Source: an uncultured Gemmataceae bacterium
GTDB lineage: Bacteria; Planctomycetota; Planctomycetia; Gemmatales; Gemmataceae
Reading direction: 5' to 3'
DNA length: 64,000 nt
Assembly: GCA_963750165.1 (NCBI GenBank)
Contig: CAVVPN010000011.1
Location: 1,792,001 to 1,856,000, forward strand
Each line of letters starts with the position of its first letter. Positions within the stretch are counted from its first letter, which is position 1. The notes beneath the pieces were generated by a model. That model was not told where the DNA came from, did not search any database, and saw nothing but the letters and a program-made list of their open reading frames with translations. This document shows positions 1 through 64,000 of this stretch, one piece after another. Position numbers and translations under genes: made by a program.

Positions 1-1
1 C

Positions 2-1435
2 CGGCCGGCGCCGACGCTCTCGGGCGGCGAGGCGCAGCGGGCGCGACTGGCGACATACCTGGGCGCCGGTCTGCTCGGCGTCTGTTACATCCTCGACGAG
101 CCGACCATTGGTCTGCACCCGCGCGACACAGCCCGGCTGCTGGCGGCGCTGCGCGGCCTGCAGACCGGCGGCAACACTGTCGTGGTCGTCGAGCACGACG
201 AGGCGGTCATGCGTGCCGCCGACTACCTCATTGACATGGGGCCGGGCGCCGGCCGCAACGGTGGCCGCGTGGTGGCGCACGGTACCGTCGCGGAGGTGCT
301 GCGCAATCCGGAATCGCTGACGGCGGCCTATTTACGTGGCACAGGCGTCCCGCCTGTGGAGGTATCCACAGGCGGGACGCCTGTGCCACGGTCGCGGGCG
401 TTGGTGGTGCGCGGCGGCCGGCACCACAACCTCAAGGACATCACCGTGGCGTTTCCGCTCGGCGGCCTGATCTGCGTGACGGGCGTGAGCGGTTCGGGCA
501 AGAGTTCGCTGGTGCGCGATACGCTGTGCCCGGCGGTACGGCGGCACCTCGGCCTGAACGCGCCGCCGCCCGGCGCCCACGACGCCATCGACGGCCTGGA
601 TCACATCGACAAAATCATCGAGGTCGATCAGGCGCCGCTGGGCCGTTCAGCGCGGTCGAACCCGGCGACCTACACGGGCGTCTTCGACGAGATCCGAAAA
701 ATCTTCGCCAGCACGCGCGAGGCGAAGTTGCGTGGCTACGGCCCGAGTCGCTTCAGTTTCAACGTGCGTGGCGGCCGTTGCGAGGAGTGCCAGGGCCAGG
801 GCGTGCGCCGCGTGGCCCTGCACCTGCTGCCGGACCTGACGGTGCCCTGCCCGGTGTGCCACGGCAAGCGCTTCACGCGGCCGACGCTGGAAATCCGCTA
901 CCGCGGCCTGTCGATCGCGGACGTGCTGGACCTGTCGGTGCAGGCGGCGCGCGCGACTTTTGAAAATATCCCCCACCTGGTGCGACCGCTGCAGGCGCTG
1001 GTGGACGTGGGCCTGGGTTACCTGAAGTTGGGGCAGGCATCGAGTGCGCTGTCGGGCGGCGAGGCGCAGCGGGTGAAGTTGGCGGCGGAACTGGCGCGGG
1101 CGGCAACGGGGCGGACACTGTTCGTGCTGGACGAGCCGACGACGGGACTGCACTTCGGCGACGTGGCGGTGCTGCTGGGCGTGCTGCGGCGGTTGACAAT
1201 GCCGGGCAACACGGTGGTAGTGATCGAACACCACCTGGACGTGATCGCGGCGGCGGACTGGGTGATCGACCTGGGGCCGGAGGCGGGCGCCGCGGGTGGC
1301 CGGCTGATCGTGGCCGGCACGCCGGCAGACGTGGCGGCGTGTCTGGAGAGCATCACGGGACGTTACCTGGCGATGAGCGGGCAGGGAAACGCGAGCAACC
1401 CTTCCCGCCTTGACAGCGGAGCGCCGCTCCACTAA
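2..1435 (+). CDS. uvrA: Excinuclease ABC subunit UvrA, 5'-partial (continues beyond window start)
   Basis: Frame open from base 2: TLSGGEAQR..YILDEPTIGLHPRD, VVEHD, GVSGSGKSSL (Walker A), SNPATYTG, FSFN-GGRCEECQG zinc finger, second LSGGEAQRVKL and LDEPTTGLH. Confidence 0.97.
   Translation, partial: RPAPTLSGGEAQRARLATYLGAGLLGVCYILDEPTIGLHPRDTARLLAALRGLQTGGNTVVVVEHDEAVMRAADYLIDMGPGAGRNGGRVVAHGTVAEVLRNPESLTAAYLRGTGVPPVEVSTGGTPVPRSRALVVRGGRHHNLKDITVAFPLGGLICVTGVSGSGKSSLVRDTLCPAVRRHLGLNAPPPGAHDAIDGLDHIDKIIEVDQAPLGRSARSNPATYTGVFDEIRKIFASTREAKLRGYGPSRFSFNVRGGRCEECQGQGVRRVALHLLPDLTVPCPVCHGKRFTRPTLEIRYRGLSIADVLDLSVQAARATFENIPHLVRPLQALVDVGLGYLKLGQASSALSGGEAQRVKLAAELARAATGRTLFVLDEPTTGLHFGDVAVLLGVLRRLTMPGNTVVVIEHHLDVIAAADWVIDLGPEAGAAGGRLIVAGTPADVAACLESITGRYLAMSGQGNASNPSRLDSGAPLH
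335..390. repeat. REP-like perfect 26-bp inverted repeat inside uvrA coding sequence
   Basis: cgtggcacaggcgtcccgcctgtgga-ggta-tccacaggcgggacgcctgtgccacg. Confidence 0.9.
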
Positions 1436-1438
1436 AAG
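1410..1438 (+). promoter_or_regulatory. Putative sigma70 promoter of tRNA-Glu overlapping the uvrA 3' end
   Basis: TTGACA (1410-1415), 17-nt spacer, TAAAAG (1433-1438), 10 nt before the tRNA. Confidence 0.65.
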
Positions 1439-1448
1439 GGAAGAAGCT

Positions 1449-1521
1449 GCCCCCATCGTCTAGCGGCCTAGGACATTGCCCTCTCACGGCAAAGACAGGG
1501 GTTCGAGTCCCCTTGGGGGTA
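1449..1521 (+). tRNA. tRNA-Glu (anticodon CTC), CCA not encoded
   Basis: Acceptor GCCCCCA/TGGGGGT, D-arm TAGCGGCCTAGG, anticodon arm TTGCC-CTCTCAC-GGCAA, T-arm AGGGG-TTCGAGT-CCCCT. Confidence 0.97.
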
Positions 1522-1580
1522 TTGGTGTACACTGTAGGTGATTGACCACAGTTGACAGGATTTGCACAAAGCTCCTGGTT

Positions 1581-2040
1581 TCAGGGGCTTTGTGCGTTTC
1601 CGGGGAATGCTGACAATTCTCGACAGCCGCTGACTGCACCGCTTTCTGCACCACTTTTTCCAGCACGCGAAGGCCACGCCGCGACGCCGGCCCGCCGGAT
1701 GATGCGCAACAACTGCGTGCGGAGATTCTGGTTGGTGTCGCGGTAGCGGTTGATGAGAAAGACGGTCCCCGGTTCGGAGCGCTCGAAAGCGTCTTCCATG
1801 TAGGGCCGCAGTTCCGGAAAGATCGGCACCCAGCGCTCGCTGCCGCCTTCGTGGTGTTCCGTCTTTGGACTGCGGACCAGGAAGCGGCCGCGTTCCCAAT
1901 CTACCTCTCCCCAGCGCAGCGGCAGCAACTCGGATGGCCAGCGAACCCCGCTGAAACGGCACAGCGCCACAATGAGCCGCCATTCCGCGTCCGGGCAGGC
2001 GTCCAGAATCCGCCGCGTCGTTTCCTGTGTGACAAAGCCT
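1581..2040 (-). pseudogene. Tyrosine recombinase/phage integrase fragment next to tRNA-Glu
   Basis: ILDACPDAEWRLIVALCRFSGVRWPSELLPLRWGEVDW..VRSPKTEH..RWVPIFPEL is the box I region; no N-terminus and no box II H-x-x-R/Tyr. Confidence 0.8.
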
Positions 2041-2101
2041 GGTCTCCAGACGGCTCTGGAGAGCCGTCCCACGGTCGCACAGCCTGTTCCCTGAACCTGC
2101 G

Positions 2102-2872
2102 CTAGTAAGGGAACGCCTCGTCCATTGTCGCCGCGGCCAACTCCACCAGGAAATTCGCCAACCGCTCCACCATCACTTCCATCAGCTGCCGTCCCTTCTC
2201 CGCGGTCGCCGCCGACGGGTCTCCCATGCCGGTGTTGGCGCTCACCAGATGCCACGGCCGCGTGATGCTCACCCAGCCGCGGTTGATCGCCTCGAAGCGC
2301 GACGGCTTCGCCGCTCCGTTGTCCGCCAGCTCCGGCCGCACCAGTTCCGGGAAGTACGCCAGCCCCAAACTCGTCTCCACCTCGTCGGCGTGCTCGCCGG
2401 GCCGCTCGAAAATCTTCGGATACACGTCGGTGGCCATGCGGAACCAGTCGCAGACGCACAGGAACACCTTGCTGGTGTGGTGCAACTGGCGTGTCAGCGG
2501 TTTCAGTTCGTTGCCGCCGTGGCCGTTGAGCAGCACCAGTTTGCGGACGCCCTGCCGCCCGAGCGAGTCGGCCAGGTCGGTCAGCAGAGCGAGCAGCGTG
2601 GTCGGCGTGACGCTGCACGCCAGGCCGCCAGGCACCTTCAGGTGGTTGGTGTTGACGCCGAAGGGGATGGTCGGCAGCAGCAGTACCCTGGCCCCCGCCT
2701 GATAGGCGCGGCCGCAGACGCGCTGGCCGATGGCCTCGACCTGGTAGTTATCAGTGCCGTAGGGCATGTGCAGGTTGTGCGGCTCGGTCGCGCCGAACGG
2801 CAGCACTGCCACCTGCCACTGTCGCTCGCGCAGGCAGGCGTGATTCTGCTCCGCCAGGATCCATTCGCGCAT
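2102..2872 (-). CDS. Creatininase (creatinine amidohydrolase) family protein
   Basis: LPFGATEPHNLHMPYGTD, LNGHGGN, GEHADEVETS motifs. Confidence 0.9.
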   Translation of the reverse strand: MREWILAEQNHACLRERQWQVAVLPFGATEPHNLHMPYGTDNYQVEAIGQRVCGRAYQAGARVLLLPTIPFGVNTNHLKVPGGLACSVTPTTLLALLTDLADSLGRQGVRKLVLLNGHGGNELKPLTRQLHHTSKVFLCVCDWFRMATDVYPKIFERPGEHADEVETSLGLAYFPELVRPELADNGAAKPSRFEAINRGWVSITRPWHLVSANTGMGDPSAATAEKGRQLMEVMVERLANFLVELAAATMDEAFPY

Positions 2873-2921
2873 CGTCGTCCCCCCGGTTGCCATCCGCGTC
2901 GCTGTCGCCATACCATCCATT

Positions 2922-3605
2922 ATGAGAGTCTTGCTCACCAATGACGACGGGATTGACGCCCCAGGCCTGCAAGCGCTGCTGGAGGCGGTGCAGCCGCTGG
3001 GCGAGCCAGTGGTGGTGGCGCCGCTGGAGCACCTGTCCGGTTGCAGCCACCGGGTCACGACGCAGGCACCCTTGCGGCTGCACGCACGCCGCGAACGGCA
3101 CCTGGCCATCGACGGCACGCCGGCGGACTGTGTGCGTGTTGGCCTGCACCTGGAGTCGGGCATCGACTGGGTGCTGTCGGGCATCAACGAGGGCGGCAAC
3201 CTTGGCGCGGATGTGCATATTTCCGGCACGGTGGCGGCGGTGCGCGAGGCGGTGCTGCACGGCAAACCGGGGGTGGCGTTGTCGCACTACCACCGCCGCG
3301 GCGGCCACATCGACTGGGCGACGGCGGCGGCGTGGGTGCGGTCGGTGCTGCTCGAGTTGCTGGCGCGACCGTGGACGCCGGGCACGTTCTGGAACGTGAA
3401 TCTGCCGCACCTGGAAGCGGGGGCGGCGCGGCCGGAGGTGGTGTTCTGTCCGCTGGAGCCGGGGCCGCTGCCGCTGAGCTTCCGCCGCGAGGGTGACCTG
3501 CTGCACTACAACGGCGACTACCACCAGCGTGGCCGCCGCAGTGGCAGCGACGTGGACGTTTGTTTCGGAGGCAAAATCGCAGTCACGGAACTGCGACTAT
3601 TCTAA
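2922..3605 (+). CDS. surE: 5'/3'-nucleotidase SurE
   Basis: LLTNDDGIDAPG, DGTPADCV, SGINEGGNLG, SGTVAA. Confidence 0.95.
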   Translation: MRVLLTNDDGIDAPGLQALLEAVQPLGEPVVVAPLEHLSGCSHRVTTQAPLRLHARRERHLAIDGTPADCVRVGLHLESGIDWVLSGINEGGNLGADVHISGTVAAVREAVLHGKPGVALSHYHRRGGHIDWATAAAWVRSVLLELLARPWTPGTFWNVNLPHLEAGAARPEVVFCPLEPGPLPLSFRREGDLLHYNGDYHQRGRRSGSDVDVCFGGKIAVTELRLF

Positions 3606-3652
3606 AAAAAATCACCACGGAGCGCTCTCCGCGCGCTCCGTGGTGATTTTTT
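3604..3652. terminator. Bidirectional intrinsic terminator between convergent surE and rplU
   Basis: A-tract, atcaccacggagcgc...gcgctccgtggtgat stem, T-tract. Confidence 0.8.
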
Positions 3653-3664
3653 CCCGAGAGCCTT

Positions 3665-4051
3665 TCACGCCGGGGCGCCGGCCGGCTGCTCCTGTTGCTC
3701 TGGCTGCTCTTGCTGCTCCTGTTCGGCGGGCGGTTGCATACCCGGCAGCAGGATGTGTAGGATTTCCACCGCGGTGTACGGCTGGCGGTGACCGCGCAGC
3801 CGGCGGTAATTCTTGCGGCGGCGGAAGTGCTGGATGTACAACTTCGTGGACGGGTGATCGATCACCTCGGCCAGGACCCGCATTCCCTCGATCACCGGCT
3901 GACCGATGCGTGTGTCGCCCTCGTTCTGGTACAGCAGCACGCGGTTGAACTCCACCGAGTCGCCGATTTCCGCGTCGCGATAATCCAGCCGCACCACGTC
4001 GCCTTCGCTCACCATGTACTGGCGCGAACCGTCTTCAAAAATCGCATACAT
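3665..4051 (-). CDS. rplU: 50S ribosomal protein L21
   Basis: MYAIFEDGSRQYMVSEGD..FRRRKNYRRLRGHRQPYT; Gln/Glu-rich C-terminal tail. Confidence 0.95.
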   Translation of the reverse strand: MYAIFEDGSRQYMVSEGDVVRLDYRDAEIGDSVEFNRVLLYQNEGDTRIGQPVIEGMRVLAEVIDHPSTKLYIQHFRRRKNYRRLRGHRQPYTAVEILHILLPGMQPPAEQEQQEQPEQQEQPAGAPA

Positions 4052-4216
4052 GTGTCCTGGATCCCCTGCGGGCACTGCGTGTTTCCTTAAACAGCCATGA
4101 TAGGGATCGGCGACGGTGGCGGCTACCGCAAATCCTCACGCCGCGCCGCGCCGCGTTGCGAGCTATAGTTGACTGGCGACTCGTTGCCCGCGGTTGTTTT
4201 CCACAGGATGGACTGC

Positions 4217-6881
4217 ATGGCCATCGCCTCCCTCGCCAACTTGATTGACCAGGTGAGCCGCAGCCAGTTGCTGCCCGAGGAGCAGCAACAGGAACTGGCC
4301 GGCCCCCTGCAGGCGCGCTTTCAGGAGCCGCGTGAACTGGCCCGTGAGCTGGTCCGCCGTAAATGGCTGACGCCGTTTCAGATCAACCAGATTGTCGCCG
4401 GCAAGGGCCGCGACCTGACGGTCGGGCCGTACATCGTCCTGGAGCGCATCGGCGAGGGCGGCATGGGCCAGGTGTACAAGGCCCGGCACCGCTCCCTCGA
4501 ACGCCTGGTCGCTGTCAAGGTTGTCCGCAGAGAGTGTCTGGACAACCCAATCACCATCCGCCGCTTCCAGCGCGAAGTCCAGATGGCGGCCCAGCTGCAA
4601 CACCCGAACATCGTCCGTGCCCTCGACGCCGATGAGGTTGGCGGCATGTACTACTTCGTCATGGAGTACATTGAGGGCATGGACCTGGCCCGGCTCGTGA
4701 AGGACCAGGGGCCGCTGCGGCTGCTGCAGGCATGCGACTACATCCGCCAGGCCGCCCTGGGGTTGCAGCACGCCCACGAGCATGGCATGGTCCACCGCGA
4801 CATCAAGCCGGCCAACCTGCTCGTCAGCCGGCCCGGCTCGTGGGACAAGGGCCAGAGCAGCCTGATGCCCCGGCCGTACGCCGGTGCGCTGCAATGGGGC
4901 GTCGTCAAGGTTCTCGACATGGGGCTGGCCCGTTTGGAGGACCGCGACGACCGGCCCGCTGGCACGCTGTTGACGCAGGTCGGTTCGGTCATGGGCACGC
5001 CGGATTTCATCGCCCCCGAGCAGGCCCGCAGCGCTCGCTCCGCCGACATCCGCTCGGATCTGTACAGCCTGGGCTGCACCCTGTACTTCCTGCTGACCGG
5101 TCAGGTGCCGTTCCCGGAGGGGTCGCTGACGGAGAAACTGCTGTACCATCAGATGGACGAGCCGGCGCCGCTGGAGCAGGTGCGCCGCGCCTGGCGGGCG
5201 GAGCAGGCGGCGGCGGGCCACTCGGCGGCCTTGAAGGACGACCCGGCCGTGCTGGGCGCGGTGTCCGTGCTGGTGCGGCGGCTGATGGCCAAGAAGCCGG
5301 AGGACCGGCTGCAAACGCCCGCCGAGCTGGCGGACACCCTGGCCGAGTTGGCCCGGCAGGCGCTGCAACCGCCGGCGCCGCGGTCGTCCCGGGCCATGAA
5401 ACGAACGCACACCCTGAAGCGTCCCACCCTGCCAGCCGCGCCCGCGGAGCCCGTCACCCCCGTGGCGATGCCCGTGACGGTGCTGGCCGAGCCCACCACC
5501 CCGCCGACAACACCGCTGCCGAAAGTCACCGCCCGGATGCCGCGACCACCGCAGCCAGCGCCCCGCCGCGCTCCCGCTGGCTGCACGGCATTACGATGAT
5601 GCTGTTCCTGCTCGTGGCCGCCCTGGCCCTGGGCGTGGTGGCGGGCTGGATGCCCGGCCAGGCGCCGCGCTCCGAGGAACCGCAGCCACAGCCTCCACCC
5701 CCGCCGCCAGCCCCGCACCGGCTCACGGAGGTGGAGGCCGCCTGGCAGAAGCTGCAAGCGCGGCTCGAACGGCCCGAGGGCGACGCCGCCCTGCTGCGCC
5801 GCGACCTGGTCGCCTTCCGCGCCCGCTTCCCGCGCGCTCCGGAGAGCAAACGAGTGACCGCGGCGCTGCTGGAGCTGCCATCGCCGCTGGACCACCTGGC
5901 GGCGCCGAAGGTGTCGGCGAAAGAGCGGTTGGCCTGGCAACCGAAGGAACTGGTCGGAGTGCTGGGCGACCGCAAGGCGGGCGCGGCGGCCACGGTCCAG
6001 TGCCTGGCCTTCAGCCCGGACGGCCAGCAGGTCGCCCGTGGCACTGCGGACGGCACGGTGCGGTTGTGGGACACGGCGACGCTGAAGGCAGGACCGGTGC
6101 TGGCGGGCCATCAGGGCGCCGTCGCGGCGCTGGCGTTCGCGCCGGACGGCAAGACGCTGGCGACGGCCGGCCGAGACGGGGCGGTCCACGTCTGGGACGC
6201 GTCCACAGGCAAGCTGCTGTCCAGCCTGCGTGAGCACAAGCAAGCGGTGATCGAACTGGCGTTCCACCCCGAGGGCAAGGGCCTGGTGAGCCTGGGCAAG
6301 GACGGTGTGTTGAAACTCTGGATTACCGGAGCGGCGAAGGCGGCCGGCATGCTGGAGGGCCGCAAGGACGTTTTGCCGGTGTGCGTGGCCTTCTCGCCCG
6401 GCGGTCGCACGCTGGCGTGCGGCCAGGCGGACGGCAAGGTGCGGCTGGTGGCGCTGGAGAAAAACCAGGTGATCACCACGCACACGGTCCAGACCGGGCC
6501 GGTGCGGGTGCTGGCGTTCAGCCCGGCCGGCCGGCTGCTGCTGACCGGCGGCGCGGACGGGCGCTGAAACTGCACGACTGGGACGGCCTGCAACTCACCG
6601 AACATGCGGCGCTCAAGGGTCACAAGGGGCCGGTGCAGGCCGGCGTGTTCAGCCCGGACGGCAAGTTCCTGGTGACCGGCGGCGCCGACCGCAGCGTTCG
6701 CGTGTGGGAGGTGCCGTCCGGCAAGAAATTGTACGGTCTGGAAAGTCTGCTGACAGGGGTCGGTCACCTGGCGCTGGCGCCGGACGGCCGGCACCTGGCG
6801 GCGTCCGGCCCAGGCCCACTCGTCCACCTCGTCCGCCTGGCGGCCCCACCGCGCGACCAGATGGCGCAAGAGAAACGCTAA
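4217..6881 (+). CDS. Ser/Thr protein kinase with TM segment and C-terminal WD40 repeats (frameshifts near 5575 and 6560)
   Basis: IGEGGMGQVY, HRDIKPANL, DMGLA, GTPDFIAPEQ; then hydrophobic segment and AFSPDG/LWD repeats running across three frames. Confidence 0.85.
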
Positions 6882-7294
6882 CGCTGCTGCCGCCGTGCCA
6901 CCGAGACCAGGCCGGCGCTCGACTCGAAGATGCGTCGGCGGCGCTGCTGCGCCTGCGCGGGCGGTTCTTGCTGCCGTTGAAGGTCCGCCAGGTTGGCCAG
7001 GCAGAAAGAGCAGCCGATCGTGTGCAGGTGGAAGTCGATGTAATCTTGCAGACCCGGGTCGAGCACTTGCAGCAGAAAACTGCCGACCTGCTCGCGGGTG
7101 GGGCAGGTCAGGCGTTTGCGCCGCCAGACGGCTCCGAGCGAGTGTTCGCCGCGATCCATTTCGCGCATCAGCACCCGCAGTTGCTGGCGCAGCGGTTCCG
7201 ACTCGCGCAGCGCCTGCTCGATGACGGCGCTTTCGTGGTCGCTGAGGGTGTCGTCCAAATAGCCGGCCAGCTGTTCGCGCGTGATGATGCTCAT
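6878..7294 (-). CDS. Putative zinc-finger anti-sigma-like protein
   Basis: LAGYLDDTL..IEQAL, then CPTREQ..FHLHTIGCSFC (H-x4-C-x2-C); directly downstream of the ECF sigma gene. Confidence 0.6.
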   Translation of the reverse strand: MSIITREQLAGYLDDTLSDHESAVIEQALRESEPLRQQLRVLMREMDRGEHSLGAVWRRKRLTCPTREQVGSFLLQVLDPGLQDYIDFHLHTIGCSFCLANLADLQRQQEPPAQAQQRRRRIFESSAGLVSVARRQQR

Positions 7295-7403
7295 ACCTTC
7301 CCCCGAGACGCAGACGGGTTGCAAGTATTCAACCACCGCGGTGGGGGAAAGTCAATCGCGGGCTCCGTTCCGGGAGCCCGTGCCGCGCCTGTAATTTGTT
7401 CGG

Positions 7404-8045
7404 CTATTCTTCCCGTGCCTGGTGCAACTCCGGAAACACGTCAACCGGCAGCCCCAGGTCGCGCACTTGCTCGGTCAGCTTCTTGACCGCGGCGAAGCGA
7501 TAGTTGGCAACCTGCTGTTCCGTGATCTTCAGCAGCGCCGCCACGTCGCGGTTGGCCATGCCCTTGACCATCAGTAGTTCCAGTACCTTGACGCGCAGGT
7601 GGTCGCCGCGTTCCTGCCACTGCCGCAGCAGCTGGCCCAGGCAGCGGGCGAGGGCCTCGCACTCCAGCTCGCGCCGCTCCTGGCTGCGTGCCAGGCTCGA
7701 CGCGGCGCCGTGCAGGTCCAGCTGCTGGTGCAGCAGGTCGCCGGGGTGGTCGGAGACGTGGTGCATTGGGTGCCGGCCGGTGCGGCGCAGGTGGTCCGTC
7801 AGTTTGTACGACGCGATGGTGAAGAGATATGTCTGTAGTTCGCGGCGCTCGTCGAAGTTGGGCAGGCTGTTTAGAAAACCGATGAATGTCTCCTGCACCA
7901 CGTCTTCGCTGAAGCTGCGGTCGTGCAGGCGGCGCTCGACGAACGCCTGCAGCCGGCCCTCGTAGCGGGCGATCAACTGATCCCAGGCGCCGGTGTCGCC
8001 CTGGCGGATTTGCTGGATCAGCAGGCGGTCGCTCTCGGAGGTCAT
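7404..8045 (-). CDS. RNA polymerase ECF sigma-70 factor
   Basis: Region 2 EDVVQETFIGF..YLFTIA; region 4 ANRDVAALLKITEQQVANYRF. Confidence 0.9.
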   Translation of the reverse strand: MTSESDRLLIQQIRQGDTGAWDQLIARYEGRLQAFVERRLHDRSFSEDVVQETFIGFLNSLPNFDERRELQTYLFTIASYKLTDHLRRTGRHPMHHVSDHPGDLLHQQLDLHGAASSLARSQERRELECEALARCLGQLLRQWQERGDHLRVKVLELLMVKGMANRDVAALLKITEQQVANYRFAAVKKLTEQVRDLGLPVDVFPELHQAREE

Positions 8046-8058
8046 GACATGCCGTGGG

Positions 8059-8607
8059 CTAGGGTTTGTGGGCGACGGTTTGATTATAACATCCGCCGCG
8101 GCCGCACTGCCACCACTCCCGCAGCCGCAGCAAGCCGCCGACCGCCGCCACCACCAGCACCACCAGCGGCACCCCCTGCGCCGACAGGACCAAGCGCTCG
8201 TGCGACCGCGCCTGTCGCCGCAACTCCTCCAGCTGCGCCGGCGTGATCGTGATGGTGACGGCCCAGCACTTGAGCCACTTGCCGTTCACGTCGCGCCCCG
8301 GCTGTTCCTCACGTTGCGTGACGAACTGAGCGCGGACCTCTTCCAGCGACAACCCCCACGAGTGGTCCGGTCCCGGCGGCTGCCCGTAATGGTTCAGGAA
8401 CCGACGGGCGTTCTCCAGAGCCCGCTCCAGGGTCTCCTCCTCTGTCTCGCCCCAGCCGCGGAACGTGAACGTCTGCGCCCCGCTCTTCGTGGGCTTCGCG
8501 GGGGCGGAGACGGTGGACGGCTGCGGCGTCGGGTCGGCCCGGCCGAGCGCGACGCGGACCAGCGCCACCAGCAGGACCGCCAGGAGAATTTTTCGACAGC
8601 ACATCAA
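8059..8607 (-). CDS. Hypothetical exported/membrane protein
   Basis: N-terminal signal-like segment and C-terminal hydrophobic helix; co-oriented in the operon. Confidence 0.6.
   Translation of the reverse strand: MMCCRKILLAVLLVALVRVALGRADPTPQPSTVSAPAKPTKSGAQTFTFRGWGETEEETLERALENARRFLNHYGQPPGPDHSWGLSLEEVRAQFVTQREEQPGRDVNGKWLKCWAVTITITPAQLEELRRQARSHERLVLSAQGVPLVVLVVAAVGGLLRLREWWQCGRGGCYNQTVAHKP
8083..8091 (-). promoter_or_regulatory. Extended -10 element upstream of the ECF sigma gene
   Basis: TGTTATAAT on the minus strand about 40 nt before the ATG at 8045. Confidence 0.5.
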
Positions 8608-8628
8608 GCGCTCCTCTCGGTCCGGGAA

Positions 8629-10167
8629 TCAGGCGTTGGCCAGGCGCAGTTTCTTGGCTTTCGGCGCCGGCGGCGGCTCCCACGGGCTGACCAGCTGGAT
8701 GACGACCGCCGCCAACACCAGCGCCACCACGCCGTAGGGTTCCTGCGGCCGCGGCCACAAAAACAGCAGCACCGTCCCCCAGAACGCCGCGCACACGACA
8801 CCGAACAGGCTGAAACGCTGCGGCCGTCGGCGCTCGCCCATCTTCCACCAACGCATCACCACGAACGCCAGCGCGAAGTAGCTCAGGTAGCGCGCCGTTG
8901 TGGACATGCCCTGCTCGCCGAACAGGGCCGGCAAAGCCAGGCGCCGCGCCGGCTCCGCCCGCTCCTTCGCCCCCGGGCTCAGGCTGCTGCCAGGCGCCGG
9001 GCCAAAGACGGCCGGCAGTTCCTGGCCGTCCAGCCACAGCGTTTGCAGCCCCAGCCCCAGGCCCAGCGCTGAAAACAGCACGCGCAACTTCCACGACTCC
9101 TCGACCGGCGCCGACAGGCATTTGACCGGGATCAGTACCGCCCAGCACGCGGACACCGTCAGGAAGAAATAGCGGCCCAGTTCGTCCAGGGCCGTGCGAT
9201 CCATGACGCTACCACACACCACCACCAGCAGCGCGGCCAGCACCGCGGCCAACGTCAACGAACCGCACAGTTCCGCCACCAGCCGGCGCGGGGCCGGGGG
9301 CATGCCGGGCGGGCTGGGGGTCGGGACCGGAGCGGGAGTCGGTTTGGCTTCCACCGGCGCCGGCGGCGCCTCCGCCGGGCGGCCGAGCGCCTCGATGGCC
9401 CGGGCCATCTCGCTCATGGTGCGGTAGCGCTGCAGAGGGCTCTTGGCCAGCGCCCGCGCCAGGATCGGCTGATACTCCGCTGGCACCTTGCTCAGGTCCG
9501 GCAGGTTCGTCTGGTGCTTCATCATCACTTCGACGGCCGACTCGCCGATGAATGGCGGCTCACCGGTGAGCATCTCGTAGAGGATGACGCCGCAGGCGTA
9601 AATGTCGATCTGGTTGCCGTAGTTGCCCGTGCTGATTTCCGGAGCCATGTAGTAGACGGTGCCGACGCTGCTCGTCTGGGCGAGTTGATGGCTGTCGTTG
9701 AGGCACTTGCACAGGCTGTAGTCGCCGACCTTGGCGCGGTTGTTCTCGATGAAGACGTTGGCGGGCTTCAGGTCGCGGTGGGCGGGGCCGTTGCTGTGCA
9801 GGTAGACGACGCCGGCGGCGATCTCCAGAAACCACTGCCGGGCCAGTTCCGGATCGAGGCCGCGCGGGTGCCGTTGCAGGATCGTGGCCAGCGACTCGCC
9901 GGCCACGTACTCCATGATAATCCAGTGGTTATCCTTGTCGTCGGTTTTGATGTCGTACAGCGTCACCAAATTCGGATGCTTGAAGTTCAGGCACGGCTTC
10001 ATGCCGCGCAGCTCCACATCATGGTTCTTCAAAATGAGCTTGAGCGCGACCTCCTTGCCGGCGTCGCTAACGGCGTAGTAGACCTCGCCGAAACCACCGT
10101 GACCGACGCCGCGCTTGATCGTGTAGCCGGGTAGCGGCCGTTGACCGGAACTGTAGGTGAACTTCAC
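8629..10167 (-). CDS. Ser/Thr protein kinase with C-terminal multi-pass membrane domain
   Basis: GHGGFGEVY, VALK, HRDLKPAN, GTVYYMAPE; about 6 hydrophobic helices; AGGAGG SD before GTG. Confidence 0.9.
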   Translation of the reverse strand: MKFTYSSGQRPLPGYTIKRGVGHGGFGEVYYAVSDAGKEVALKLILKNHDVELRGMKPCLNFKHPNLVTLYDIKTDDKDNHWIIMEYVAGESLATILQRHPRGLDPELARQWFLEIAAGVVYLHSNGPAHRDLKPANVFIENNRAKVGDYSLCKCLNDSHQLAQTSSVGTVYYMAPEISTGNYGNQIDIYACGVILYEMLTGEPPFIGESAVEVMMKHQTNLPDLSKVPAEYQPILARALAKSPLQRYRTMSEMARAIEALGRPAEAPPAPVEAKPTPAPVPTPSPPGMPPAPRRLVAELCGSLTLAAVLAALLVVVCGSVMDRTALDELGRYFFLTVSACWAVLIPVKCLSAPVEESWKLRVLFSALGLGLGLQTLWLDGQELPAVFGPAPGSSLSPGAKERAEPARRLALPALFGEQGMSTTARYLSYFALAFVVMRWWKMGERRRPQRFSLFGVVCAAFWGTVLLFLWPRPQEPYGVVALVLAAVVIQLVSPWEPPPAPKAKKLRLANA

Positions 10168-10182
10168 GGAACGACCTCCTTT

Positions 10183-10299
10183 TTAGTCACCAGTCATTTG
10201 TCATTAGTCATTTGTTCGCAAGGATTGCGTTGTGAAAAATTCCTCTTCTTTGCCCGGACCCTGGGAACTAATGACTAATGACTAATGACTGATGACTAA
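10183..10299. repeat. Inverted heptamer tandem arrays (TTAGTCA)n...(TGACTAA)n
   Basis: 4-5 degenerate units on each side of a ~50-nt spacer. Confidence 0.85.
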
Positions 10300-11660
10300 A
10301 ACCGTTCAAGCTGTCGGTTAACTGGCTCCAGCGACAGTGAGAAGTCGTCGCCCGCCACGGTCGCGGCGCCTTCCAGCAGGCCGCGCTCGCGGACCAACTG
10401 GCCGTTGATCGTCATGGCCCCGCCCGAGCGCACGCCGAGACCGTCCTTGTGGCGGAACAGCACCAGCGGTTGCTTCAGGTCCGGCATGCTCACGTGCGCC
10501 TGCTGCCCTGGGCCGAGCACCAGTGTCTCGGCCATCAGCAGCACGCCGTCCAGCGCCAGCCGCAGCCGATGACCGCTCACCAGGTCGATGCGAGCGCTGG
10601 CGCTGACCGGCACCGCCTGCCGGAACTGAAACTGACAGGATGTGCCCAGTGTCACGCGATCACCCGACTTCAGCAGCGCCCGGTCCACCGCCTGGCCGTT
10701 CACCTGCACCGGCCGGTGCGCCTCCAGCACATACGCTCCTTCCGCGTCGCGCAACACCGTGGCGTGCAGGCGCGATACGTCCGCCAGCAGCCCCACGTCC
10801 ACCGCGTTCTCCGGTGTCGCCTGGCCGAAGGTGATGCGGTTGCCCAGGCAAATCAGGTAGCCGCCAACGCGGTCGATCCACAGCAGGTAATGCGTCACCG
10901 GCTCCAGCTTTGTTCGGTCGATGACGACCTGCGGTGGCCCTGGTGGGACGACGATGGTGGGCGGCTCGACCGCCTTCCAGGCCCGCGACCGCACCCGCCG
11001 CGCCTCGGCGTGTTGTGGGGCGATGGCCAGCACCTGTTCGGACAGCTCCAGCACCTCCGGCCAGCGCTCCTGAGCCACCGCCTCGTGCAGGTTCAGCAGC
11101 AGCCGGGCGAAGGCGTGTTTGCGTTCCTGGAGCTGATTTTGATAGCGCTCCAGTGAGCCGAGGGGCGTCGTCAATCGACGGCGGACGTGTTCCAGGGTGT
11201 CCAGCGCCTGGGCGAACTCGCCGCGCTCGGCGAATTCACGCGCCAGCGACCAGTCCTTGGCGGCCTCCTCCATCGGCTTCAACTCGGGCTGGTTGACAAG
11301 ACGGTCGCGCAGCTGGGCGATGGCCTCAGCAGCGCGGCCTGGCTCGCCTGCCTCCAGCAGCGCCCGCACCTCGGCGATGCCGAGCCGCGTCAGCGCCTGC
11401 CGCAACCGCACCGCCGAACTCTCCGGCACGCCGACCTGCTCCGCCTTGAGCAGGTCATTCCAGGCGGCGATGGCGTCGTCGTGCCGCAGATGGCGTTCGC
11501 CGCGCTCCGTGAAGGCGCGGGCCAGCTGCTGGAGCAGGTCGTTGGCGCGCTTGTGGGCGCGCACCGTGGGCTGGTTCAGCAGCCCCAACGCCTCCTCCAA
11601 TCGGCCGGCGCGGAGGGCCTCCTGCGCCTGGCGAACCGTGACCCATGCGAATCCAAGCAT
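10296..11660 (-). CDS. TPR-like helical protein with C-terminal FHA-like domain
   Basis: Helical repeats, then ITFGQ..ADVSRLHATV..VQVNGQAV..LKSGDRVTLG. Confidence 0.75.
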   Translation of the reverse strand: MLGFAWVTVRQAQEALRAGRLEEALGLLNQPTVRAHKRANDLLQQLARAFTERGERHLRHDDAIAAWNDLLKAEQVGVPESSAVRLRQALTRLGIAEVRALLEAGEPGRAAEAIAQLRDRLVNQPELKPMEEAAKDWSLAREFAERGEFAQALDTLEHVRRRLTTPLGSLERYQNQLQERKHAFARLLLNLHEAVAQERWPEVLELSEQVLAIAPQHAEARRVRSRAWKAVEPPTIVVPPGPPQVVIDRTKLEPVTHYLLWIDRVGGYLICLGNRITFGQATPENAVDVGLLADVSRLHATVLRDAEGAYVLEAHRPVQVNGQAVDRALLKSGDRVTLGTSCQFQFRQAVPVSASARIDLVSGHRLRLALDGVLLMAETLVLGPGQQAHVSMPDLKQPLVLFRHKDGLGVRSGGAMTINGQLVRERGLLEGAATVAGDDFSLSLEPVNRQLERF

Positions 11661-11682
11661 TGAATGGCACCGTCGAGTTCTT

Positions 11683-11743
11683 CGTGGGGTAGACACATTC
11701 CTGTCTGCCAACCTTAACGGCAGACAGGAATGTCTGCCCCACG
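11683..11743. repeat. REP-like palindrome (same family as 16836-16894, opposite orientation)
   Basis: acattcctgtctgcc-aaccttaac-ggcagacaggaatgt flanked by cgtgggg/ccccacg. Confidence 0.85.
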
Positions 11744-11755
11744 GAAGAAGGCCCC

Positions 11756-12532
11756 TTACTCGTCATCCTTCTGGGCAACCTGCGGCATCGTCGGAGTCTG
11801 CCCGTCGAGGAAGCGGCGGACCTCCTGCGGCGACACGGGCGGCTCCGCGGCGGCGGCTGGCGGCGCCGGCAGTTTGCTGCGGATCTCGCGGTCCACCCTG
11901 GACTTGTTCTGTTCCACTGACTGGCTCCGCTTGATGCTGTTCAGTGTGTCGCGGATGTCGGCGATCAGCGGGTCGTTGGACTGCGCCGGCGAGCCGTCCT
12001 CCGCCAGGTTCAGATTCTGTTCCCGCAGTTCCAGTTCGGCCAGCTGCCGCTCGAACTCAACCTTCTGCGCGTACAGCCGCTCCACGCGCACCTTGGCCCT
12101 GGCGATGGTCTCCTCCAGCGCCTTCAGTTGCTTTTCGCGCTGTTCCTGGAGGTGCTTGTCGCGCTTGAAGGCGTGGAAGGATTCGGTCAGCCGCGCCCGA
12201 TCGATGGCCGCCACCTCATGCTTCTCCGCCTTCTGCGTCAGCGCCTCGAGTTCCTTCGCCTGGCGTTCGAGGGCGGCGCGCCCGCTCTTGACCTTGACGC
12301 TCAGTTCGTCCGCCTCCTGCATCTTCTCGGCGATCGGGCCGAGGCTGTCCTTGATTCGGGCATCCAGTTTGCTGATCTGGTAGCGGACGCGGTCCATCTT
12401 GGATTCGCGCGACTCCCAGCTGGCGAACTGGCGGCGCCAGCCATCGAGCCAGGCGCCCACACGGCTGCTGGATTTCGCCACCGTCACTCCCGCCGTCAAC
12501 AGCAGCCCCACCACGACCAATTTCTTCCACAT
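11756..12532 (-). CDS. Coiled-coil protein with N-terminal signal/anchor
   Basis: MWKKLVVVGLLL followed by a long E/K/R/L-rich heptad region. Confidence 0.7.
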   Translation of the reverse strand: MWKKLVVVGLLLTAGVTVAKSSSRVGAWLDGWRRQFASWESRESKMDRVRYQISKLDARIKDSLGPIAEKMQEADELSVKVKSGRAALERQAKELEALTQKAEKHEVAAIDRARLTESFHAFKRDKHLQEQREKQLKALEETIARAKVRVERLYAQKVEFERQLAELELREQNLNLAEDGSPAQSNDPLIADIRDTLNSIKRSQSVEQNKSRVDREIRSKLPAPPAAAAEPPVSPQEVRRFLDGQTPTMPQVAQKDDE

Positions 12533-12686
12533 GATCGACCCCTTTCCCTGTGATAAACCCCTTGGGTTTGGTTGTGTGCGAAACCATCGCCCGGGCCGGA
12601 CGCTATCCAGCCCTTCTGTTATTCGCTCGTCAGGGTAATGGATTTTAGAAAAATGTGGGGCGGGGTTGCAAGGAGAGTAGCGGCAT

Positions 12687-12738
12687 GGTCAGAGCCCAAG
12701 CGCCAGCGCGGGGCAGCGCTGGCGCTTGGGCTCCGACC
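12687..12738. repeat. REP-like palindrome (related to 28751-28812)
   Basis: gagcccaagcgccagcgc..gcgctggcgcttgggctc; both copies followed by accacgaaaa. Confidence 0.75.
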
Positions 12739-12758
12739 CACCACGAAAAATCATGTGC

Positions 12759-13523
12759 TCACGGCGGATCCCAGCGCAACGTGCAGCGGTTTCGGCCGAC
12801 GGGCAGTTTGCCCCCCTGATTGATGTTGCGGACCTCCAGCCGGTATTGACCGGTCACCCGCGGCTGGAAGACGATGTAGCAATCCTTGACATCCCGGTCG
12901 TCCCAGACGATCGGCATCGGGTTGCCGGGCTCGAAGATGAACAGATCGATGTCGGTGTTCTTCTGGGTGTTGACGCGCACCTCCGTCCGCTGGCCGGCCC
13001 GGAAGTTGGCGAAATACGTCTTCGTCTCGCCCGGTTCGATGCTGAAGGTGCGCTGGTTGGGCGGGTCGCTGTTGGCGATGATTACGATGACCACGATGAC
13101 CACGATGAGCAGCAGCAGCACACCGCCGCCGACGCCCAGGCCGATGGCCACCTTGGCGCCCGTGCTCATGCCAGCCTGGCGGCGCCGGCGCCGCGGCCGG
13201 TCGTCGAACTCCTCATCGTCGCGGTAGCGACCACGGCCGCGGTCCCGGTCGAGTTCGTCGCGGTCGAACTCGTCGCGGCTGCGGCGGTCGTCGTCGTCGC
13301 GGTCGGCGTAGCGGCGCGGCGGCTCGTCCACGGGGCCGCGGCGCGGCACCGGTTCGGGCACCAGGCCCGGCACCGTGCTGGCCGGCGCCCATTGCGGCAT
13401 GCCCTCGTGCCACACCATGTCGCCCGCGTTCAGATGGCCGCCGGCCGCCAGCTGCCGCAGTTGCGCCTCGGACACCGGCCCGGCCTGCTGGCCTCCCGCC
13501 GTGTAATACCACAGGTCCGCCAT
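12759..13523 (-). CDS. GYF_2/DUF4339 domain membrane protein with C-terminal PPC-like domain
   Basis: WYYT..QAGPVS..L..L..G.L..DMVWHEGMPQW; R/D-rich linker; TM helix; DIDLFIF..GQYRLEVRN. Confidence 0.8.
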   Translation of the reverse strand: MADLWYYTAGGQQAGPVSEAQLRQLAAGGHLNAGDMVWHEGMPQWAPASTVPGLVPEPVPRRGPVDEPPRRYADRDDDDRRSRDEFDRDELDRDRGRGRYRDDEEFDDRPRRRRRQAGMSTGAKVAIGLGVGGGVLLLLIVVIVVIVIIANSDPPNQRTFSIEPGETKTYFANFRAGQRTEVRVNTQKNTDIDLFIFEPGNPMPIVWDDRDVKDCYIVFQPRVTGQYRLEVRNINQGGKLPVGRNRCTLRWDPP

Positions 13524-13550
13524 ATCGACCCTCCCGCGTGCCGCGCCGCG

Positions 13551-14311
13551 TCAGTTGTGCCTCATCTCCACATCGTTGAACCGCTGCATGTCCTTGTTCC
13601 ACAGCTCCACCCGATACACGCGCGTGACCGGCGGCTGCCAGATCGCCTGCCGCTGGTCCGAGAAGCCCGCGGTGCTGCTGGCGACCATCAGGTTGGTGAC
13701 CGTGTCGTAGATGCGGACCTCCACGTCGGTGCCATCCCGGCCGCTGATGTTCACCTGGGCCGGGCCGCCGCTGCGAAACTTCACCAACCAGAACTTCTTC
13801 TCGCGGGGCTGAAGCAGGTGGCGGTGGGCCATCGGCCCGACCGTGGCGCCGCCAACCGGCGGCGCTGCTTTGGCACCGGCGCTGTCAGGGGTTGGTTGGT
13901 CGAGATGGCGTTCCGCGACGCCAGCACGGCAATGACCACGACGACGACGATGAACAGCAGCAGTACGCCGCCACCAATGCCCAGGCCGATGGCCACCTTG
14001 GCCCCCGTACTCAGGCCCTCGGGCTCCGCCCGGCGCCGCGGCCTGGGCCGGTCGTCGAAGTCATCGTGCCGCGGCCGTGGCCGATCCGCCGCCGTCGGGG
14101 CACGTCTGGACGGCGCCGCCGGGGCCTGCGGTTCCTCGGCGCGGAAGGCGAACTCAGGCACGGCCTCGGCCGGCACCCAGCGCGGCATGCCTTCCTTCCA
14201 AACCAGGTCGTGCGGTTGCAGCCGGCCCGCGGCCGCATAACGGCGCAGGTCCGCCTCCGAAACGGGCCCCACCTGCTGGCCCTGCTCCGTGTAGTACCAT
14301 TGGTCGGCCAT
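13551..14311 (-). CDS. GYF_2/DUF4339 paralog (frameshift near 13830-13880)
   Basis: WYYTEQGQQVGPVSEADL..DLVWKEGMPRW; same STGAKVAIGLG TM; C-terminal domain continues in ORF 13551-13832. Confidence 0.75.
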
Positions 14312-14350
14312 GGCGCCTCGCTCCTGTTTTCGTCCCGCAAACTGCCCGGC

Positions 14351-14674
14351 TCAGTGGACGCGCATCCTCATCACGAGCATCACCGCCGCGATCACCAGCG
14401 CCAGGCCGACAACCACCCCCAGGCGGATCGTAAGCCAGACGTTGGAGTGAGTTCCGGCGCCGTCGAGGTCCACCACGCCGTCCGCTCTGCCGCCCCGCGG
14501 CGGCCGCAGCCCGAACTCCGAGATGGTGTACGCCGGCACCCAGCGGCGCATGCCGTCTTTCCAGACCAGGTCGCGCGGCCGCAACAACCCGCTGGCCGCG
14601 TACCGCCGCAGTTGCTCGGTGGACGCCGGCCGCTGCTGCTGACCCATCCGGGTATAGTACCAGACTTCGGCCAC
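14351..14674 (-). CDS. Short GYF_2/DUF4339 protein
   Basis: WYYTRMGQQQ..DLVWKDGMRRW plus C-terminal TM helix. Confidence 0.75.
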   Translation of the reverse strand: MAEVWYYTRMGQQQRPASTEQLRRYAASGLLRPRDLVWKDGMRRWVPAYTISEFGLRPPRGGRADGVVDLDGAGTHSNVWLTIRLGVVVGLALVIAAVMLVMRMRVH

Positions 14675-14820
14675 GGGGCGTCTCCTGACGGGCGGCCCGC
14701 CCAGGCCGTGGAGGGGCGGCGGGCGGCGCTCAACTTTCCTTTATTTAACCCCGGCTCGGGACGACTGCAAGTTAAGATGGGAAAAAAACGTAGGGGATCG
14801 TGGACGCGCCTCTGCCGCTG

Positions 14821-15897
14821 TCAGGGGCCGCCCTGCTTGATGGTGACGCGGACCCGCTGACCGATGCGCAGCGGCCGGCCGGGCTCCACGGACACCAGAC
14901 ACTCCAGCGTGCGCACGTCGTTGTACTGGAACGGCTCGAAGATCATCGAACGACGATGGGCGTACCAGTCGGAGACGCGTGTTACCTTGCCCTTCCACTG
15001 ATAGCCGGCTCGCGCTTCGTCCGCGACGATGGCGACCTGACCAACCTCGACCTTGGCGGCCCATTCCTGCTGTACCTCGGCGCGGATGATGCGTTCGCCG
15101 TGCGGGCAGAACTGGATGGCGGCCACCTTCGGCTGCGTGCCGAGCAGATCGCCCGTGCTGGTGAACACGCGCAGGATGGTGCCGTCCGCCGGGGCGTACA
15201 AATCGTGCCCCAGCACACCCAGCCGGGCCTGCTCGACGAGTGCCTCCCTGGCCTTCACGTCCTCCTGCGCGCGCTTGAGGTCAATGGTCGGGATCGGCAC
15301 CGCCAACTCTTTCAAGAGAATCCGCTCCGCCTGCAACCTGGCCTCCGCGCCCTTGACCGCTTGCTCAGCCATCACCAGTTCTTCCTTGCTGATGAGCCGA
15401 TACATCTGGCCGTTCTCGGACTTGTTATTGTAGGCCCGCTCGGCCTTCGCCAGTTTTTGCTTCGCCGCCTCCAGGCTGGCCTCGGCCCCCGCGATCGCTT
15501 GCTGCTGTGCCTCGGCCTTCAGCCGCCATACCTGGACGGCGGCCTCGGCCTTTTCGACGTTGCCCTGCGCCGCCGCCAGGCCAGCCCGCGCTTCCTTCAA
15601 CTTTTCGCGTGACAGACGGTCGTCGGTGCTCAGCAGCAGGTCGCCCTCGAACACGGCGTCATTCTCGTTGACGTAGACGGCGACGACGGGGCCGGGCTGA
15701 ACCGGATACAGTCCTGGCACGCCCTTCGGCATATCGACGCGGCCGTCAGCGACGATGAAGTCGGCGCCCGGCTCCTTGCCCGGGGCGGTTTCCTTGTCGC
15801 CGTGGTTGAAGAACCAGCCCGCGCCGGCGGCGGTGCCGACGAGCAGCAGCACGCCCAGCACCCAGAGGAAGCGTTGCGGACGGGAGAAAGTGGTCAT
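14821..15897 (-). CDS. HlyD/DevB-like membrane fusion protein
   Basis: N-terminal TM, GPVVAVYV.E lipoyl half-motif, coiled hairpin, LYAPADGTIL, LRIGQRVRV. Confidence 0.85.
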   Translation of the reverse strand: MTTFSRPQRFLWVLGVLLLVGTAAGAGWFFNHGDKETAPGKEPGADFIVADGRVDMPKGVPGLYPVQPGPVVAVYVNENDAVFEGDLLLSTDDRLSREKLKEARAGLAAAQGNVEKAEAAVQVWRLKAEAQQQAIAGAEASLEAAKQKLAKAERAYNNKSENGQMYRLISKEELVMAEQAVKGAEARLQAERILLKELAVPIPTIDLKRAQEDVKAREALVEQARLGVLGHDLYAPADGTILRVFTSTGDLLGTQPKVAAIQFCPHGERIIRAEVQQEWAAKVEVGQVAIVADEARAGYQWKGKVTRVSDWYAHRRSMIFEPFQYNDVRTLECLVSVEPGRPLRIGQRVRVTIKQGGP

Positions 15898-15912
15898 CGG
15901 GGTCACTCCGTG

Positions 15913-16025
15913 AAAGTCCTTAGTCATTGGTCATTAGTCATCCGGGCCAACGTCGAGAACCTCAACTTTTGCCAGTAACTGGAATCCCGATAACTAATGA
16001 CTAATGACCAATGACCAAGGACTAA
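15913..16025. repeat. Inverted heptamer tandem arrays (TTAGTCA/TTGGTCA)...(TGACTAA/TGACCAA)
   Basis: 3-4 left units and 5 right units; same unit family as 10183-10299. Confidence 0.85.
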
Positions 16026-16026
16026 C

Positions 16027-16800
16027 TTATGCCTCAGGGGCCAAACTGAACGGCTGCGGGTGGGCGCCGTTCTGGTTGTGCGCGTCGCCGCCGTGGCACG
16101 TCTCCGACAGCACGCCGTCGTTCAGATGCAGCACGCGGTCGGAGTGGGCGATCAGCCGCGAATCGTGCGCCACCACCAGGATCGTTGCGCCGCGGTCGTG
16201 GGCAGCGGCCCGCAGCAACTCGACCACCTGCTCGCCGTGCTTCCAGTCCAGGGCGCTGGTCGGCTCGTCGGCGAAGACGAAGGCCGGCTCCTTGATCAGC
16301 GCCCGGCCGATGGCCACGCGCTGCTGTTCGCCGCCGGACAGCTGCGTCGGCCGCAGGTGCGCCTTCTTGCCCAGGCCGAGCAGGTCCAGCATATCCAGCG
16401 ACTTGCGGCCGGCGTCGCGGCGGTTGGCGCCCGCACCCCAGCGCAGCACCATCTCCAGCTGCTGCCGGGCCGTCAGCGCCGGAAACAGATTGTAGCCCTG
16501 AAAAATGAAGCCGCAGTGCTTCAGCCGGAACTCCTCGCGTTTGCGTTCCGTCATGCGCCAGATGTCCTGACCCAGGGCGGACACGATGCCGCCGTCCGGC
16601 TTCAGCAGGCCCGAGAGCACCGCCAGCAGCGTCGATTTGCCGCTGCCGGACGGCCCCATGAGCAGGGCCATCTGGCCGGGCAGCAGTTCGAGCGAAACGT
16701 CCGCCAGGGCTGTCGTCCGCGCCTCGCCCGTGCCGAAGGAACGGGTCAGGTTGCGGCCGCTCAGCGTGGGCTCGGCGGAGTGCGGCTCTTCGTTGAACAT
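16027..16800 (-). CDS. ABC transporter ATP-binding protein (LolD/DevA-like)
   Basis: GPSGSGKST, GFIFQGYNL, LSGGEQQRVAI, FADEPT. Confidence 0.95.
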   Translation of the reverse strand: MFNEEPHSAEPTLSGRNLTRSFGTGEARTTALADVSLELLPGQMALLMGPSGSGKSTLLAVLSGLLKPDGGIVSALGQDIWRMTERKREEFRLKHCGFIFQGYNLFPALTARQQLEMVLRWGAGANRRDAGRKSLDMLDLLGLGKKAHLRPTQLSGGEQQRVAIGRALIKEPAFVFADEPTSALDWKHGEQVVELLRAAAHDRGATILVVAHDSRLIAHSDRVLHLNDGVLSETCHGGDAHNQNGAHPQPFSLAPEA

Positions 16801-16835
16801 GGAACGTTCTCGCACAGGACCTCCATCCGTCCTTC

Positions 16836-16894
16836 CGTGGGGCAGACATTCCTGTCTGCCGTTGAGGTTGGCAGACAGGAATGTCTGCCCCACG
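16836..16894. repeat. REP-like perfect 25-bp inverted repeat
   Basis: cgtggggcagacattcctgtctgcc-gttgaggtt-ggcagacaggaatgtctgccccacg. Confidence 0.9.
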
Positions 16895-16899
16895 TTTCA

Positions 16900-18015
16900 C
16901 TAGCGCAACAGGGCCACCGGCTCGATCAGGCGCAGCGACCGCAGCGCCAGCAGGCCCGACAGCATGGCCATCACCATCGTGATGAGCACCGCGCCGGCCA
17001 GCAGTTCCACCGGCAGCAACACGCGGGCGCCGACCTGGTTGCCCAGCTGGGCCAGGGCGAACACCGTCGGCAGCGCCAGCGCGACGCCGGCCAGGCCCAC
17101 CCAGAACGACTGGGACAACACCATCATGCCCATGCGCCAGCGCGGGATCCCCATCGCCCGCAGCACCGCGTACTCGCGCAGCGACGCCGCCGTGGCCGCG
17201 TACAGCGTCTGGCTGGTTACGACAGCGCCGACCAGCAGGCCCAGCGCCGCCGCCAGACCCAGGGCAATGCCGGCCTTGGTCTTGGTCAGCCAGTGCAGGC
17301 GCGAGTGCAGCGAGAAGTCGGCGCTGGTGAAGGCGCTGAACTTGCGCGGGTACGCCTCCAACTGTCGCACCACCTTGCGGGCGTCCTCCGGCGACCGGCA
17401 ACGGGCCAGCAGGAACGTTGCCTGCTCGGACGTCAGGTTCAGCCGCGGCCGGGCCGTCTCCACCGAACAGAAGATGTACGGCCCCGCCAGACTCTTCATG
17501 CCGCGCACCGTCGAGACGACGCGAACGCGCTGCCTGGAAATCTCCGCGGTGTCGCCGACTTTCTTGATGCCCAGGCGGTCGAACTCGGACTCGTCCACGA
17601 TGATGGCGCCCGGCTCGGTCAGCAGCGCCCGCTGCCGCGGCGTCAGCCCCTTGACGGCGCCGAGGGCGTCTTCGTGCAGCCGGGAACCGATCAGCAGACA
17701 CAGTTCGTTGCCACCCGTCGGCTTGTCCCAGTAGGCAAAGCCCTGGGTGTAGATTTCGGTGCGCTCGACCTCCGGCATGGACAGGTAGGACTCCCACGCC
17801 GCGGGAATGGGCCGGCCAAGGTCTACACTGGGCACCTCCGGATGGCCGACCCACACGTCGGCGCTGGTCTCGTCGATGGGCAGCGACGTGATCGAGAACA
17901 GGCCGAGCAGCAGGCCGCACTGCAGCGCGATCAGCAGACAGCTAAACGCCACCGCCAGCACGCCGGGCAGGAAGCGCTGGCGCTCGTACCAGAGGGTAGC
18001 CAGTGCGTAGGACAT
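16900..18015 (-). CDS. ABC transporter permease (FtsX/DevC-like)
   Basis: N-terminal TM, ADVWV, periplasmic loop, REYAVLRAMG, three C-terminal TMs, IEPVALLR. Confidence 0.9.
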   Translation of the reverse strand: MSYALATLWYERQRFLPGVLAVAFSCLLIALQCGLLLGLFSITSLPIDETSADVWVGHPEVPSVDLGRPIPAAWESYLSMPEVERTEIYTQGFAYWDKPTGGNELCLLIGSRLHEDALGAVKGLTPRQRALLTEPGAIIVDESEFDRLGIKKVGDTAEISRQRVRVVSTVRGMKSLAGPYIFCSVETARPRLNLTSEQATFLLARCRSPEDARKVVRQLEAYPRKFSAFTSADFSLHSRLHWLTKTKAGIALGLAAALGLLVGAVVTSQTLYAATAASLREYAVLRAMGIPRWRMGMMVLSQSFWVGLAGVALALPTVFALAQLGNQVGARVLLPVELLAGAVLITMVMAMLSGLLALRSLRLIEPVALLR

Positions 18016-18046
18016 TCCACAAGAACCTCGGTTGCCTTCTTTTTTC

Positions 18047-18111
18047 GTTCGTAGTACCGGCTTTAGCCGGAATCCGACGGTCAGATTCCGCCTAAAGGCG
18101 GTACTACGAAC
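18047..18111. repeat. GTAG-type REP palindrome overlapping the asnB stop codon
   Basis: gttcgtagtaccggctttagccggaatc..gattccgcctaaaggcggtactacgaac. Confidence 0.8.
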
Positions 18112-20146
18112 CCAGCGCCGGCGCGTGAACGCCGTTCACCCCCAACGCCGCGACCGGCGGCGACCACGCCGGCAACTCACACAGGCTCGCATCGATGTAG
18201 GTGTGATGCCACAGCTGCGTCGCCACCACGCCCACCAGGCCCAGTTCGATCATGGTCCGCCGGTTCGAGCCGACCCGCAGTTGCTTGAACGCCGCGCGCC
18301 AGTGCAGCACGGCGTCCGCGTCGAAATAGCCGGTCTTCCGCAGCGACTCCGAGCTGAGCAGGTGGTCCACGAACGTCGGCTCCGGCCCGCTGGTCAAGTG
18401 GAAGCCGTCCGACGGTGCCCGGAACATGGCCTTGCGCCGCCAGGCGATCTCCTTCGGCAGCCAGCGCTGGGCGACGTGCCGCAAAATCTCCTTCTCACGC
18501 AGCCGGTGCAGCTTCCACTCCGGCGGCAGCGTCGCGCAGAAGTCGAACACGTCCTCGTCGAGGAAGGGATAGCGCGTCTCGACCGACGAGTTCATGGCCA
18601 CGCGATCCCCCTTGGCGTTGAGCAGCAGTCCCGCCAACATGACCCGCGCTCCCACGTACAATGAGCGGTTGAGTGGGTCCCAGCGCCTGGCCCGGTCCAG
18701 GTTCAGCTGCAGGTCTTCATACGGATTGTGGTCGCCGAGCCGCTCCCACATCTGGGGGCTGTAGAAACGCAGCTTGGCGATGCTGTACATGCCGTAAATG
18801 TCCAGCCAGGCGTTCGGGCCGCCGACGGACTGCTCGAGCCGCTGCACCACCGACCAGGTCACCTGCGGCGCCCGCAGCCAGCGCAGGTATGCCTTCCGCG
18901 CCAGCGCACTCAGCCGCAGTCCCGGAATCGCGTCGAGCCAGTTCAGCACACGATGAACGCGATACCACGGATAGCCGGCCAGCCACTCGTCGGCGCCCTC
19001 CCCAGTTAATGCGACCTTGTAGCCCTGGCGATGTACTTCCCGCGCCAGCAGCAACAGCGCCGCACACGACGTATCAATCACCGGCCCTTCCGCCGCCCGG
19101 ATCAGCTGCGGGTACGTCCGCAGCACCTCTTCGCGTCCGCAATCGATCACCACCGGCCCGGCGCCAACGTGGTCGGCCACCAGCAGCGCCTCGCGCGCCT
19201 CGTCGAACTCCGGCGACTTGACGCGGATGGTGAACGTCGGAATCGGGCTGGCCCCGTCGCGGCGGCGCTGCTGCGTCGCCATCGCCACGACGAGGCTGGA
19301 ATCGACGCCCCCCGACAGGTACGACACCACTGGCACGTCCGCCCGCAGCCGCCGCTCCACCGCCCGTTGCAACCGGGCCTCGAACTCGTCCGTCAGCTGC
19401 GCCGCCGACCGGCTGCGGTCCTCATGGCCGGCGTCCGGGAAGTCAATCTGCCAGTAAATCTTCTCGCTCAGCCCCGCGGCCGGGGTGCCGTCGCGGCCGC
19501 GCTGCAGCACCACGTAGCGGCCCGGCGGCAGCAGATTCACCCCCGCGAAGCACGTCACCGGCCCCGGCAGCGCGAAGAACGTGAACGCATGGTTGATGCC
19601 GCGCACGTCCGGCTTCGCCGCCACCAGCCCCGACGCCAGCAGTGCCTTGACCTCGGACGCGAACAGCAGCCAATCGCCATCGGACCTCGTCTGCCGCGTC
19701 CAGTACAGCGGACAGATACCGAAGCGATCACGGGCCAGCACCAACTGGCGTTTGCGCTCGTCCCACAGGGCGAAGGCGAACTGGCCGCGCAACCGCTCCA
19801 ACATGCCCTCGCCGTACTCCTCCCACAGGTGCGGCAACACCTCGGTGTCGCAGTGCGTCCGAAAGCGGTGGCCGCGCGCCGCCAGGTCGGCCTTGAGCGT
19901 CGGGTAGTCGAACAACTCGCCGTTATACACGACCTGGATGCTCTGGTCCTCGTTGCCGATGGGCTGCTGGCCGTCCGCCAGACCGACGATGCTCAGTCGG
20001 CGGTTGGCCAGCGCCATGCCGGGGCGATACAGAAAACCGTCCTCGTCAGGGCCGCGATGGACGATGGCCTGGGCCATGGCCTCGACCGCGCCCGCCGGCA
20101 CGGCCGCCCTGCCGCTCAGGTCAATCACTCCTGCGATGCCACACAT
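18104..20146 (-). CDS. asnB: Asparagine synthase (glutamine-hydrolysing) family amidotransferase
   Basis: MCGIAG, HRGPD, RRLSIV, NGE, ARDRFG, YLSGGVDSS, TGEGADE, ETRYPFLD. Confidence 0.95.
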   Translation of the reverse strand: MCGIAGVIDLSGRAAVPAGAVEAMAQAIVHRGPDEDGFLYRPGMALANRRLSIVGLADGQQPIGNEDQSIQVVYNGELFDYPTLKADLAARGHRFRTHCDTEVLPHLWEEYGEGMLERLRGQFAFALWDERKRQLVLARDRFGICPLYWTRQTRSDGDWLLFASEVKALLASGLVAAKPDVRGINHAFTFFALPGPVTCFAGVNLLPPGRYVVLQRGRDGTPAAGLSEKIYWQIDFPDAGHEDRSRSAAQLTDEFEARLQRAVERRLRADVPVVSYLSGGVDSSLVVAMATQQRRRDGASPIPTFTIRVKSPEFDEAREALLVADHVGAGPVVIDCGREEVLRTYPQLIRAAEGPVIDTSCAALLLLAREVHRQGYKVALTGEGADEWLAGYPWYRVHRVLNWLDAIPGLRLSALARKAYLRWLRAPQVTWSVVQRLEQSVGGPNAWLDIYGMYSIAKLRFYSPQMWERLGDHNPYEDLQLNLDRARRWDPLNRSLYVGARVMLAGLLLNAKGDRVAMNSSVETRYPFLDEDVFDFCATLPPEWKLHRLREKEILRHVAQRWLPKEIAWRRKAMFRAPSDGFHLTSGPEPTFVDHLLSSESLRKTGYFDADAVLHWRAAFKQLRVGSNRRTMIELGLVGVVATQLWHHTYIDASLCELPAWSPPVAALGVNGVHAPALGS

Positions 20147-20164
20147 CCTTCATCCCTTCGGGAT

Positions 20165-20227
20165 AGTGTTCAGTTTTCAGTGTTCAGTGTTCAGCAAAAC
20201 GGAACTGAACACTGAAAACTGAACACT
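20165..20227. repeat. Inverted heptamer tandem arrays (AGTGTTC)n...(CTGAACA)n
   Basis: 4 left and 3 right units between the SDR stop and the asnB start. Confidence 0.85.
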
Positions 20228-21036
20228 CACATTGTACTGGCCGCGTACAACTTGCGCACCTTCCGGGCGCTCATCCAGTCCACGAAGCGCGGGAAGAAGC
20301 GGTTGACCAGCAAAATCCAGCGGGCCTCACTACCGATCACCGTTTCGGTGGCGTTGCGGCGGATGGCCTTCACAATGGCCGCAGCGACTCGTTCGGGCGA
20401 CATGCCCTTGCCGAAGTCGATGTTGGCCCGACCCTGGTGCATCAGGAAATTTTTGGACAGTTCGCTGTTGGTGAGGCCCGGCAGGATTAGCAGCACGTCG
20501 ATGTCGAAGCGGGCCAGTTCGCCGCGCAGCGCTTCGGTCAGGCCGCACAGGGCGAACTTGCTGGCGGAATATTCGGACCAGGCCGGCATGCCCCGACGAC
20601 CGCACATGCTGGCGACATTGACGACACAGGGCTGACGCCCCCAGGTCAGGTGCGGGATGGCCAGGCGGGTTAACTCGGTGGGGGCGAAAAAGTTCACTTC
20701 CATGATCTGCCGCAGGATCGCCTCCGTACAATCGGCAAAGTGAGCCCAGCTGGCGACGCCGGCGTTGTTAATCAGGCCGTCCAGGCCGCCCAGGTGGCCG
20801 ACGGCTGTCTCGATCAACCGTTGCCGGTCGGCGTCACTGGTCAGGTCGGTGGGCACGGCCAGGGCGTCGGCGCCGTGGGCGCGGAGCTGCTCGGCCAGGG
20901 TGGCGAGCTGGTCCGCGGAGCGCGCCGCCAGGACGAGCCGGGCTCCCGCACTGGCGAGTTGCTCCGCCAGACAGCGGCCGATGCCCCGGGACGCGCCAGT
21001 GAGGACGAAACGGCAGCCGTGTAAATCACGCCTCAT
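20227..21036 (-). CDS. SDR family NAD(P)-dependent oxidoreductase
   Basis: TGASRGIG, NNAG, YSASK. Confidence 0.93.
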   Translation of the reverse strand: MRRDLHGCRFVLTGASRGIGRCLAEQLASAGARLVLAARSADQLATLAEQLRAHGADALAVPTDLTSDADRQRLIETAVGHLGGLDGLINNAGVASWAHFADCTEAILRQIMEVNFFAPTELTRLAIPHLTWGRQPCVVNVASMCGRRGMPAWSEYSASKFALCGLTEALRGELARFDIDVLLILPGLTNSELSKNFLMHQGRANIDFGKGMSPERVAAAIVKAIRRNATETVIGSEARWILLVNRFFPRFVDWMSARKVRKLYAASTM

Positions 21037-21416
21037 GCCCAAACTCCCGTGCGGCGTCCCGGCAGGTGGGCGGCACTGCGGTTCGCATTATCATTCTTCG
21101 CAGATTACCCATTTTTCCTCAAGTGATAACATCCTAACCGATTGCCAGGCAAACCTTGAGGGATTTCGGGAGTAAAAGCGGCGCGATCGCCGGCGCGACG
21201 ACCGTCCATCACTTACAACAGTCACCTCCTCCCCTGCCGACAGGGTTTGCCCTGCCCGCAAGAATCCTGTTCCGGGCGCGCTTGCGCCAGCGTCCTGCGC
21301 CGACGCGGGTGTGCCGATTAGTAGTTTTTATGATTTTTGGGGTCGGAATCAATGGGCAGCTGCGGCCGGCGCTGCGGTGCCGGCCGGGGACGTTCGCGAT
21401 GCGCTGCCTTCATCGT

Positions 21417-22286
21417 TCACTGCGGCTGTTCGGACGAGCCATTGGTCTTGAGTTGTCGGGTCAGCGCCTCCCGGGCTTCCGGGGGCAGCGCCTTGAGAAG
21501 TTCCTCCACGGGCACCCCCTTGAGGCGTTCCTCCACGGGCACCCCCTTGAGGCGCTCCTCCACGGGCACCACCTTGAGCACCTCTTGCGCGGACAACCCC
21601 TCAAGCCGTTCCGCGGGGGACAATTTCGCCAGCATCTTGGCAATGCTCTCGCGGTAAAATTCTTTGAGCCTGTCGGACATGGTTACCTCCTCGCTATACG
21701 CCTCGAACAATTCGTACAACAGCGTGCTCGTCTCACTGGAGTAGGGCCGGTAGTGCTCCCGGCCGTACCGCAGTGTCTCCTCGCGGATGCTGAACAGGTG
21801 GAGCATGGCGTTGTGTTCCGCCAGCGCCAGCTGGCCGGTCACAATAACGCGAATCCGCAGCCCAAAGCCCACCACGTCGTAGACGCCCTCGCGCACGGGC
21901 GTCAATGGCACCAGTTGAGCCAGCTGCTGCGGGTAGCGGGCGCACACCGCGAACAGGCGATAGTCGGCCAACGGCCGCAGGTTGTTCAGCGACGGGCTGG
22001 ACTGCTTGCGGTAGTTGACGAAGTGGCCGACCAGTTCCCACAGCGCCCAGACGTCCAGCGCTTCCTGAAAGGACTTGAACGTCACCAGGTTGAAGGTGGC
22101 CAGGTCCTCGAACCCGTCCGGCAGCCGCCGCGGGATCGGCCCGGGGCCCTTATGCAGGATGAGGAGATCGACGAACTGCTGCCTGAGCGACAGATCCTTC
22201 TCGGTTTCCACGGTGACGGCGGTGCCCTCGAAGAAGTCAATCCAGGACAGGCCGAACAATCGGTGCAGCGGTCGTTGCTCACTCAT
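21417..22286 (-). CDS. Rpn-like PD-(D/E)XK nuclease-fold protein with C-terminal 9-aa repeats
   Basis: E.DLS..QQFVDLLI..NLVTFKS; EERLKGVPV repeats; clear paralog of 25632-26536. Confidence 0.65.
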   Translation of the reverse strand: MSEQRPLHRLFGLSWIDFFEGTAVTVETEKDLSLRQQFVDLLILHKGPGPIPRRLPDGFEDLATFNLVTFKSFQEALDVWALWELVGHFVNYRKQSSPSLNNLRPLADYRLFAVCARYPQQLAQLVPLTPVREGVYDVVGFGLRIRVIVTGQLALAEHNAMLHLFSIREETLRYGREHYRPYSSETSTLLYELFEAYSEEVTMSDRLKEFYRESIAKMLAKLSPAERLEGLSAQEVLKVVPVEERLKGVPVEERLKGVPVEELLKALPPEAREALTRQLKTNGSSEQPQ

Positions 22287-22412
22287 CGGCACTCCGGTTG
22301 GGGTTTCGCCTGGGCGATGTCATTGTACCCAGTCGCTCAAAATCCGGCTTGCCCTGCGGCCGCCTCCCTGGGTATACCGCCGCCGGGAGGTTGCTATTCT
22401 CGGAGGCCGCGC

Positions 22413-25400
22413 ATGCACTACCGCCGGCTGGGCAGGACGAACCTGCAAGTTTCGGTCGTCGGCTTCGGGACGTGTCAACTCCGCCTCGTCCCGGAGCGAC
22501 AGGCCATCGCCACGCTGCTGCGCGGCTTCGAACTGGGCGTCAACCTCGTCCACACCGCCCCGGACTACGAGGGGGCCGACGACCTGGTGGCCCGCGCCGT
22601 CCGCGAATGGGGCCAGCCGGTCATCGTCTGCTCGCAGGGCTACGGCCCGATGAGCCATTTCGAGCGCCTCTTTGAAACCACCTGCGAAAAGTTTGGCACC
22701 GGGCGGCTGGAGTTGTTTGGCATCGCCTGCGTCGATGACCGCGAACTGGCGGGCGAGAACGTCTGGGGCGCCGGCGGTATGGTCGAGTTCCTGCGCCGCC
22801 AGCGCGAGCAGGGCCGGCTCGGTGGCATCTTCTGCACCACCCACGGCACGCCCGCGTACCTCCGCCGCCTGATCGAAGCGGATGTGTTTGACGCTTTGAT
22901 GGTGGCGTACAACCCACTCGGCTTTCACCTGCTATCGTACCCACCGCCGCCGGGCCGGGAGCGCGAGAACCTGGCCGGCACCCGCGCGCAGGTCTTTCCG
23001 CTGGCCCGGGAGCGCGACATCGGCCTGATGATTATGAAACCGCTGGCCGGCGGCCTGCTCTGCACCGGCAAGGCGTTCCCGCCGCGTGCCCGCCTGGCCG
23101 ACGGGGGCGGCCAGCTGACGGCGACGGAAATCCTGCGGTCGATCCTGCAACACCCGGAGGTGGCCTGTGTCGTGCCCGGCACCGCGTCGCCCGCGGAGGC
23201 GGAGGAGAACGCTCGCGCCGGTCACGCCCTGTCGCTGCCGCCGAACCACGTCGAGCAGGTGTGGGCCGGCGCCCGCGCGCTCGACACTGCGCTGTGCAGC
23301 CGCTGCGGCGGCTGTGAGACCTCGTGCAGTCGTGGGCTGCCGGTGGGTTGGCTGTTCCGTGCCGGCTACATCGCCGCGCACCCGTCCGAGACGTTCGAGA
23401 CGCCGCCCGAGGCCGAGTATTTCCGACTGCACCCCGCTGCGGACGCCACCTGCGGCACCTGCACCGCGGTCACCTGCACCTGTCCGTATGGCGTCAACAT
23501 CCCCGGCGGCCTGACGCAGCTGCACGGCCTCATGACGCGCTGGCAGGAACAGGGCCTGGTGCCAGCGCCGCCGCGCGCCGCGCACCGCGGCGAACACGAC
23601 CGCGCCGCCCTGCTCGTCGTCCGTGACGTTCCGGCGGTGATGGACGCCGGCGCGACCGCGGTGTGCCGGCTCTACCTGGAAAACACCGGCCGGCAGCCGT
23701 GGTTCGCCCAGCCCGCCGCGGGGCGCCGGCCGACCGTGCTGGCGGTCAGCGTGGGCGGCACCGCCCTGCTGCCGGTGCGTCTGCGCCAGGACGTGAATCC
23801 CGGCGAGCGTGCCCATTTCGTCTTTGAACTGACGGCCCCCGCGACGGCCGGCCCGCACGCGCTGCGGCTCGACCTGATCGAGGACGGTGGGCCGCCCTCC
23901 GTGGTCCCAATCCCCCTGGTACTTATGACGCTGACCATCCAGGCCGTGGCCCCCGCGTACGCGGTGGCGTACCTGAGCTATCGCCAGCCGGGCAAGGTGC
24001 CGGCGCAGGCGCTGCAGTCCTTCTGGGTGACGCTGGAGAACTGCGGCACGAAAACCTGGTGCCGCCAACCGCCGGACGGCCATGCGGTGGAACTGGCGTT
24101 CTTCCTCGACGGCACACTGACCGCAGTGGTGCCGCTGCCGCGCGACGAGGTGCGGCCCGGCGAGCGTGTCACCGTTCACTGGTCGCTGCGCGCCCCCGCG
24201 ACCCCGGGGCGCCATGAACTCAAACTGGACCTGGTCGAACAGAACGTCACCTTTTTCGAGCAGCAGGGCGTCGCGCCGCTGGTGCTGCCGCTGGAAACAA
24301 CCGCGGCCGCACCAGGGCCGGGCGCTCGCCTCATGGATCGCGCTTTCGAGACCAACACCTGGTTCTTCCAGCCCAGCAGCGGCGTCCACCGCGACAGCGA
24401 CGGCCAGCCATTCCCGCTGTTCGCGCAAGGGCCAGGGCTGCCGCATCACCGACGTGGAGGGCCGGCAGTACGTCGATTACGTCATGGGCTGGGGCTGCAA
24501 TCTGCTCGGCTACGCTCACCAGCGCGTGCAGCGCGCCATCAGCAAAACGCTGGGCACCGGAGCCGTGCTGTCGCTGCCGCACGAGCTGGAGATGGCGGTC
24601 ACCGAGCGGCTGTGCGCGACCATCCCGTGTGCCGAGATGGTGCTGTTCGGCAAGAACGGCTCGGATGTGTGTACCGCGGCGGTGCGGCTGGCGCGGCGCA
24701 CACCGGTCGCACGAAGGTGCTCATCAGCGGCTACCACGGCTGGCAGGACTGGTACGCGGAAAAGGCGGGCTTCGCGGCCACCGGCGTGCCCGGCGGCCGC
24801 GAGCAGCTGGTGTTGCCGTTCACCTTCAACGACCTGGACGGGTTGGCGGCGCTGCTGCACGCGCACGGCGGTGAGGTGGCGGCGGTGATGCTGGAGCCGG
24901 CCGGTCCTGTCGAGGGCCTGAACGGCCCGCTGCGCGACGCCGACCCCGCCTTTCTACGGCAGGCCGCCGAGTTGACGCGCCGGGCCGGGGCGCTGCTGAT
25001 CTTCGACGAGATCATCACCGGTTTCCGCTACCCCGGCGGCAGCGTGCAGCAGGCGACCGGCGTCATCCCGGACCTGGCGTGCTTCGGCAAGGCGCTGAGC
25101 AATGGGATGCCGCTGTCGGCGCTGGTGGGCCGGCGCGACGTGTTCCGCGGCGCGATGGGTCGCATCCATTACGGGCCGACATTCAAGGGAGAAGTGTACT
25201 CGTTCGCCGCCGCCCGCGCGGCGCTGGCGGTGTACCGCAAGGAGGATGTGGCCGGCCACGTCTGGCGCTACGGCAGCGGGCTGCTCGAGGGCGTCAATCA
25301 GTTGTGTCGCCGGCTGGAAGCGCCCGCCGAGCTGATCGGGCCGCCGTTCCGCATGGTGCTTGCCTTCCAGGAGGCCGACGCGGAGCGCGTCACGCTGATG

Positions 25401-25596
25401 CGAACGCTGGTGCTGCAGGAACTGGTCAAGAAAGGTGTACTCACCTACAAGGGCTTCATGCTGCCGAGCTACGCTCACGATGACCGGGCGCTGGCCCAGA
25501 CGCTGCGAGCCTTCGAGCACCGCGCTGGGCGTGCTGGTGGCGGCGGTGCGACAGGACGCCTTCGCCCGCTACCTGGAAATCCCCGCGGTGGCGTGA
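22413..25596 (+). CDS. Fusion: aldo/keto reductase-like, Fe-S, two Ig-like domains, class III PLP aminotransferase (frameshifts near 24430, 24700, 25520)
   Basis: MHYRRLGRTNLQVSVVGFG, MKPLAGG, CSRCGGCETSC, LENTG..W / LENCG..W, YVDYVMGWG, FGKNGSD, FDEIITGFR, DLACFGKAL; GGAGG SD. Confidence 0.8.
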
Positions 25597-25631
25597 ACTC
25601 AGCTTTTCCGCCGCCGCCGAGTGGCCTCCCG

Positions 25632-26536
25632 TTACTTCTTGCGCCGCGGCTTGCGCGGGGCGGCGGGATGCTCGGGTGACAATTGTTCCAGGTATTTCCG
25701 AATCTGGTCTTTGGACAGGCCCGCCAGGCGCTGCTCCGGCGGCAGGCCCGCCAGGCGCTGTTCCGGCGGCAGGCCCGCCAGGCGCTGCTCCGGCGGCAGC
25801 GTCTGGAGCACTTCCGGCGGCAGCGTCTGGAGCACTTCGGCTTGCTCCTGCGGAGTCAACTTCTGGAAGTGCTCCTTGACGTACTGCCGGTTGAAGTCTT
25901 CCATCGTGTACGACACGGCAACGCCCTCCCCTTGAAACCTCTCGAAAAGCTGATTGAGTAACCGACTCGTCTGCATCGAGCGCCGCCGGTAGGCGCCGGC
26001 GGCGAAGCCCACCAGTTCCGGCGCGGCGCTGAACAGGTGCAACGGGGCATTGTGTGTCTCGCGCGGCAACTCGCCCGCCACCAGCACGCGGATCGTGTCC
26101 GTGCCCCAGCGGCAATCATACCCCCCGCCTGGACCCGCTGCCAGGGTACTTGTTGCGCCAGGTTGTGGGGGAAGCGGGCGACCACCGCGTACAAACCGAA
26201 CTGATCCTCGGGCAGCAGGTCCGACGGTGAGGGGCTGACGAACTTGCGGTAGGCCACGTGGGCGCCGACCAGTTCCTTGATGGCCCAGGCGGTCAGCGTC
26301 TCGTGGTGCGACTTGAAGGTCAGCAGGTTGTGCGGCCGCAGCCCGTCCAGGCCGTCAGGCAGGCGGCCGGCGAAGCGCCCCCGGCCCCGACGCATGATCA
26401 GCACGTCGAGCAACTGCTGCTGCACCGACAGGTCGCGCTCGACCTCGACCACGAAGGGCGAGCCCGTGAAGAAGTCGGTCAGCAACAACCCGAACAACCG
26501 GTGCCAGTCGCGCAGCGCCTCCCTCGCAACGGTCAT
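25632..26536 (-). CDS. Rpn-like PD-(D/E)XK protein paralog (frameshift near 26120) with LPPEQRLAG/LPPEVLQT repeats
   Basis: HRLFGL, ERDLSVQQQLLDVLI, RLPDG, NLLTFKS, HNAPLHLFS all shared with 21417-22286. Confidence 0.65.
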
Positions 26537-26609
26537 CCGGCGCCCTCCTGGCGCAGTAGCCCTTCGGGCTCGATCCGCGAGTCGTCTCCGCTCGCCGGTT
26601 GCGGAAGCA

Positions 26610-26963
26610 TCAGCCCTGCTTCTTGGCGTACGCCTGGCGCGGCGGCGAAATGCGGCCAAGCGAAGCGCCGCTCTTCTTGGCGTAGCGCTCCTTGCTGCCG
26701 TCGTCGAGGTAGCGGACGCCGACGCGCGTCGGCGCGTTGGTCTGCGGGTCGATGAGCATGACGTTAGCCACATCGACCGGCATTTCCTTCGACAGCCGGC
26801 CACCCTGCTGATTGCGGCGATTCGGCTTCATGTGCTTGTAGACACGGTTGATGCCCTCGACGGTCACCTTGCCCGTCTTGGGGTCGGCCTTGAGCACGCG
26901 GCCGCGCTTGCCCTTGTCGTCGCCGGTCATCACCTGCACGATGTCGCCTTTATGGATGTGCAT
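26610..26963 (-). CDS. rplX: 50S ribosomal protein L24
   Basis: IHKGDIVQVMTGDDKGKRGRV (KOW), VEGINRVYKH, GG..KEMPVDVANVMLI, PTRVG, KERYAKKSG. Confidence 0.95.
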   Translation of the reverse strand: MHIHKGDIVQVMTGDDKGKRGRVLKADPKTGKVTVEGINRVYKHMKPNRRNQQGGRLSKEMPVDVANVMLIDPQTNAPTRVGVRYLDDGSKERYAKKSGASLGRISPPRQAYAKKQG

Positions 26964-27194
26964 GGCACCGTTCTCCTGCGCTCTGCCAAAAGCGTTTATC
27001 ATAGCGACCGCCCGCCGCCCGGCAAGGGCGCTTCGTGTGACGCAGGTCCATTCCCTGGGCGCGCCAACTGGTATAATGAAGATGGTGCCAGGGAGGGCTT
27101 GGCTCTCATATCATCTCACAGACACCCCTGTCAGCCCCAGGGGTCGCGCAGACTCCCCACTCAAAACAAGCAGCGAACAGCCCCGGTGGAATAC

Positions 27195-28674
27195 TCACGC
27201 CAGGATCGGCCGCAGCACGTTGCCGGCCACGTCCGTCAGCCGGAACTGCCGCCCGTTGTACCGATACGTCAGCCGCCGGTGGTCGATGCCGAGCAGGTGC
27301 AGGACGGTCGCGTGCAGGTCATGCACCGTCACGCGGTCCACCGCTGCCCGGTGGCCGACCGCATCGGTTTCGCCGTAATGCACGCCGCCGCGCACGCCGC
27401 CACCAGCGAACCAGGTCGTGAAGGCGTGCGGGTTGTGGTCGCGGCCGGTCTGGTTGCCGTTGCGCGACCGCTGTACCACCGGCAGCCGGCCGAACTCGCC
27501 GCCCCAGATCACCAGCGTCGATTCCAGCAGGCCGCGCTGTTTCAGGTCCGTCAGCAGTGCCGCGATGGGCTGATCGGTCTCGCCGGCGAACTGACGGTGG
27601 TTGGCGGCGATGTTGGTGTGGCCGTCCCAGCTGCGTTCGTTCTCCTCGCCACCGCTGTAAATCTGCACGAAGCGGACGCCGCGCTCCACCAACCGCCGCG
27701 CTAACAGGCACTGCCGCGCGAAGTGGCGCAGCGCGGGTTGTCCAGGCCGTACAGGCGGTGCAGCGTCGCCGGCTCGCGCGTCACGTCGAGCGCCTCCGGG
27801 GCGGCGATCTGCATACGATAAGCCAGTTCAAAGCTCTCGATGCGCGCGGCCAATTCGGCGTCACCGGGCCGCTCCTGTTGGTGCCCACGGTTGAGGCGCT
27901 GCATCAGGTCGATCTGCCGCCGCTGCTGGGCGTCGGTCATGTGGCCGGCGCGGTTCAGGTTGTTGATCGGCGCCCGCGCGGGTTCAGGGCCGTGCCCTGG
28001 TAGATGCCCGGCAGGAAGCCCGCCCCCCAGTTCTGGGCGTAGTTCTTGGGCAGGCCGCGGCCGAGCGTGTCGTACATCACGACGAAGCCGGGCAGGTTCT
28101 GGTTCTCGCTGCCCAGGCCGTAGGTCACCCAGCTGCCGACCGACGGAAAGCCCATGCGCGGCAGACCGGAGTTGATCTGGAACAGCGCCGGCGCGTGGTT
28201 GTTCGTTTCGGTGTGGCAGGAATGCACAAACGCGAGGTCATCGACGTGCCGGGCCAGATTTGGGAAGATTTCGGAGACCCAGGTGCCGGACTGGCCGTGC
28301 CGGGTGAAGCGAAAGGGCGACTTCATGAGCGGCCCCACCTGATCGGTGAAGAAGCCGGTGTTGCGGTCGAAACCGGGCAGTTCCTGGCCATCGCGGCGGA
28401 CCAGTTCAGCTTTGTAATCCCAGGTATCGACGTGACTGGGGCCGCCGTTGATGAACAGCCAGATGACGCTTTTGGCGCGGGCGGCGTGGTGGCCGGCGCG
28501 CGGTGCCAGCGGGTGCAGGGCGCGGTCGTCGGTGTCCTGGGCCAGCAAACCTTGCTGGTCGAGCAGCCCCGCCAGCGCCAGCGTGCCGAAGCCGGCGCCG
28601 GTGCGCTGCAGAAAATCGCGCCGCGACGGATAGAGCGGACTGGGTGACACCAGAGCGGACGGTCGTTCGTGCAT
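27195..28674 (-). CDS. DUF1501 family protein with Tat-like signal (frameshifts near 27720 and 27970)
   Basis: [74 protein letters not shown]. Confidence 0.9.
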
Positions 28675-28750
28675 GGCGGTCACTCGGGAAAGAGGTCGGG
28701 ACAGAGTTTATTCTACTCCGACCCCTGGCGGACGCCAGCGCGGGGCCTTT

Positions 28751-28812
28751 GGTCGGCGCCCGACGCCAGCGCGGGACAGCGCGGGCCCCGCGCTGGCGCT
28801 CGGGCTCGGACC
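28751..28812. repeat. REP-like palindrome
   Basis: cgccagcgcggg..cccgcgctggcg, related to 12687-12738. Confidence 0.65.
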
Positions 28813-28889
28813 AACCACGAAAATGCTACCGGCCCACCCGCGCCGAAGCACGGATGAGCCGGTAGGTCTCGGGAGTTTGGGGATCATCG

Positions 28890-29189
28890 TCAGGCGTCTT
28901 TTTTGTCGCCCTTGTCGGCGCCGCCCTTGTCAGCGCCACCTTTGTCGGCGCCGCCCTTGTCGTTACCGTCCTTTTTCTCCTCGGGCGGCGCGCCGCCGCC
29001 GTCGCTTTTGGGGATCGGCTTCGACGCTTCGCGGCTGACCGGGGGCGGCGGCGGCCCCTCGTATTCCCGGTAGTCCAGGAACAACAGCACGCAGCCGCCA
29101 ATCAGCGCCAGCAGTGAGATGGCCAGCATGCCCGTGTAGGCGTCGTTGAGCGGTTTGGAAACGTGACTCGTCTTGTCCGCGTCGGCCAT
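28890..29189 (-). CDS. Small single-pass membrane protein
   Basis: DAYTGMLAISLLALIGGCVLLFLDY; GGADK x3 tail. Confidence 0.7.
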   Translation of the reverse strand: MADADKTSHVSKPLNDAYTGMLAISLLALIGGCVLLFLDYREYEGPPPPPVSREASKPIPKSDGGGAPPEEKKDGNDKGGADKGGADKGGADKGDKKDA

Positions 29190-29224
29190 GGCTCTCTTCC
29201 CTTTCCTGATTTGGGCGGCCGCGG

Positions 29225-30121
29225 TCACGGCAGAATCTTGGTGGCGACATGATCGCCCGGCCGCGGCGCGTCGGCGTTCATCAGGCCGACGGGCCGTATG
29301 ATCCGGCCGACCGCCGCGTGCGCATACACCGCCGTCAGGCGCAGCCGGCCCAGGTACTCCGGTTGCGGCGACAACCGATACACCTCCAGTGTGTTGTTCT
29401 GCTCCAGACCGGCGTCGCTGCCCAGCGTGATCTGCACCAGGGTGGGATCCTGCTTGTCCACGCGGTCAATCAGCCCCTTGACGTTCACTCGCGGCGGGTT
29501 CTCGTAGTTGCGGTCGCGCACCGGCGTCGCGAGCCTGGCCACGTTGTCGCCGCCCGCGAGCTTGATCTCCAGTTCGTAAACCTTCTTGGTCAACTGCGTG
29601 ACCTGCGACAGCAGGGTCAGGGCGCGTTCGGTGGCCTTCTTGGCGTTGCTGTCGCTCTCGATGGCCCGGTTCGCCGACTGTGCAGCCGTCTTCTGCAACT
29701 CGGCGATCTCGTCCTGCCGCTTCTTGAGGTTGTCGTTCAGCACCCGGATTTCCATGCCGAGCCGCTCGGCCTCCTTGGTGGACATTTCGGAGTTGACGAC
29801 AGCCTTCTCGGCGACTTCCTTTTGCTGCTTGTAAGCATCTTCCTTTTTCTGCAGCACCAGGTGCAGCTTGCTTTGTTCGAGCCGGTTCTGGATGACAAAT
29901 GCGTCCAGTTCCTCCTTGTAGCGCTTCATCTGCGCGACCAGATCCTGCTTGGTCTTGGCGTCAGCTTCGGTATTGTAGCGCATGACCTTCAATTCTTCAT
30001 CTCGATCTTCATACGCCTTGTGCCATTGTTCGCGCTTCGCGAAGTCCACGACCAGGAAGGCCCCGGTCGCGACCGCGAACAGCAGGTTCACAATGACCAA
30101 CAACTTGCCCAACGTGTTCAT
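29225..30121 (-). CDS. Membrane-anchored coiled-coil protein with C-terminal beta domain
   Basis: GKLLVIVNLLFAV anchor, heptads, VQITLGSDAGL..LEVYR..YLGRLRL. Confidence 0.75.
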   Translation of the reverse strand: MNTLGKLLVIVNLLFAVATGAFLVVDFAKREQWHKAYEDRDEELKVMRYNTEADAKTKQDLVAQMKRYKEELDAFVIQNRLEQSKLHLVLQKKEDAYKQQKEVAEKAVVNSEMSTKEAERLGMEIRVLNDNLKKRQDEIAELQKTAAQSANRAIESDSNAKKATERALTLLSQVTQLTKKVYELEIKLAGGDNVARLATPVRDRNYENPPRVNVKGLIDRVDKQDPTLVQITLGSDAGLEQNNTLEVYRLSPQPEYLGRLRLTAVYAHAAVGRIIRPVGLMNADAPRPGDHVATKILP

Positions 30122-30311
30122 GATCGCCCCCTCGTCCAGGTCCCCCACCAGCCATTCACATGCGTGGGCGGCATGCGCTCCCCGGCTGGCGCTCCCCGGA
30201 ACGTGCGAACTGCTCGATCTCTCCCGAGACATTGAGGGTCGGGAGTATGCCAACCACCCCACGCCCTGTCAACCGCAATTCCTCGCCACGCACAATCTGC
30301 TCTTCTGCCGA

Positions 30312-31184
30312 TCAGGGCGCCGCGGCGAGGTTCTTCACGCCCAGTTCCTGTAACCGCTTGATCAGCCCGCGCCGCCGCTCCAGCAACAGCTGGGCGTTCA
30401 CCAGCTCGCGCACCCACAACGGCTGCACGTAATCGATCTCGCTCTTGAGCCGCTTCTGGGCGACCAACTCCATCTCCAGCAGATCATAATAGCCCGGCGT
30501 CTCAAGTTTGCCCATCTCGTCGCGCTTGCCGGTCACGCGCACCGTCAACTTCTTTTCCTTCTTGATCCAGTCATCGATCTCCTTGGACTTGGCCAGAATT
30601 TTCTCCATGACCTTCGCCAGATCCTCGTTGTAGACGGCGAAGGACTTGTTCACGTCCGGCAGCGGCTCCTGGAACATCGGTTTACCGATGCGCCTGCTCG
30701 TGTCGATCACGTCCTTGCCGTCCTTGTCCTTCTCCGGCTGGCCGTTCGTCTTGAGCACCGTCATGCCCGCCGGGCTCAGCGCGGGCCTGCCCGTGGCGTC
30801 GTCCAGCTTCAGGTCCTGCACGGCCACCGGATCCTTCGCGTTCTCCAGTTCTTCCATCTTGCGGACGTACTCCAGGTGGTTCCTGGCGAAGACCAGCTGA
30901 ATGCTATCGCGGTTGCGCTGGGCACGCTCCAGGTGGTACTCGGCGCGCGGCTGCGCGTCGATGGCCTGCTGCAGCGCCAGTATGCGCTTCTGCAACTCCG
31001 AGGGGATGGCCTCATTGGGCAGGCCCTTGTCGTCCTTCTTGTCCTTGGACGGCTCAACATACGCCTTGGTGGGCGTCTTCTTGCCCCAGTCCACGGGGTC
31101 GAGGTAGAGCGCCAGCGCCCAGGTCAGCATCACCACGCTGAGCATCAGGTTGACCAGCACCAGAAATTTGCCGATGAGGTTCAT
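30312..31184 (-). CDS. Membrane-anchored coiled-coil protein
   Basis: MNLIGKFLVLVNLMLSVV anchor; ATGA overlap with upstream gene. Confidence 0.75.
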   Translation of the reverse strand: MNLIGKFLVLVNLMLSVVMLTWALALYLDPVDWGKKTPTKAYVEPSKDKKDDKGLPNEAIPSELQKRILALQQAIDAQPRAEYHLERAQRNRDSIQLVFARNHLEYVRKMEELENAKDPVAVQDLKLDDATGRPALSPAGMTVLKTNGQPEKDKDGKDVIDTSRRIGKPMFQEPLPDVNKSFAVYNEDLAKVMEKILAKSKEIDDWIKKEKKLTVRVTGKRDEMGKLETPGYYDLLEMELVAQKRLKSEIDYVQPLWVRELVNAQLLLERRRGLIKRLQELGVKNLAAAP

Positions 31185-33489
31185 GGCTGCCTGGCCCCCT
31201 TCGCCTTGAGGTAGTTCCGCTCCAGCACGCGAATGCGCCGCTCCATTGCCTGGTTCTGTTGATCGACGAACGCCAGCTCCAGCTGCGCCCGGAACAGCTG
31301 CTCCTGCAATCGTTGCAAATCCTCCGTCAACCGCCGCGTCTCGGCGCGGGCGGCGACCACCTTGGCGAACAGCGCCGCGGAGTAAACGACGCGCTCGCCG
31401 TAGTGTTTGGCTCGCAGCTTCTCCTGGGCGACGATCTCCTGCAACCGCAGGTTGCGATCCTTGATGATCTCGTTGATGTCGCGGATGTTCCGCACCGCGT
31501 CCAGGTAGCGGCCCACGAAGCCGTGCGCGCGGATCGACCAGCCGGGCCAGTTCACGGTCGAACAGCGCCTGCCGCGGCCCGGGGTTGACGCCAACATCGC
31601 CCAGCGCGGCGTTGAAGTCCTTCAAAAACTCCTCGATGTCCTGCGGTGTGCGGCACTTGTCGCTGACATATTTCTTGACGCGCTTGACCAGGGCGTCCCT
31701 GTCCGCCGGCATCAGTTTCATCTCTTCCAGCAGCCCAATCAGGCTCTTGACGAACGGCTCGTAGGCCGGGTACATGAGCCGATACACTTCGCCCTCAAGC
31801 TTGTCCGCCGGGCCGATGTCCACGTTCGCATCAACCAGCACCTTCTTGAGTTCCTGCAGGAAGGCCACGTCGTCGGCCGCCGGCTTGTCCTCCTGGTCGA
31901 AGAAGAATTTGCGCACCGCCTTTTCCACGTCCTTGCTCGGCTCCTCGCCCTTCTGGCGGCGCAGCAGCGACAGCACGTCGCCACTATGGACCTCGTAGCG
32001 CTGCAGTCGCACCGGGTAGACGTACAGACCGCGGTCGCGCTCGATGGTGCGGACGATGCGCATCTGGACGCGCTCCACAAACGTGGCCAGGGTGTCGCAC
32101 GCCTGGGCGAGCGCCCGCGGCCCGACCAGCACCTGCAACCGTTTCAGGCCGTTCTCATAGAGATAGTTCGGCGTCGGGCCGCGCGGGCTCTCTTCCTCGC
32201 CTTCGACCTTGGCCTTGTCCTTCGGCGCCGGCGGCGGTTCGGCCTCCTCGGGGGGCTTCACCACCTGGTCGATGACCAGCAGCAGGAACGCAATGTGCTC
32301 GCGCTTCTCGACCGAATGCCGTTTCAGGCCGGACCAGATCGGCTGCGTGGAAATGGCCTCGTCCATGCGCGTCTGGAGCAGTTCCTCCATCTTCTCGATG
32401 CTGACAACGAACTTGCCCTTCTCGTCCAGGTCGGCGAAGCGCTCGACCCATTTGAACTGCTTCGGCGCCGCGGGCGCCTTCGCATCCGCGTCCTTCTTGT
32501 CCTTGTCGGCCCCGGAGGACGTGTCCGTAACCCAGTCGCTGTAGCGGAACTGCTCCAGGGGGTTGAGAATGTCCGCCAACATGCGCCGCTGGGCGGCTTC
32601 GACCAGGAACTTGTTCAACTCCTCGCCCCTGGTGTCGTTGATCTTCTTATCGAGGGCCTCGACCTGCTCGGCGGTCTGGGCCAGCGGCATGAGCAGGCGG
32701 AACAGCAGTTTGCGCTTGCCGGCGTCCGTGGTTTCCTTCTTGCCTGCTTCCTTGGCGGCCTCGCTGATGTCGTTCGGCAACTTCGACTTGAGGTTTTCAA
32801 CTTCCTTATCCAGCGTGCTGACCGGCTCGCCCGCCCCCGCGAATAACTCCTTGAGGAAGTCCGGCCCCAGGTCGGACGGCTTGAGTTTCACAATCGGCAG
32901 CTGACCGAAGAACGGCCGATACGGCACCTTGGGATCCGGAATCTTCATCTTGTTGCTGGCTTGCTTGAGCGCTTCCGGGCCGATGGCGATCCTTGGCTGG
33001 GTGCTCTGCGAGATGTCGCCGGGGCGCTGCTCGTTTTCCTTGATCAGCCCGCCTTCCCGGGCGGCGTCGTACAGGGCGACCGCGCTGAATCCTGTAGCGA
33101 GCGGTGAAGTCCATCACGAGCAGGTACACGAAGCCCACGGCGGCCAGGACGTTGAGCAGGATCAGGGCCAGGTTGAGCTTGGTCAGGCCGGGCTCGGGTT
33201 CTGCGTCAAACTCGCTGGCCGTTTCGCTGTGACCGGCGTCGCCGTCATCGGTGGCCGCGGCGGCGTGGGCTCCCTTGGCGGCGGGAGTGTCGGCGTCGTC
33301 ATCGGCAGCGACGGCAGGGGCGTCGTCATCGGCAACAACGGCGTCATCATCGGCGACAATTTCGTCATCATCGGCAACAACAGCAGCGTCATCATCATTA
33401 TCAGCGACAATTTCGTCGTCATCGGCGACAACGGCGTCTTCTTCCAGATCCAGATCGCTGTCGGGTTTGGGTTTTTTGTTTTTGGCCAT
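31181..33489 (-). CDS. Large membrane-anchored coiled-coil protein with Asp-rich repetitive N-terminus (frameshifts near 33090-32950 and 31540)
   Basis: VVADDDEI repeats, TM LNLALILLNVLAAVGFVYLL, coding-like sequence across ORFs 32806-33489, 30312-32948 and 31181-31597. Confidence 0.65.
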
Positions 33490-33835
33490 GTGTGCGCTTT
33501 CAATGCGGCAGAGTCCGCGGTGCAGGGGTGGCGACGCAACAGAGTTGATCGGGCGCTTCCGTCCTCACCTTTTCCCCATTGTGACGGCCGGCGCGACCGT
33601 TGCCAAGGGGATTTGGGCGGGAAAAATGACACGTTCGGCGATCTGGGAGGGCGGCGCCTGATTTAGCCATTCTGCCACCGCGGCTGGCTTCGACAAATTT
33701 TGACAGACATGGCATTCGATTCCAAGATACAATTGGTGAGAATGAGGTGACAGCGCACCGCTCCCGAGCGCCGCGGGAGTGGGACCGTGGGCCCCACAAC
33801 GGGGTGGTGGAGTTCTTCTTGGCGGGGAGATCGGC

Positions 33836-35182
33836 ATGGGGCCCGAGACCAGCAGGCCCGTGATGCAGACCGTCGGCAATTACGACTTGCTCGAAAAAAT
33901 TGCTGAGGGAGGCATGGGCACCGTCTTCAAGGCGCACGACCGTAGCAGTGGTGGCATTGTCGCCATGAAGCTGGTGGCGCCCCATGTGACCCGCAATGCC
34001 GTGATGATGAAGCGTTTCGAGCAGGAGTACAACGTCGCCCGGGCACTCAACCACCCCAACATCGTGCGCGCCCTGGACTTCGGCAGCGCGGGCGGTTCGC
34101 CTTACCTGGTGATGGAATTCGTGGACGGCGAATCGCTTGGCAACCGGCTGGAGCGCGAGGGCAAGGTTCCCGAGGCGGAGGCCATCCGCCTGATCGCCCA
34201 GGTGGCGCAGGGGCTGCACAAGGCGCACAAGCACGGCCTGGTGCATCGCGACGTCAAGCCGGACAACATCCTGGTCACGCGCGACGGCCAGGCCAAGCTG
34301 GCGGACCTGGGGCTGGTCAAGGAACTGGAAACGGACCTCAACCTGACCCGCACCGGTCGCGGACTGGGGACGCCGCACTTCATGGCTCCCGAGCAGTTCC
34401 GCAACGCCAAGAACGCGGACGTCCGCTGCGACATCTACTCGCTGGCGGCCACCCTGTACATGACGGTGACCGGTGAACTGCCGTTCAAATCCCTGGGGCC
34501 GCTCGACGCCTGGATGAAGAAGATCAACAACGAAATCCAGCTGCCGCGTGAGCTGGAGCCGGGCCTGAGCGAGCGCCTCGACTGGGCCATCCGCCGGGCC
34601 ATGAGCGCCGACCCGACCCTGCGGCCGGCGTCGTGCCGGGAGTTCGTCGAGGACCTGACCGGCCACAGCACGCGCAAGATCACGCCGGCCGAGGCGCCCG
34701 CGGGCCAGGATTTGTGGTATCTGCACTGGGTAGACGACGATGGCGTCAAGAACACCATCAAGGGCACGCTGGTGGGCATCCGGCGGTCGCTCAAGGAAGG
34801 GTTGCTGGGCGAAGCGCACCATGTACGGGCCAGCCGCAACAAGTCGGGGCCGTTCGAACTGCTGCAGGCGCACCCGGAGTTCCGCGACCTGGTGATCGCG
34901 CCGGCCGCGACGCCGGTGCCGGGCGTCAAGACCAGCCCGGTGGCAACACCGTCGGCCGAGCGGCTGTCCGGGATGGCGGCGCGACCGCAGCGTGCATCGG
35001 CGTTCCTGGAAAGGCCGGCAGGACCAGAAAAGCAGCTGGTGGATCCGGCGCCGCTGATAGATCTGGGGTACACGCAGTCTGGTCAGGCCTGGGTGAGCTG
35101 GTTGGTCGCGGCGCTGGTGGCGCTGGCGGCGGCCCTGGGCGGCTACTACCTGCTGCCGATGATGACCGGCGGGCGGCGCTAA
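33836..35182 (+). CDS. Ser/Thr protein kinase with C-terminal TM helix
   Basis: IAEGGMGTVF, HRDVKPDN, DLGL, GTPHFMAPEQ; start codon uncertain. Confidence 0.92.
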   Translation: MGPETSRPVMQTVGNYDLLEKIAEGGMGTVFKAHDRSSGGIVAMKLVAPHVTRNAVMMKRFEQEYNVARALNHPNIVRALDFGSAGGSPYLVMEFVDGESLGNRLEREGKVPEAEAIRLIAQVAQGLHKAHKHGLVHRDVKPDNILVTRDGQAKLADLGLVKELETDLNLTRTGRGLGTPHFMAPEQFRNAKNADVRCDIYSLAATLYMTVTGELPFKSLGPLDAWMKKINNEIQLPRELEPGLSERLDWAIRRAMSADPTLRPASCREFVEDLTGHSTRKITPAEAPAGQDLWYLHWVDDDGVKNTIKGTLVGIRRSLKEGLLGEAHHVRASRNKSGPFELLQAHPEFRDLVIAPAATPVPGVKTSPVATPSAERLSGMAARPQRASAFLERPAGPEKQLVDPAPLIDLGYTQSGQAWVSWLVAALVALAAALGGYYLLPMMTGGRR

Positions 35183-35231
35183 CCCGGAGGATTCACCGCG
35201 GAGAACGCAGAGAGCGCAGAGAAAAGAAAAC

Positions 35232-35325
35232 AGCGGATCCACAGAGGACACAGATGGAACACAGCTTAAAGACCATTTCAAAGGTCTTTAAGCTGTGTTC
35301 CATCTGTGTCCTCTGTGGATCCGCT
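35232..35325. repeat. Perfect 43-bp inverted repeat between convergent genes, preceded by degenerate 9-mer repeats
   Basis: Arms 35232-35274 and 35283-35325 are exact reverse complements; 8-nt loop. Confidence 0.9.
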
Positions 35326-35330
35326 TGATT

Positions 35331-37577
35331 TCACTTCTCCTTGTCCTGATTTGGCGAATCCTTCGGCGGCAGGTTGCCCGCTTTCAGCTGGCGCTGCCAG
35401 CGTTCGATGGCGGCGCCGCGGAGGGCGGAGGAGGCTTCGGCCTGGTAGCCCATCTTGCCGGCGATGGTCGGGGCGTACTCAAACAGCCGCCAGTGGGCCA
35501 GTTCGCGGACGGCCAGGTTGCTGGATTCCAGGTAGGTGATCAGTGCCTCGTAGGTGGACTTCTGGGTGCGCGCCTGCGGCGGATAGTCGTGCAGCAGCCC
35601 CATGATGATGGCCGCCTCGCCGGCCTTCTTGAAGCGCTCGGTGAGCAAATCATACAGCCGATAGTCGTTGTCGCGCTCCAGGGCGGTCCAGTAGCGCAGC
35701 GCATCAATGGCGGCGAGGCGCACCGCCCAGCGGCCGTTCCCCAGGGCCTCGATCAGGGCGTTCAGGCTGGCGTCGTTGTCCAGGGCGGCCAGGCTGCGCA
35801 CCGCGAACTTGGCCTTGACGAGGTCGGCGTCGTTCAGGGCCTCCCGCAGGACCACGTCCACGTGCTCGCCCTTCGGGCCAAAGGCCTTGGCGAGACTTTG
35901 GGCGGCATCCTTCAACGGTTCGGCGTCCTTGGCGGGCATGCGCGGGGTGGCCGGCGGTGGCACGTTCAGCCACTCGGGCGGCTCCTCCAGCACGATCGGC
36001 TTGAGCTGCGTGGGGGCGCCCTGCCGGCTGTTCCACATCACGCGCGAGAAGCCGGGCGGCGCGTCCAGCGTCTCTTCCTTGCTGCCGTCCACCTTGAAGC
36101 GGACCTTGCCCTTGAGACAGTACAACTCGACCTGGGCCACCGGGCCGTCGCGCGGTGCCTTACGGTCCACCTCGAACGGCTCGCCGAACGGCTGGAAACT
36201 CCAGCGCTCGAACGCGACCTCGCAGTCCTGGTGCGGCAGTTCCAGGTCCCAGCGGCTGGGGAACCTGGGATTGGTCGGGTTGTCGAAGCGCACGCGGACG
36301 CGCACCGGTTGTTTGCTGGTGTTGGCGATGAGGATGCGGCCGCGCTTGAGCGTCACGTCGAGGTCCACCAACTTGCTCTGGTGGATCACGACCATGCTCT
36401 CCAGCACCGGCGGCACCGGAAAGGGGGGGAACACCGCCTTGGGGTCCGCCTTGCGCAGCGCCTGTTTCGAGCTTTCGTACATCAGGGTGTGGATCAGGAA
36501 GTCCTTCCAGAAGGGGTCCAGGAAGTTGCCCCACAGGGTCAGGCGCACGTCGCCGACTTTCACGTCACTGCGGTAGCCCGGCAGGCTGATCAGCGGCGTG
36601 CCGGACTTGACCCGGTCGGCGTCGCGGAGCCGGTGCCAGAGGCCGCCCGGTGCTCCGGTCTGCAACAGCACGCTGGACGAGGCCATCCTGGGCGCCTCGT
36701 ACAGCCCCACGTCGCGCACCTCGGCGCTGGCGAGGTTTGGGTCCTCCACCGGCTCCTTGTCCTTCTTGACCACCAGCGGGGGGTTCGGGTTCGTGTTCTT
36801 GTCCTTGGTCGTGTTCTTGTCCTTGGTCGTGCCCTTGTCCCTGTCCTTGTTGATTTCGGGCGTGACCTTCTTGTTATCCTTGTGGTTCCTGTCCGCCGCG
36901 CCCCTGTCGCCGGGGGGCCGTTTGGGCTCGAGTTGGGCGTGCGGCTGGTAGTCGGGGCCGGTGCTCGAGTCAGGGCCGAGCAGGTTGCTGGAGGCCAGTA
37001 ACTGCCACAGCGCGAAGCTGAGCAACAGAACGATCACGGCGCCGCCGCCAATCAGGACGAGGCGGCTGTTCTTGCCCTTGACCGGCACCGGCAGGCCCAG
37101 GCGCAGCGTTTCATCGACCTCACGGCCCTCGCGGGGCAGACCGTCCTCGCGGCTGGGCTGCGGCGCGGGCTTGCGGAACTGGATGGACTCCTTGCCCTTG
37201 ACCAGGCCGTACATGCGCTGCTTGGCGGTGGGCGGCACCAGGGCCGGTTCGCCGAGCACCAACGTCAGAATCTGATGGCAGGCGGCGATCTCCGCGAGAT
37301 GCACGTCGGAGGCCAGGCACAGCTGTTCGACCTCGGCGAGCTGGTCGGCGGAGAGGGTGTTGTCGAGGTATTCGGCGACGGTGTTGGGATCGACCTTGGC
37401 GCCGGGGCCCTTGTCGGGCGGCGTGGTCAGACGACGGCGGCGCGTCACCTGTTTGATGCGCGCGATCAGTTCCTGGGCGGTGTCGCTCTCGGCGACCTTC
37501 TGGCCGATGAGCCTGGCCTGGCTGGGCTCCAAGGTATCGTCCAGGTAGGCGAGCAGCGTGCGCAGGGTTAACCGCAT
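35331..37577 (-). CDS. Conserved-type bitopic protein: anti-sigma-like N-terminus, TM, beta-rich region, C-terminal HEAT-like repeats
   Basis: MRLTLRTLLAYLDDTL, VAEYLDNTL..HLAEIAACHQIL, TM, LIEAL..VRLAAIDAL. Confidence 0.7.
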   Translation of the reverse strand: MRLTLRTLLAYLDDTLEPSQARLIGQKVAESDTAQELIARIKQVTRRRRLTTPPDKGPGAKVDPNTVAEYLDNTLSADQLAEVEQLCLASDVHLAEIAACHQILTLVLGEPALVPPTAKQRMYGLVKGKESIQFRKPAPQPSREDGLPREGREVDETLRLGLPVPVKGKNSRLVLIGGGAVIVLLLSFALWQLLASSNLLGPDSSTGPDYQPHAQLEPKRPPGDRGAADRNHKDNKKVTPEINKDRDKGTTKDKNTTKDKNTNPNPPLVVKKDKEPVEDPNLASAEVRDVGLYEAPRMASSSVLLQTGAPGGLWHRLRDADRVKSGTPLISLPGYRSDVKVGDVRLTLWGNFLDPFWKDFLIHTLMYESSKQALRKADPKAVFPPFPVPPVLESMVVIHQSKLVDLDVTLKRGRILIANTSKQPVRVRVRFDNPTNPRFPSRWDLELPHQDCEVAFERWSFQPFGEPFEVDRKAPRDGPVAQVELYCLKGKVRFKVDGSKEETLDAPPGFSRVMWNSRQGAPTQLKPIVLEEPPEWLNVPPPATPRMPAKDAEPLKDAAQSLAKAFGPKGEHVDVVLREALNDADLVKAKFAVRSLAALDNDASLNALIEALGNGRWAVRLAAIDALRYWTALERDNDYRLYDLLTERFKKAGEAAIIMGLLHDYPPQARTQKSTYEALITYLESSNLAVRELAHWRLFEYAPTIAGKMGYQAEASSALRGAAIERWQRQLKAGNLPPKDSPNQDKEK

Positions 37578-37672
37578 TGGGTTGGTTCCGTGGAGTGCAG
37601 AGGAGGCGCGATCGGGCCGCGCCGTTTCCCATAATAGTGGCGCGGCGGCGCGGTTTTCGTACAAACAATTCG

Positions 37673-37733
37673 GAGCCGCGCACGGAGCGTAAGCGGCGTA
37701 AGCGGGAGGCCGCTTACGCTCCGTGCGCGGCTC
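37673..37733. repeat. REP-like palindrome
   Basis: gagccgcgcacggagcgtaagcgg..ccgcttacgctccgtgcgcggctc. Confidence 0.85.
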
Positions 37734-37749
37734 GGACGAGTCCTCCTGG

Positions 37750-39087
37750 TCACAGCGTCTTCAAATACTCAATTACCGCCCGCCGCTGCTCCTCGGTGAA
37801 GTCGTCGCCGAAGGTGTGGCCGCCGTTGCCGCGGCCCGGCTGCGTCGTGTCGTAAGTCTTGCGGCGCTCGATCGGTGGCAGGGCGCCCGCCGGCGGCCGC
37901 TGCAACACCTGCACCTTCCAGCCGACGTTGACCTTGTCGTAATCCTCCTCGTTGGTGCGGAAGGAGCGCGTGTAAAGCTTCGGCCGCGCTTTCGAGTTGA
38001 GAACGCCGTACAGCGTCGCCACCGAGCCGTTGTGGAAATACGGCGCCGTCGCCCAGACACCGTCCAGCGGCGGCGCCTGATAGCCGGCCGTCTGCTTCAC
38101 CTTGCCGGTCAAGCCCGGCCGCTTTTCCTGGCCGAACCAGCTCCGATTGTAATAGTCCGCCCACTTGCTGCTGAAGCCGTCGAAGCGCGTGCGGTCGGTG
38201 CCGATCTCGTCGATGGGCACGACCTTGCTCGGATACGTCCAGTTTTCGCCGTAGGTGCCGTGACAGCTGCTGCAATTGCTCTTGAAGAGTTTTTCGCCCC
38301 GGGCGGCCAGTTCCTGGTTGACGGGGAAGGGGTATTTGGGGGCGCGGAGGCTGAGCAGGTAAGCCTGGATGTCTTCGAAGGTCGGCTCGGTATCGGCGAA
38401 CAGTTTGGGGCTGTTGGGCGGGCTGAGCATGAACTGCATCAGCGCCCGCACCGAGCGGGCGTGAGTGTTGCCGGTGAAATACATGGTCTTTTTCTTACGC
38501 AGGTGCCACCACGCCGGCACGTCCTCACACATCTGGTCATTGAAGCCGAGATCGACCTTTTTGAAGGTGATCTTCAGGTCCGGCTCGCGATGGGATAGCA
38601 GGAAAACCGCGAACATGCCGGCCTCGGAGGTGCCGCGGACATTGCTGAAGGTGAACGGCAGTCTGCCACTGCCGCCGCTGGCCTTGCTCAGTTCGGAGAA
38701 GACCGCCTCCACGTCCAGCGAGGCGTTGCCCAGGCCGATGTAGCTCTTGCCGAGGATGCTGCCGCCGTGGCAGATCATGCAGTCGCTGGCCAGGCCCTTG
38801 CCGAGCAGGTGCTTGCCGACACGCAGGCCCATCGGCAGACCGCCGTTCTCGTACGGCGCCGGGTGCAGACCGTAGCGTGCCCGAAACGCCGCGTCGTAGG
38901 GCTCCGGCTTCTTCTCAACGCCCCAGACCTTCCACGCCTCGTCGTAGGCTTTCAGCGACCAGATGCCCGGCGTGAACGCCTGCGTTGTCAGCGCTTTGTG
39001 GCCGCGCTCCGCCGGCGTGTCCGCTCGCACCGCCGCCAGCGCCACGCCGCCGACCAGCACCATCGCGAATACACCACTGCGCATCAT
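37750..39087 (-). CDS. Exported di-heme c-type cytochrome (RoxA-like family)
   Basis: Signal peptide, CMICH, CSSCH, IGTD.R, YQAPPLDGVWATAPYFHNGSV, GNGGH, IEYLKTL. Confidence 0.85.
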   Translation of the reverse strand: MMRSGVFAMVLVGGVALAAVRADTPAERGHKALTTQAFTPGIWSLKAYDEAWKVWGVEKKPEPYDAAFRARYGLHPAPYENGGLPMGLRVGKHLLGKGLASDCMICHGGSILGKSYIGLGNASLDVEAVFSELSKASGGSGRLPFTFSNVRGTSEAGMFAVFLLSHREPDLKITFKKVDLGFNDQMCEDVPAWWHLRKKKTMYFTGNTHARSVRALMQFMLSPPNSPKLFADTEPTFEDIQAYLLSLRAPKYPFPVNQELAARGEKLFKSNCSSCHGTYGENWTYPSKVVPIDEIGTDRTRFDGFSSKWADYYNRSWFGQEKRPGLTGKVKQTAGYQAPPLDGVWATAPYFHNGSVATLYGVLNSKARPKLYTRSFRTNEEDYDKVNVGWKVQVLQRPPAGALPPIERRKTYDTTQPGRGNGGHTFGDDFTEEQRRAVIEYLKTL

Positions 39088-39264
39088 GGCTCCATTCTCC
39101 TCGCCCTGGGTCGTCCCGGTCCCCCCTATTGTAGCGAGGCGGGCCAGGGGCTTGCGATCCCTATCCCACAAGCGTGCCTTTTGCTAAACTTTCCTGTGCG
39201 TTTTGCCGAGCCTGGCAACAACCTCTCCTCGTTCATTGCCCGCCTCCTTGTGAGAACCACCGCC

Positions 39265-40486
39265 GTGAACGTGCGCTTCCTGTATCTGGCCGTGAGTCTG
39301 GCCGGTTGTGCGCTGCTGACGCCCGGCGCCGGCCCCGCGCCCGCCGGCGATAAACCGAAAGGCCCCGTCTGGCTGACGGATTATGCGCTGGCACTGAAAG
39401 CCGCAAAAGAGAGCGGCAAACCGATCTTCGCCGTGTTCCGGTGACTGCACTGACCCGGCGCCGGGTTTGACGAGCAGGTTGCTCGTCTGGACAAGATCGA
39501 GGACGTGGCGCGGCACTTCGTGCTGCTGCAAATCGGTAGTATGCGGGGCGTCAACCTCGACGTGTTCGAGTTCGACTACGACCTGACGTGGATGGCGTTC
39601 TTCCTGAACGCCAACGAGAAGGTGTATGGCCGCTACGGTGGCCGCCCCGTGGAATCGCCGTCGAAATACTGGTCGCTGGACGGGCTGCGCAACGCCCTGG
39701 CCGCGGCGCTGGCGGCGCACCAGGCCGACCCGACGGCCAGGCCGCCGCTGCGGCCCGCGGAGCCGCGCCGCCCCGAACAGTGGCCGGCCGCTCAGCGGTT
39801 GCCGGCGAAGGCGTGCATCCACTGCCATCATGTATGGGAGTTCCGCCGCGCTGATTTGCAGGCGCGCAGCAAATGGACGACGGACGAGGTGTGGGTTTAC
39901 CCGCGACCAGAGAACGTCGGTCTGACCATTGATGTGGTGGCCGGCAACCGCGTGACGCAGGTGGCGCCGAACTCCGCCGCGGCGAAGGCGGGCGTGCTGG
40001 TCGGCGACCGCCTGCTGCGCCTGAACGACCTGCCCGTGGCCTCGTACATGGACGCGCAGTACGCCCTGCACAAGGCGCCGGCAGGGCCGTGTCCCGCTGA
40101 CCTGGCAGCGCCAGGGCAAGCAGCTGAAGGGCGAACTGACGCTGGCGGCCGGCTGGCGACGGACGGACGTGTCGTGGCGCTGGTCGCTGCGCAGCCTGGA
40201 GCCGGGACCGCAGCTGGACGGCTACGATTTGACCGCGGAGGAGAAAAAGGCGCTCGGCCTGAAGCCGAAGCAGCTGGCGTTCAAGCAGGGGGCGTTCGTG
40301 CCGCGCACCGCCCAGCAGGCGGGCATTCACATCGGCGACACCATCGTCGGCGTGGACGGCAAGCAGCCGGAGCTGACGTTTCGCCAGTTCGACGTTTACA
40401 TTCGGCTGAATTACCGCGTCGGTGATGAGGTGACGTATCAGATCATCCGCCAGGGCAAGCGCATGAATGTGAAGCTGAAATTGTGA
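39265..40486 (+). CDS. Exported thioredoxin-fold/CxxCH/tandem PDZ protein with two in-frame TGA codons (candidate selenoprotein); frameshift near 40090
   Basis: Signal peptide, WLTDYALALKAAKESGKPIFAVFR-TGA-L-H-TGA-PGAGFDEQV in frame with ORF 39505; YGRYGGR, CIHCH, SAAAKAGVLVGD, AQQAGIHIGD. Confidence 0.8.
39469..39487 (+). promoter_or_regulatory. Candidate bacterial SECIS apical hairpin
   Basis: gacgagc-aggtt-gctcgtc; G-containing loop about 24 and 33 nt downstream of the two TGAs. Confidence 0.65.
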
Positions 40487-40539
40487 GCGGGCCGCCACAA
40501 TCGTGGAGCCGCGGGGTTCAACAAGGCGGAGGACTGAGC

Positions 40540-41757
40540 ATGAATCGACTGATCTTCGCCACCGTGCTGACCGCCGTTGCCTTCGCTGCCCGCGCGGCCG
40601 CGCCGACCGCGCCCCAGGAGCAAAAACCCGGCGAAAAGTTGCTCGCGGTCCGGTGCCTGGCCTTTTCGCCCGGCGGAACCTGGCTCGCCGTCGGCGGCGG
40701 GTCGGACGGCACCGGCGTGTCCAAACCACGGTACGTCGGTGACGGCTTCGTCCGCGTGTACTCCGTCAGGGGCGTGCTGGGCAACGTCAAAAAAGACCTC
40801 GCCGGCGCCCTCCATCAGACGAACTTCACGAATTTTGTCGGTCTTGTCGGCTTCGTCGATGAGGGCACGGTGGCGACGGTGAGCCAGGAACGGAAGCAGA
40901 CCGTCGGCAGCGCCCCGCCCTACGACGGCGTGCGCGTCACCCGGTTCGCGGTGCCGGGCGGCAAGGAACTGAAGCGCATCCCGCTGGGCGATTGCCTGAA
41001 TGGCCCGCCGAGCATGGGTTATCACCCGTCCAGCGATCAGGTGAGCTACTGGTCGAACACCTTGACCGTGGGTGGGTCGGTGCTGGCGAAGCTGGGCGGC
41101 GGCAAGGCCGGCAAGGGCGGCGGCAAGGGGCTGCCCGCCGGGGAAGCGACCCGCGCCCCCAACTACCGGCTCGATCAGGGGCCGGGCGCCGCCCACCGCT
41201 ACTTTTCGCCGGACGGCAAGGCGCTGCTGACGTGCCCGCCGTTCCACGAACCGGGCAAGAAAGGCATCGGGCCGGCGTCGAGCGTGGTGACCGATTCGCT
41301 GCTCCGGCTGCACGAGACGACCACCGGTAAGGTGACGGCGGCGTTCGACCCCGACGGCGCGTTCGTCGCCTGCGCGGCGTTCGCGCCGGACGGCCAGCGC
41401 CTGGTGCTGGCCTGTCACAATCAGCGGGTGTACGTGTTGACCGGCGACCTCAAGCGCGTGGTCCGTGTGGTCCCGGTCGGCGCGGCCTGTGCGGCCGTGG
41501 CGGTGGCGCCGGACGGCCAGTCCTTCGCCGCGGCGACCGCCGCCGACACGATGAAGGTTTATGAGATCGGCTCCGGGAAAGTCCGTCATTCCCTGGAAGG
41601 AATCAAGGAAGGCGTCAACTGCCTGGCGTTTTCGCCGGACGGCGCCCTGCTGGCGGTCGGGTGTGGCGACGCCGGCCAGTTTGGTCGGCCGGTGGGGCCG
41701 GGCAGCGTCCGGCTGTTCGACGCGCGCACGGGAAAACTGCTCGTGACCCTGAACTGA
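40540..41757 (+). CDS. Exported WD40-repeat protein
   Basis: Signal peptide; AFSPGG/AFAPDG/AFSPDG repeats. Confidence 0.85.
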   Translation: MNRLIFATVLTAVAFAARAAAPTAPQEQKPGEKLLAVRCLAFSPGGTWLAVGGGSDGTGVSKPRYVGDGFVRVYSVRGVLGNVKKDLAGALHQTNFTNFVGLVGFVDEGTVATVSQERKQTVGSAPPYDGVRVTRFAVPGGKELKRIPLGDCLNGPPSMGYHPSSDQVSYWSNTLTVGGSVLAKLGGGKAGKGGGKGLPAGEATRAPNYRLDQGPGAAHRYFSPDGKALLTCPPFHEPGKKGIGPASSVVTDSLLRLHETTTGKVTAAFDPDGAFVACAAFAPDGQRLVLACHNQRVYVLTGDLKRVVRVVPVGAACAAVAVAPDGQSFAAATAADTMKVYEIGSGKVRHSLEGIKEGVNCLAFSPDGALLAVGCGDAGQFGRPVGPGSVRLFDARTGKLLVTLN

Positions 41758-41765
41758 GGTGGCCC

Positions 41766-42899
41766 ATGCAATCCCTGGTTCGGCGACTGACCGTGACGGT
41801 GGTGGGGCCGGCGTGCCTGGGCCTGCTGCTGGCCTGCCCGCCGGCGGCGCACGGCGACGACACGAAGTACCCCGTTGTCAGCGTGGCGTTTTCACCGAAG
41901 GGAACGTGGCTGGCCGTGGGCGGCGGCGTCAACAACGGCTCCACCGTCGGCAAGCCGAAGATCAGCGCCGGCGCCCTGCGCGTGTTTGACACCAGGAAGT
42001 ACCAGGAAAAGGCCAGTTTCCACGACCCGTTCAAGCACAGCGTCTTCCAGTGCGCGTTCGCCGACGAGGACACCGTGATCGGCGTCGCCCACCGTTTCAA
42101 CACGAAGAACTTCCTGGGCACCGGCGTGTACCGGTTCTCCGTCGCGAAGCGCGCGCCGGCCGGCGACGTGCTGAACCTGGGGAACCGACAAAGCGCGAAC
42201 GAGGTGATGGCCTTCCACTGGCCCTCCGGCCTGGCCTGCCTGTACGGTCAGAGTTTCAGCAAGAACACTTACCTGAAGAACCTCAACGCCGGCGCCACGC
42301 AGCGGGGGCGGTCGCTCTATTTCAGCAGCCCGGGCGTCCTGTGTTTTGCCCCCGACGGCAAGACCCTGTTGCTCAGCCCGCCGCGGCACAACCACCGGCC
42401 GGGAGCGGCGCAGAGCCTGCCGCTGAAGGATTGCGTCCTGCGGCTGTACGACACCGCGTCGGGCAAGCTCGCCGGCCATTACATCCCGGACGACGTCTTC
42501 GCCGAGGCGGCGGCGTTCTCGCCGGACGGCAAGCGCGTGGTCCTCTCCTGTCAGGACGACCGCCTGTACCTGCTGACGGCGGACCTGAAGCAAACGGTGG
42601 ACGTGTTCCAGGTCGGCCATTGTTCACGGTTGCTGGCGTTCAGCCCGGACGGCCGCACCATCGCCACGAAGGCCGCCGCGGAGACGGTGCAGCTGCGGAA
42701 CGCGGCCACGGGCAAGGTGGTCCGGGCCCTGGACGGCCACGAGGGCGGCGTCAACTGCTTCGCCTTTTCGCCCGACGGGGCGCTGCTCGCGGTGGGCTGC
42801 GGCCCACTGACCGGCAAGGCGGCGGAGAAGAAAACGCCGGGCCATGTCCGCGTCTGGGACGTGAAGACGGGCAAGTCCGTCGCGGTGATCGATTTTTGA
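41766..42899 (+). CDS. Exported WD40-repeat protein, tandem paralog
   Basis: GTWLAVGGG and VNC.AFSPDGALLAVGCG shared with the upstream gene. Confidence 0.85.
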   Translation: MQSLVRRLTVTVVGPACLGLLLACPPAAHGDDTKYPVVSVAFSPKGTWLAVGGGVNNGSTVGKPKISAGALRVFDTRKYQEKASFHDPFKHSVFQCAFADEDTVIGVAHRFNTKNFLGTGVYRFSVAKRAPAGDVLNLGNRQSANEVMAFHWPSGLACLYGQSFSKNTYLKNLNAGATQRGRSLYFSSPGVLCFAPDGKTLLLSPPRHNHRPGAAQSLPLKDCVLRLYDTASGKLAGHYIPDDVFAEAAAFSPDGKRVVLSCQDDRLYLLTADLKQTVDVFQVGHCSRLLAFSPDGRTIATKAAAETVQLRNAATGKVVRALDGHEGGVNCFAFSPDGALLAVGCGPLTGKAAEKKTPGHVRVWDVKTGKSVAVIDF

Positions 42900-42908
42900 A
42901 GCACGTCG

Positions 42909-43604
42909 ATGCAGATCCTGTTTGAAGACAACCACTGCCTGGCCGTCGCCAAGCCACCGGCGCTGTTGACGCAGGGGGTGCCGCCCGGCATTCCGACGCT
43001 GGAGGCGCTGGTCAAAGCCTACCTGAAAGAAACCTATCACAAGACCGGCAACGTCTACCTGGGCATCCCGCACCGGCTTGACCGGCCGGTCTCGGGGGTG
43101 GTGCTGTTCGCCCGCAACACCAAGGCCGCCCGCCGCCTGGCGGAGCAGTTCCAGCAGCGCCAGGTCACCAAGCTCTACTGGGCGGCGGTCGAGGGCAATG
43201 TGCAGCCGGCCGCGGACACCTGGCACGACTGGCTGCGCAAACTGCAAGAGGAGTCCCGCTCCGAACGCGCCGCGCCGGGCAGTCCGGGGGCGCGTGAAGC
43301 GGTGCTGGAATATCGCACGCTCGGGCCGTGCGCCGGCGGCACTGTGCTGGAACTGCGGCCGCAGACCGGCCGCATGCACCAGCTGCGTCTGCAAGCGGCG
43401 CTGCGCGGCTGGCCGATCCGCGGCGACCAGCTCTACGGCGGCAAACTGCCCTTCGGCCCGCCCGCGGAACTGCCGCGCGACCGCATCATCGCCTTGCATG
43501 CCCGCAGCCTCACCTTCCTGCACCCCATCCGTTACGAACCCATCACCGTCGTCGCCCCGCTGCCCGCCGCCTGGCAGGAACTCGACACTCAGCTGCCGGG
43601 CTGA
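42909..43604 (+). CDS. RluA-family RNA pseudouridine synthase
   Basis: AVAKP, HRLDRPVSG, TGRMHQLR, PIRGDQLYG, ALHA. Confidence 0.92.
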   Translation: MQILFEDNHCLAVAKPPALLTQGVPPGIPTLEALVKAYLKETYHKTGNVYLGIPHRLDRPVSGVVLFARNTKAARRLAEQFQQRQVTKLYWAAVEGNVQPAADTWHDWLRKLQEESRSERAAPGSPGAREAVLEYRTLGPCAGGTVLELRPQTGRMHQLRLQAALRGWPIRGDQLYGGKLPFGPPAELPRDRIIALHARSLTFLHPIRYEPITVVAPLPAAWQELDTQLPG

Positions 43605-43729
43605 TCCCGCGCAAGTCGGCCGCCGCCCGGCGCTCGAGGGGTGAACAGAGCAACGGCCGGCAACGGTGAGGCCAACGCGGGAAGTGCTCGCGGCCTCCGG
43701 TTGTGGGCGGAATCATTAAGGAGCTTATC

Positions 43730-44239
43730 ATGAAGGCGATGTTGATGGGTGTGGCGGCCCTGACGGTGCTGGCGGTGATGACGGTTGGAGGGACGGCCCA
43801 GGCGAACGGCCCGAAGGGTCACGGCCCGGTCCATGTGGTTCATCCGGTGCATCCGGTGTCGCACTTCAACTACCATCTGACACACGGCGTGCGCTTCACG
43901 CACGGCTACTACTTCCGCGGCCCGTACTACAACCACTTTAACTACCGTTACTGGAGCCCGCGCTACCGCTGCTACTTCTACTACTACCCGGGCCTGGGCT
44001 ATTACTACTGGTCGGGTCAGTACGGCAACTTCTATCCGATGAGCTATCTGCCGGTCGTTGGCCCCAGCGGTGTGCCGCCGGTCGGCATCAACACGCTGCC
44101 CAGCCAGCTGCCGTCCGGCCTGATGCCGCCCGACCAGATGTTGCCGCCTGGCGTGACGCCGCCCTACGGTCCGGTGCAGCCCTATGGCCCGGTATCGCCC
44201 TACGGCCAGACGCCGTCCTATGGCCAACTGCCGTATTAA
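43730..44239 (+). CDS. Secreted His/Tyr/Pro-rich low-complexity protein
   Basis: AAGGAG SD, signal peptide ending AQA, Tyr-rich core, PYG repeats. Confidence 0.7.
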   Translation: MKAMLMGVAALTVLAVMTVGGTAQANGPKGHGPVHVVHPVHPVSHFNYHLTHGVRFTHGYYFRGPYYNHFNYRYWSPRYRCYFYYYPGLGYYYWSGQYGNFYPMSYLPVVGPSGVPPVGINTLPSQLPSGLMPPDQMLPPGVTPPYGPVQPYGPVSPYGQTPSYGQLPY

Positions 44240-44418
44240 CCACAGTCGTGCTTCCCGAATCGCCAACCGGCCGCTCCGCCGCCAACCTCGGCGGCGGAGC
44301 GGGCCGATTGGCGTTTTTGATTGCCGCGACGTTCAGGTGCTGGTACGCTGCCATCAGAATGCGGCGCAGCGTACCAACCTGCTTGTTTTGACCATTTCGA
44401 GAGGCTGGCCGGCTGCCA

Positions 44419-44647
44419 CTGCCTGAGTTCAACGAGTTCGGCGACCTCCCCGAAGGGAGCCACCTGGCCTCGCTCGCAGAAGTCGTTGCACGCTTCGGAA
44501 CCGGGACGGTCCAAAGGCAAGCGGTTACGGATCGCCTCCGGCGAATTTATCAGTTGGCGGTGGCGGCCGGGCGCCTGGATCGGCTCGTTATCTTCGGCAG
44601 TTACGTTTCGGACGTGCCCGCACCCAATGATGTGGACGTGATCCTGG
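44419..44647 (+). pseudogene. Truncated nucleotidyltransferase-like (DUF6932-like) gene
   Basis: LPEFNEFGDLPEG.H.ASL.EV..RFG..IFGSYVSD..PNDVDVIL (GS..DxD), cut off at the inverted-repeat element. Confidence 0.65.
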
Positions 44648-44789
44648 GGTGGTGGGTTAGCAGCGTTGCCATACGCCGAAGTCCTTCTGGATCAAGGGGT
44701 AATGACAAGCCACGGTTTTCGGCTTCGAGCGGTAACCGTTTACCACTGTTGAACTTGCGTCACCTCGGCAACGCTGCTAACCCACCACC
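44648..44789. mobile_element. 142-bp MITE/REP-like element with perfect 23-bp terminal inverted repeats
   Basis: ggtggtgggttagcagcgttgcc ... ggcaacgctgctaacccaccacc; lower-GC interior. Confidence 0.7.
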
Positions 44790-44827
44790 GGAATCGCGTT
44801 CCCCACCCGTAATTCGGAGGGCTTGAC

Positions 44828-45661
44828 ATGGCGGACGAATCAGCATTCCCGAACGGAGCGCGGGGCGATGGCCCGAAAAAACCCTCCGCCCGCGACCGAC
44901 TGCGTGCGGAGTTGGAGAACGCCGTCCACCTGGCCCACCACCTGACGGCCGCGGGCGACCTGCGCGGCGCGTGGGAGACCTATCGGTGCATCGTCCGGCT
45001 GTTCGCCGCGTCGGACGCCAGGGCCGTGGCGAAACGGCTGCGCGCGGCCCTCGAAGCCGAGGCCACGAGCGTCAATCTCGAACGGCAAGTCACCGGCCTG
45101 CGGCGAGCGCTGGACGAGGTCGCCGGGCCGTGGACCGTCGGCGCCGCGGCGGCCGACTACCGCGCCTCGATCCTGCGGGCGATCAGCGTGGGCGCCCCGG
45201 CCTACAACGCCGGCGACCAGCGCGGCTGCTACGAGGTGTACGCCGCCACGGCCCGATGGCTGTTGCACACGCTGCCCACGGCCGACGCGGAGGCCCGGAC
45301 CCGGCTGGAGGACGCGCTGCGCCGCTGTGCGAGCCTGGCCGACGTGAACGAGCAGGCGTGGGCCATGCGGCACGCCTTTGACGCCATCCTGAGCCCACCG
45401 GTCGCGGGGACGGCCGAGATCCGCGCCGCGCTGCAGCGGGCAATCGAGCTGGGTGCCCCGGTGTACAACAGCGGCAACCATCGCGGCTGTTACGAGATAT
45501 ACGCTGCGACGGCCCGGCTCATCGTGGCAAGCTTCGCCGGCGGCGACGCGGCCAAGCAGCGGTTGCAGGCGGCGCTGGCGGAGTGCGACCGTCTGGAGGA
45601 CGCGAACCAGCAGGCGTGGACGATGCGGCACGCCTTCGACAGCATCCTCGCCGGGGAGTGA
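44828..45661 (+). CDS. Hypothetical protein with tandem helical repeat domains
   Basis: Two copies of AI..GAP.YN.G..RGCYE.YAATAR..QAW.MRHAFD.IL; GGAGG SD. Confidence 0.75.
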   Translation: MADESAFPNGARGDGPKKPSARDRLRAELENAVHLAHHLTAAGDLRGAWETYRCIVRLFAASDARAVAKRLRAALEAEATSVNLERQVTGLRRALDEVAGPWTVGAAAADYRASILRAISVGAPAYNAGDQRGCYEVYAATARWLLHTLPTADAEARTRLEDALRRCASLADVNEQAWAMRHAFDAILSPPVAGTAEIRAALQRAIELGAPVYNSGNHRGCYEIYAATARLIVASFAGGDAAKQRLQAALAECDRLEDANQQAWTMRHAFDSILAGE

Positions 45662-45695
45662 GGGGTGCTTGCGCGGCCACGAGCAGCAGAATGGT

Positions 45696-46199
45696 TCAGC
45701 CCGTCTGTTTCCGCTTGTGCGGTTGTGCGGGTTCTGGCACTGGCACGATGCGCAACCGATAGCCAATCCGCGTCAGCGCCTGGGTCAGCGCCTTCAGAGA
45801 CAGATCCTTGCGCCCTGCCAGGACGTGACTGAGCATGTCTTCGGCGATGCCGGTCGCCTCGCAGAAGGCCCGGCGCGTCGGGAATTTGTTGCGGATCAAT
45901 TCCTCCAGATCGCCCTGGAGATCGTCCGGAGCGATTAAACCGGCGGCCATGCCCAATCGGCTACTGAGATCTTGGGCCACCCGCCAGGGAATTGTCCGTC
46001 GCACTAATTTCCGGGACAGACCGCGGGCCTCGTAGAAGGCGGGAACAGCGGCGAACCACCAGTTGTCGAAGTCGTCCCAGTCGGGGTGCGTGCGGGCACG
46101 CCGTCGGATGCGGGCCACCAGCTTGCGCTCCTCCGCATCCAGATGCACCAGGGGGATTTCCTGCCCGTCGAGATCGACATAACTGTCAGTCTGTTTCAT
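45696..46199 (-). CDS. XRE-type helix-turn-helix protein
   Basis: TRRAFCEATGIAEDMLSHVLAGRKDLSL. Confidence 0.75.
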   Translation of the reverse strand: MKQTDSYVDLDGQEIPLVHLDAEERKLVARIRRRARTHPDWDDFDNWWFAAVPAFYEARGLSRKLVRRTIPWRVAQDLSSRLGMAAGLIAPDDLQGDLEELIRNKFPTRRAFCEATGIAEDMLSHVLAGRKDLSLKALTQALTRIGYRLRIVPVPEPAQPHKRKQTG

Positions 46200-46545
46200 G
46201 GCCCGACCCCTCAACAAACTCTACATGACCGGCAACACTCAGGTAAATACACTTCTGCCGAAAAATCGAGCAAGACTCCCTCAACAAGATACGCAACTCC
46301 ATAACAGCGGCACGGGGCAGGGCCACGACGTAACGGCGCGAACTGTCCTGGATGCGTTCTCCAGTATCAGGATCCAGATACCAACCCTGGTGCAGCGCGG
46401 TGTCCCGTGTCGCTCCGCCGAAGGCCACCAGGCGGTCTTCCAGCCACGCCCAGCTCCCGGGACGATGTAAGCGACCGTCCGACAAATTTCGGTCTCTGCG
46501 GATTGGTATCAGAAACGAACACTCCAGTAACCGTCTTTTCGTCAT
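46186..46545 (-). CDS. Hypothetical protein overlapping the HTH gene
   Basis: 119-aa lower-GC ORF (FLIP..FGGAT..G.Y.D..FRQKCIYL); stop overlaps the next start. Confidence 0.65.
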   Translation of the reverse strand: MTKRRLLECSFLIPIRRDRNLSDGRLHRPGSWAWLEDRLVAFGGATRDTALHQGWYLDPDTGERIQDSSRRYVVALPRAAVMELRILLRESCSIFRQKCIYLSVAGHVEFVEGSGHETD

Positions 46546-46583
46546 GAGTTCCTTCTCCCGGACCTGATGACCTCCTCTCCCGC

Positions 46584-46612
46584 ATGGTAACGGTTCTTGA
46601 CCATAAGTCAAG
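46584..46612 (-). promoter_or_regulatory. Putative sigma70 promoter with palindromic operator
   Basis: TTGACT-16 nt-TACCAT on the minus strand; CTTGAC-N5-GTCAAG overlaps the -35. Confidence 0.55.
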
Positions 46613-46654
46613 CCCTGTCCGAGAGAGTGTCACGCCTCCCATTCACAGCGGCCG

Positions 46655-49600
46655 TCACTTCTTCAGCCGCGCCCCATTGATCCACGCCAGGATGGTGCGG
46701 TACGCCGGATCCTCCGTGCCGCCCCAGCGCACGCCGCCGCCGTGACTGAGCGTCTTCTGGTCGAGGACGCCCTCCTGAGCCGCGTCCGCCAGCGGCTTGC
46801 GCAGGATCAGGCTGTTCGCCGGCCGGGCCAGGTCGATCACCTTCAGCGCCGCCCGGTAGTGCTCCCGTGACTGCTGCGGCGTGAAGCCGCCGTCCTTGCC
46901 GGGCCGGCTCAGGCGGAAGATCGTGTGCGTGTGGTGGCACAGCGCACACGCCTGGCCGTCGCCGCCCTTGACCGCGAACAGCGGCTGCACCTTCGCCACG
47001 AAATAGTCGTAGTCCAGCAACTTTGTCACGTCGCCCTGCGGCAGCTTGCTGTCCTTGCCTTCGTAGAGCTGCTCGGCCAGCTGCCGCGTCCGTTCGCTGG
47101 GGTCATCCAGCAGCGCCTTCAGCGCCAGCCGCACCGCCGGGTTCTTGCCCATCTGCGGATACTTCTGCACCAGCGCCAGCGCCTCGCGCCGCACCGCGTC
47201 CTCCTTCGCGGTCAGCGCCTCGCTGACGACGCTGACCAGTTCCAGGTTCTCCGCCAGCGCCGGCCGCGCCCGCAGCACCTCGAACACCAGCTGCCGATTC
47301 GCCGCCTTGTCGCTGCGCAACAGCCGATTCGTCAGGAACTGCGCCTGCTTGGTGTCCGCCACCGCCGGCAGCGTCAGCGCCGTTTCCAGGGCCGCCCGCT
47401 TCACCGCCGCGTCGTCGGCGGCCAGCGCCTCAACCAATGCCTCACGCACCTTCGCGTCCCTGTGCAGCGCCGGAAACTGCGGCAACGCCGCCAGCGCCGC
47501 CGGCACCCGCTGCGGATCGCCCGACGTGACGAATTCACGCACCGCCGTCAGCACCCTGGCGTTCGCCGTCGCCTTGCCGCCGAGCTTGCCGACGGTCGTC
47601 AGCGCCGCGTTGCGCGCCTCCGCGTGCGGGCTGGCCAGCAGCTTGATCAGGGCGGGGCCGAGCCGGGCCTCCGTCTGCGGCGTTAACTTCAGCGGGAAGG
47701 CGTTCCGCAACTCCGCGGCTACCGCACGCACACGCGGACTGTCGTCGCCGTACAGGTCGAGCCAGTAGACGGGCAAATCCTTGACGACGCCCTTGAGCGT
47801 CAGCGCCGTGACCGCGGCGTGCTCGCGCACCGACGGCGACTTGTGCGTCAGCAGCTTGATCAGTAGCGGCTCCAGCGTGTCGCGGCTGTCGGCGTAGAAC
47901 TGAATCTGTTCGATGTCGTTGCCGATGCGGCCGTAGCGGATTTTGTTGCCGTAACCGCCGCGGCGCAGGTGGAACTCCGCCAGCGCCTGCAGCGTCTGGT
48001 CGATCAGCGCCTCGTTGTCCGACGCCAGCGCTTTTGCCACGCGGTCGCCGATCATCTTCATCTGCGCTTTCTGGCCCTGGCTCGCCCTGTCCTTGTCGGC
48101 CTGCCGGGCCAGCAGCGGAATCCAGTTGTTGTAAAGGTAGCGCGTGTTCTCATCGGCGACGTTGTACAGGGCCGCGCGCAGGTTGCCCTGCACGGCCGGC
48201 TGCCGCTCCACCGCTAGACGCGCCAGCAGCGCGTCCACGACCTCCGCCCGCAGCCCAAGGCTCTTCGTCCACCAGAACCACTGCCACGCCGCCCGCGTCG
48301 CCAGCAGGCGCACCAGCGGGTCGGCGTCGTTCAGCCGCGCCAGCACTGCCCGGCCCAGGTCGTCGTCGTGCGTCAGGTAGGCGAAGTGCTGGGCGAAGAC
48401 ACGGATGGCCCCGCGGCGCGTCACGTCATCGTCCGCGGCGAGGGCCGCCTTGATCTCGGCGTGGCCCTTGCCGGCGCGCGTGGCGTACTCGCGCACCGCC
48501 CAGGCGGCGCTGTGCCGCACCACCTTGCTGCGGTCGCCGAGCAACTTCACCACGTCGCCGTGCAGCTCCGGCGCGAGGATGCGCCCCGCGGCCTCGACGG
48601 CGGTCTGCCGCACCAGCACCTCGGGGTGCCGCAGTGCCTGACCGATCTGCTTGACAAGCGCGTCGGACGGCCGCTGCCAGATTTGATCGAGCTGCGCCAG
48701 CAACGCCGCCTCGTTGTCGAGGTCCAGTTGCTTCGGCAGCGGCGGGAAGCCGGCGTGCCAACCGCGGGCCTGTTCGGGGCCGCGCTTCGGGTCCTCGTTG
48801 GGGTAGAGCTGCGCCAGCGCCATGACGGCGAACTGCGTCTCGCGGAAGGGCGTCTTGAAGTTCTCGTACGTGCTGCTGTCGAGCCAGCCGCCCCAGGGTT
48901 GCTGTGTCCGCAACAGCGCTTCAATTCCCTTGCGAATCTGCGGATGCTCGGGCGTGTAGCCGCTCAGCGCCAGCACCCACAGGCAGTGACCCGTCTGGAA
49001 CTTGACCGCCGTACTTTTCGGGTCGGTCAGCATCGACCATTGCCCATCGGGTCGCTGCCATTTCAAGATCGCCGCGCAGTTCTTCTTGATGCGCTCCGCG
49101 TACTTCTTCGGGTCGATCTGCACGAAATCCGCGGTCTGGTAGCACAGGTCGAGCAGCACCGGCTGTTTGGCGCTGTCCTTGCGCTTGCTGAAGGTGTCCT
49201 GCTCGATCAGGCCCTGCAAGCGGTCGCGATACTCCGCATACTCTTTTTTGCCGGTGCGGCGCGCCATCTCGTCGAACATCAGCCAGCTGTGGCCGGCGAT
49301 CTCGTAGGTGCTGACCACGGGCAGGTTGCCGTTGCTCTCGTTGCCCGGCAGCTTGTCGCGGCCCTGGTAGTAAATCTTGAGGTAGCCCGTCACGCCCTCC
49401 AGGCAGCGCGTGCGGGCCTCGTGAGTGATGTCGCGCTCGTAGAGGTTGACGAGGTAGCCGAGCCGGCTCATGACGTTGGCCGACGCGGAAATCATCCGCG
49501 CCCAGGTGGCGTCCTGTTCGTGGCCGTAGAAGGGCCGCGGATTGTTGTACAGGCGCTCGGCCAGGAACTTCAGCGCCGGCCGCTGCTTGACGGGGTAGCC

Positions 49601-50787
49601 GTTGCCGACCGCGATCATGTGGCCGCGCGTGCTGAAGTGCGTCGGATGGCAGGCGATGCACTGGGCCGTCTCGGGATGGGCGCTCAGCAGGCGATTTTGT
49701 ACGCCGCCCATGCGCGGCGTGTTGGCGTGCCAGCTGTCGCCAGCGTTGACGAGGTAGTCCATCGCCGTCCGCACCGCCCGGCTCGCCTGCGGCCGCAACT
49801 CCGCCTGCGCGTCAAAGCTCGGCACGTCGTAGCTGAAGGTGCGCAGCTGGTACGCGGGATGGTTGCCCTCGACGCGCAGATAGTAGATGCCGGGGGCGAG
49901 CACGCGTGTCGTGAACTTGTTGCCGAGCCGCGTCTGCACCTCGTGCGGGTCGATGGCCGGCGTCTCCAGCACGATGTCGCTGGTCGGGTCGATGCCGTTG
50001 ACCACCGCCACCGGCTTGCCGTCCTGCACGCGCCAGACGCTCACGTCCAGCGGCACCTCGCGGTCGAGCACGTCCAGCTCAAAGTACACCAGCCGCGGCT
50101 TCGCCCCCTCGACGGTGAAGCGATACCAGTCCTCGCCCTGCGCCAGCGCCGCGCCTCGTTGGCGGACATGGGCTGTCCGTAATGCGTCAATTTGGGGAAC
50201 GGCCCGGTGCGCGGGTCGTGCAGGGCGGGATACAACTGGCGGTCGTCGGCGTGGCCGAAGACGACGGTGCCCAGCTTGATCGGCAGCGCCTGCTGCCAGG
50301 TGTCGTTCGGCTCGTGCTCGACGCGGCCGGCGGCCTGCTTGGCGTTGGCGTGCCAGCGGCGCACGCTGACGCGGGCCGGCAGCGGTTTGTCGGCGTGGGA
50401 ACGGCACTCGACGGTGAGCGGCCCGGCGACGGTCGGCCGCACGACCACGAACGCATCCGCGTCGAAGCTGTGCAGCAGCGTCTCGTTGAGCACGCGCTGG
50501 CCGTCGCGCACGGTGACGACCACGGTGTCCTGGTCGGTCAATTTCGCGGGCTGGTCCAGCGCGATCAGCACGGAATAGAGCCGATCCGGCTCCGCCTTGT
50601 CGAGAATGATGCGCTGCGTCTGTCCGGCGGGGAGCGTGCCCTGCCAGGGTTGACCGTCGGTCAGCGCGGCGTCGGCGTCGGCGTGCAGCCAGCGGCCGAC
50701 GAGCACGACGGTGAGGACGACCGTGGCGGCGAGGGCCAGGAGCAGGCGACGCGACACAAACGAGGATGGCGGCCGGCGACACGGCAT
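46655..50787 (-). CDS. Large exported multidomain protein: PPC-like, CxxCH, prenyltransferase/QW-like barrel, HEAT repeats, C-terminal cytochrome c-like domain (frameshift near 50150)
   Basis: Signal/TM, EHEPND, EDWYRF, CIACH, QRPDGQW/QQPWGGW, HEAT repeats, CALCH..SLILRKP..HGGG..ILAWI. Confidence 0.75.
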
Positions 50788-50947
50788 GGCAGGCTTCTCC
50801 CTGGTAGGCGGGTCATGTGGGTAGGTGGGTGCGGCCGCGCAGCAGTCGCACCCTGGCCATGATGCCGGTTGCCGGGGGAGGCGTCAAGGAGCAGTAGAAT
50901 GACGCCGGAAGGGTTTGGCGGAAGCGTGCTTCGTTCCCTGAGGTGAC

Positions 50948-51484
50948 GTGATGCAGTTGCCCGGGATGCCCGAGGTCGGCCTGACCGACCGCGTCGTTCG
51001 GCTGGCGGTGCGCGACGAGGACGCGGCGGCCACGTTGGCCCGGGTGGCGTCCGGGGAGTTGAGTCGCTGTGTGCTGCCGTGGGTGGCGCTGATGCGCGGC
51101 GGCGGCACCGCGGCGGTTCTGGCGGAGGGGCTGCGCCTGGCTGACCTTGAGCCGGATGCGCGGCTGCGGGTAGATTACGCGGTAGACGCCTTGATCCTCG
51201 CGGAGTTGCCGGGCGTGTTGCCCGAATGGAAAAAGGCGCTGGAGGGCTGGAACGTGCGTGAATCCCAACAAGTTCTGGAGTGGAAGGCTGAGGGCGAATT
51301 GAAAGACCGACGGGCGGCCCTGCTGCGGTTGCTGGAGAAGCGCTGCAAGGAACCGGTCCCGAGCGATCTGGTGGCGGCCATTGAGGCGACCCAGGACATG
51401 GACCTCTTGTGGCGCTGGTTCGATGTCGCGGCGGAGGTGAACACTTTCGACGACTTCCGCGCGGCCACGCAAGCGCAAAAATGA
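50948..51484 (+). pseudogene. N-terminally truncated Rpn/DUF4351-like protein
   Basis: VLPWVALMRGG, LILAEL, LEGWNVRESQQVLEW, LLRLLEKR, DMDLLWRWFDVAA..FDDFRA. Confidence 0.6.
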
Positions 51485-51499
51485 CACCCGCGCTCCGAC

Positions 51500-51636
51500 G
51501 GATCGGAACAGGGTTCGGCCGCGAGCGGAATGGAGTGATCGGTGCAACAGATCCGCACGAGCGTGGAGACAAAGCCGTGAGCCGCCCGCTGGACTTCCAC
51601 CCGGCGGTGCGTGACGAGATCGACGACGCCCACGAC
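51500..51636 (+). pseudogene. Remnant of addiction module: antitoxin C-terminus plus RelE/ParE toxin N-terminus
   Basis: ..EWSD..QQIRTSVETKP* with GTGA overlap into MSRPLDFHPAVRDEIDDAHD. Confidence 0.5.
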
Positions 51637-51664
51637 GCGAGCCTGGAGCCGTTTGCGTTTGAGT

Positions 51665-51724
51665 GTAGCGGAAGTCACCAGACTTCCGTCCGATGTTACT
51701 CGGAAGTCTGGCGACTTCCGCTAC
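51665..51724. repeat. GTAG-type REP palindrome
   Basis: gtagcggaagtcaccagacttccg..cggaagtctggcgacttccgctac. Confidence 0.85.
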
Positions 51725-51756
51725 CCCAGTCGCGCTGCGCGCTAGCTTCCGCCAAC

Positions 51757-52356
51757 TTATTTGCCGGTCGTGCTGCCGATCTTGTCGCTGACCTTGTTAA
51801 ACGTCTTCTGGGACTGGACGGCCGGGCCGCCGACCATGGCTTCCACTTCCCGTGGATCGATTGCGTCCAGGGCGAGAACCAGCGCCCGCAGGCACGGGTC
51901 GCTACCGAGGGCGTCCAGTTGCCGACGGTGGTTGGCGAGTTCCTGGCGCTTCTCTTCGAGCTGGCGGCGCAGATCGGCGATGATCTCGTCCTTGGTGAGT
52001 TTGCGCGGCGGCGCAGAGCCGCTGATGGTATTGCCGACGAAAGTGAACTTTCTGTTCGCGTTGACGCCCAGGTGCGTGAGCAGCAATTCCCAGGCGCGCT
52101 CCTTCAGCGCCAGTTTCAACTCGCCGACGGCCGACTTCGCGCCCGGGCCAATCGCCTTGAGGGCCTCGGCAGCCTCGGTGCGCGTGGCGGTGTCCTTGTC
52201 GCGCAGCCGTTGCGCCCACTGGCTGACGGTTTTGCCCTTGAACTGGGCTTCCGCGGCAGGCTGCTTCTCCGTCTTGTCACCCTGCGAGTTGCCGGCCGGA
52301 GCCTGGCCGCAGCCGGCCGCCAGCAACACGACACCGAACACAAGCCATTTGCGCAT
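51757..52356 (-). CDS. Putative lipoprotein with HEAT-like repeat
   Basis: LAAGC lipobox; FKGKTVSQW..LRDKD..R.EAAEAL..IGP.AK.AV. Confidence 0.7.
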   Translation of the reverse strand: MRKWLVFGVVLLAAGCGQAPAGNSQGDKTEKQPAAEAQFKGKTVSQWAQRLRDKDTATRTEAAEALKAIGPGAKSAVGELKLALKERAWELLLTHLGVNANRKFTFVGNTISGSAPPRKLTKDEIIADLRRQLEEKRQELANHRRQLDALGSDPCLRALVLALDAIDPREVEAMVGGPAVQSQKTFNKVSDKIGSTTGK

Positions 52357-52419
52357 AGCGTCTCCCCAGAAGGAAAGTGGGCGGGGAGGATTTCCACCGC
52401 CGTTCGGGGGAAACATAGC

Positions 52420-53298
52420 TTATTTTTTCGCCTCAAACAGCTCCGGCCGCAGCGTAAAGGCGACCGTCGCCGCCCCGGCTGCGGGAATTGTCACGCCCTG
52501 CGTCTGTGTCACCGCCAGCCGGAAGCGCAGCCGCAACACCAGGGCCGTTTCCGGGTCGCGATCCCGGCCCAGCTCGCGCCAGTTCGGGTGCCAGCACACC
52601 ACCTCATACGTCCCCGGCGGCACCTGTTCCAGCACAAAGTCGCCGTGCGCGTCGGTGCGGGCGTAATAAGGGTGGTCGTCCACGAACAGGTGGCCGCGCA
52701 TCCAGAAATAGCCGGCGGCGCTGGCGCATTCGCTGTGGCCGGTTTTCGTCAGCGCCCGGCGCAGCGGTTGGTCGGGGTCGGGGAAGGTGAGCGTGAAGAA
52801 CGCCGCCCCGCTCAGGTGCAGCGCGTGAAAGCGCGGTTCGCGCGACACCAGCTCGACCTCGTTGCCGCGGCGCACGAAGCCGACAGTAGAGGTGACCGGG
52901 CCCTGTACCACGAAGAGCATACGGTCGCGCTGCTCCAGCGAAACGGCCGCGAGGTGCCACGGCCGCGCCCGGGTCGGATCAACGCCCTTGAGGTAGACGA
53001 CGGCGTTGGCGACGCCGCGGCTGGCCGGGTCGATGGCGGGCGCGTGCGGGTTGGGGCGCAGCAGCCGCGGTTGGCCGCGTTCGCCCTCGGGCACGAAGCC
53101 GGGCGCCTCGAAGGGCGGCACGTTCGGCAGGTCGCCGTCCCAGGTGACGCGGCCGCGCAGGGTGCCGGCGGTGGCGGCGTCGAAGCGGCTGGCGAGCGCG
53201 GCGGGCGGTGGGTCCGGGGTGGGGTCGGCAGGCGGCAGCGGTTCGGCGCAGCCGAGTGGCAGCAGGATGAGCGGTAACAAACGGAGGCAACGCGGCAT
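52420..53298 (-). CDS. Lipoprotein with carboxypeptidase-regulatory-like domain
   Basis: PLGC lipobox, GTLRGRV, GVANAVVYL, HPYYARTD..G.F.LEQVPPGTYEVVCWH. Confidence 0.8.
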   Translation of the reverse strand: MPRCLRLLPLILLPLGCAEPLPPADPTPDPPPAALASRFDAATAGTLRGRVTWDGDLPNVPPFEAPGFVPEGERGQPRLLRPNPHAPAIDPASRGVANAVVYLKGVDPTRARPWHLAAVSLEQRDRMLFVVQGPVTSTVGFVRRGNEVELVSREPRFHALHLSGAAFFTLTFPDPDQPLRRALTKTGHSECASAAGYFWMRGHLFVDDHPYYARTDAHGDFVLEQVPPGTYEVVCWHPNWRELGRDRDPETALVLRLRFRLAVTQTQGVTIPAAGAATVAFTLRPELFEAKK

Positions 53299-53392
53299 GG
53301 CACCATCCCTGATTGCGGCGTTCTCTCCATCCCTGGGAGAACGGTTGACGGAGGATGGTAACGCGATCGGCCGGTTTGTGCAACGCGGCCCA

Positions 53393-53995
53393 TTATTTCG
53401 CGGCGACGATCACCTGTTCCGTGGTCACATACTCGATCCCCAGTGCCTGCCCCTGCTCCTTCGTCTTCGCCTGGAACAGCCCCGTCGTGGGCACGTCGAT
53501 GCCGGCGCTGGCGTCCTCGACCAGCAGCACGCGCAAGCCCGCCGCGCGCAGGTCGCGGGCCACGAAGAAGCAGCAGATGTTGGTCGCGATGCCGCAGACC
53601 ACCACGGCGTTGACCCGCTCCGCGGACAGCAGCACGGCGAAGCTCGGGTGCTGAGCGGTCAGCGCGTATGCCTCGAAGTCGCGTTGAAAGCCCTTGCGCC
53701 AGATGGCGTGGAAGCGCTCGGTGCGCAGTCCCGGCAGGAACTCCGCCCCGGGCGTGCCCATGACGCAGTGCGGTGGGTAGAGGTTGTCGCGGCGGCCGAA
53801 AAAACTGCAATGGTCCGGCGGGTGCCAGTCCTGGCTGGCGTCGATGCGCTGCCACGACAGATCCAGCAGGCGGTTGATGCGCGGCACCACGTCGAGGCCG
53901 CCGGGCACGGGCAGTTCGTCGGGGCAGAGTGAGGTGAAGCCGCGCTGGACATCGACGACCAGCAGGCCCGCGCCTGGCAAAGTGAGGGGCTTCAT
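53393..53995 (-). CDS. pncA: Nicotinamidase/isochorismatase family cysteine hydrolase
   Basis: VVDVQ, QDWHP..H.SF, PPHCV.GTPGA, RKG, GIATNIC. Confidence 0.85.
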   Translation of the reverse strand: MKPLTLPGAGLLVVDVQRGFTSLCPDELPVPGGLDVVPRINRLLDLSWQRIDASQDWHPPDHCSFFGRRDNLYPPHCVMGTPGAEFLPGLRTERFHAIWRKGFQRDFEAYALTAQHPSFAVLLSAERVNAVVVCGIATNICCFFVARDLRAAGLRVLLVEDASAGIDVPTTGLFQAKTKEQGQALGIEYVTTEQVIVAAK

Positions 53996-54010
53996 GATGT
54001 CGTCCCAGAG

Positions 54011-54364
54011 TCAAATGAGGGAAAATTTGCCCTGGAAGTTTGGCGGCCATACCACGGTATGCTCGCAGCCTTCTTCCTCGTTTACCATCACACTTTTGGC
54101 AATCACGGCCCGATCTAACAGGTGACGGCGCCGAAGTTCCTCCATGACCAGTTCAAGTGCCCTATCCCAGTGGGAGGCGTTGGTGTACGTGAAAATATTC
54201 ATGGTCCCGCTGCCGATGTCGCCTCCATCGACTTCCCCGCAGTCTTCGGTTGAAAAAACCTCCTGCAGCGATTCCTCGATTTCGTAACGCAAATCCATTT
54301 CGCTGTCGTCACCCCAAAACCCTGTGACGGGCAGTTGAATAATGATTCCCAGGTCATTTTTCAT
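54011..54364 (-). CDS. Small acidic lower-GC hypothetical protein
   Basis: GGAGGT SD; GEVDGGDIGSGTMNIF. Confidence 0.65.
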   Translation of the reverse strand: MKNDLGIIIQLPVTGFWGDDSEMDLRYEIEESLQEVFSTEDCGEVDGGDIGSGTMNIFTYTNASHWDRALELVMEELRRRHLLDRAVIAKSVMVNEEEGCEHTVVWPPNFQGKFSLI

Positions 54365-54375
54365 GACGACCTCCG

Positions 54376-55887
54376 TCAATACGCCTTGGCGAACACGACC
54401 CGGCCCGGCGACGGTTGGCCGGTGAGGATACACTTGCCGGCCTCCTTTGATCGGTTGAACGGAATGCAGCGGATGGTCGCCTTGGTCTCGGCGGCGATGC
54501 GCTCCTCCGTTTCGCGGGTGCCGTCCCAGTGCGCCCACAGGAAGCCGCCCGGTTCGTCGATCTTCTGCTTGAACTCGTCGTAGGAGTTCACCTCAAAGCT
54601 GTTCGCGTCGCGGAATTTCAGGGAGCGCTCGAACAGGTTCTTCTGCATGTCGCGCAGCAGTTGATTGACGTGCGCCGCCGCCCCGGTCAGCGGCACGCCG
54701 AACTGCTTGCCCTCCTTGCCGGGCACGTCGCGCCGGCAGACCACGCACGCCTGCTTCTCCAGATCCTTCGGCCCCAGTTCGATGCGGATCGGCACGCCGC
54801 GCAGCTCGTACTCGGCGTAGCGGAAGCCCGGGTGCTTCTCGAAGGCGGTGTCGATCTTGACGCCCAGCGGTTCGTAGCCGAAGAAGTCGTCGCGCGGCAG
54901 CCCGCGAACCTCGGCGGCCAGTTTCTCGGCGGCGGCCACGGACGCGGCACGCTCGGCGTCGTTCTTGCCCAGCGGCACGATGACGACGTGCGTCGGCGCC
55001 AGCCGTGGCGGGATCACCAGGCCGTTGTCGTCCGAATGGGCCATGATGAGCGCTCCGATGAGCCGCGTCGAGACGCCCCAGCTGGTCGCCCACGCATACT
55101 CCAGCTTGCCGGCCGGGTCCTGGAAGCGCACGTCAAACGCCCTGGCGAAATTCTGCCCGAGAAAGTGACTGGTGCCCGCCTGCAGCGCCTTCTTGTCCTG
55201 CATCATCGCCTCGATGCAGAGCGTGTAGACGGCGCCGGGAAATTTCTGACCCTCACTCTTGGGCCCGGTGAGCACCGGCACCGCCAGCCAGTCCTCGGCG
55301 AAGGAGCGGTACACTTCCAGCATGCGGTGCGCTTCCTCCTGAGCCTCCTTCTCGGTGGCGTGGGCGGTGTGGCCCTCCTGCCAGAGAAACTCCGCGGTGC
55401 GCAGGAACAGCCGCGTGCGCATCTCCCAGCGCACGACGTTGCACCACTGATTGATGAGCAGCGGCAGATCGCGGTAGCTCTGCACCCATGTGCGGTACGT
55501 GTTCCAGATGATCGTCTCGGAGGTCGGCCGGATGACCAGCTCTTCCTCCAACCTGGCCTCAGGATCGACGATCAGGCCCTTGCCTTTTTCCGCCTTGAGG
55601 CGGTAGTGCGTGACGACGGCGCACTCCTTGGCGAAGCCCTCGGCCATCTCCTCCTCTTTCGCGAGGAACGACTTGGGGATGAACAGCGGGAAGTAAGCGT
55701 TGACGTGGCCGGTGTCCTTGAACATGCGGTCGAGGGCGCGCTGCATGCGCTCCCAGAGGGCATAGCCGAGCGGCTTGATGACCATGCAGCCGCGCACGTC
55801 GGAATTCTCCGCCAGCCCGGCCTCCTTGACGATGTCCAGATACCACTGCGCATAATCGTCGGCGCGGGGCGTGATCTTCTCGGCCAT
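54376..55887 (-). CDS. proS: Proline--tRNA ligase (archaeal/eukaryote-like type)
   Basis: [60 protein letters not shown]-terminal FAKAY. Confidence 0.97.
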
Positions 55888-56081
55888 GCTTGACTCCGTG
55901 TCGGGAAAAGGCTTCTCCCGGATTATAGCGGGCGGCGCACTGCGGGGGAGGGCTCGATGTCCCTTCTGGATGGACACTGCCGCGGCCCGGCGGGTGCGCG
56001 CCGATCACGGCGGCCTTGATCCAGATACAAGAGCGGTTTACACTTGAGGTGGGAAATCCAGGGACGGACAGGGCCGACGCA

Positions 56082-56486
56082 ATGGCATCCGTAATCACAC
56101 CCGTCGCCAAGAAAGTCTACGTTTGTGACAGCCTTGTCCGGGACCCAAATTCGGGCAAGGTAAGTCTCTTGAACTTGTGGCACACCGTGCGGGTTCCCGT
56201 CGGGAACGCGTTCCCGTACCCGCTGGCCCGAATATGCGTGTTTGCCTGGCTCCGAGACGGGTTAGGACAGATGAACGCCCGTGTGGATGTGGTGCAGGCG
56301 TCCACGGGAGACGTGATCCGCAGAACGAACGACTATCCGCTTCACTTTCCGGCAAAGCGCGTCAACCTCTTTTTCCGCCTGGACGTTGAGCAGTGTGTCT
56401 TTCCAGAGCCGGGTGAGTACCTCGTCGAGCTTTTTTGCCGGGATGAGTTCGTTGATGACCAGGTGATCCAACTGATTTCCGAGTGA
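56082..56486 (+). CDS. Hypothetical protein (DUF6941-like Ig fold)
   Basis: VCD..RDP.SGK.SL.N..FPEPGEY.VEL; lower GC. Confidence 0.6.
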   Translation: MASVITPVAKKVYVCDSLVRDPNSGKVSLLNLWHTVRVPVGNAFPYPLARICVFAWLRDGLGQMNARVDVVQASTGDVIRRTNDYPLHFPAKRVNLFFRLDVEQCVFPEPGEYLVELFCRDEFVDDQVIQLISE

Positions 56487-56995
56487 TGGGAACCGTCATG
56501 CAACCTCAAGAAGAACCCATTTTGCTGGAATTTGTCGATAGCATGGGGGTGCCCCTTCCCCCCGGTACCAAGGCCGTGCCGCGCCCGCCTGATCGACCCC
56601 GGCTGACGGGCCCAACCACTCTCTCGGCCCATGCGACATTTCAATCCTTCGAGGATAAGGGCGTCGAGCTACCGCCGGGCACCCCGGCACAGCCACGGCC
56701 TCCGGGGCAGTCGCCTCTCCGTTCAGCGGATGCGGGGCAACCTCCTTCAACCGGAGGGACAGGTCCGGCCAACGGGTTACACGCCCGGGAAGCCGAGGAG
56801 TTGCTCGCCTTCGGGGAATGTCTGCGACAGGCATTCCCCAAGGGCGAGGAATGGGAGCGCCTGGCCTTTCAGGCATTTTTGCAGGGAGCAAGCCCGGCAC
56901 AAATCGCCGGCCAACTCCAGATCCCGGAACCCACCGTAACGGCTGCTCTGTGCCGGCACCTGCGCACGCTACGGAACCTGGCGAAGGATCGATGA
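56483..56995 (+). CDS. Hypothetical protein, possible C-terminal HTH
   Basis: GTGA overlap; GASPAQIAGQLQIPEPTV. Confidence 0.45.
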   Translation: MMGTVMQPQEEPILLEFVDSMGVPLPPGTKAVPRPPDRPRLTGPTTLSAHATFQSFEDKGVELPPGTPAQPRPPGQSPLRSADAGQPPSTGGTGPANGLHAREAEELLAFGECLRQAFPKGEEWERLAFQAFLQGASPAQIAGQLQIPEPTVTAALCRHLRTLRNLAKDR

Positions 56996-57044
56996 GATGG
57001 ACCGCACGAAGGCAGGGATTTGCTCCGCGGGTTCAACTCCCGCA

Positions 57045-57093
57045 ACCCCGTTCACGTTTCGCAGGCTTGAAGCGCGCGAAACGTGAACGGGGT
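57045..57093. repeat. 18-bp inverted repeat between convergent genes
   Basis: accccgttcacgtttcgc..gcgaaacgtgaacggggt. Confidence 0.75.
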
Positions 57094-57110
57094 CAGCGCG
57101 GGCCAGCCGT

Positions 57111-57959
57111 TTACAGACCCAGGCGGCGCACGAACTTCTTCCACAGCGCCCCGGCGAGCCGCCGCGCCGGCACCCGCAGCAGTTCCGCCTCCTCCACCGC
57201 GTCCGCCTCCAAGGCGTCGGCGACCACCTCCAGCGGCGACCGGCGGGCGCACAGGAACGCCCGTCGCCAGCCGTCGCGGAAGTCGTCGGCTCCGGTGTAG
57301 TCGCTGAACTGCGGCCGCAGCACCGCGGCGCGGTAGCCGAACTGCCGCACCAGATCGAGCACCGCGGCACGGCTGGGGAACATGACCAGCTCGTAATCGC
57401 AGGCGTTGCCGGGCACGTCCAGCGCGTCGCGGGCGATCTCCAGCACCGAGCCGGCGCGGCGCGACAGGTTCGTGTCGATCAGCAGCACGTCGGTGTTCAG
57501 CCGGCCGATCCACTCCAGCAGGTTGACGTGCTTGCAGACGTGGTAGAAGACGCCCAGGCACAGCACCACGTCGAAGGCGCCGAGGTCGGCGCCGGCCAGA
57601 TCGAAGACGTTGGCGTGGCGGAAGGCGTAGCGGTTGCGGTCGATACCCTTGACTTCGAAGACGAACTCCGCCTGCTCGACGTGCATGGCTCGGCCGTCGA
57701 TGCCGAGCACGAAATCGCAGTCCGCCTCGACGGCCGCCAGCGACCAGAAGCCGGCGTTGCAGCCGAGGTCCAGCACGCGCTTGCCGCGCAGCGAGCCGCC
57801 GCACAAACGCAGCAGCGGTGGCCAGAAGTAGTCCTTGCGCTGGCGATGGCGGTTGGCGATGGGGCGGTCGTAGATGGGCGTGGTGTGGCCGTTCAGGTCG
57901 AATTCGTAGTGCCAGCGCGGGAAGGCGGCGATGCGGGCGGCGAGGTCGATGGTTGGCAT
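57111..57959 (-). CDS. Class I SAM-dependent methyltransferase (DUF1698/CmoB-like)
   Basis: WHYEFDL, GKRVLDLGCNAGFWS, FDVVLCLGVFYH. Confidence 0.88.
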   Translation of the reverse strand: MPTIDLAARIAAFPRWHYEFDLNGHTTPIYDRPIANRHRQRKDYFWPPLLRLCGGSLRGKRVLDLGCNAGFWSLAAVEADCDFVLGIDGRAMHVEQAEFVFEVKGIDRNRYAFRHANVFDLAGADLGAFDVVLCLGVFYHVCKHVNLLEWIGRLNTDVLLIDTNLSRRAGSVLEIARDALDVPGNACDYELVMFPSRAAVLDLVRQFGYRAAVLRPQFSDYTGADDFRDGWRRAFLCARRSPLEVVADALEADAVEEAELLRVPARRLAGALWKKFVRRLGL

Positions 57960-57994
57960 GGGAACCCTCCGTGGTTGGGATTGCAGATGGATTC

Positions 57995-58270
57995 TTACGC
58001 AGGCGACTTCCATTCCCGTCCAAATTTTACGACTTCCCATCCGAACGGGGCTGCGACATACGCTTCCAATTTCTCGCCTTCTCCCAGGAAAATCACATCG
58101 CCCAGGTTGCTCGTGTATTGCTCAAAGATGTGGGCAATACTGACACCCTCCAGCACAAGTAGCCCGTGATATTCGTCAGGGAAAATAGCCCCACGCATGT
58201 CTACAAGTGAGCGGGGACGCCAACTGGCTTGCCGTTCAGGTTGGTTCAGACGAAACACAATTGCTTTCAT
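57995..58270 (-). CDS. Small low-GC hypothetical protein
   Basis: 91-aa ORF in an AT-richer island; no motif recognised. Confidence 0.4.
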   Translation of the reverse strand: MKAIVFRLNQPERQASWRPRSLVDMRGAIFPDEYHGLLVLEGVSIAHIFEQYTSNLGDVIFLGEGEKLEAYVAAPFGWEVVKFGREWKSPA

Positions 58271-58312
58271 TGTTCTTCAGGCATCAAGCAAATTCAGGAG
58301 CAGAGTTTCTAA

Positions 58313-59816
58313 TTCTACTGTGCAACATGATTCTAGCCGGCAGCTGACGCGGTGGCTACACTGAACGGCGGTATCTTTGTGGAGGCCGCCATGGACATCC
58401 TCGACCACCCCGACGCGCAGGCCCTGCTGAACGACGCCGAACTCTCCGCTGCTGCCGTCCGCTCCTGCGCGGACCAGTTGACCGCCTTCGCCCAGCGCTA
58501 CCTGCCCCGGTTCCACCGAGAGGAGCACCGCGGCCACGCCCTGACCGTGCTGCGCGGCAAGCTCAGCGGCCTGCAGCGCAAGACCACCGAGCCCATCGCC
58601 ACCTTGGCCGGCCTCAAGCGCCGCCCCTTGCAACTGTTCGTCGGTGGCGGCGGCTGGGACGACCAGGCCGTCCTGGGCGAGTTGCGCCGCCACATCGCCG
58701 AGGAGTTGGCCGACGACGACGCCGTCTTCGTCCTGGACCCCTCGGCGTTCCCCAAGAAGGGGGCGGCTTCCTGTGGGGTGGCCCGCCAGTGGTGCGGCCG
58801 GTTGGGCAAGATCGACAACTGCCAGGTCGGCGTCTTCCTGGCCTACGTCGCCCCGCGCGGCAAGGCCCTGCTCGACGCCCAGCTCTATCTGGACCAGGAC
58901 TGGGCCCACGACCCCAGGCGCCGCGCCGCCACGTTTGTGCCCGCGGCGGTCGCCTTCGCCGAGAAGTGGCGGGTCGGCCTGGAACTGCTGGACCGCGCCC
59001 GCGCCGACCTGCCCGGGGACTGGGTGGCTGGCGACGACGAGTTCGGCCGCTGCACGGAACTGCGGGCGGCCCTGCGGCAGCGGCGGCTCCGGTACGTGCT
59101 GGACGTGCCCTGCAACACCCTGGTGCGTGACCTGGCCGAGCGGTTGCCGCCGGCGCGCCCCGGCGGCCGGCCGCGGTTGCCGGCGTTCGAGCGCGTTGAT
59201 CGGTGGGCGGCGCGGCAGCCGGCGGGGCGGTGGCGCAAGGTGAAGGTGCGTGACGGAGCCAAGGGGCCGCAGTGGGTCAAGGTGCTGTTGGCGGCGGTGC
59301 AGACCAAGGACGAGGACGGCTGCGTGGGGCCGCGCGAACGTCTGGCGATCCTCAAGAGTTGCGAGCCCAAGCCGCAGACGTGGTACACGCTCTCCAACGC
59401 GCACCGGGCGCGGCGCGGGCAGGTGGCGCGGGTACATGGGGCGCGGCACGGGGTCGAGGAACTCTTGGCGGAGGCCAAGGGCGAGGTGGGGTTGGGACAC
59501 TACGAGGTGCGCAGCTGGGTGGGCTGGCACCACCACATGACGCTGTCGCTGTTGGCCCTGTGGTTCCTGCAGACCGAGAAGCTGCGGCTGGGGGGAAAAA
59601 CACCAGCGCTGACGGTGCCGCAGGTGCGGCAGATCTTCACGGAACTGCTGCGCGAGCCGAGCCCCAGCGCGGCCCGGGTCGCGGAGATCGTGAGCCAAGT
59701 GCTGCGGCGTAACGAGGAGGCACGCATCTACCACTGGCACAACGCGACCGGGCAGTTCCCGCCGCGTCGGCCGCGGCCGCGCGGCCGACCGAAAAGAGGA
59801 AAGTAGCACAGTAGAA
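58313..59816 (+). mobile_element. IS701-family insertion sequence
   Basis: IRs ttctactgtgcaac / gtagcacagtagaa (13/14 match) flanked by CTAA direct repeats (58309-58312, 59817-59820). Confidence 0.92.
58391..59806 (+). CDS. IS701-family DDE transposase
   Basis: LDPSAFPKKG..S.GVARQWCGRLGKIDNCQVGVFL, GDDEFG, VEE..EAKGEVGLGHYEVRSWVGWHHH. Confidence 0.95.
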   Translation: MDILDHPDAQALLNDAELSAAAVRSCADQLTAFAQRYLPRFHREEHRGHALTVLRGKLSGLQRKTTEPIATLAGLKRRPLQLFVGGGGWDDQAVLGELRRHIAEELADDDAVFVLDPSAFPKKGAASCGVARQWCGRLGKIDNCQVGVFLAYVAPRGKALLDAQLYLDQDWAHDPRRRAATFVPAAVAFAEKWRVGLELLDRARADLPGDWVAGDDEFGRCTELRAALRQRRLRYVLDVPCNTLVRDLAERLPPARPGGRPRLPAFERVDRWAARQPAGRWRKVKVRDGAKGPQWVKVLLAAVQTKDEDGCVGPRERLAILKSCEPKPQTWYTLSNAHRARRGQVARVHGARHGVEELLAEAKGEVGLGHYEVRSWVGWHHHMTLSLLALWFLQTEKLRLGGKTPALTVPQVRQIFTELLREPSPSAARVAEIVSQVLRRNEEARIYHWHNATGQFPPRRPRPRGRPKRGK

Positions 59817-59914
59817 CTAAGCAGGCCGACTGGATTGCTGCCCACACCTTTTGTGGCAATAGCCGGCAACATCGACGCCACCTGGCCCATGAGGGAAAGG
59901 CTGTGTTGCCGGGC

Positions 59915-60130
59915 TTAGTCCGGGTTGGTGATGCTTCCTGTTTCTACGCCCTTACGATAGTTCTCGGGCACTTCCAGGATCCTCTCACCGAAGGTGAGGA
60001 GCCCCTGGTAAAGTTCGTCCATGGCCGCCGAAAACTGAGCGTTTCGGTCAGGTCCAGGCCAGACCGCGGCCAGCTGCGACATCACCGCCGATTGCGTGGA
60101 TAATAAATCAAGGAATGGAGTCCCGAGCAT
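59915..60130 (-). CDS. Small hypothetical ORF, possibly the 5' part of a gene disrupted by a stop and the IS
   Basis: 71-aa ORF with GGGAG SD-like sequence; frame stays open after the TAA and across the IS site to 58277. Confidence 0.35.
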   Translation of the reverse strand: MLGTPFLDLLSTQSAVMSQLAAVWPGPDRNAQFSAAMDELYQGLLTFGERILEVPENYRKGVETGSITNPD

Positions 60131-60194
60131 GGTTCATTTCTCCCGCCTGCCTCGTTGAGCAAGTCACTGTGGGAAGGAAGCCGCCGATTGTATT

Positions 60195-63100
60195 TTACCC
60201 CTTCCGCAGCGGCCCCGGCTCACCATAGCAGACGAACCCCCCCCAGCACAGCGGGTCGGCGTAGCGCGCCGCAGCGCCAGCTGGGCGTCGCGCAGCGCGT
60301 CGGCCCGCGGTTGGCCTGCCAGCAAGCGCTGGTAAAAATCCTCGAAAAACTCGCGGCGCGGCTGATCGGGCGTGCGCCACAGGCTCAGCACCAGCGTCTG
60401 CGCCCCGGCCAGCGCCAGCGCCCGCTGCAACCCCACCACCGCCCGCGCCGTGCGCCCGCGGCCCGCGCCCGTGTCCGCCAGCGACAGCGTTACCACCTGC
60501 GTCCGGCCCAGGTCCGCGCCGGCCAGGTCGCGCGCCGTCAATAGCCCATTTTCCAGGTCGGCGCCGCGGTCGTTGGCGCCGGCCAGCGCCACGCCGGCGC
60601 GGCGCAGCGGGTTCTGCCAGCGCGGCTCCGGCGGTCGCGGTCCCAGCTGGCCTGGCGTCGGCCGCGGCGGATCGCACAGCGCGAACGTCGGCGTCGCCAG
60701 GTGCAGCAGCCACGGCGCCCGACCTTCCAGCACCGTCTGCTTGCGGCCCTGCTGTCCCGTCACCAGCTGCCCCGCCGTCCGCGCCGCCACCGCCTGGCCC
60801 TCGGCGCGCGTTCCCGGCAAGCGCTCGAACAGCGGCACCTGGTCCGTCGCCCCGACAGGCTCCGCCGCCACCGGTTCGGGCCGCTCAGCCGCCCGTCCGC
60901 CGCCAAACAGCCGCGACAGCCAGCCGCCCGGCCGCGGCGGCGCCGGTGACACCGCGGATGCCTTGCCGTCGTCGTAATCGAGGTCCGCCAGCACCAGCGC
61001 CGGGCCCGCCGCCTCGCGCACCTCGCCCCAGCGCAGCACGTCTCGACCGCTGCCGACGTAGTGCAGCGTGTACTGGTCCAGCAGCGGCCGGCCGTCCTCC
61101 GCCGGCAGCGCCTCGAACGGCACATGAACCAGCTCGCCGTCCGGCGCCAGCAGCAGCCGCCGCCGACTCCCCAGCACCTCCGCCACGCGGTCGAACACCG
61201 CCGCCCGCAGCGCCCGGCCCGCCGGACTCACGTCACGACCGCCCGCCCGCTGCAACCCGGCCCGGAACTCCTGTACCAGCTGGTCGATCACCTCCGCGGG
61301 GCCGAGGTCGAACACGCGCACCTCGTCCGGCTGATCGGCCGCCAGCACAAACGCGAACGTCCGCGGCGCCTGCCAGCCGTAGCGGTCGCGCTCGAACGCC
61401 GTCGCGAAGTCAAAGGCGCGGAAGGTGACGTACTCCACCAGCGCCGCGTCTGGCGGCAGCGCCGCCGCCACCGCCCGCATGTCCACCGCTCGCAGCCGCT
61501 CCTGCAGCCCCAGTTCGCCGCCCGCCCGGTCCAGCTTCTCCAGCAGCTCCTCGCGCTCCAGGTGCCACTCCGCCAGCAACCAACGGTGCCGCTCCAGCCC
61601 CTCCGGCCCGGGACCGTTCAGCGTCTTGAGCGCGATCTGCCGTCGCAGCAACAGCAGCCGTTGCAGCTCGCCCTGCAACTGCGGATGCTGCCGCTGCCAC
61701 AGGGCCGTGCGCTGCGGTGCCAGCGCCTCGACCCACAGCGCCTTGCGGCGCAGCGTCAACTCGAACGCCTTGCGGGCCGTCTCCGCCGACGGCTTCAGCT
61801 GCACCAGCAGCAGCGTCAGCACTTTCTCGAAGTCCTCCTGCAGTACCTGCACATACGCCGCCCGCTGCCGCTCCGACTCCAGCGCGAACACCTGCGGCAC
61901 CAGCCGACCCTCCACCGCCAGCACCTGCTCCAGCAGCGCCAGCGCCTCGGCCACGCGCCCGGTCATGGCGCACAGCCCCGCCAGGCTCTGCAACGTCGTC
62001 GCGTGGTCGGGGTGGTCGTCGCCCAGCGCCTTCCGGTCGATCTGCAGCGCCTGCCGCAACAGCGGCTCCGCCTGCGCCGTCTGGCCGCGCGCCAGGTACA
62101 GTAGCGCCAGGTTGTTCAGCAGTCCCGACAGCGCCCGGTGCTCGTCGTCGTCCTTGCGCAGTAGCTCGATGGCCTGGCGGTACAGCGGCTCCGCGGCCGC
62201 GGTGTCGTCCAGCGCCCGGCACACGTCGGCCAGCCGCTGCAGGTGCGCCGCCAGAATCGGGTTGTCCTCGCCCACCGCCCGCCGCACCAGCTCCAGGTTC
62301 TGCCGCAACAGTGGCTCCGCCGCCGCCAGGTTGCCCAGCGCCTGGTGCATCCACGCCAGGCTATCGACGTGCTGGGCGTACTGGGCGCCGTGTTCGCCGA
62401 CGCCCTTGCGCGTCGCCTCCAGCGCCTCCTGGTGCAGCGCCTCCGCCGTCGCGTACTCGCCGCGGCCGAAGTGCAGCATGGCCAGGCCTGCCAGCGTGTC
62501 CGCCACCGCCGGGTGGTACTTGCCGAAGGCGCCGCGGTACACCTCCAGCGCTTGCCCGTACAGCTCCTCGGCCCGGCCCGGTTGCTCCTGCGCCTGGGCC
62601 AGCTGTCCCAGGTATGTCAGCGCTCCGGCCACGTCCGGATGGTCGTCGCCGCGCTGCTTGCGCAGGATCGCCAGTGATTCCCGCGCCAGCGCCTCGGCCT
62701 GCGGCAAATCGCCGAGCGTGCGCCGCAGCACCGACAGGTGGTACAGGTCCGCGGCGTGGGCCAGGTGATCCTCCGGCAGCGCCTGGCGATTGATGCGCTG
62801 CACCTGCCGCAGCAGCGGCTCGGCGGCCAGGTGGTTGCCCTGGTCGGCGTGCGCCCGCGCCAGGTCGCGCAGCGTCGCCGCCAGCGCCGGATGGTCCGGG
62901 CCGAACACCTGCTGCTGTGTCGCCAGCACCTGCTCCAGTTCCTGCTCCGCCTGCAAAAAGTCGCCCTTGCTCTGGTAGAACAGCGCCAGGCTGTGCTGCA
63001 CGCGCAGACTGTCTGGGTTGCGCTCGCCGTAGGCCGTGCGCAAAATCTCCAGCGCCTGGCGGAACAACGGCTCGGCGTCGGCGGGCCGGCCCAGCGCCTG

Positions 63101-64000
63101 GTTCAGCAGCGCCAGGTTGTGCAGACTCTGGGCGATGTCCGGGTGGTCCCCCTCCAGCTCGGCCTGGCGAATCTCCAGGGCACGCTGGTACAGCGGCTCC
63201 GCGGCCGGCAGGTTGCCCGTCTCGTGGTACAGCGCCGCCAGGTCGTTCAGCGCCTGGGCGAAGTCGGGGTGCTCCTCGCCCAGCAGCCGTTCGCGCAACT
63301 CCGCCACCTGCCGGTAGCGCACCTCGGCGGCGTTGTAGTTGCCCATGCGGTGGTACAGCTGGGCCAGGCTGTGCAGCGTCTGCACGAAGTCGGGGTGGTC
63401 CTCGCCCAGCAGCTTGCGCTGCTTCTCCAGCACCTGCAGGAACAGCGGCTCCGCGGCCTGGTAGTTGCCCAGCTGCTGCAGCACGCCAGCCAAAGCGTGC
63501 TCGCCGCGGGCGCACTCCGGGCTCTGCTCGCCGTGCTGCGCTCCCATCAGCCGCACCGCCTGGCGGTACAGCGGCTCGGCGGCCGCCGGGTTGCCCACGG
63601 CGCAGTGCATGCTCGCCAAATTGTTCAGGTTGTCCAGCACGGCGCGGTGCTCCTCGCCCAGGCTGGTCCGCAGGATGTCCAAAACACGCTGGTACAGCTC
63701 CACCGCCGCCTCGGTCTCGCCGCGGGCGTGCCGCAGGTTGGCGAACAGCTGCAGACTGCCGGCGAACGCCGGGTGCCGCTCGCCAAAGGTGCGGCGCGTG
63801 ATCTCCAGCGACCGCCGCACCAGCGGCTCGGCCTCGTCGTACTTCTGTTGCAAGCTCAGCAGCGCCGCCAGGTCGTTGAGCACGTCCGCCCCCTCGGGGT
63901 GGTCGTCGGCCAGCACCTCCTGCAGCGTCGCCAGCGCCTGCCGCAGCATCGGCTCGGCGTCGCCCAGCTTGCCCTGGCGCAGCGCACGGCGCCCAGCTCG
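60195..64000 (-). CDS. TPR-repeat + CHAT domain protein, 5'-partial (frameshift near 60265)
   Basis: Many LGEEHPD.A..LN.LA.LY TPRs; ALVEY, LLLAPDGELVHVPFEAL, GLQRAL.LAGA..LVLSLW, WGGFVCYG. Confidence 0.92.

Follow-up and report, generated by a model that had tools for sequence, protein, structure and literature searches.

Results

Gene layout and sequence quality

The window, i.e. the whole stretch of 64,000 nucleotides from an uncultured Gemmataceae bacterium that was analysed, contains on its forward strand a gene of the Trx7/PDZ (seleno)protein family with two in-frame TGA codons, two hairpins, a CIHCH motif and two PDZ domains (Table 1). The extent of the gene was determined by tblastn with an intact homolog, which aligned to two abutting frames. 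The TGA CTG CAC TGA at 39442-39453 lies in the reading frame of a hydrophobic N-terminus and of a thioredoxin-like domain, as described in an earlier note made from the DNA letters alone. The CIHCH motif and the PDZ domains named there were recovered as well, the latter by Pfam search. The earlier note had the same frame continuing to the end of the gene; instead we found a break, and the second PDZ domain sits in another frame. A lipobox-like LAGC was present at residues 12-15, and none was seen in the homolog N-termini inspected.

Table 1. Features of the two-TGA gene, in window coordinates.
Feature	Position	Strand	Remarks
Whole gene, Trx7/PDZ (seleno)protein	39265..40486	+	about 407 codons allowing for the two-base assembly gap; NF041199 match
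GTG start and predicted export signal	39265..39345	+	hydropathy
Thioredoxin-like domain (Thioredoxin_7 / AGR2-like)	39370..39720	+	PF13899, AGR2 profile, 3f9u match
First TGA (UGA1), site 1, putative Sec60	39442..39444	+	three residues before the canonical nucleophile (AGR2 register)
Second TGA (UGA2), site 2, putative Sec63	39451..39453	+	canonical nucleophile position (aligns with the AGR2 Cys)
Spacer (helper) hairpin	39452..39467	+	6 pairs, 4-nt loop, -8.0 kcal/mol
SECIS-like core hairpin	39469..39487	+	8 pairs, GGU loop at 39477-39479, -11.1 kcal/mol
CIHCH, candidate heme c attachment motif in small helical insert	39814..39828	+	CxxCH conserved
PDZ domain 1	39907..40160	+	spans the frame break, end approximate; PF17820 E 1e-8; structure model
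Frame break	40077..40080	+	two bases missing; most likely assembly error
PDZ domain 2	40310..40483	+	PF13180 E 8.4e-7; true stop 40484-40486 directly after

Contigs from four of ten listed public runs were compared with the gene region. A short-read contig with no substitution over 39921-40152 had two extra bases at the frame break, and a second public run showed a 2-base insertion at the same place. A deletion in the assembly is therefore the most likely explanation of the break. The run that yielded the identical contig may be the source sample; when raw reads of the same strain were sought, the best public run shared at most 7% of the words of the stretch. Both TGAs were spanned by three contigs of other runs, with no substitution there among the rows listed, and the motif was also spanned by one contig from an RNA library, contigs as such giving no proof of transcription. 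Elsewhere in the window, at 29225-33489 on the reverse strand, several reading frames seem to change frame mid-gene, which fits more assembly indels.

No conserved neighbourhood was found in the 76 of 209 flanking frames that were scanned, so the gene context gives no substrate. Upstream of the gene lies a divergent gene for a RoxA-like di-heme cytochrome c (37750-39144, reverse strand), which was not seen beside the homologs scanned. Downstream (40540-43604, forward strand), a WD40 gene is followed by another gene of similar appearance and by one for an RluA-type pseudouridine synthase, which is also found downstream of a close homolog (L154).

Family, domains and predicted fold

The NF041199 profile matched the two frame pieces with 283.1 bits (profile positions 3-250) and 114.8 bits (257-390), and hence spans positions 3-390 of its 390 over both. 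Each piece alone falls below the cut-off of 300 as a result of the frame break. The features of NF041199 were present, namely an export signal (from hydropathy), a Thioredoxin_7 domain and PDZ domains, and a TGA occupies the second position of CxxU as in that family; here site 1 is a TGA too. On the thioredoxin-like domain PF13899 gave an E value of 1.5e-5, under its curated cut-off, and the AGR2 profile one of 1.8e-8, while PF00578 (AhpC/TSA) had no match in the gene at E values up to 1. Named relatives were mostly from Gemmataceae and other Planctomycetota, and an Atlas search returned only clusters of the Trx7/PDZ family, without names.

L060, an intact UxxU homolog that shares 59% identity with the window piece, was modelled with AlphaFold2 from a 40-row alignment, with Cys in place of Sec; the model reached a pLDDT of 94 and a pTM of 0.90. 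A thioredoxin fold and two PDZ domains were recognisable in it, along with a small helical insert, and the homolog model matched 3f9u with Z 12.8 and an rmsd of 2.4 over 113 aligned residues. PDB searches returned no solved structure with the full Trx-CxxCH-PDZ-PDZ architecture and no cytochrome match, a missing match not being the same as a new fold.

The earlier note had placed the two TGAs exactly where the CxxC belongs, which needs correction. By an ungapped sequence-profile alignment, on which the register depends, the second TGA corresponds to the nucleophile of the AGR2 CxxS/CxxC and the first lies three residues upstream, while the resolving position has no Cys. The canonical thioredoxin pair (nucleophile and +3) is thus absent: the nucleophile is site 2, no Cys occupies +3, and site 1 falls at -3. 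In the same kind of alignment a third Cys of the family falls on the resolving position of AGR2. This Cys was kept in 197 of 235 homologous loci and lost in the window gene, and its loss here makes a Sec60-Sec63 diselenide plausible in the window protein. It was kept in 78 of the 99 UxxU loci, so that across the family a diselenide is not the sole possible bond.

CxxCH was found in all 228 loci that were long enough, in 227 of them as CxHCH, and the source genome carries two PF01578 cytochrome c assembly genes. The motif suggests that the insert likely binds heme c; the near-invariant extra His leaves a metal site as a possible alternative. The insert had neither a cytochrome family match in Pfam nor a structural match, and neither a sixth heme ligand nor a cytochrome fold was recognised.

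Selenocysteine machinery and tRNAs

Genes for selA, selB, selD and tRNA-Sec (selC), on which the double-Sec reading of the earlier note had been made to depend, were all found above their cut-offs in the source genome, which is 93% complete and has one selB and one good tRNA-Sec. selA was present in 232 of 252 family genomes. Among the 77 genomes with two-TGA matches, a strong tRNA-Sec (at least 59 bits) was found in 73, selB in 72 and more than one selB in 3. Of the next-best tRNA-Sec-like matches, 19 of 20 examined were ordinary Ser/Leu tRNAs and one was a long tRNA-Cys. No SelC*/tRNA-ReC (long-arm tRNA-Cys, second selB) was found in the source genome, an absence that its 93% completeness does not prove.

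A second 'tRNA-SeC' called by ARAGORN (C11:1435205) was rejected: its fold is broken, it lies inside a long reading frame and it has no Rfam match. A tRNA-Cys(GCA) of the source genome is odd in that its acceptor seems to have 8 bp and its T stem 4 bp (L174, G000:C11:2270722-2270801, reverse strand). It has no SelC* long variable arm, lies in a tRNA array and has a similar sequence in 3 of 252 family genomes, and it was discarded as a general Cys recoder. Another planctomycete with a UxxU gene carries a 96-nt tRNA-Cys(GCA) that scores 50.8 bits on the tRNA-Sec model (L306, G158:C7:12873-12966) and is possibly a SelC*-type tRNA.

Motif census across homologs

We collected 235 homologous loci, which were selected by the pattern C/U-x-x-C/U, so that the following counts are not unbiased frequencies: 99 UxxU, 118 CxxU, 18 CxxC and no UxxC. 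Site 1 was accordingly TGA in 99 and Cys in 136 loci, and site 2 TGA in 217 and Cys in 18, i.e. both TGA positions have Cys in homologs, as expected for Sec codons in the earlier note. Since UxxC was not found among the 235 loci, a TGA at site 1 occurs only where a TGA at site 2 and a SECIS exist. The discovery set consisted of 157 loci, of which 151 had the motif (5 had none and 1 lay at an edge; 119 were unique); the motif start of one locus (L130) was shifted by hand. The held-out set of 120 loci (116 unique) comprised every one of the 113 other TGA-bearing rows of the 150 listed in a phylum-wide search of 401 genomes, with 29 further rows outside this list, as well as five of 36 stop-free rows and two rows from other searches.

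Two or three TGAs were present in 73 of the 150 phylum-wide matches listed. The UxxU form is thus common in the Trx7/PDZ family, and its rarity had been overstated. The prediction that standard annotation would split such genes was borne out, as a pattern search found the N-terminal motif absent in 126 of the best 150 library matches. A FastTree computed from 227 of the 235 loci, with the motif and hairpin codons removed, required at least 34 changes between TGA and Cys at site 1; a smaller IQ-TREE quick tree required 13, 6 of them forced by starred branches.

Several variants were observed in the census. In a short subfamily (L031, L065, L067, L114, L115, L118) the protein has about 275-283 residues and stops once the first PDZ domain is complete; four of the six are UxxU, and the spacer is two codons shorter in two. 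Two genomes carry tandem pairs of UxxU paralogs (L178/L183 and L179/L189). The source genome itself has, besides the window gene, an all-Cys paralog (CxxCxxC) without a SECIS hairpin (L129, G000:C11:2121661-2122422, reverse strand), whose frame stops early, possibly through another assembly indel.

The SECIS-like core hairpin

The SECIS-like hairpin seen in the earlier note proved real, with the pairs and the GGU loop given in Table 1, and it is unlikely to be there by chance: such a hairpin 20-28 nt downstream was found for 59 of 232,866 TGAs in the genome and for 4 of 5,158 TGA-6nt-TGA pairs. Counted from UGA2 and UGA1, the loop is 23 and 32 nt downstream, compared with 26 and 35 nt as the norm in the family; the SECIS consensus gives 16-37 nt from UGA to loop (PMC13188914). 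The criteria applied for a bacterial SECIS were a loop of 3-9 nt, a stem of 4-16 bp, a G in the first two loop positions and an MFE at or below -7.5, and all of these agree with the 3-nt GGU loop, the 8 pairs, the two distances and the folding energy of the core hairpin. Folded alone, the 79-nt region was not unusually stable (z -0.10 against shuffles), and the evidence for the hairpins is for this reason comparative.

At least 6 of the 7 outer core pairs could form in 83 of 99 UxxU and 100 of 118 CxxU loci and in 1 of 18 CxxC loci, that is in 183 of 217 TGA loci versus 1 of 18 Cys loci. The 19-nt hairpin is encoded within the codons for D-(E/G)-Q-V-(V/A)-R. The Arg codon of the stem was the rare CGT in 170 of the 187 TGA loci that have Arg there, against a background of 10.9% in the rest of the genes, and changes on both sides of the stem occur among the loci.

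A genome-wide scan for TGA plus hairpin gave mostly noise when no coding filter was used. With a codon model, the window gene and two other clear candidates were left. These two are candidate UxxC selenoprotein genes with W-U-P-F-C and G-U-I-N-C (G000:C12:1195919 and G000:C3:2187769, both reverse strand), and their GGU-containing hairpin loops lie 20 and 25 nt downstream. By this measure UGA2 of the window gene is at the usual distance from its loop and UGA1 is far. On contig C10 of the same genome (60931-60940, reverse strand), two TGAs three codons apart are followed by a 15-bp hairpin, which probably represents a stop and a terminator.

The spacer hairpin and its tie to the upstream TGA

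The palindrome pointed out in the earlier note (39453-39466) is real and forms part of a second hairpin between UGA2 and the SECIS. We consider this UxxU-associated hairpin, which the note had understated, the most informative feature of the gene. In the window gene it was within the most stable 1-3% of synonymous recodings, in a spacer that is one codon shorter than the family norm. A spacer hairpin was called when the sequence between UGA2 and the SECIS folded at or below -3 kcal/mol. By this definition it was present in 20/30 UxxU, 14/76 CxxU and 2/13 CxxC loci of the discovery set. The prediction was then fixed in writing before the held-out set was run, where the hairpin was found in 64 of 69 UxxU versus 13 of 42 CxxU loci (all 116 loci) and in 49 of 53 versus 8 of 22 when only the 80 script-anchored loci were counted. 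Over all loci it occurred in 84 of 99 UxxU, 27 of 118 CxxU and 3 of 18 CxxC, so that 15 UxxU loci are without it at this threshold and 27 CxxU loci have one. The spacer was in the most stable tenth of its synonymous recodings in 57/99 UxxU, 12/118 CxxU and 0/18 CxxC loci, and a downstream control window showed no comparable excess of stable folding.

The association was also seen when relatedness was taken into account. Clade contrasts, for which the larger tree was the FastTree, favoured UxxU in 29 of 34 cases over all branches, in 19 of 23 at a support of at least 90 and in 12 of 14 at a support of at least 95 (sign test p 0.013). A stricter random-pair test with 14 starred pairs gave a weaker result, 8.3 for and 1.4 against, with median p values of 0.039, 0.11 and 0.07 at three thresholds; on the discovery set it had only 4 pairs and was uninformative. 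Across the family the spacer hairpin is thus shown to be associated with the upstream TGA.

What is conserved in the spacer hairpin is the structure and not the sequence or register, which differ between lineages. Because of this a single fixed pairing register explains it weakly (0.59 vs 0.38 paired). The distance from UGA1 to the start of the stem is 7-12 nt, and 7-16 nt remain single-stranded between the hairpin and the SECIS. Shortened spacers were confined to UxxU loci in the discovery set (3/30 vs 0/89), the window gene being one of them. Across the family, spacer residues seem shifted to suit the hairpin, with K-D-C-x-S-F in UxxU and K-D-C-S-K/E-F in CxxU loci; held-out loci such as L200, L231, L251 and L257 are examples, and changes on both sides of the spacer stem were seen in L231 and L233.

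Discussion

Proposed decoding of the two UGA codons

The window holds, in our view, a single Trx7/PDZ gene in which both TGAs are likely read as Sec by SelB on the one GGU-loop hairpin, with the spacer hairpin likely assisting UGA1; we put the probability of this reading at about 0.7. The earlier note's proposal that both TGAs are read through in one exported Trx-CxxCH-PDZ-PDZ protein gains support from the Sec genes, the Cys homologs and the hairpins. Its suggestion of one SECIS for two UGAs agrees with distances of 23 and 32 nt that both lie within 16-37 nt. In the mechanism we propose, SelB on one SECIS would serve both codons. While UGA1 occupies the A site, the spacer hairpin would lie folded immediately beyond the ribosome and reduce the single-stranded distance to the SECIS stem from 27 nt (24 nt in the window gene) to some 7-16 nt. 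After moving on by three codons the ribosome would melt the spacer hairpin, and UGA2 would meet the SECIS at the usual distance.

Alternatively, with both codons still read as Sec, the spacer hairpin could make the ribosome pause or stimulate read-through, in the manner of the eukaryotic Sec redefinition element (SRE), and not serve as a length adapter. We regard this as the less likely role, although pausing fits the data nearly as well as compaction and the data do not separate the two, which are not mutually exclusive. The position of the stem 7-12 nt after UGA1, the conservation of its structure but not of its sequence or register, and the SRE of SelN as a precedent (PMC3541580) agree with pausing, and both UGAs lie within the consensus distance without any compaction. 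The finding of shortened spacers only in UxxU loci suggests, on the other hand, that distance matters, though this concerns only three loci. A SECIS of its own for UGA1, with its own SelB, fits worse than either pausing or compaction and is improbable. A G in the first two loop positions occurs in 63 of 84 spacer hairpins, and 44 of the 84 have a loop that begins 16-17 nt after UGA1, but much of this G is due to a Cys codon at that place, and among hairpins without a spacer Cys codon it was found in 7 of 15. GU occurs in 13 of 84 spacer loops versus nearly all core loops. The spacer hairpins thus depart from the SECIS consensus in the loop G, and that of the window gene also in distance, its loop being only 13 nt from UGA1, below the consensus minimum of 16 nt.

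Slightly less probable still is a reading of the first UGA as Cys, by tRNA-ReC/SelC* or a near-cognate tRNA, which would make the protein chemically CxxU. tRNA-ReC is reported to be enriched in genomes with UxxU hydrogenases (PMC13582414), and odd tRNA-Cys(GCA) species occur both in the source genome (8/4-like) and in another UxxU genome (96 nt). Against this, the former is without the long variable arm described for SelC* (PMC5389517), sits in an array and is found in few family genomes, a second selB is missing here and rare among two-TGA genomes, and nearly all of the next-best tRNA-Sec-like matches examined were Ser/Leu tRNAs. That the gene is broken or split, the TGAs being true stops or sequencing errors, seems very improbable. 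The assembly does contain indels, one of them inside this gene, and an in-frame start lies within 15 codons after site 2 in 15/30 UxxU and 15/76 CxxU loci. TGAs at both sites are nevertheless found in 99 distinct loci, three contigs of other runs span both codons with no substitution there among the rows listed, and the hairpins impose codon choice; the remainder of a split gene would have no export signal, and a fold predicted as one unit (pLDDT 94) would be cut.

The predicted protein and the significance of the gene

Under the preferred reading of both codons as Sec, the product would be an exported thioredoxin-fold oxidoreductase with Sec63 as its nucleophile. With the usual resolving Cys lost, Sec60 would be the most likely partner of Sec63, in a diselenide bond. 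Heme c is the likely ligand of the CxHCH insert, which would relay electrons, and the two PDZ domains are likely to bind client proteins. More tentatively, and with odds slightly below even, we suggest that the spacer hairpin represents an unlisted bacterial cis recoding element. Conserved in structure only, it would telescope the mRNA so that one position-dependent SECIS serves two UGAs, and within a single Planctomycetota family it would have been gained or lost on many occasions together with the upstream Sec. The UxxU members of that family would be exported diselenide-heme oxidoreductases with a non-canonical redox register.

The two-TGA gene of the window is real and well supported as a variant of a known selenoprotein family, and this variant is less rare than had been held; the gene most likely contains one assembly error, and by profile alignment its redox register is shifted. 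Its value is the co-occurring spacer hairpin. Each bacterial Sec codon has been described as having its own SECIS after it (PMC3541580), and a 2026 paper does not settle how one SECIS could serve a UxxU pair (PMC13582414). In the Trx7/PDZ family, nature provides dozens of contrasts between CxxU and UxxU genes, with the core SECIS unchanged and a spacer hairpin that goes with the upstream UGA. This makes double Sec decoding in bacteria directly testable by a reporter experiment, and a design rule for two-Sec proteins made in bacteria is suggested. In addition, a family that catalogues list with one Sec, and most of whose genes gene callers cut short, gains a common two-Sec form. A literature search, with subscription journals and supplements largely outside its reach, returned nothing on a UxxU form of the Trx7/PDZ family or on a bacterial spacer hairpin, and the hairpin is unmentioned in the accessible sections of PMC4807772.

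Comparison with known systems

The Trx7/PDZ family has been known as a selenoprotein family since 2008. Its reference 61 in the 2026 review PMC13188914 we take to be PMC2398784. A 'putative secreted serine protease MucD' with CxxU was reported there (PMC2398784), and the PDZ family is tabulated as CxxU in PMC9312934, under the name 'PDZ domain-containing protein', and in PMC13188914, in the latter with one Sec. The entries NF041199, 'MucD' and that of PMC9312934 have in common with the window gene the architecture, a TGA at the CxxU position and a SECIS in the coding region. Compared with the listed CxxU members, the window gene adds the site-1 TGA and the second hairpin, has lost the third Cys and has a spacer one codon shorter, and contrary to the name 'MucD' its protein has no protease domain.

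The nearest solved relatives of the thioredoxin domain are the AGR2/AGR3/ERp18-type folds. MamP, which likewise combines PDZ domains with c-heme motifs, was matched with Z 10.7 over 84 aligned residues, a match only of PDZ size that does not validate the heme insert.

The two Sec of SelL sit on the canonical CxxC and are reported to form a diselenide; relative to these, the Sec pair of the window protein is shifted by one register. SelL and Prx-like proteins (PF00578, UxxC/UxxU) likewise have two Sec three codons apart in a thioredoxin-superfamily fold, but they are another, Prx-like family without PDZ, and for SelL two Sec and one SECIS have been described (PMC3541580). UxxU has been listed for Prx-like/SelL, a metal-binding protein, FmdB and Group 4 hydrogenases. 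In the UxxU Group 4 [NiFeSe] hydrogenases sporadic switching between CxxU and UxxU on the tree was also found, and one SECIS was proposed for both UGAs, with 'additional factors' left open (PMC13582414). There, UxxU is a metal-ligand motif in a different fold, and tRNA-ReC is enriched, unlike here. A spacer hairpin is not described in the sections of that paper that were consulted, whose supplementary SECIS figures may bear on it.

The SRE of eukaryotic SelN resembles the spacer hairpin: it too lies in the coding region, immediately 3' of a Sec UGA, and helps a SECIS located elsewhere. The SRE is eukaryotic and its SECIS lies in the 3' UTR, whereas the spacer hairpin is bacterial, variable in sequence and tied to the upstream of two UGAs.
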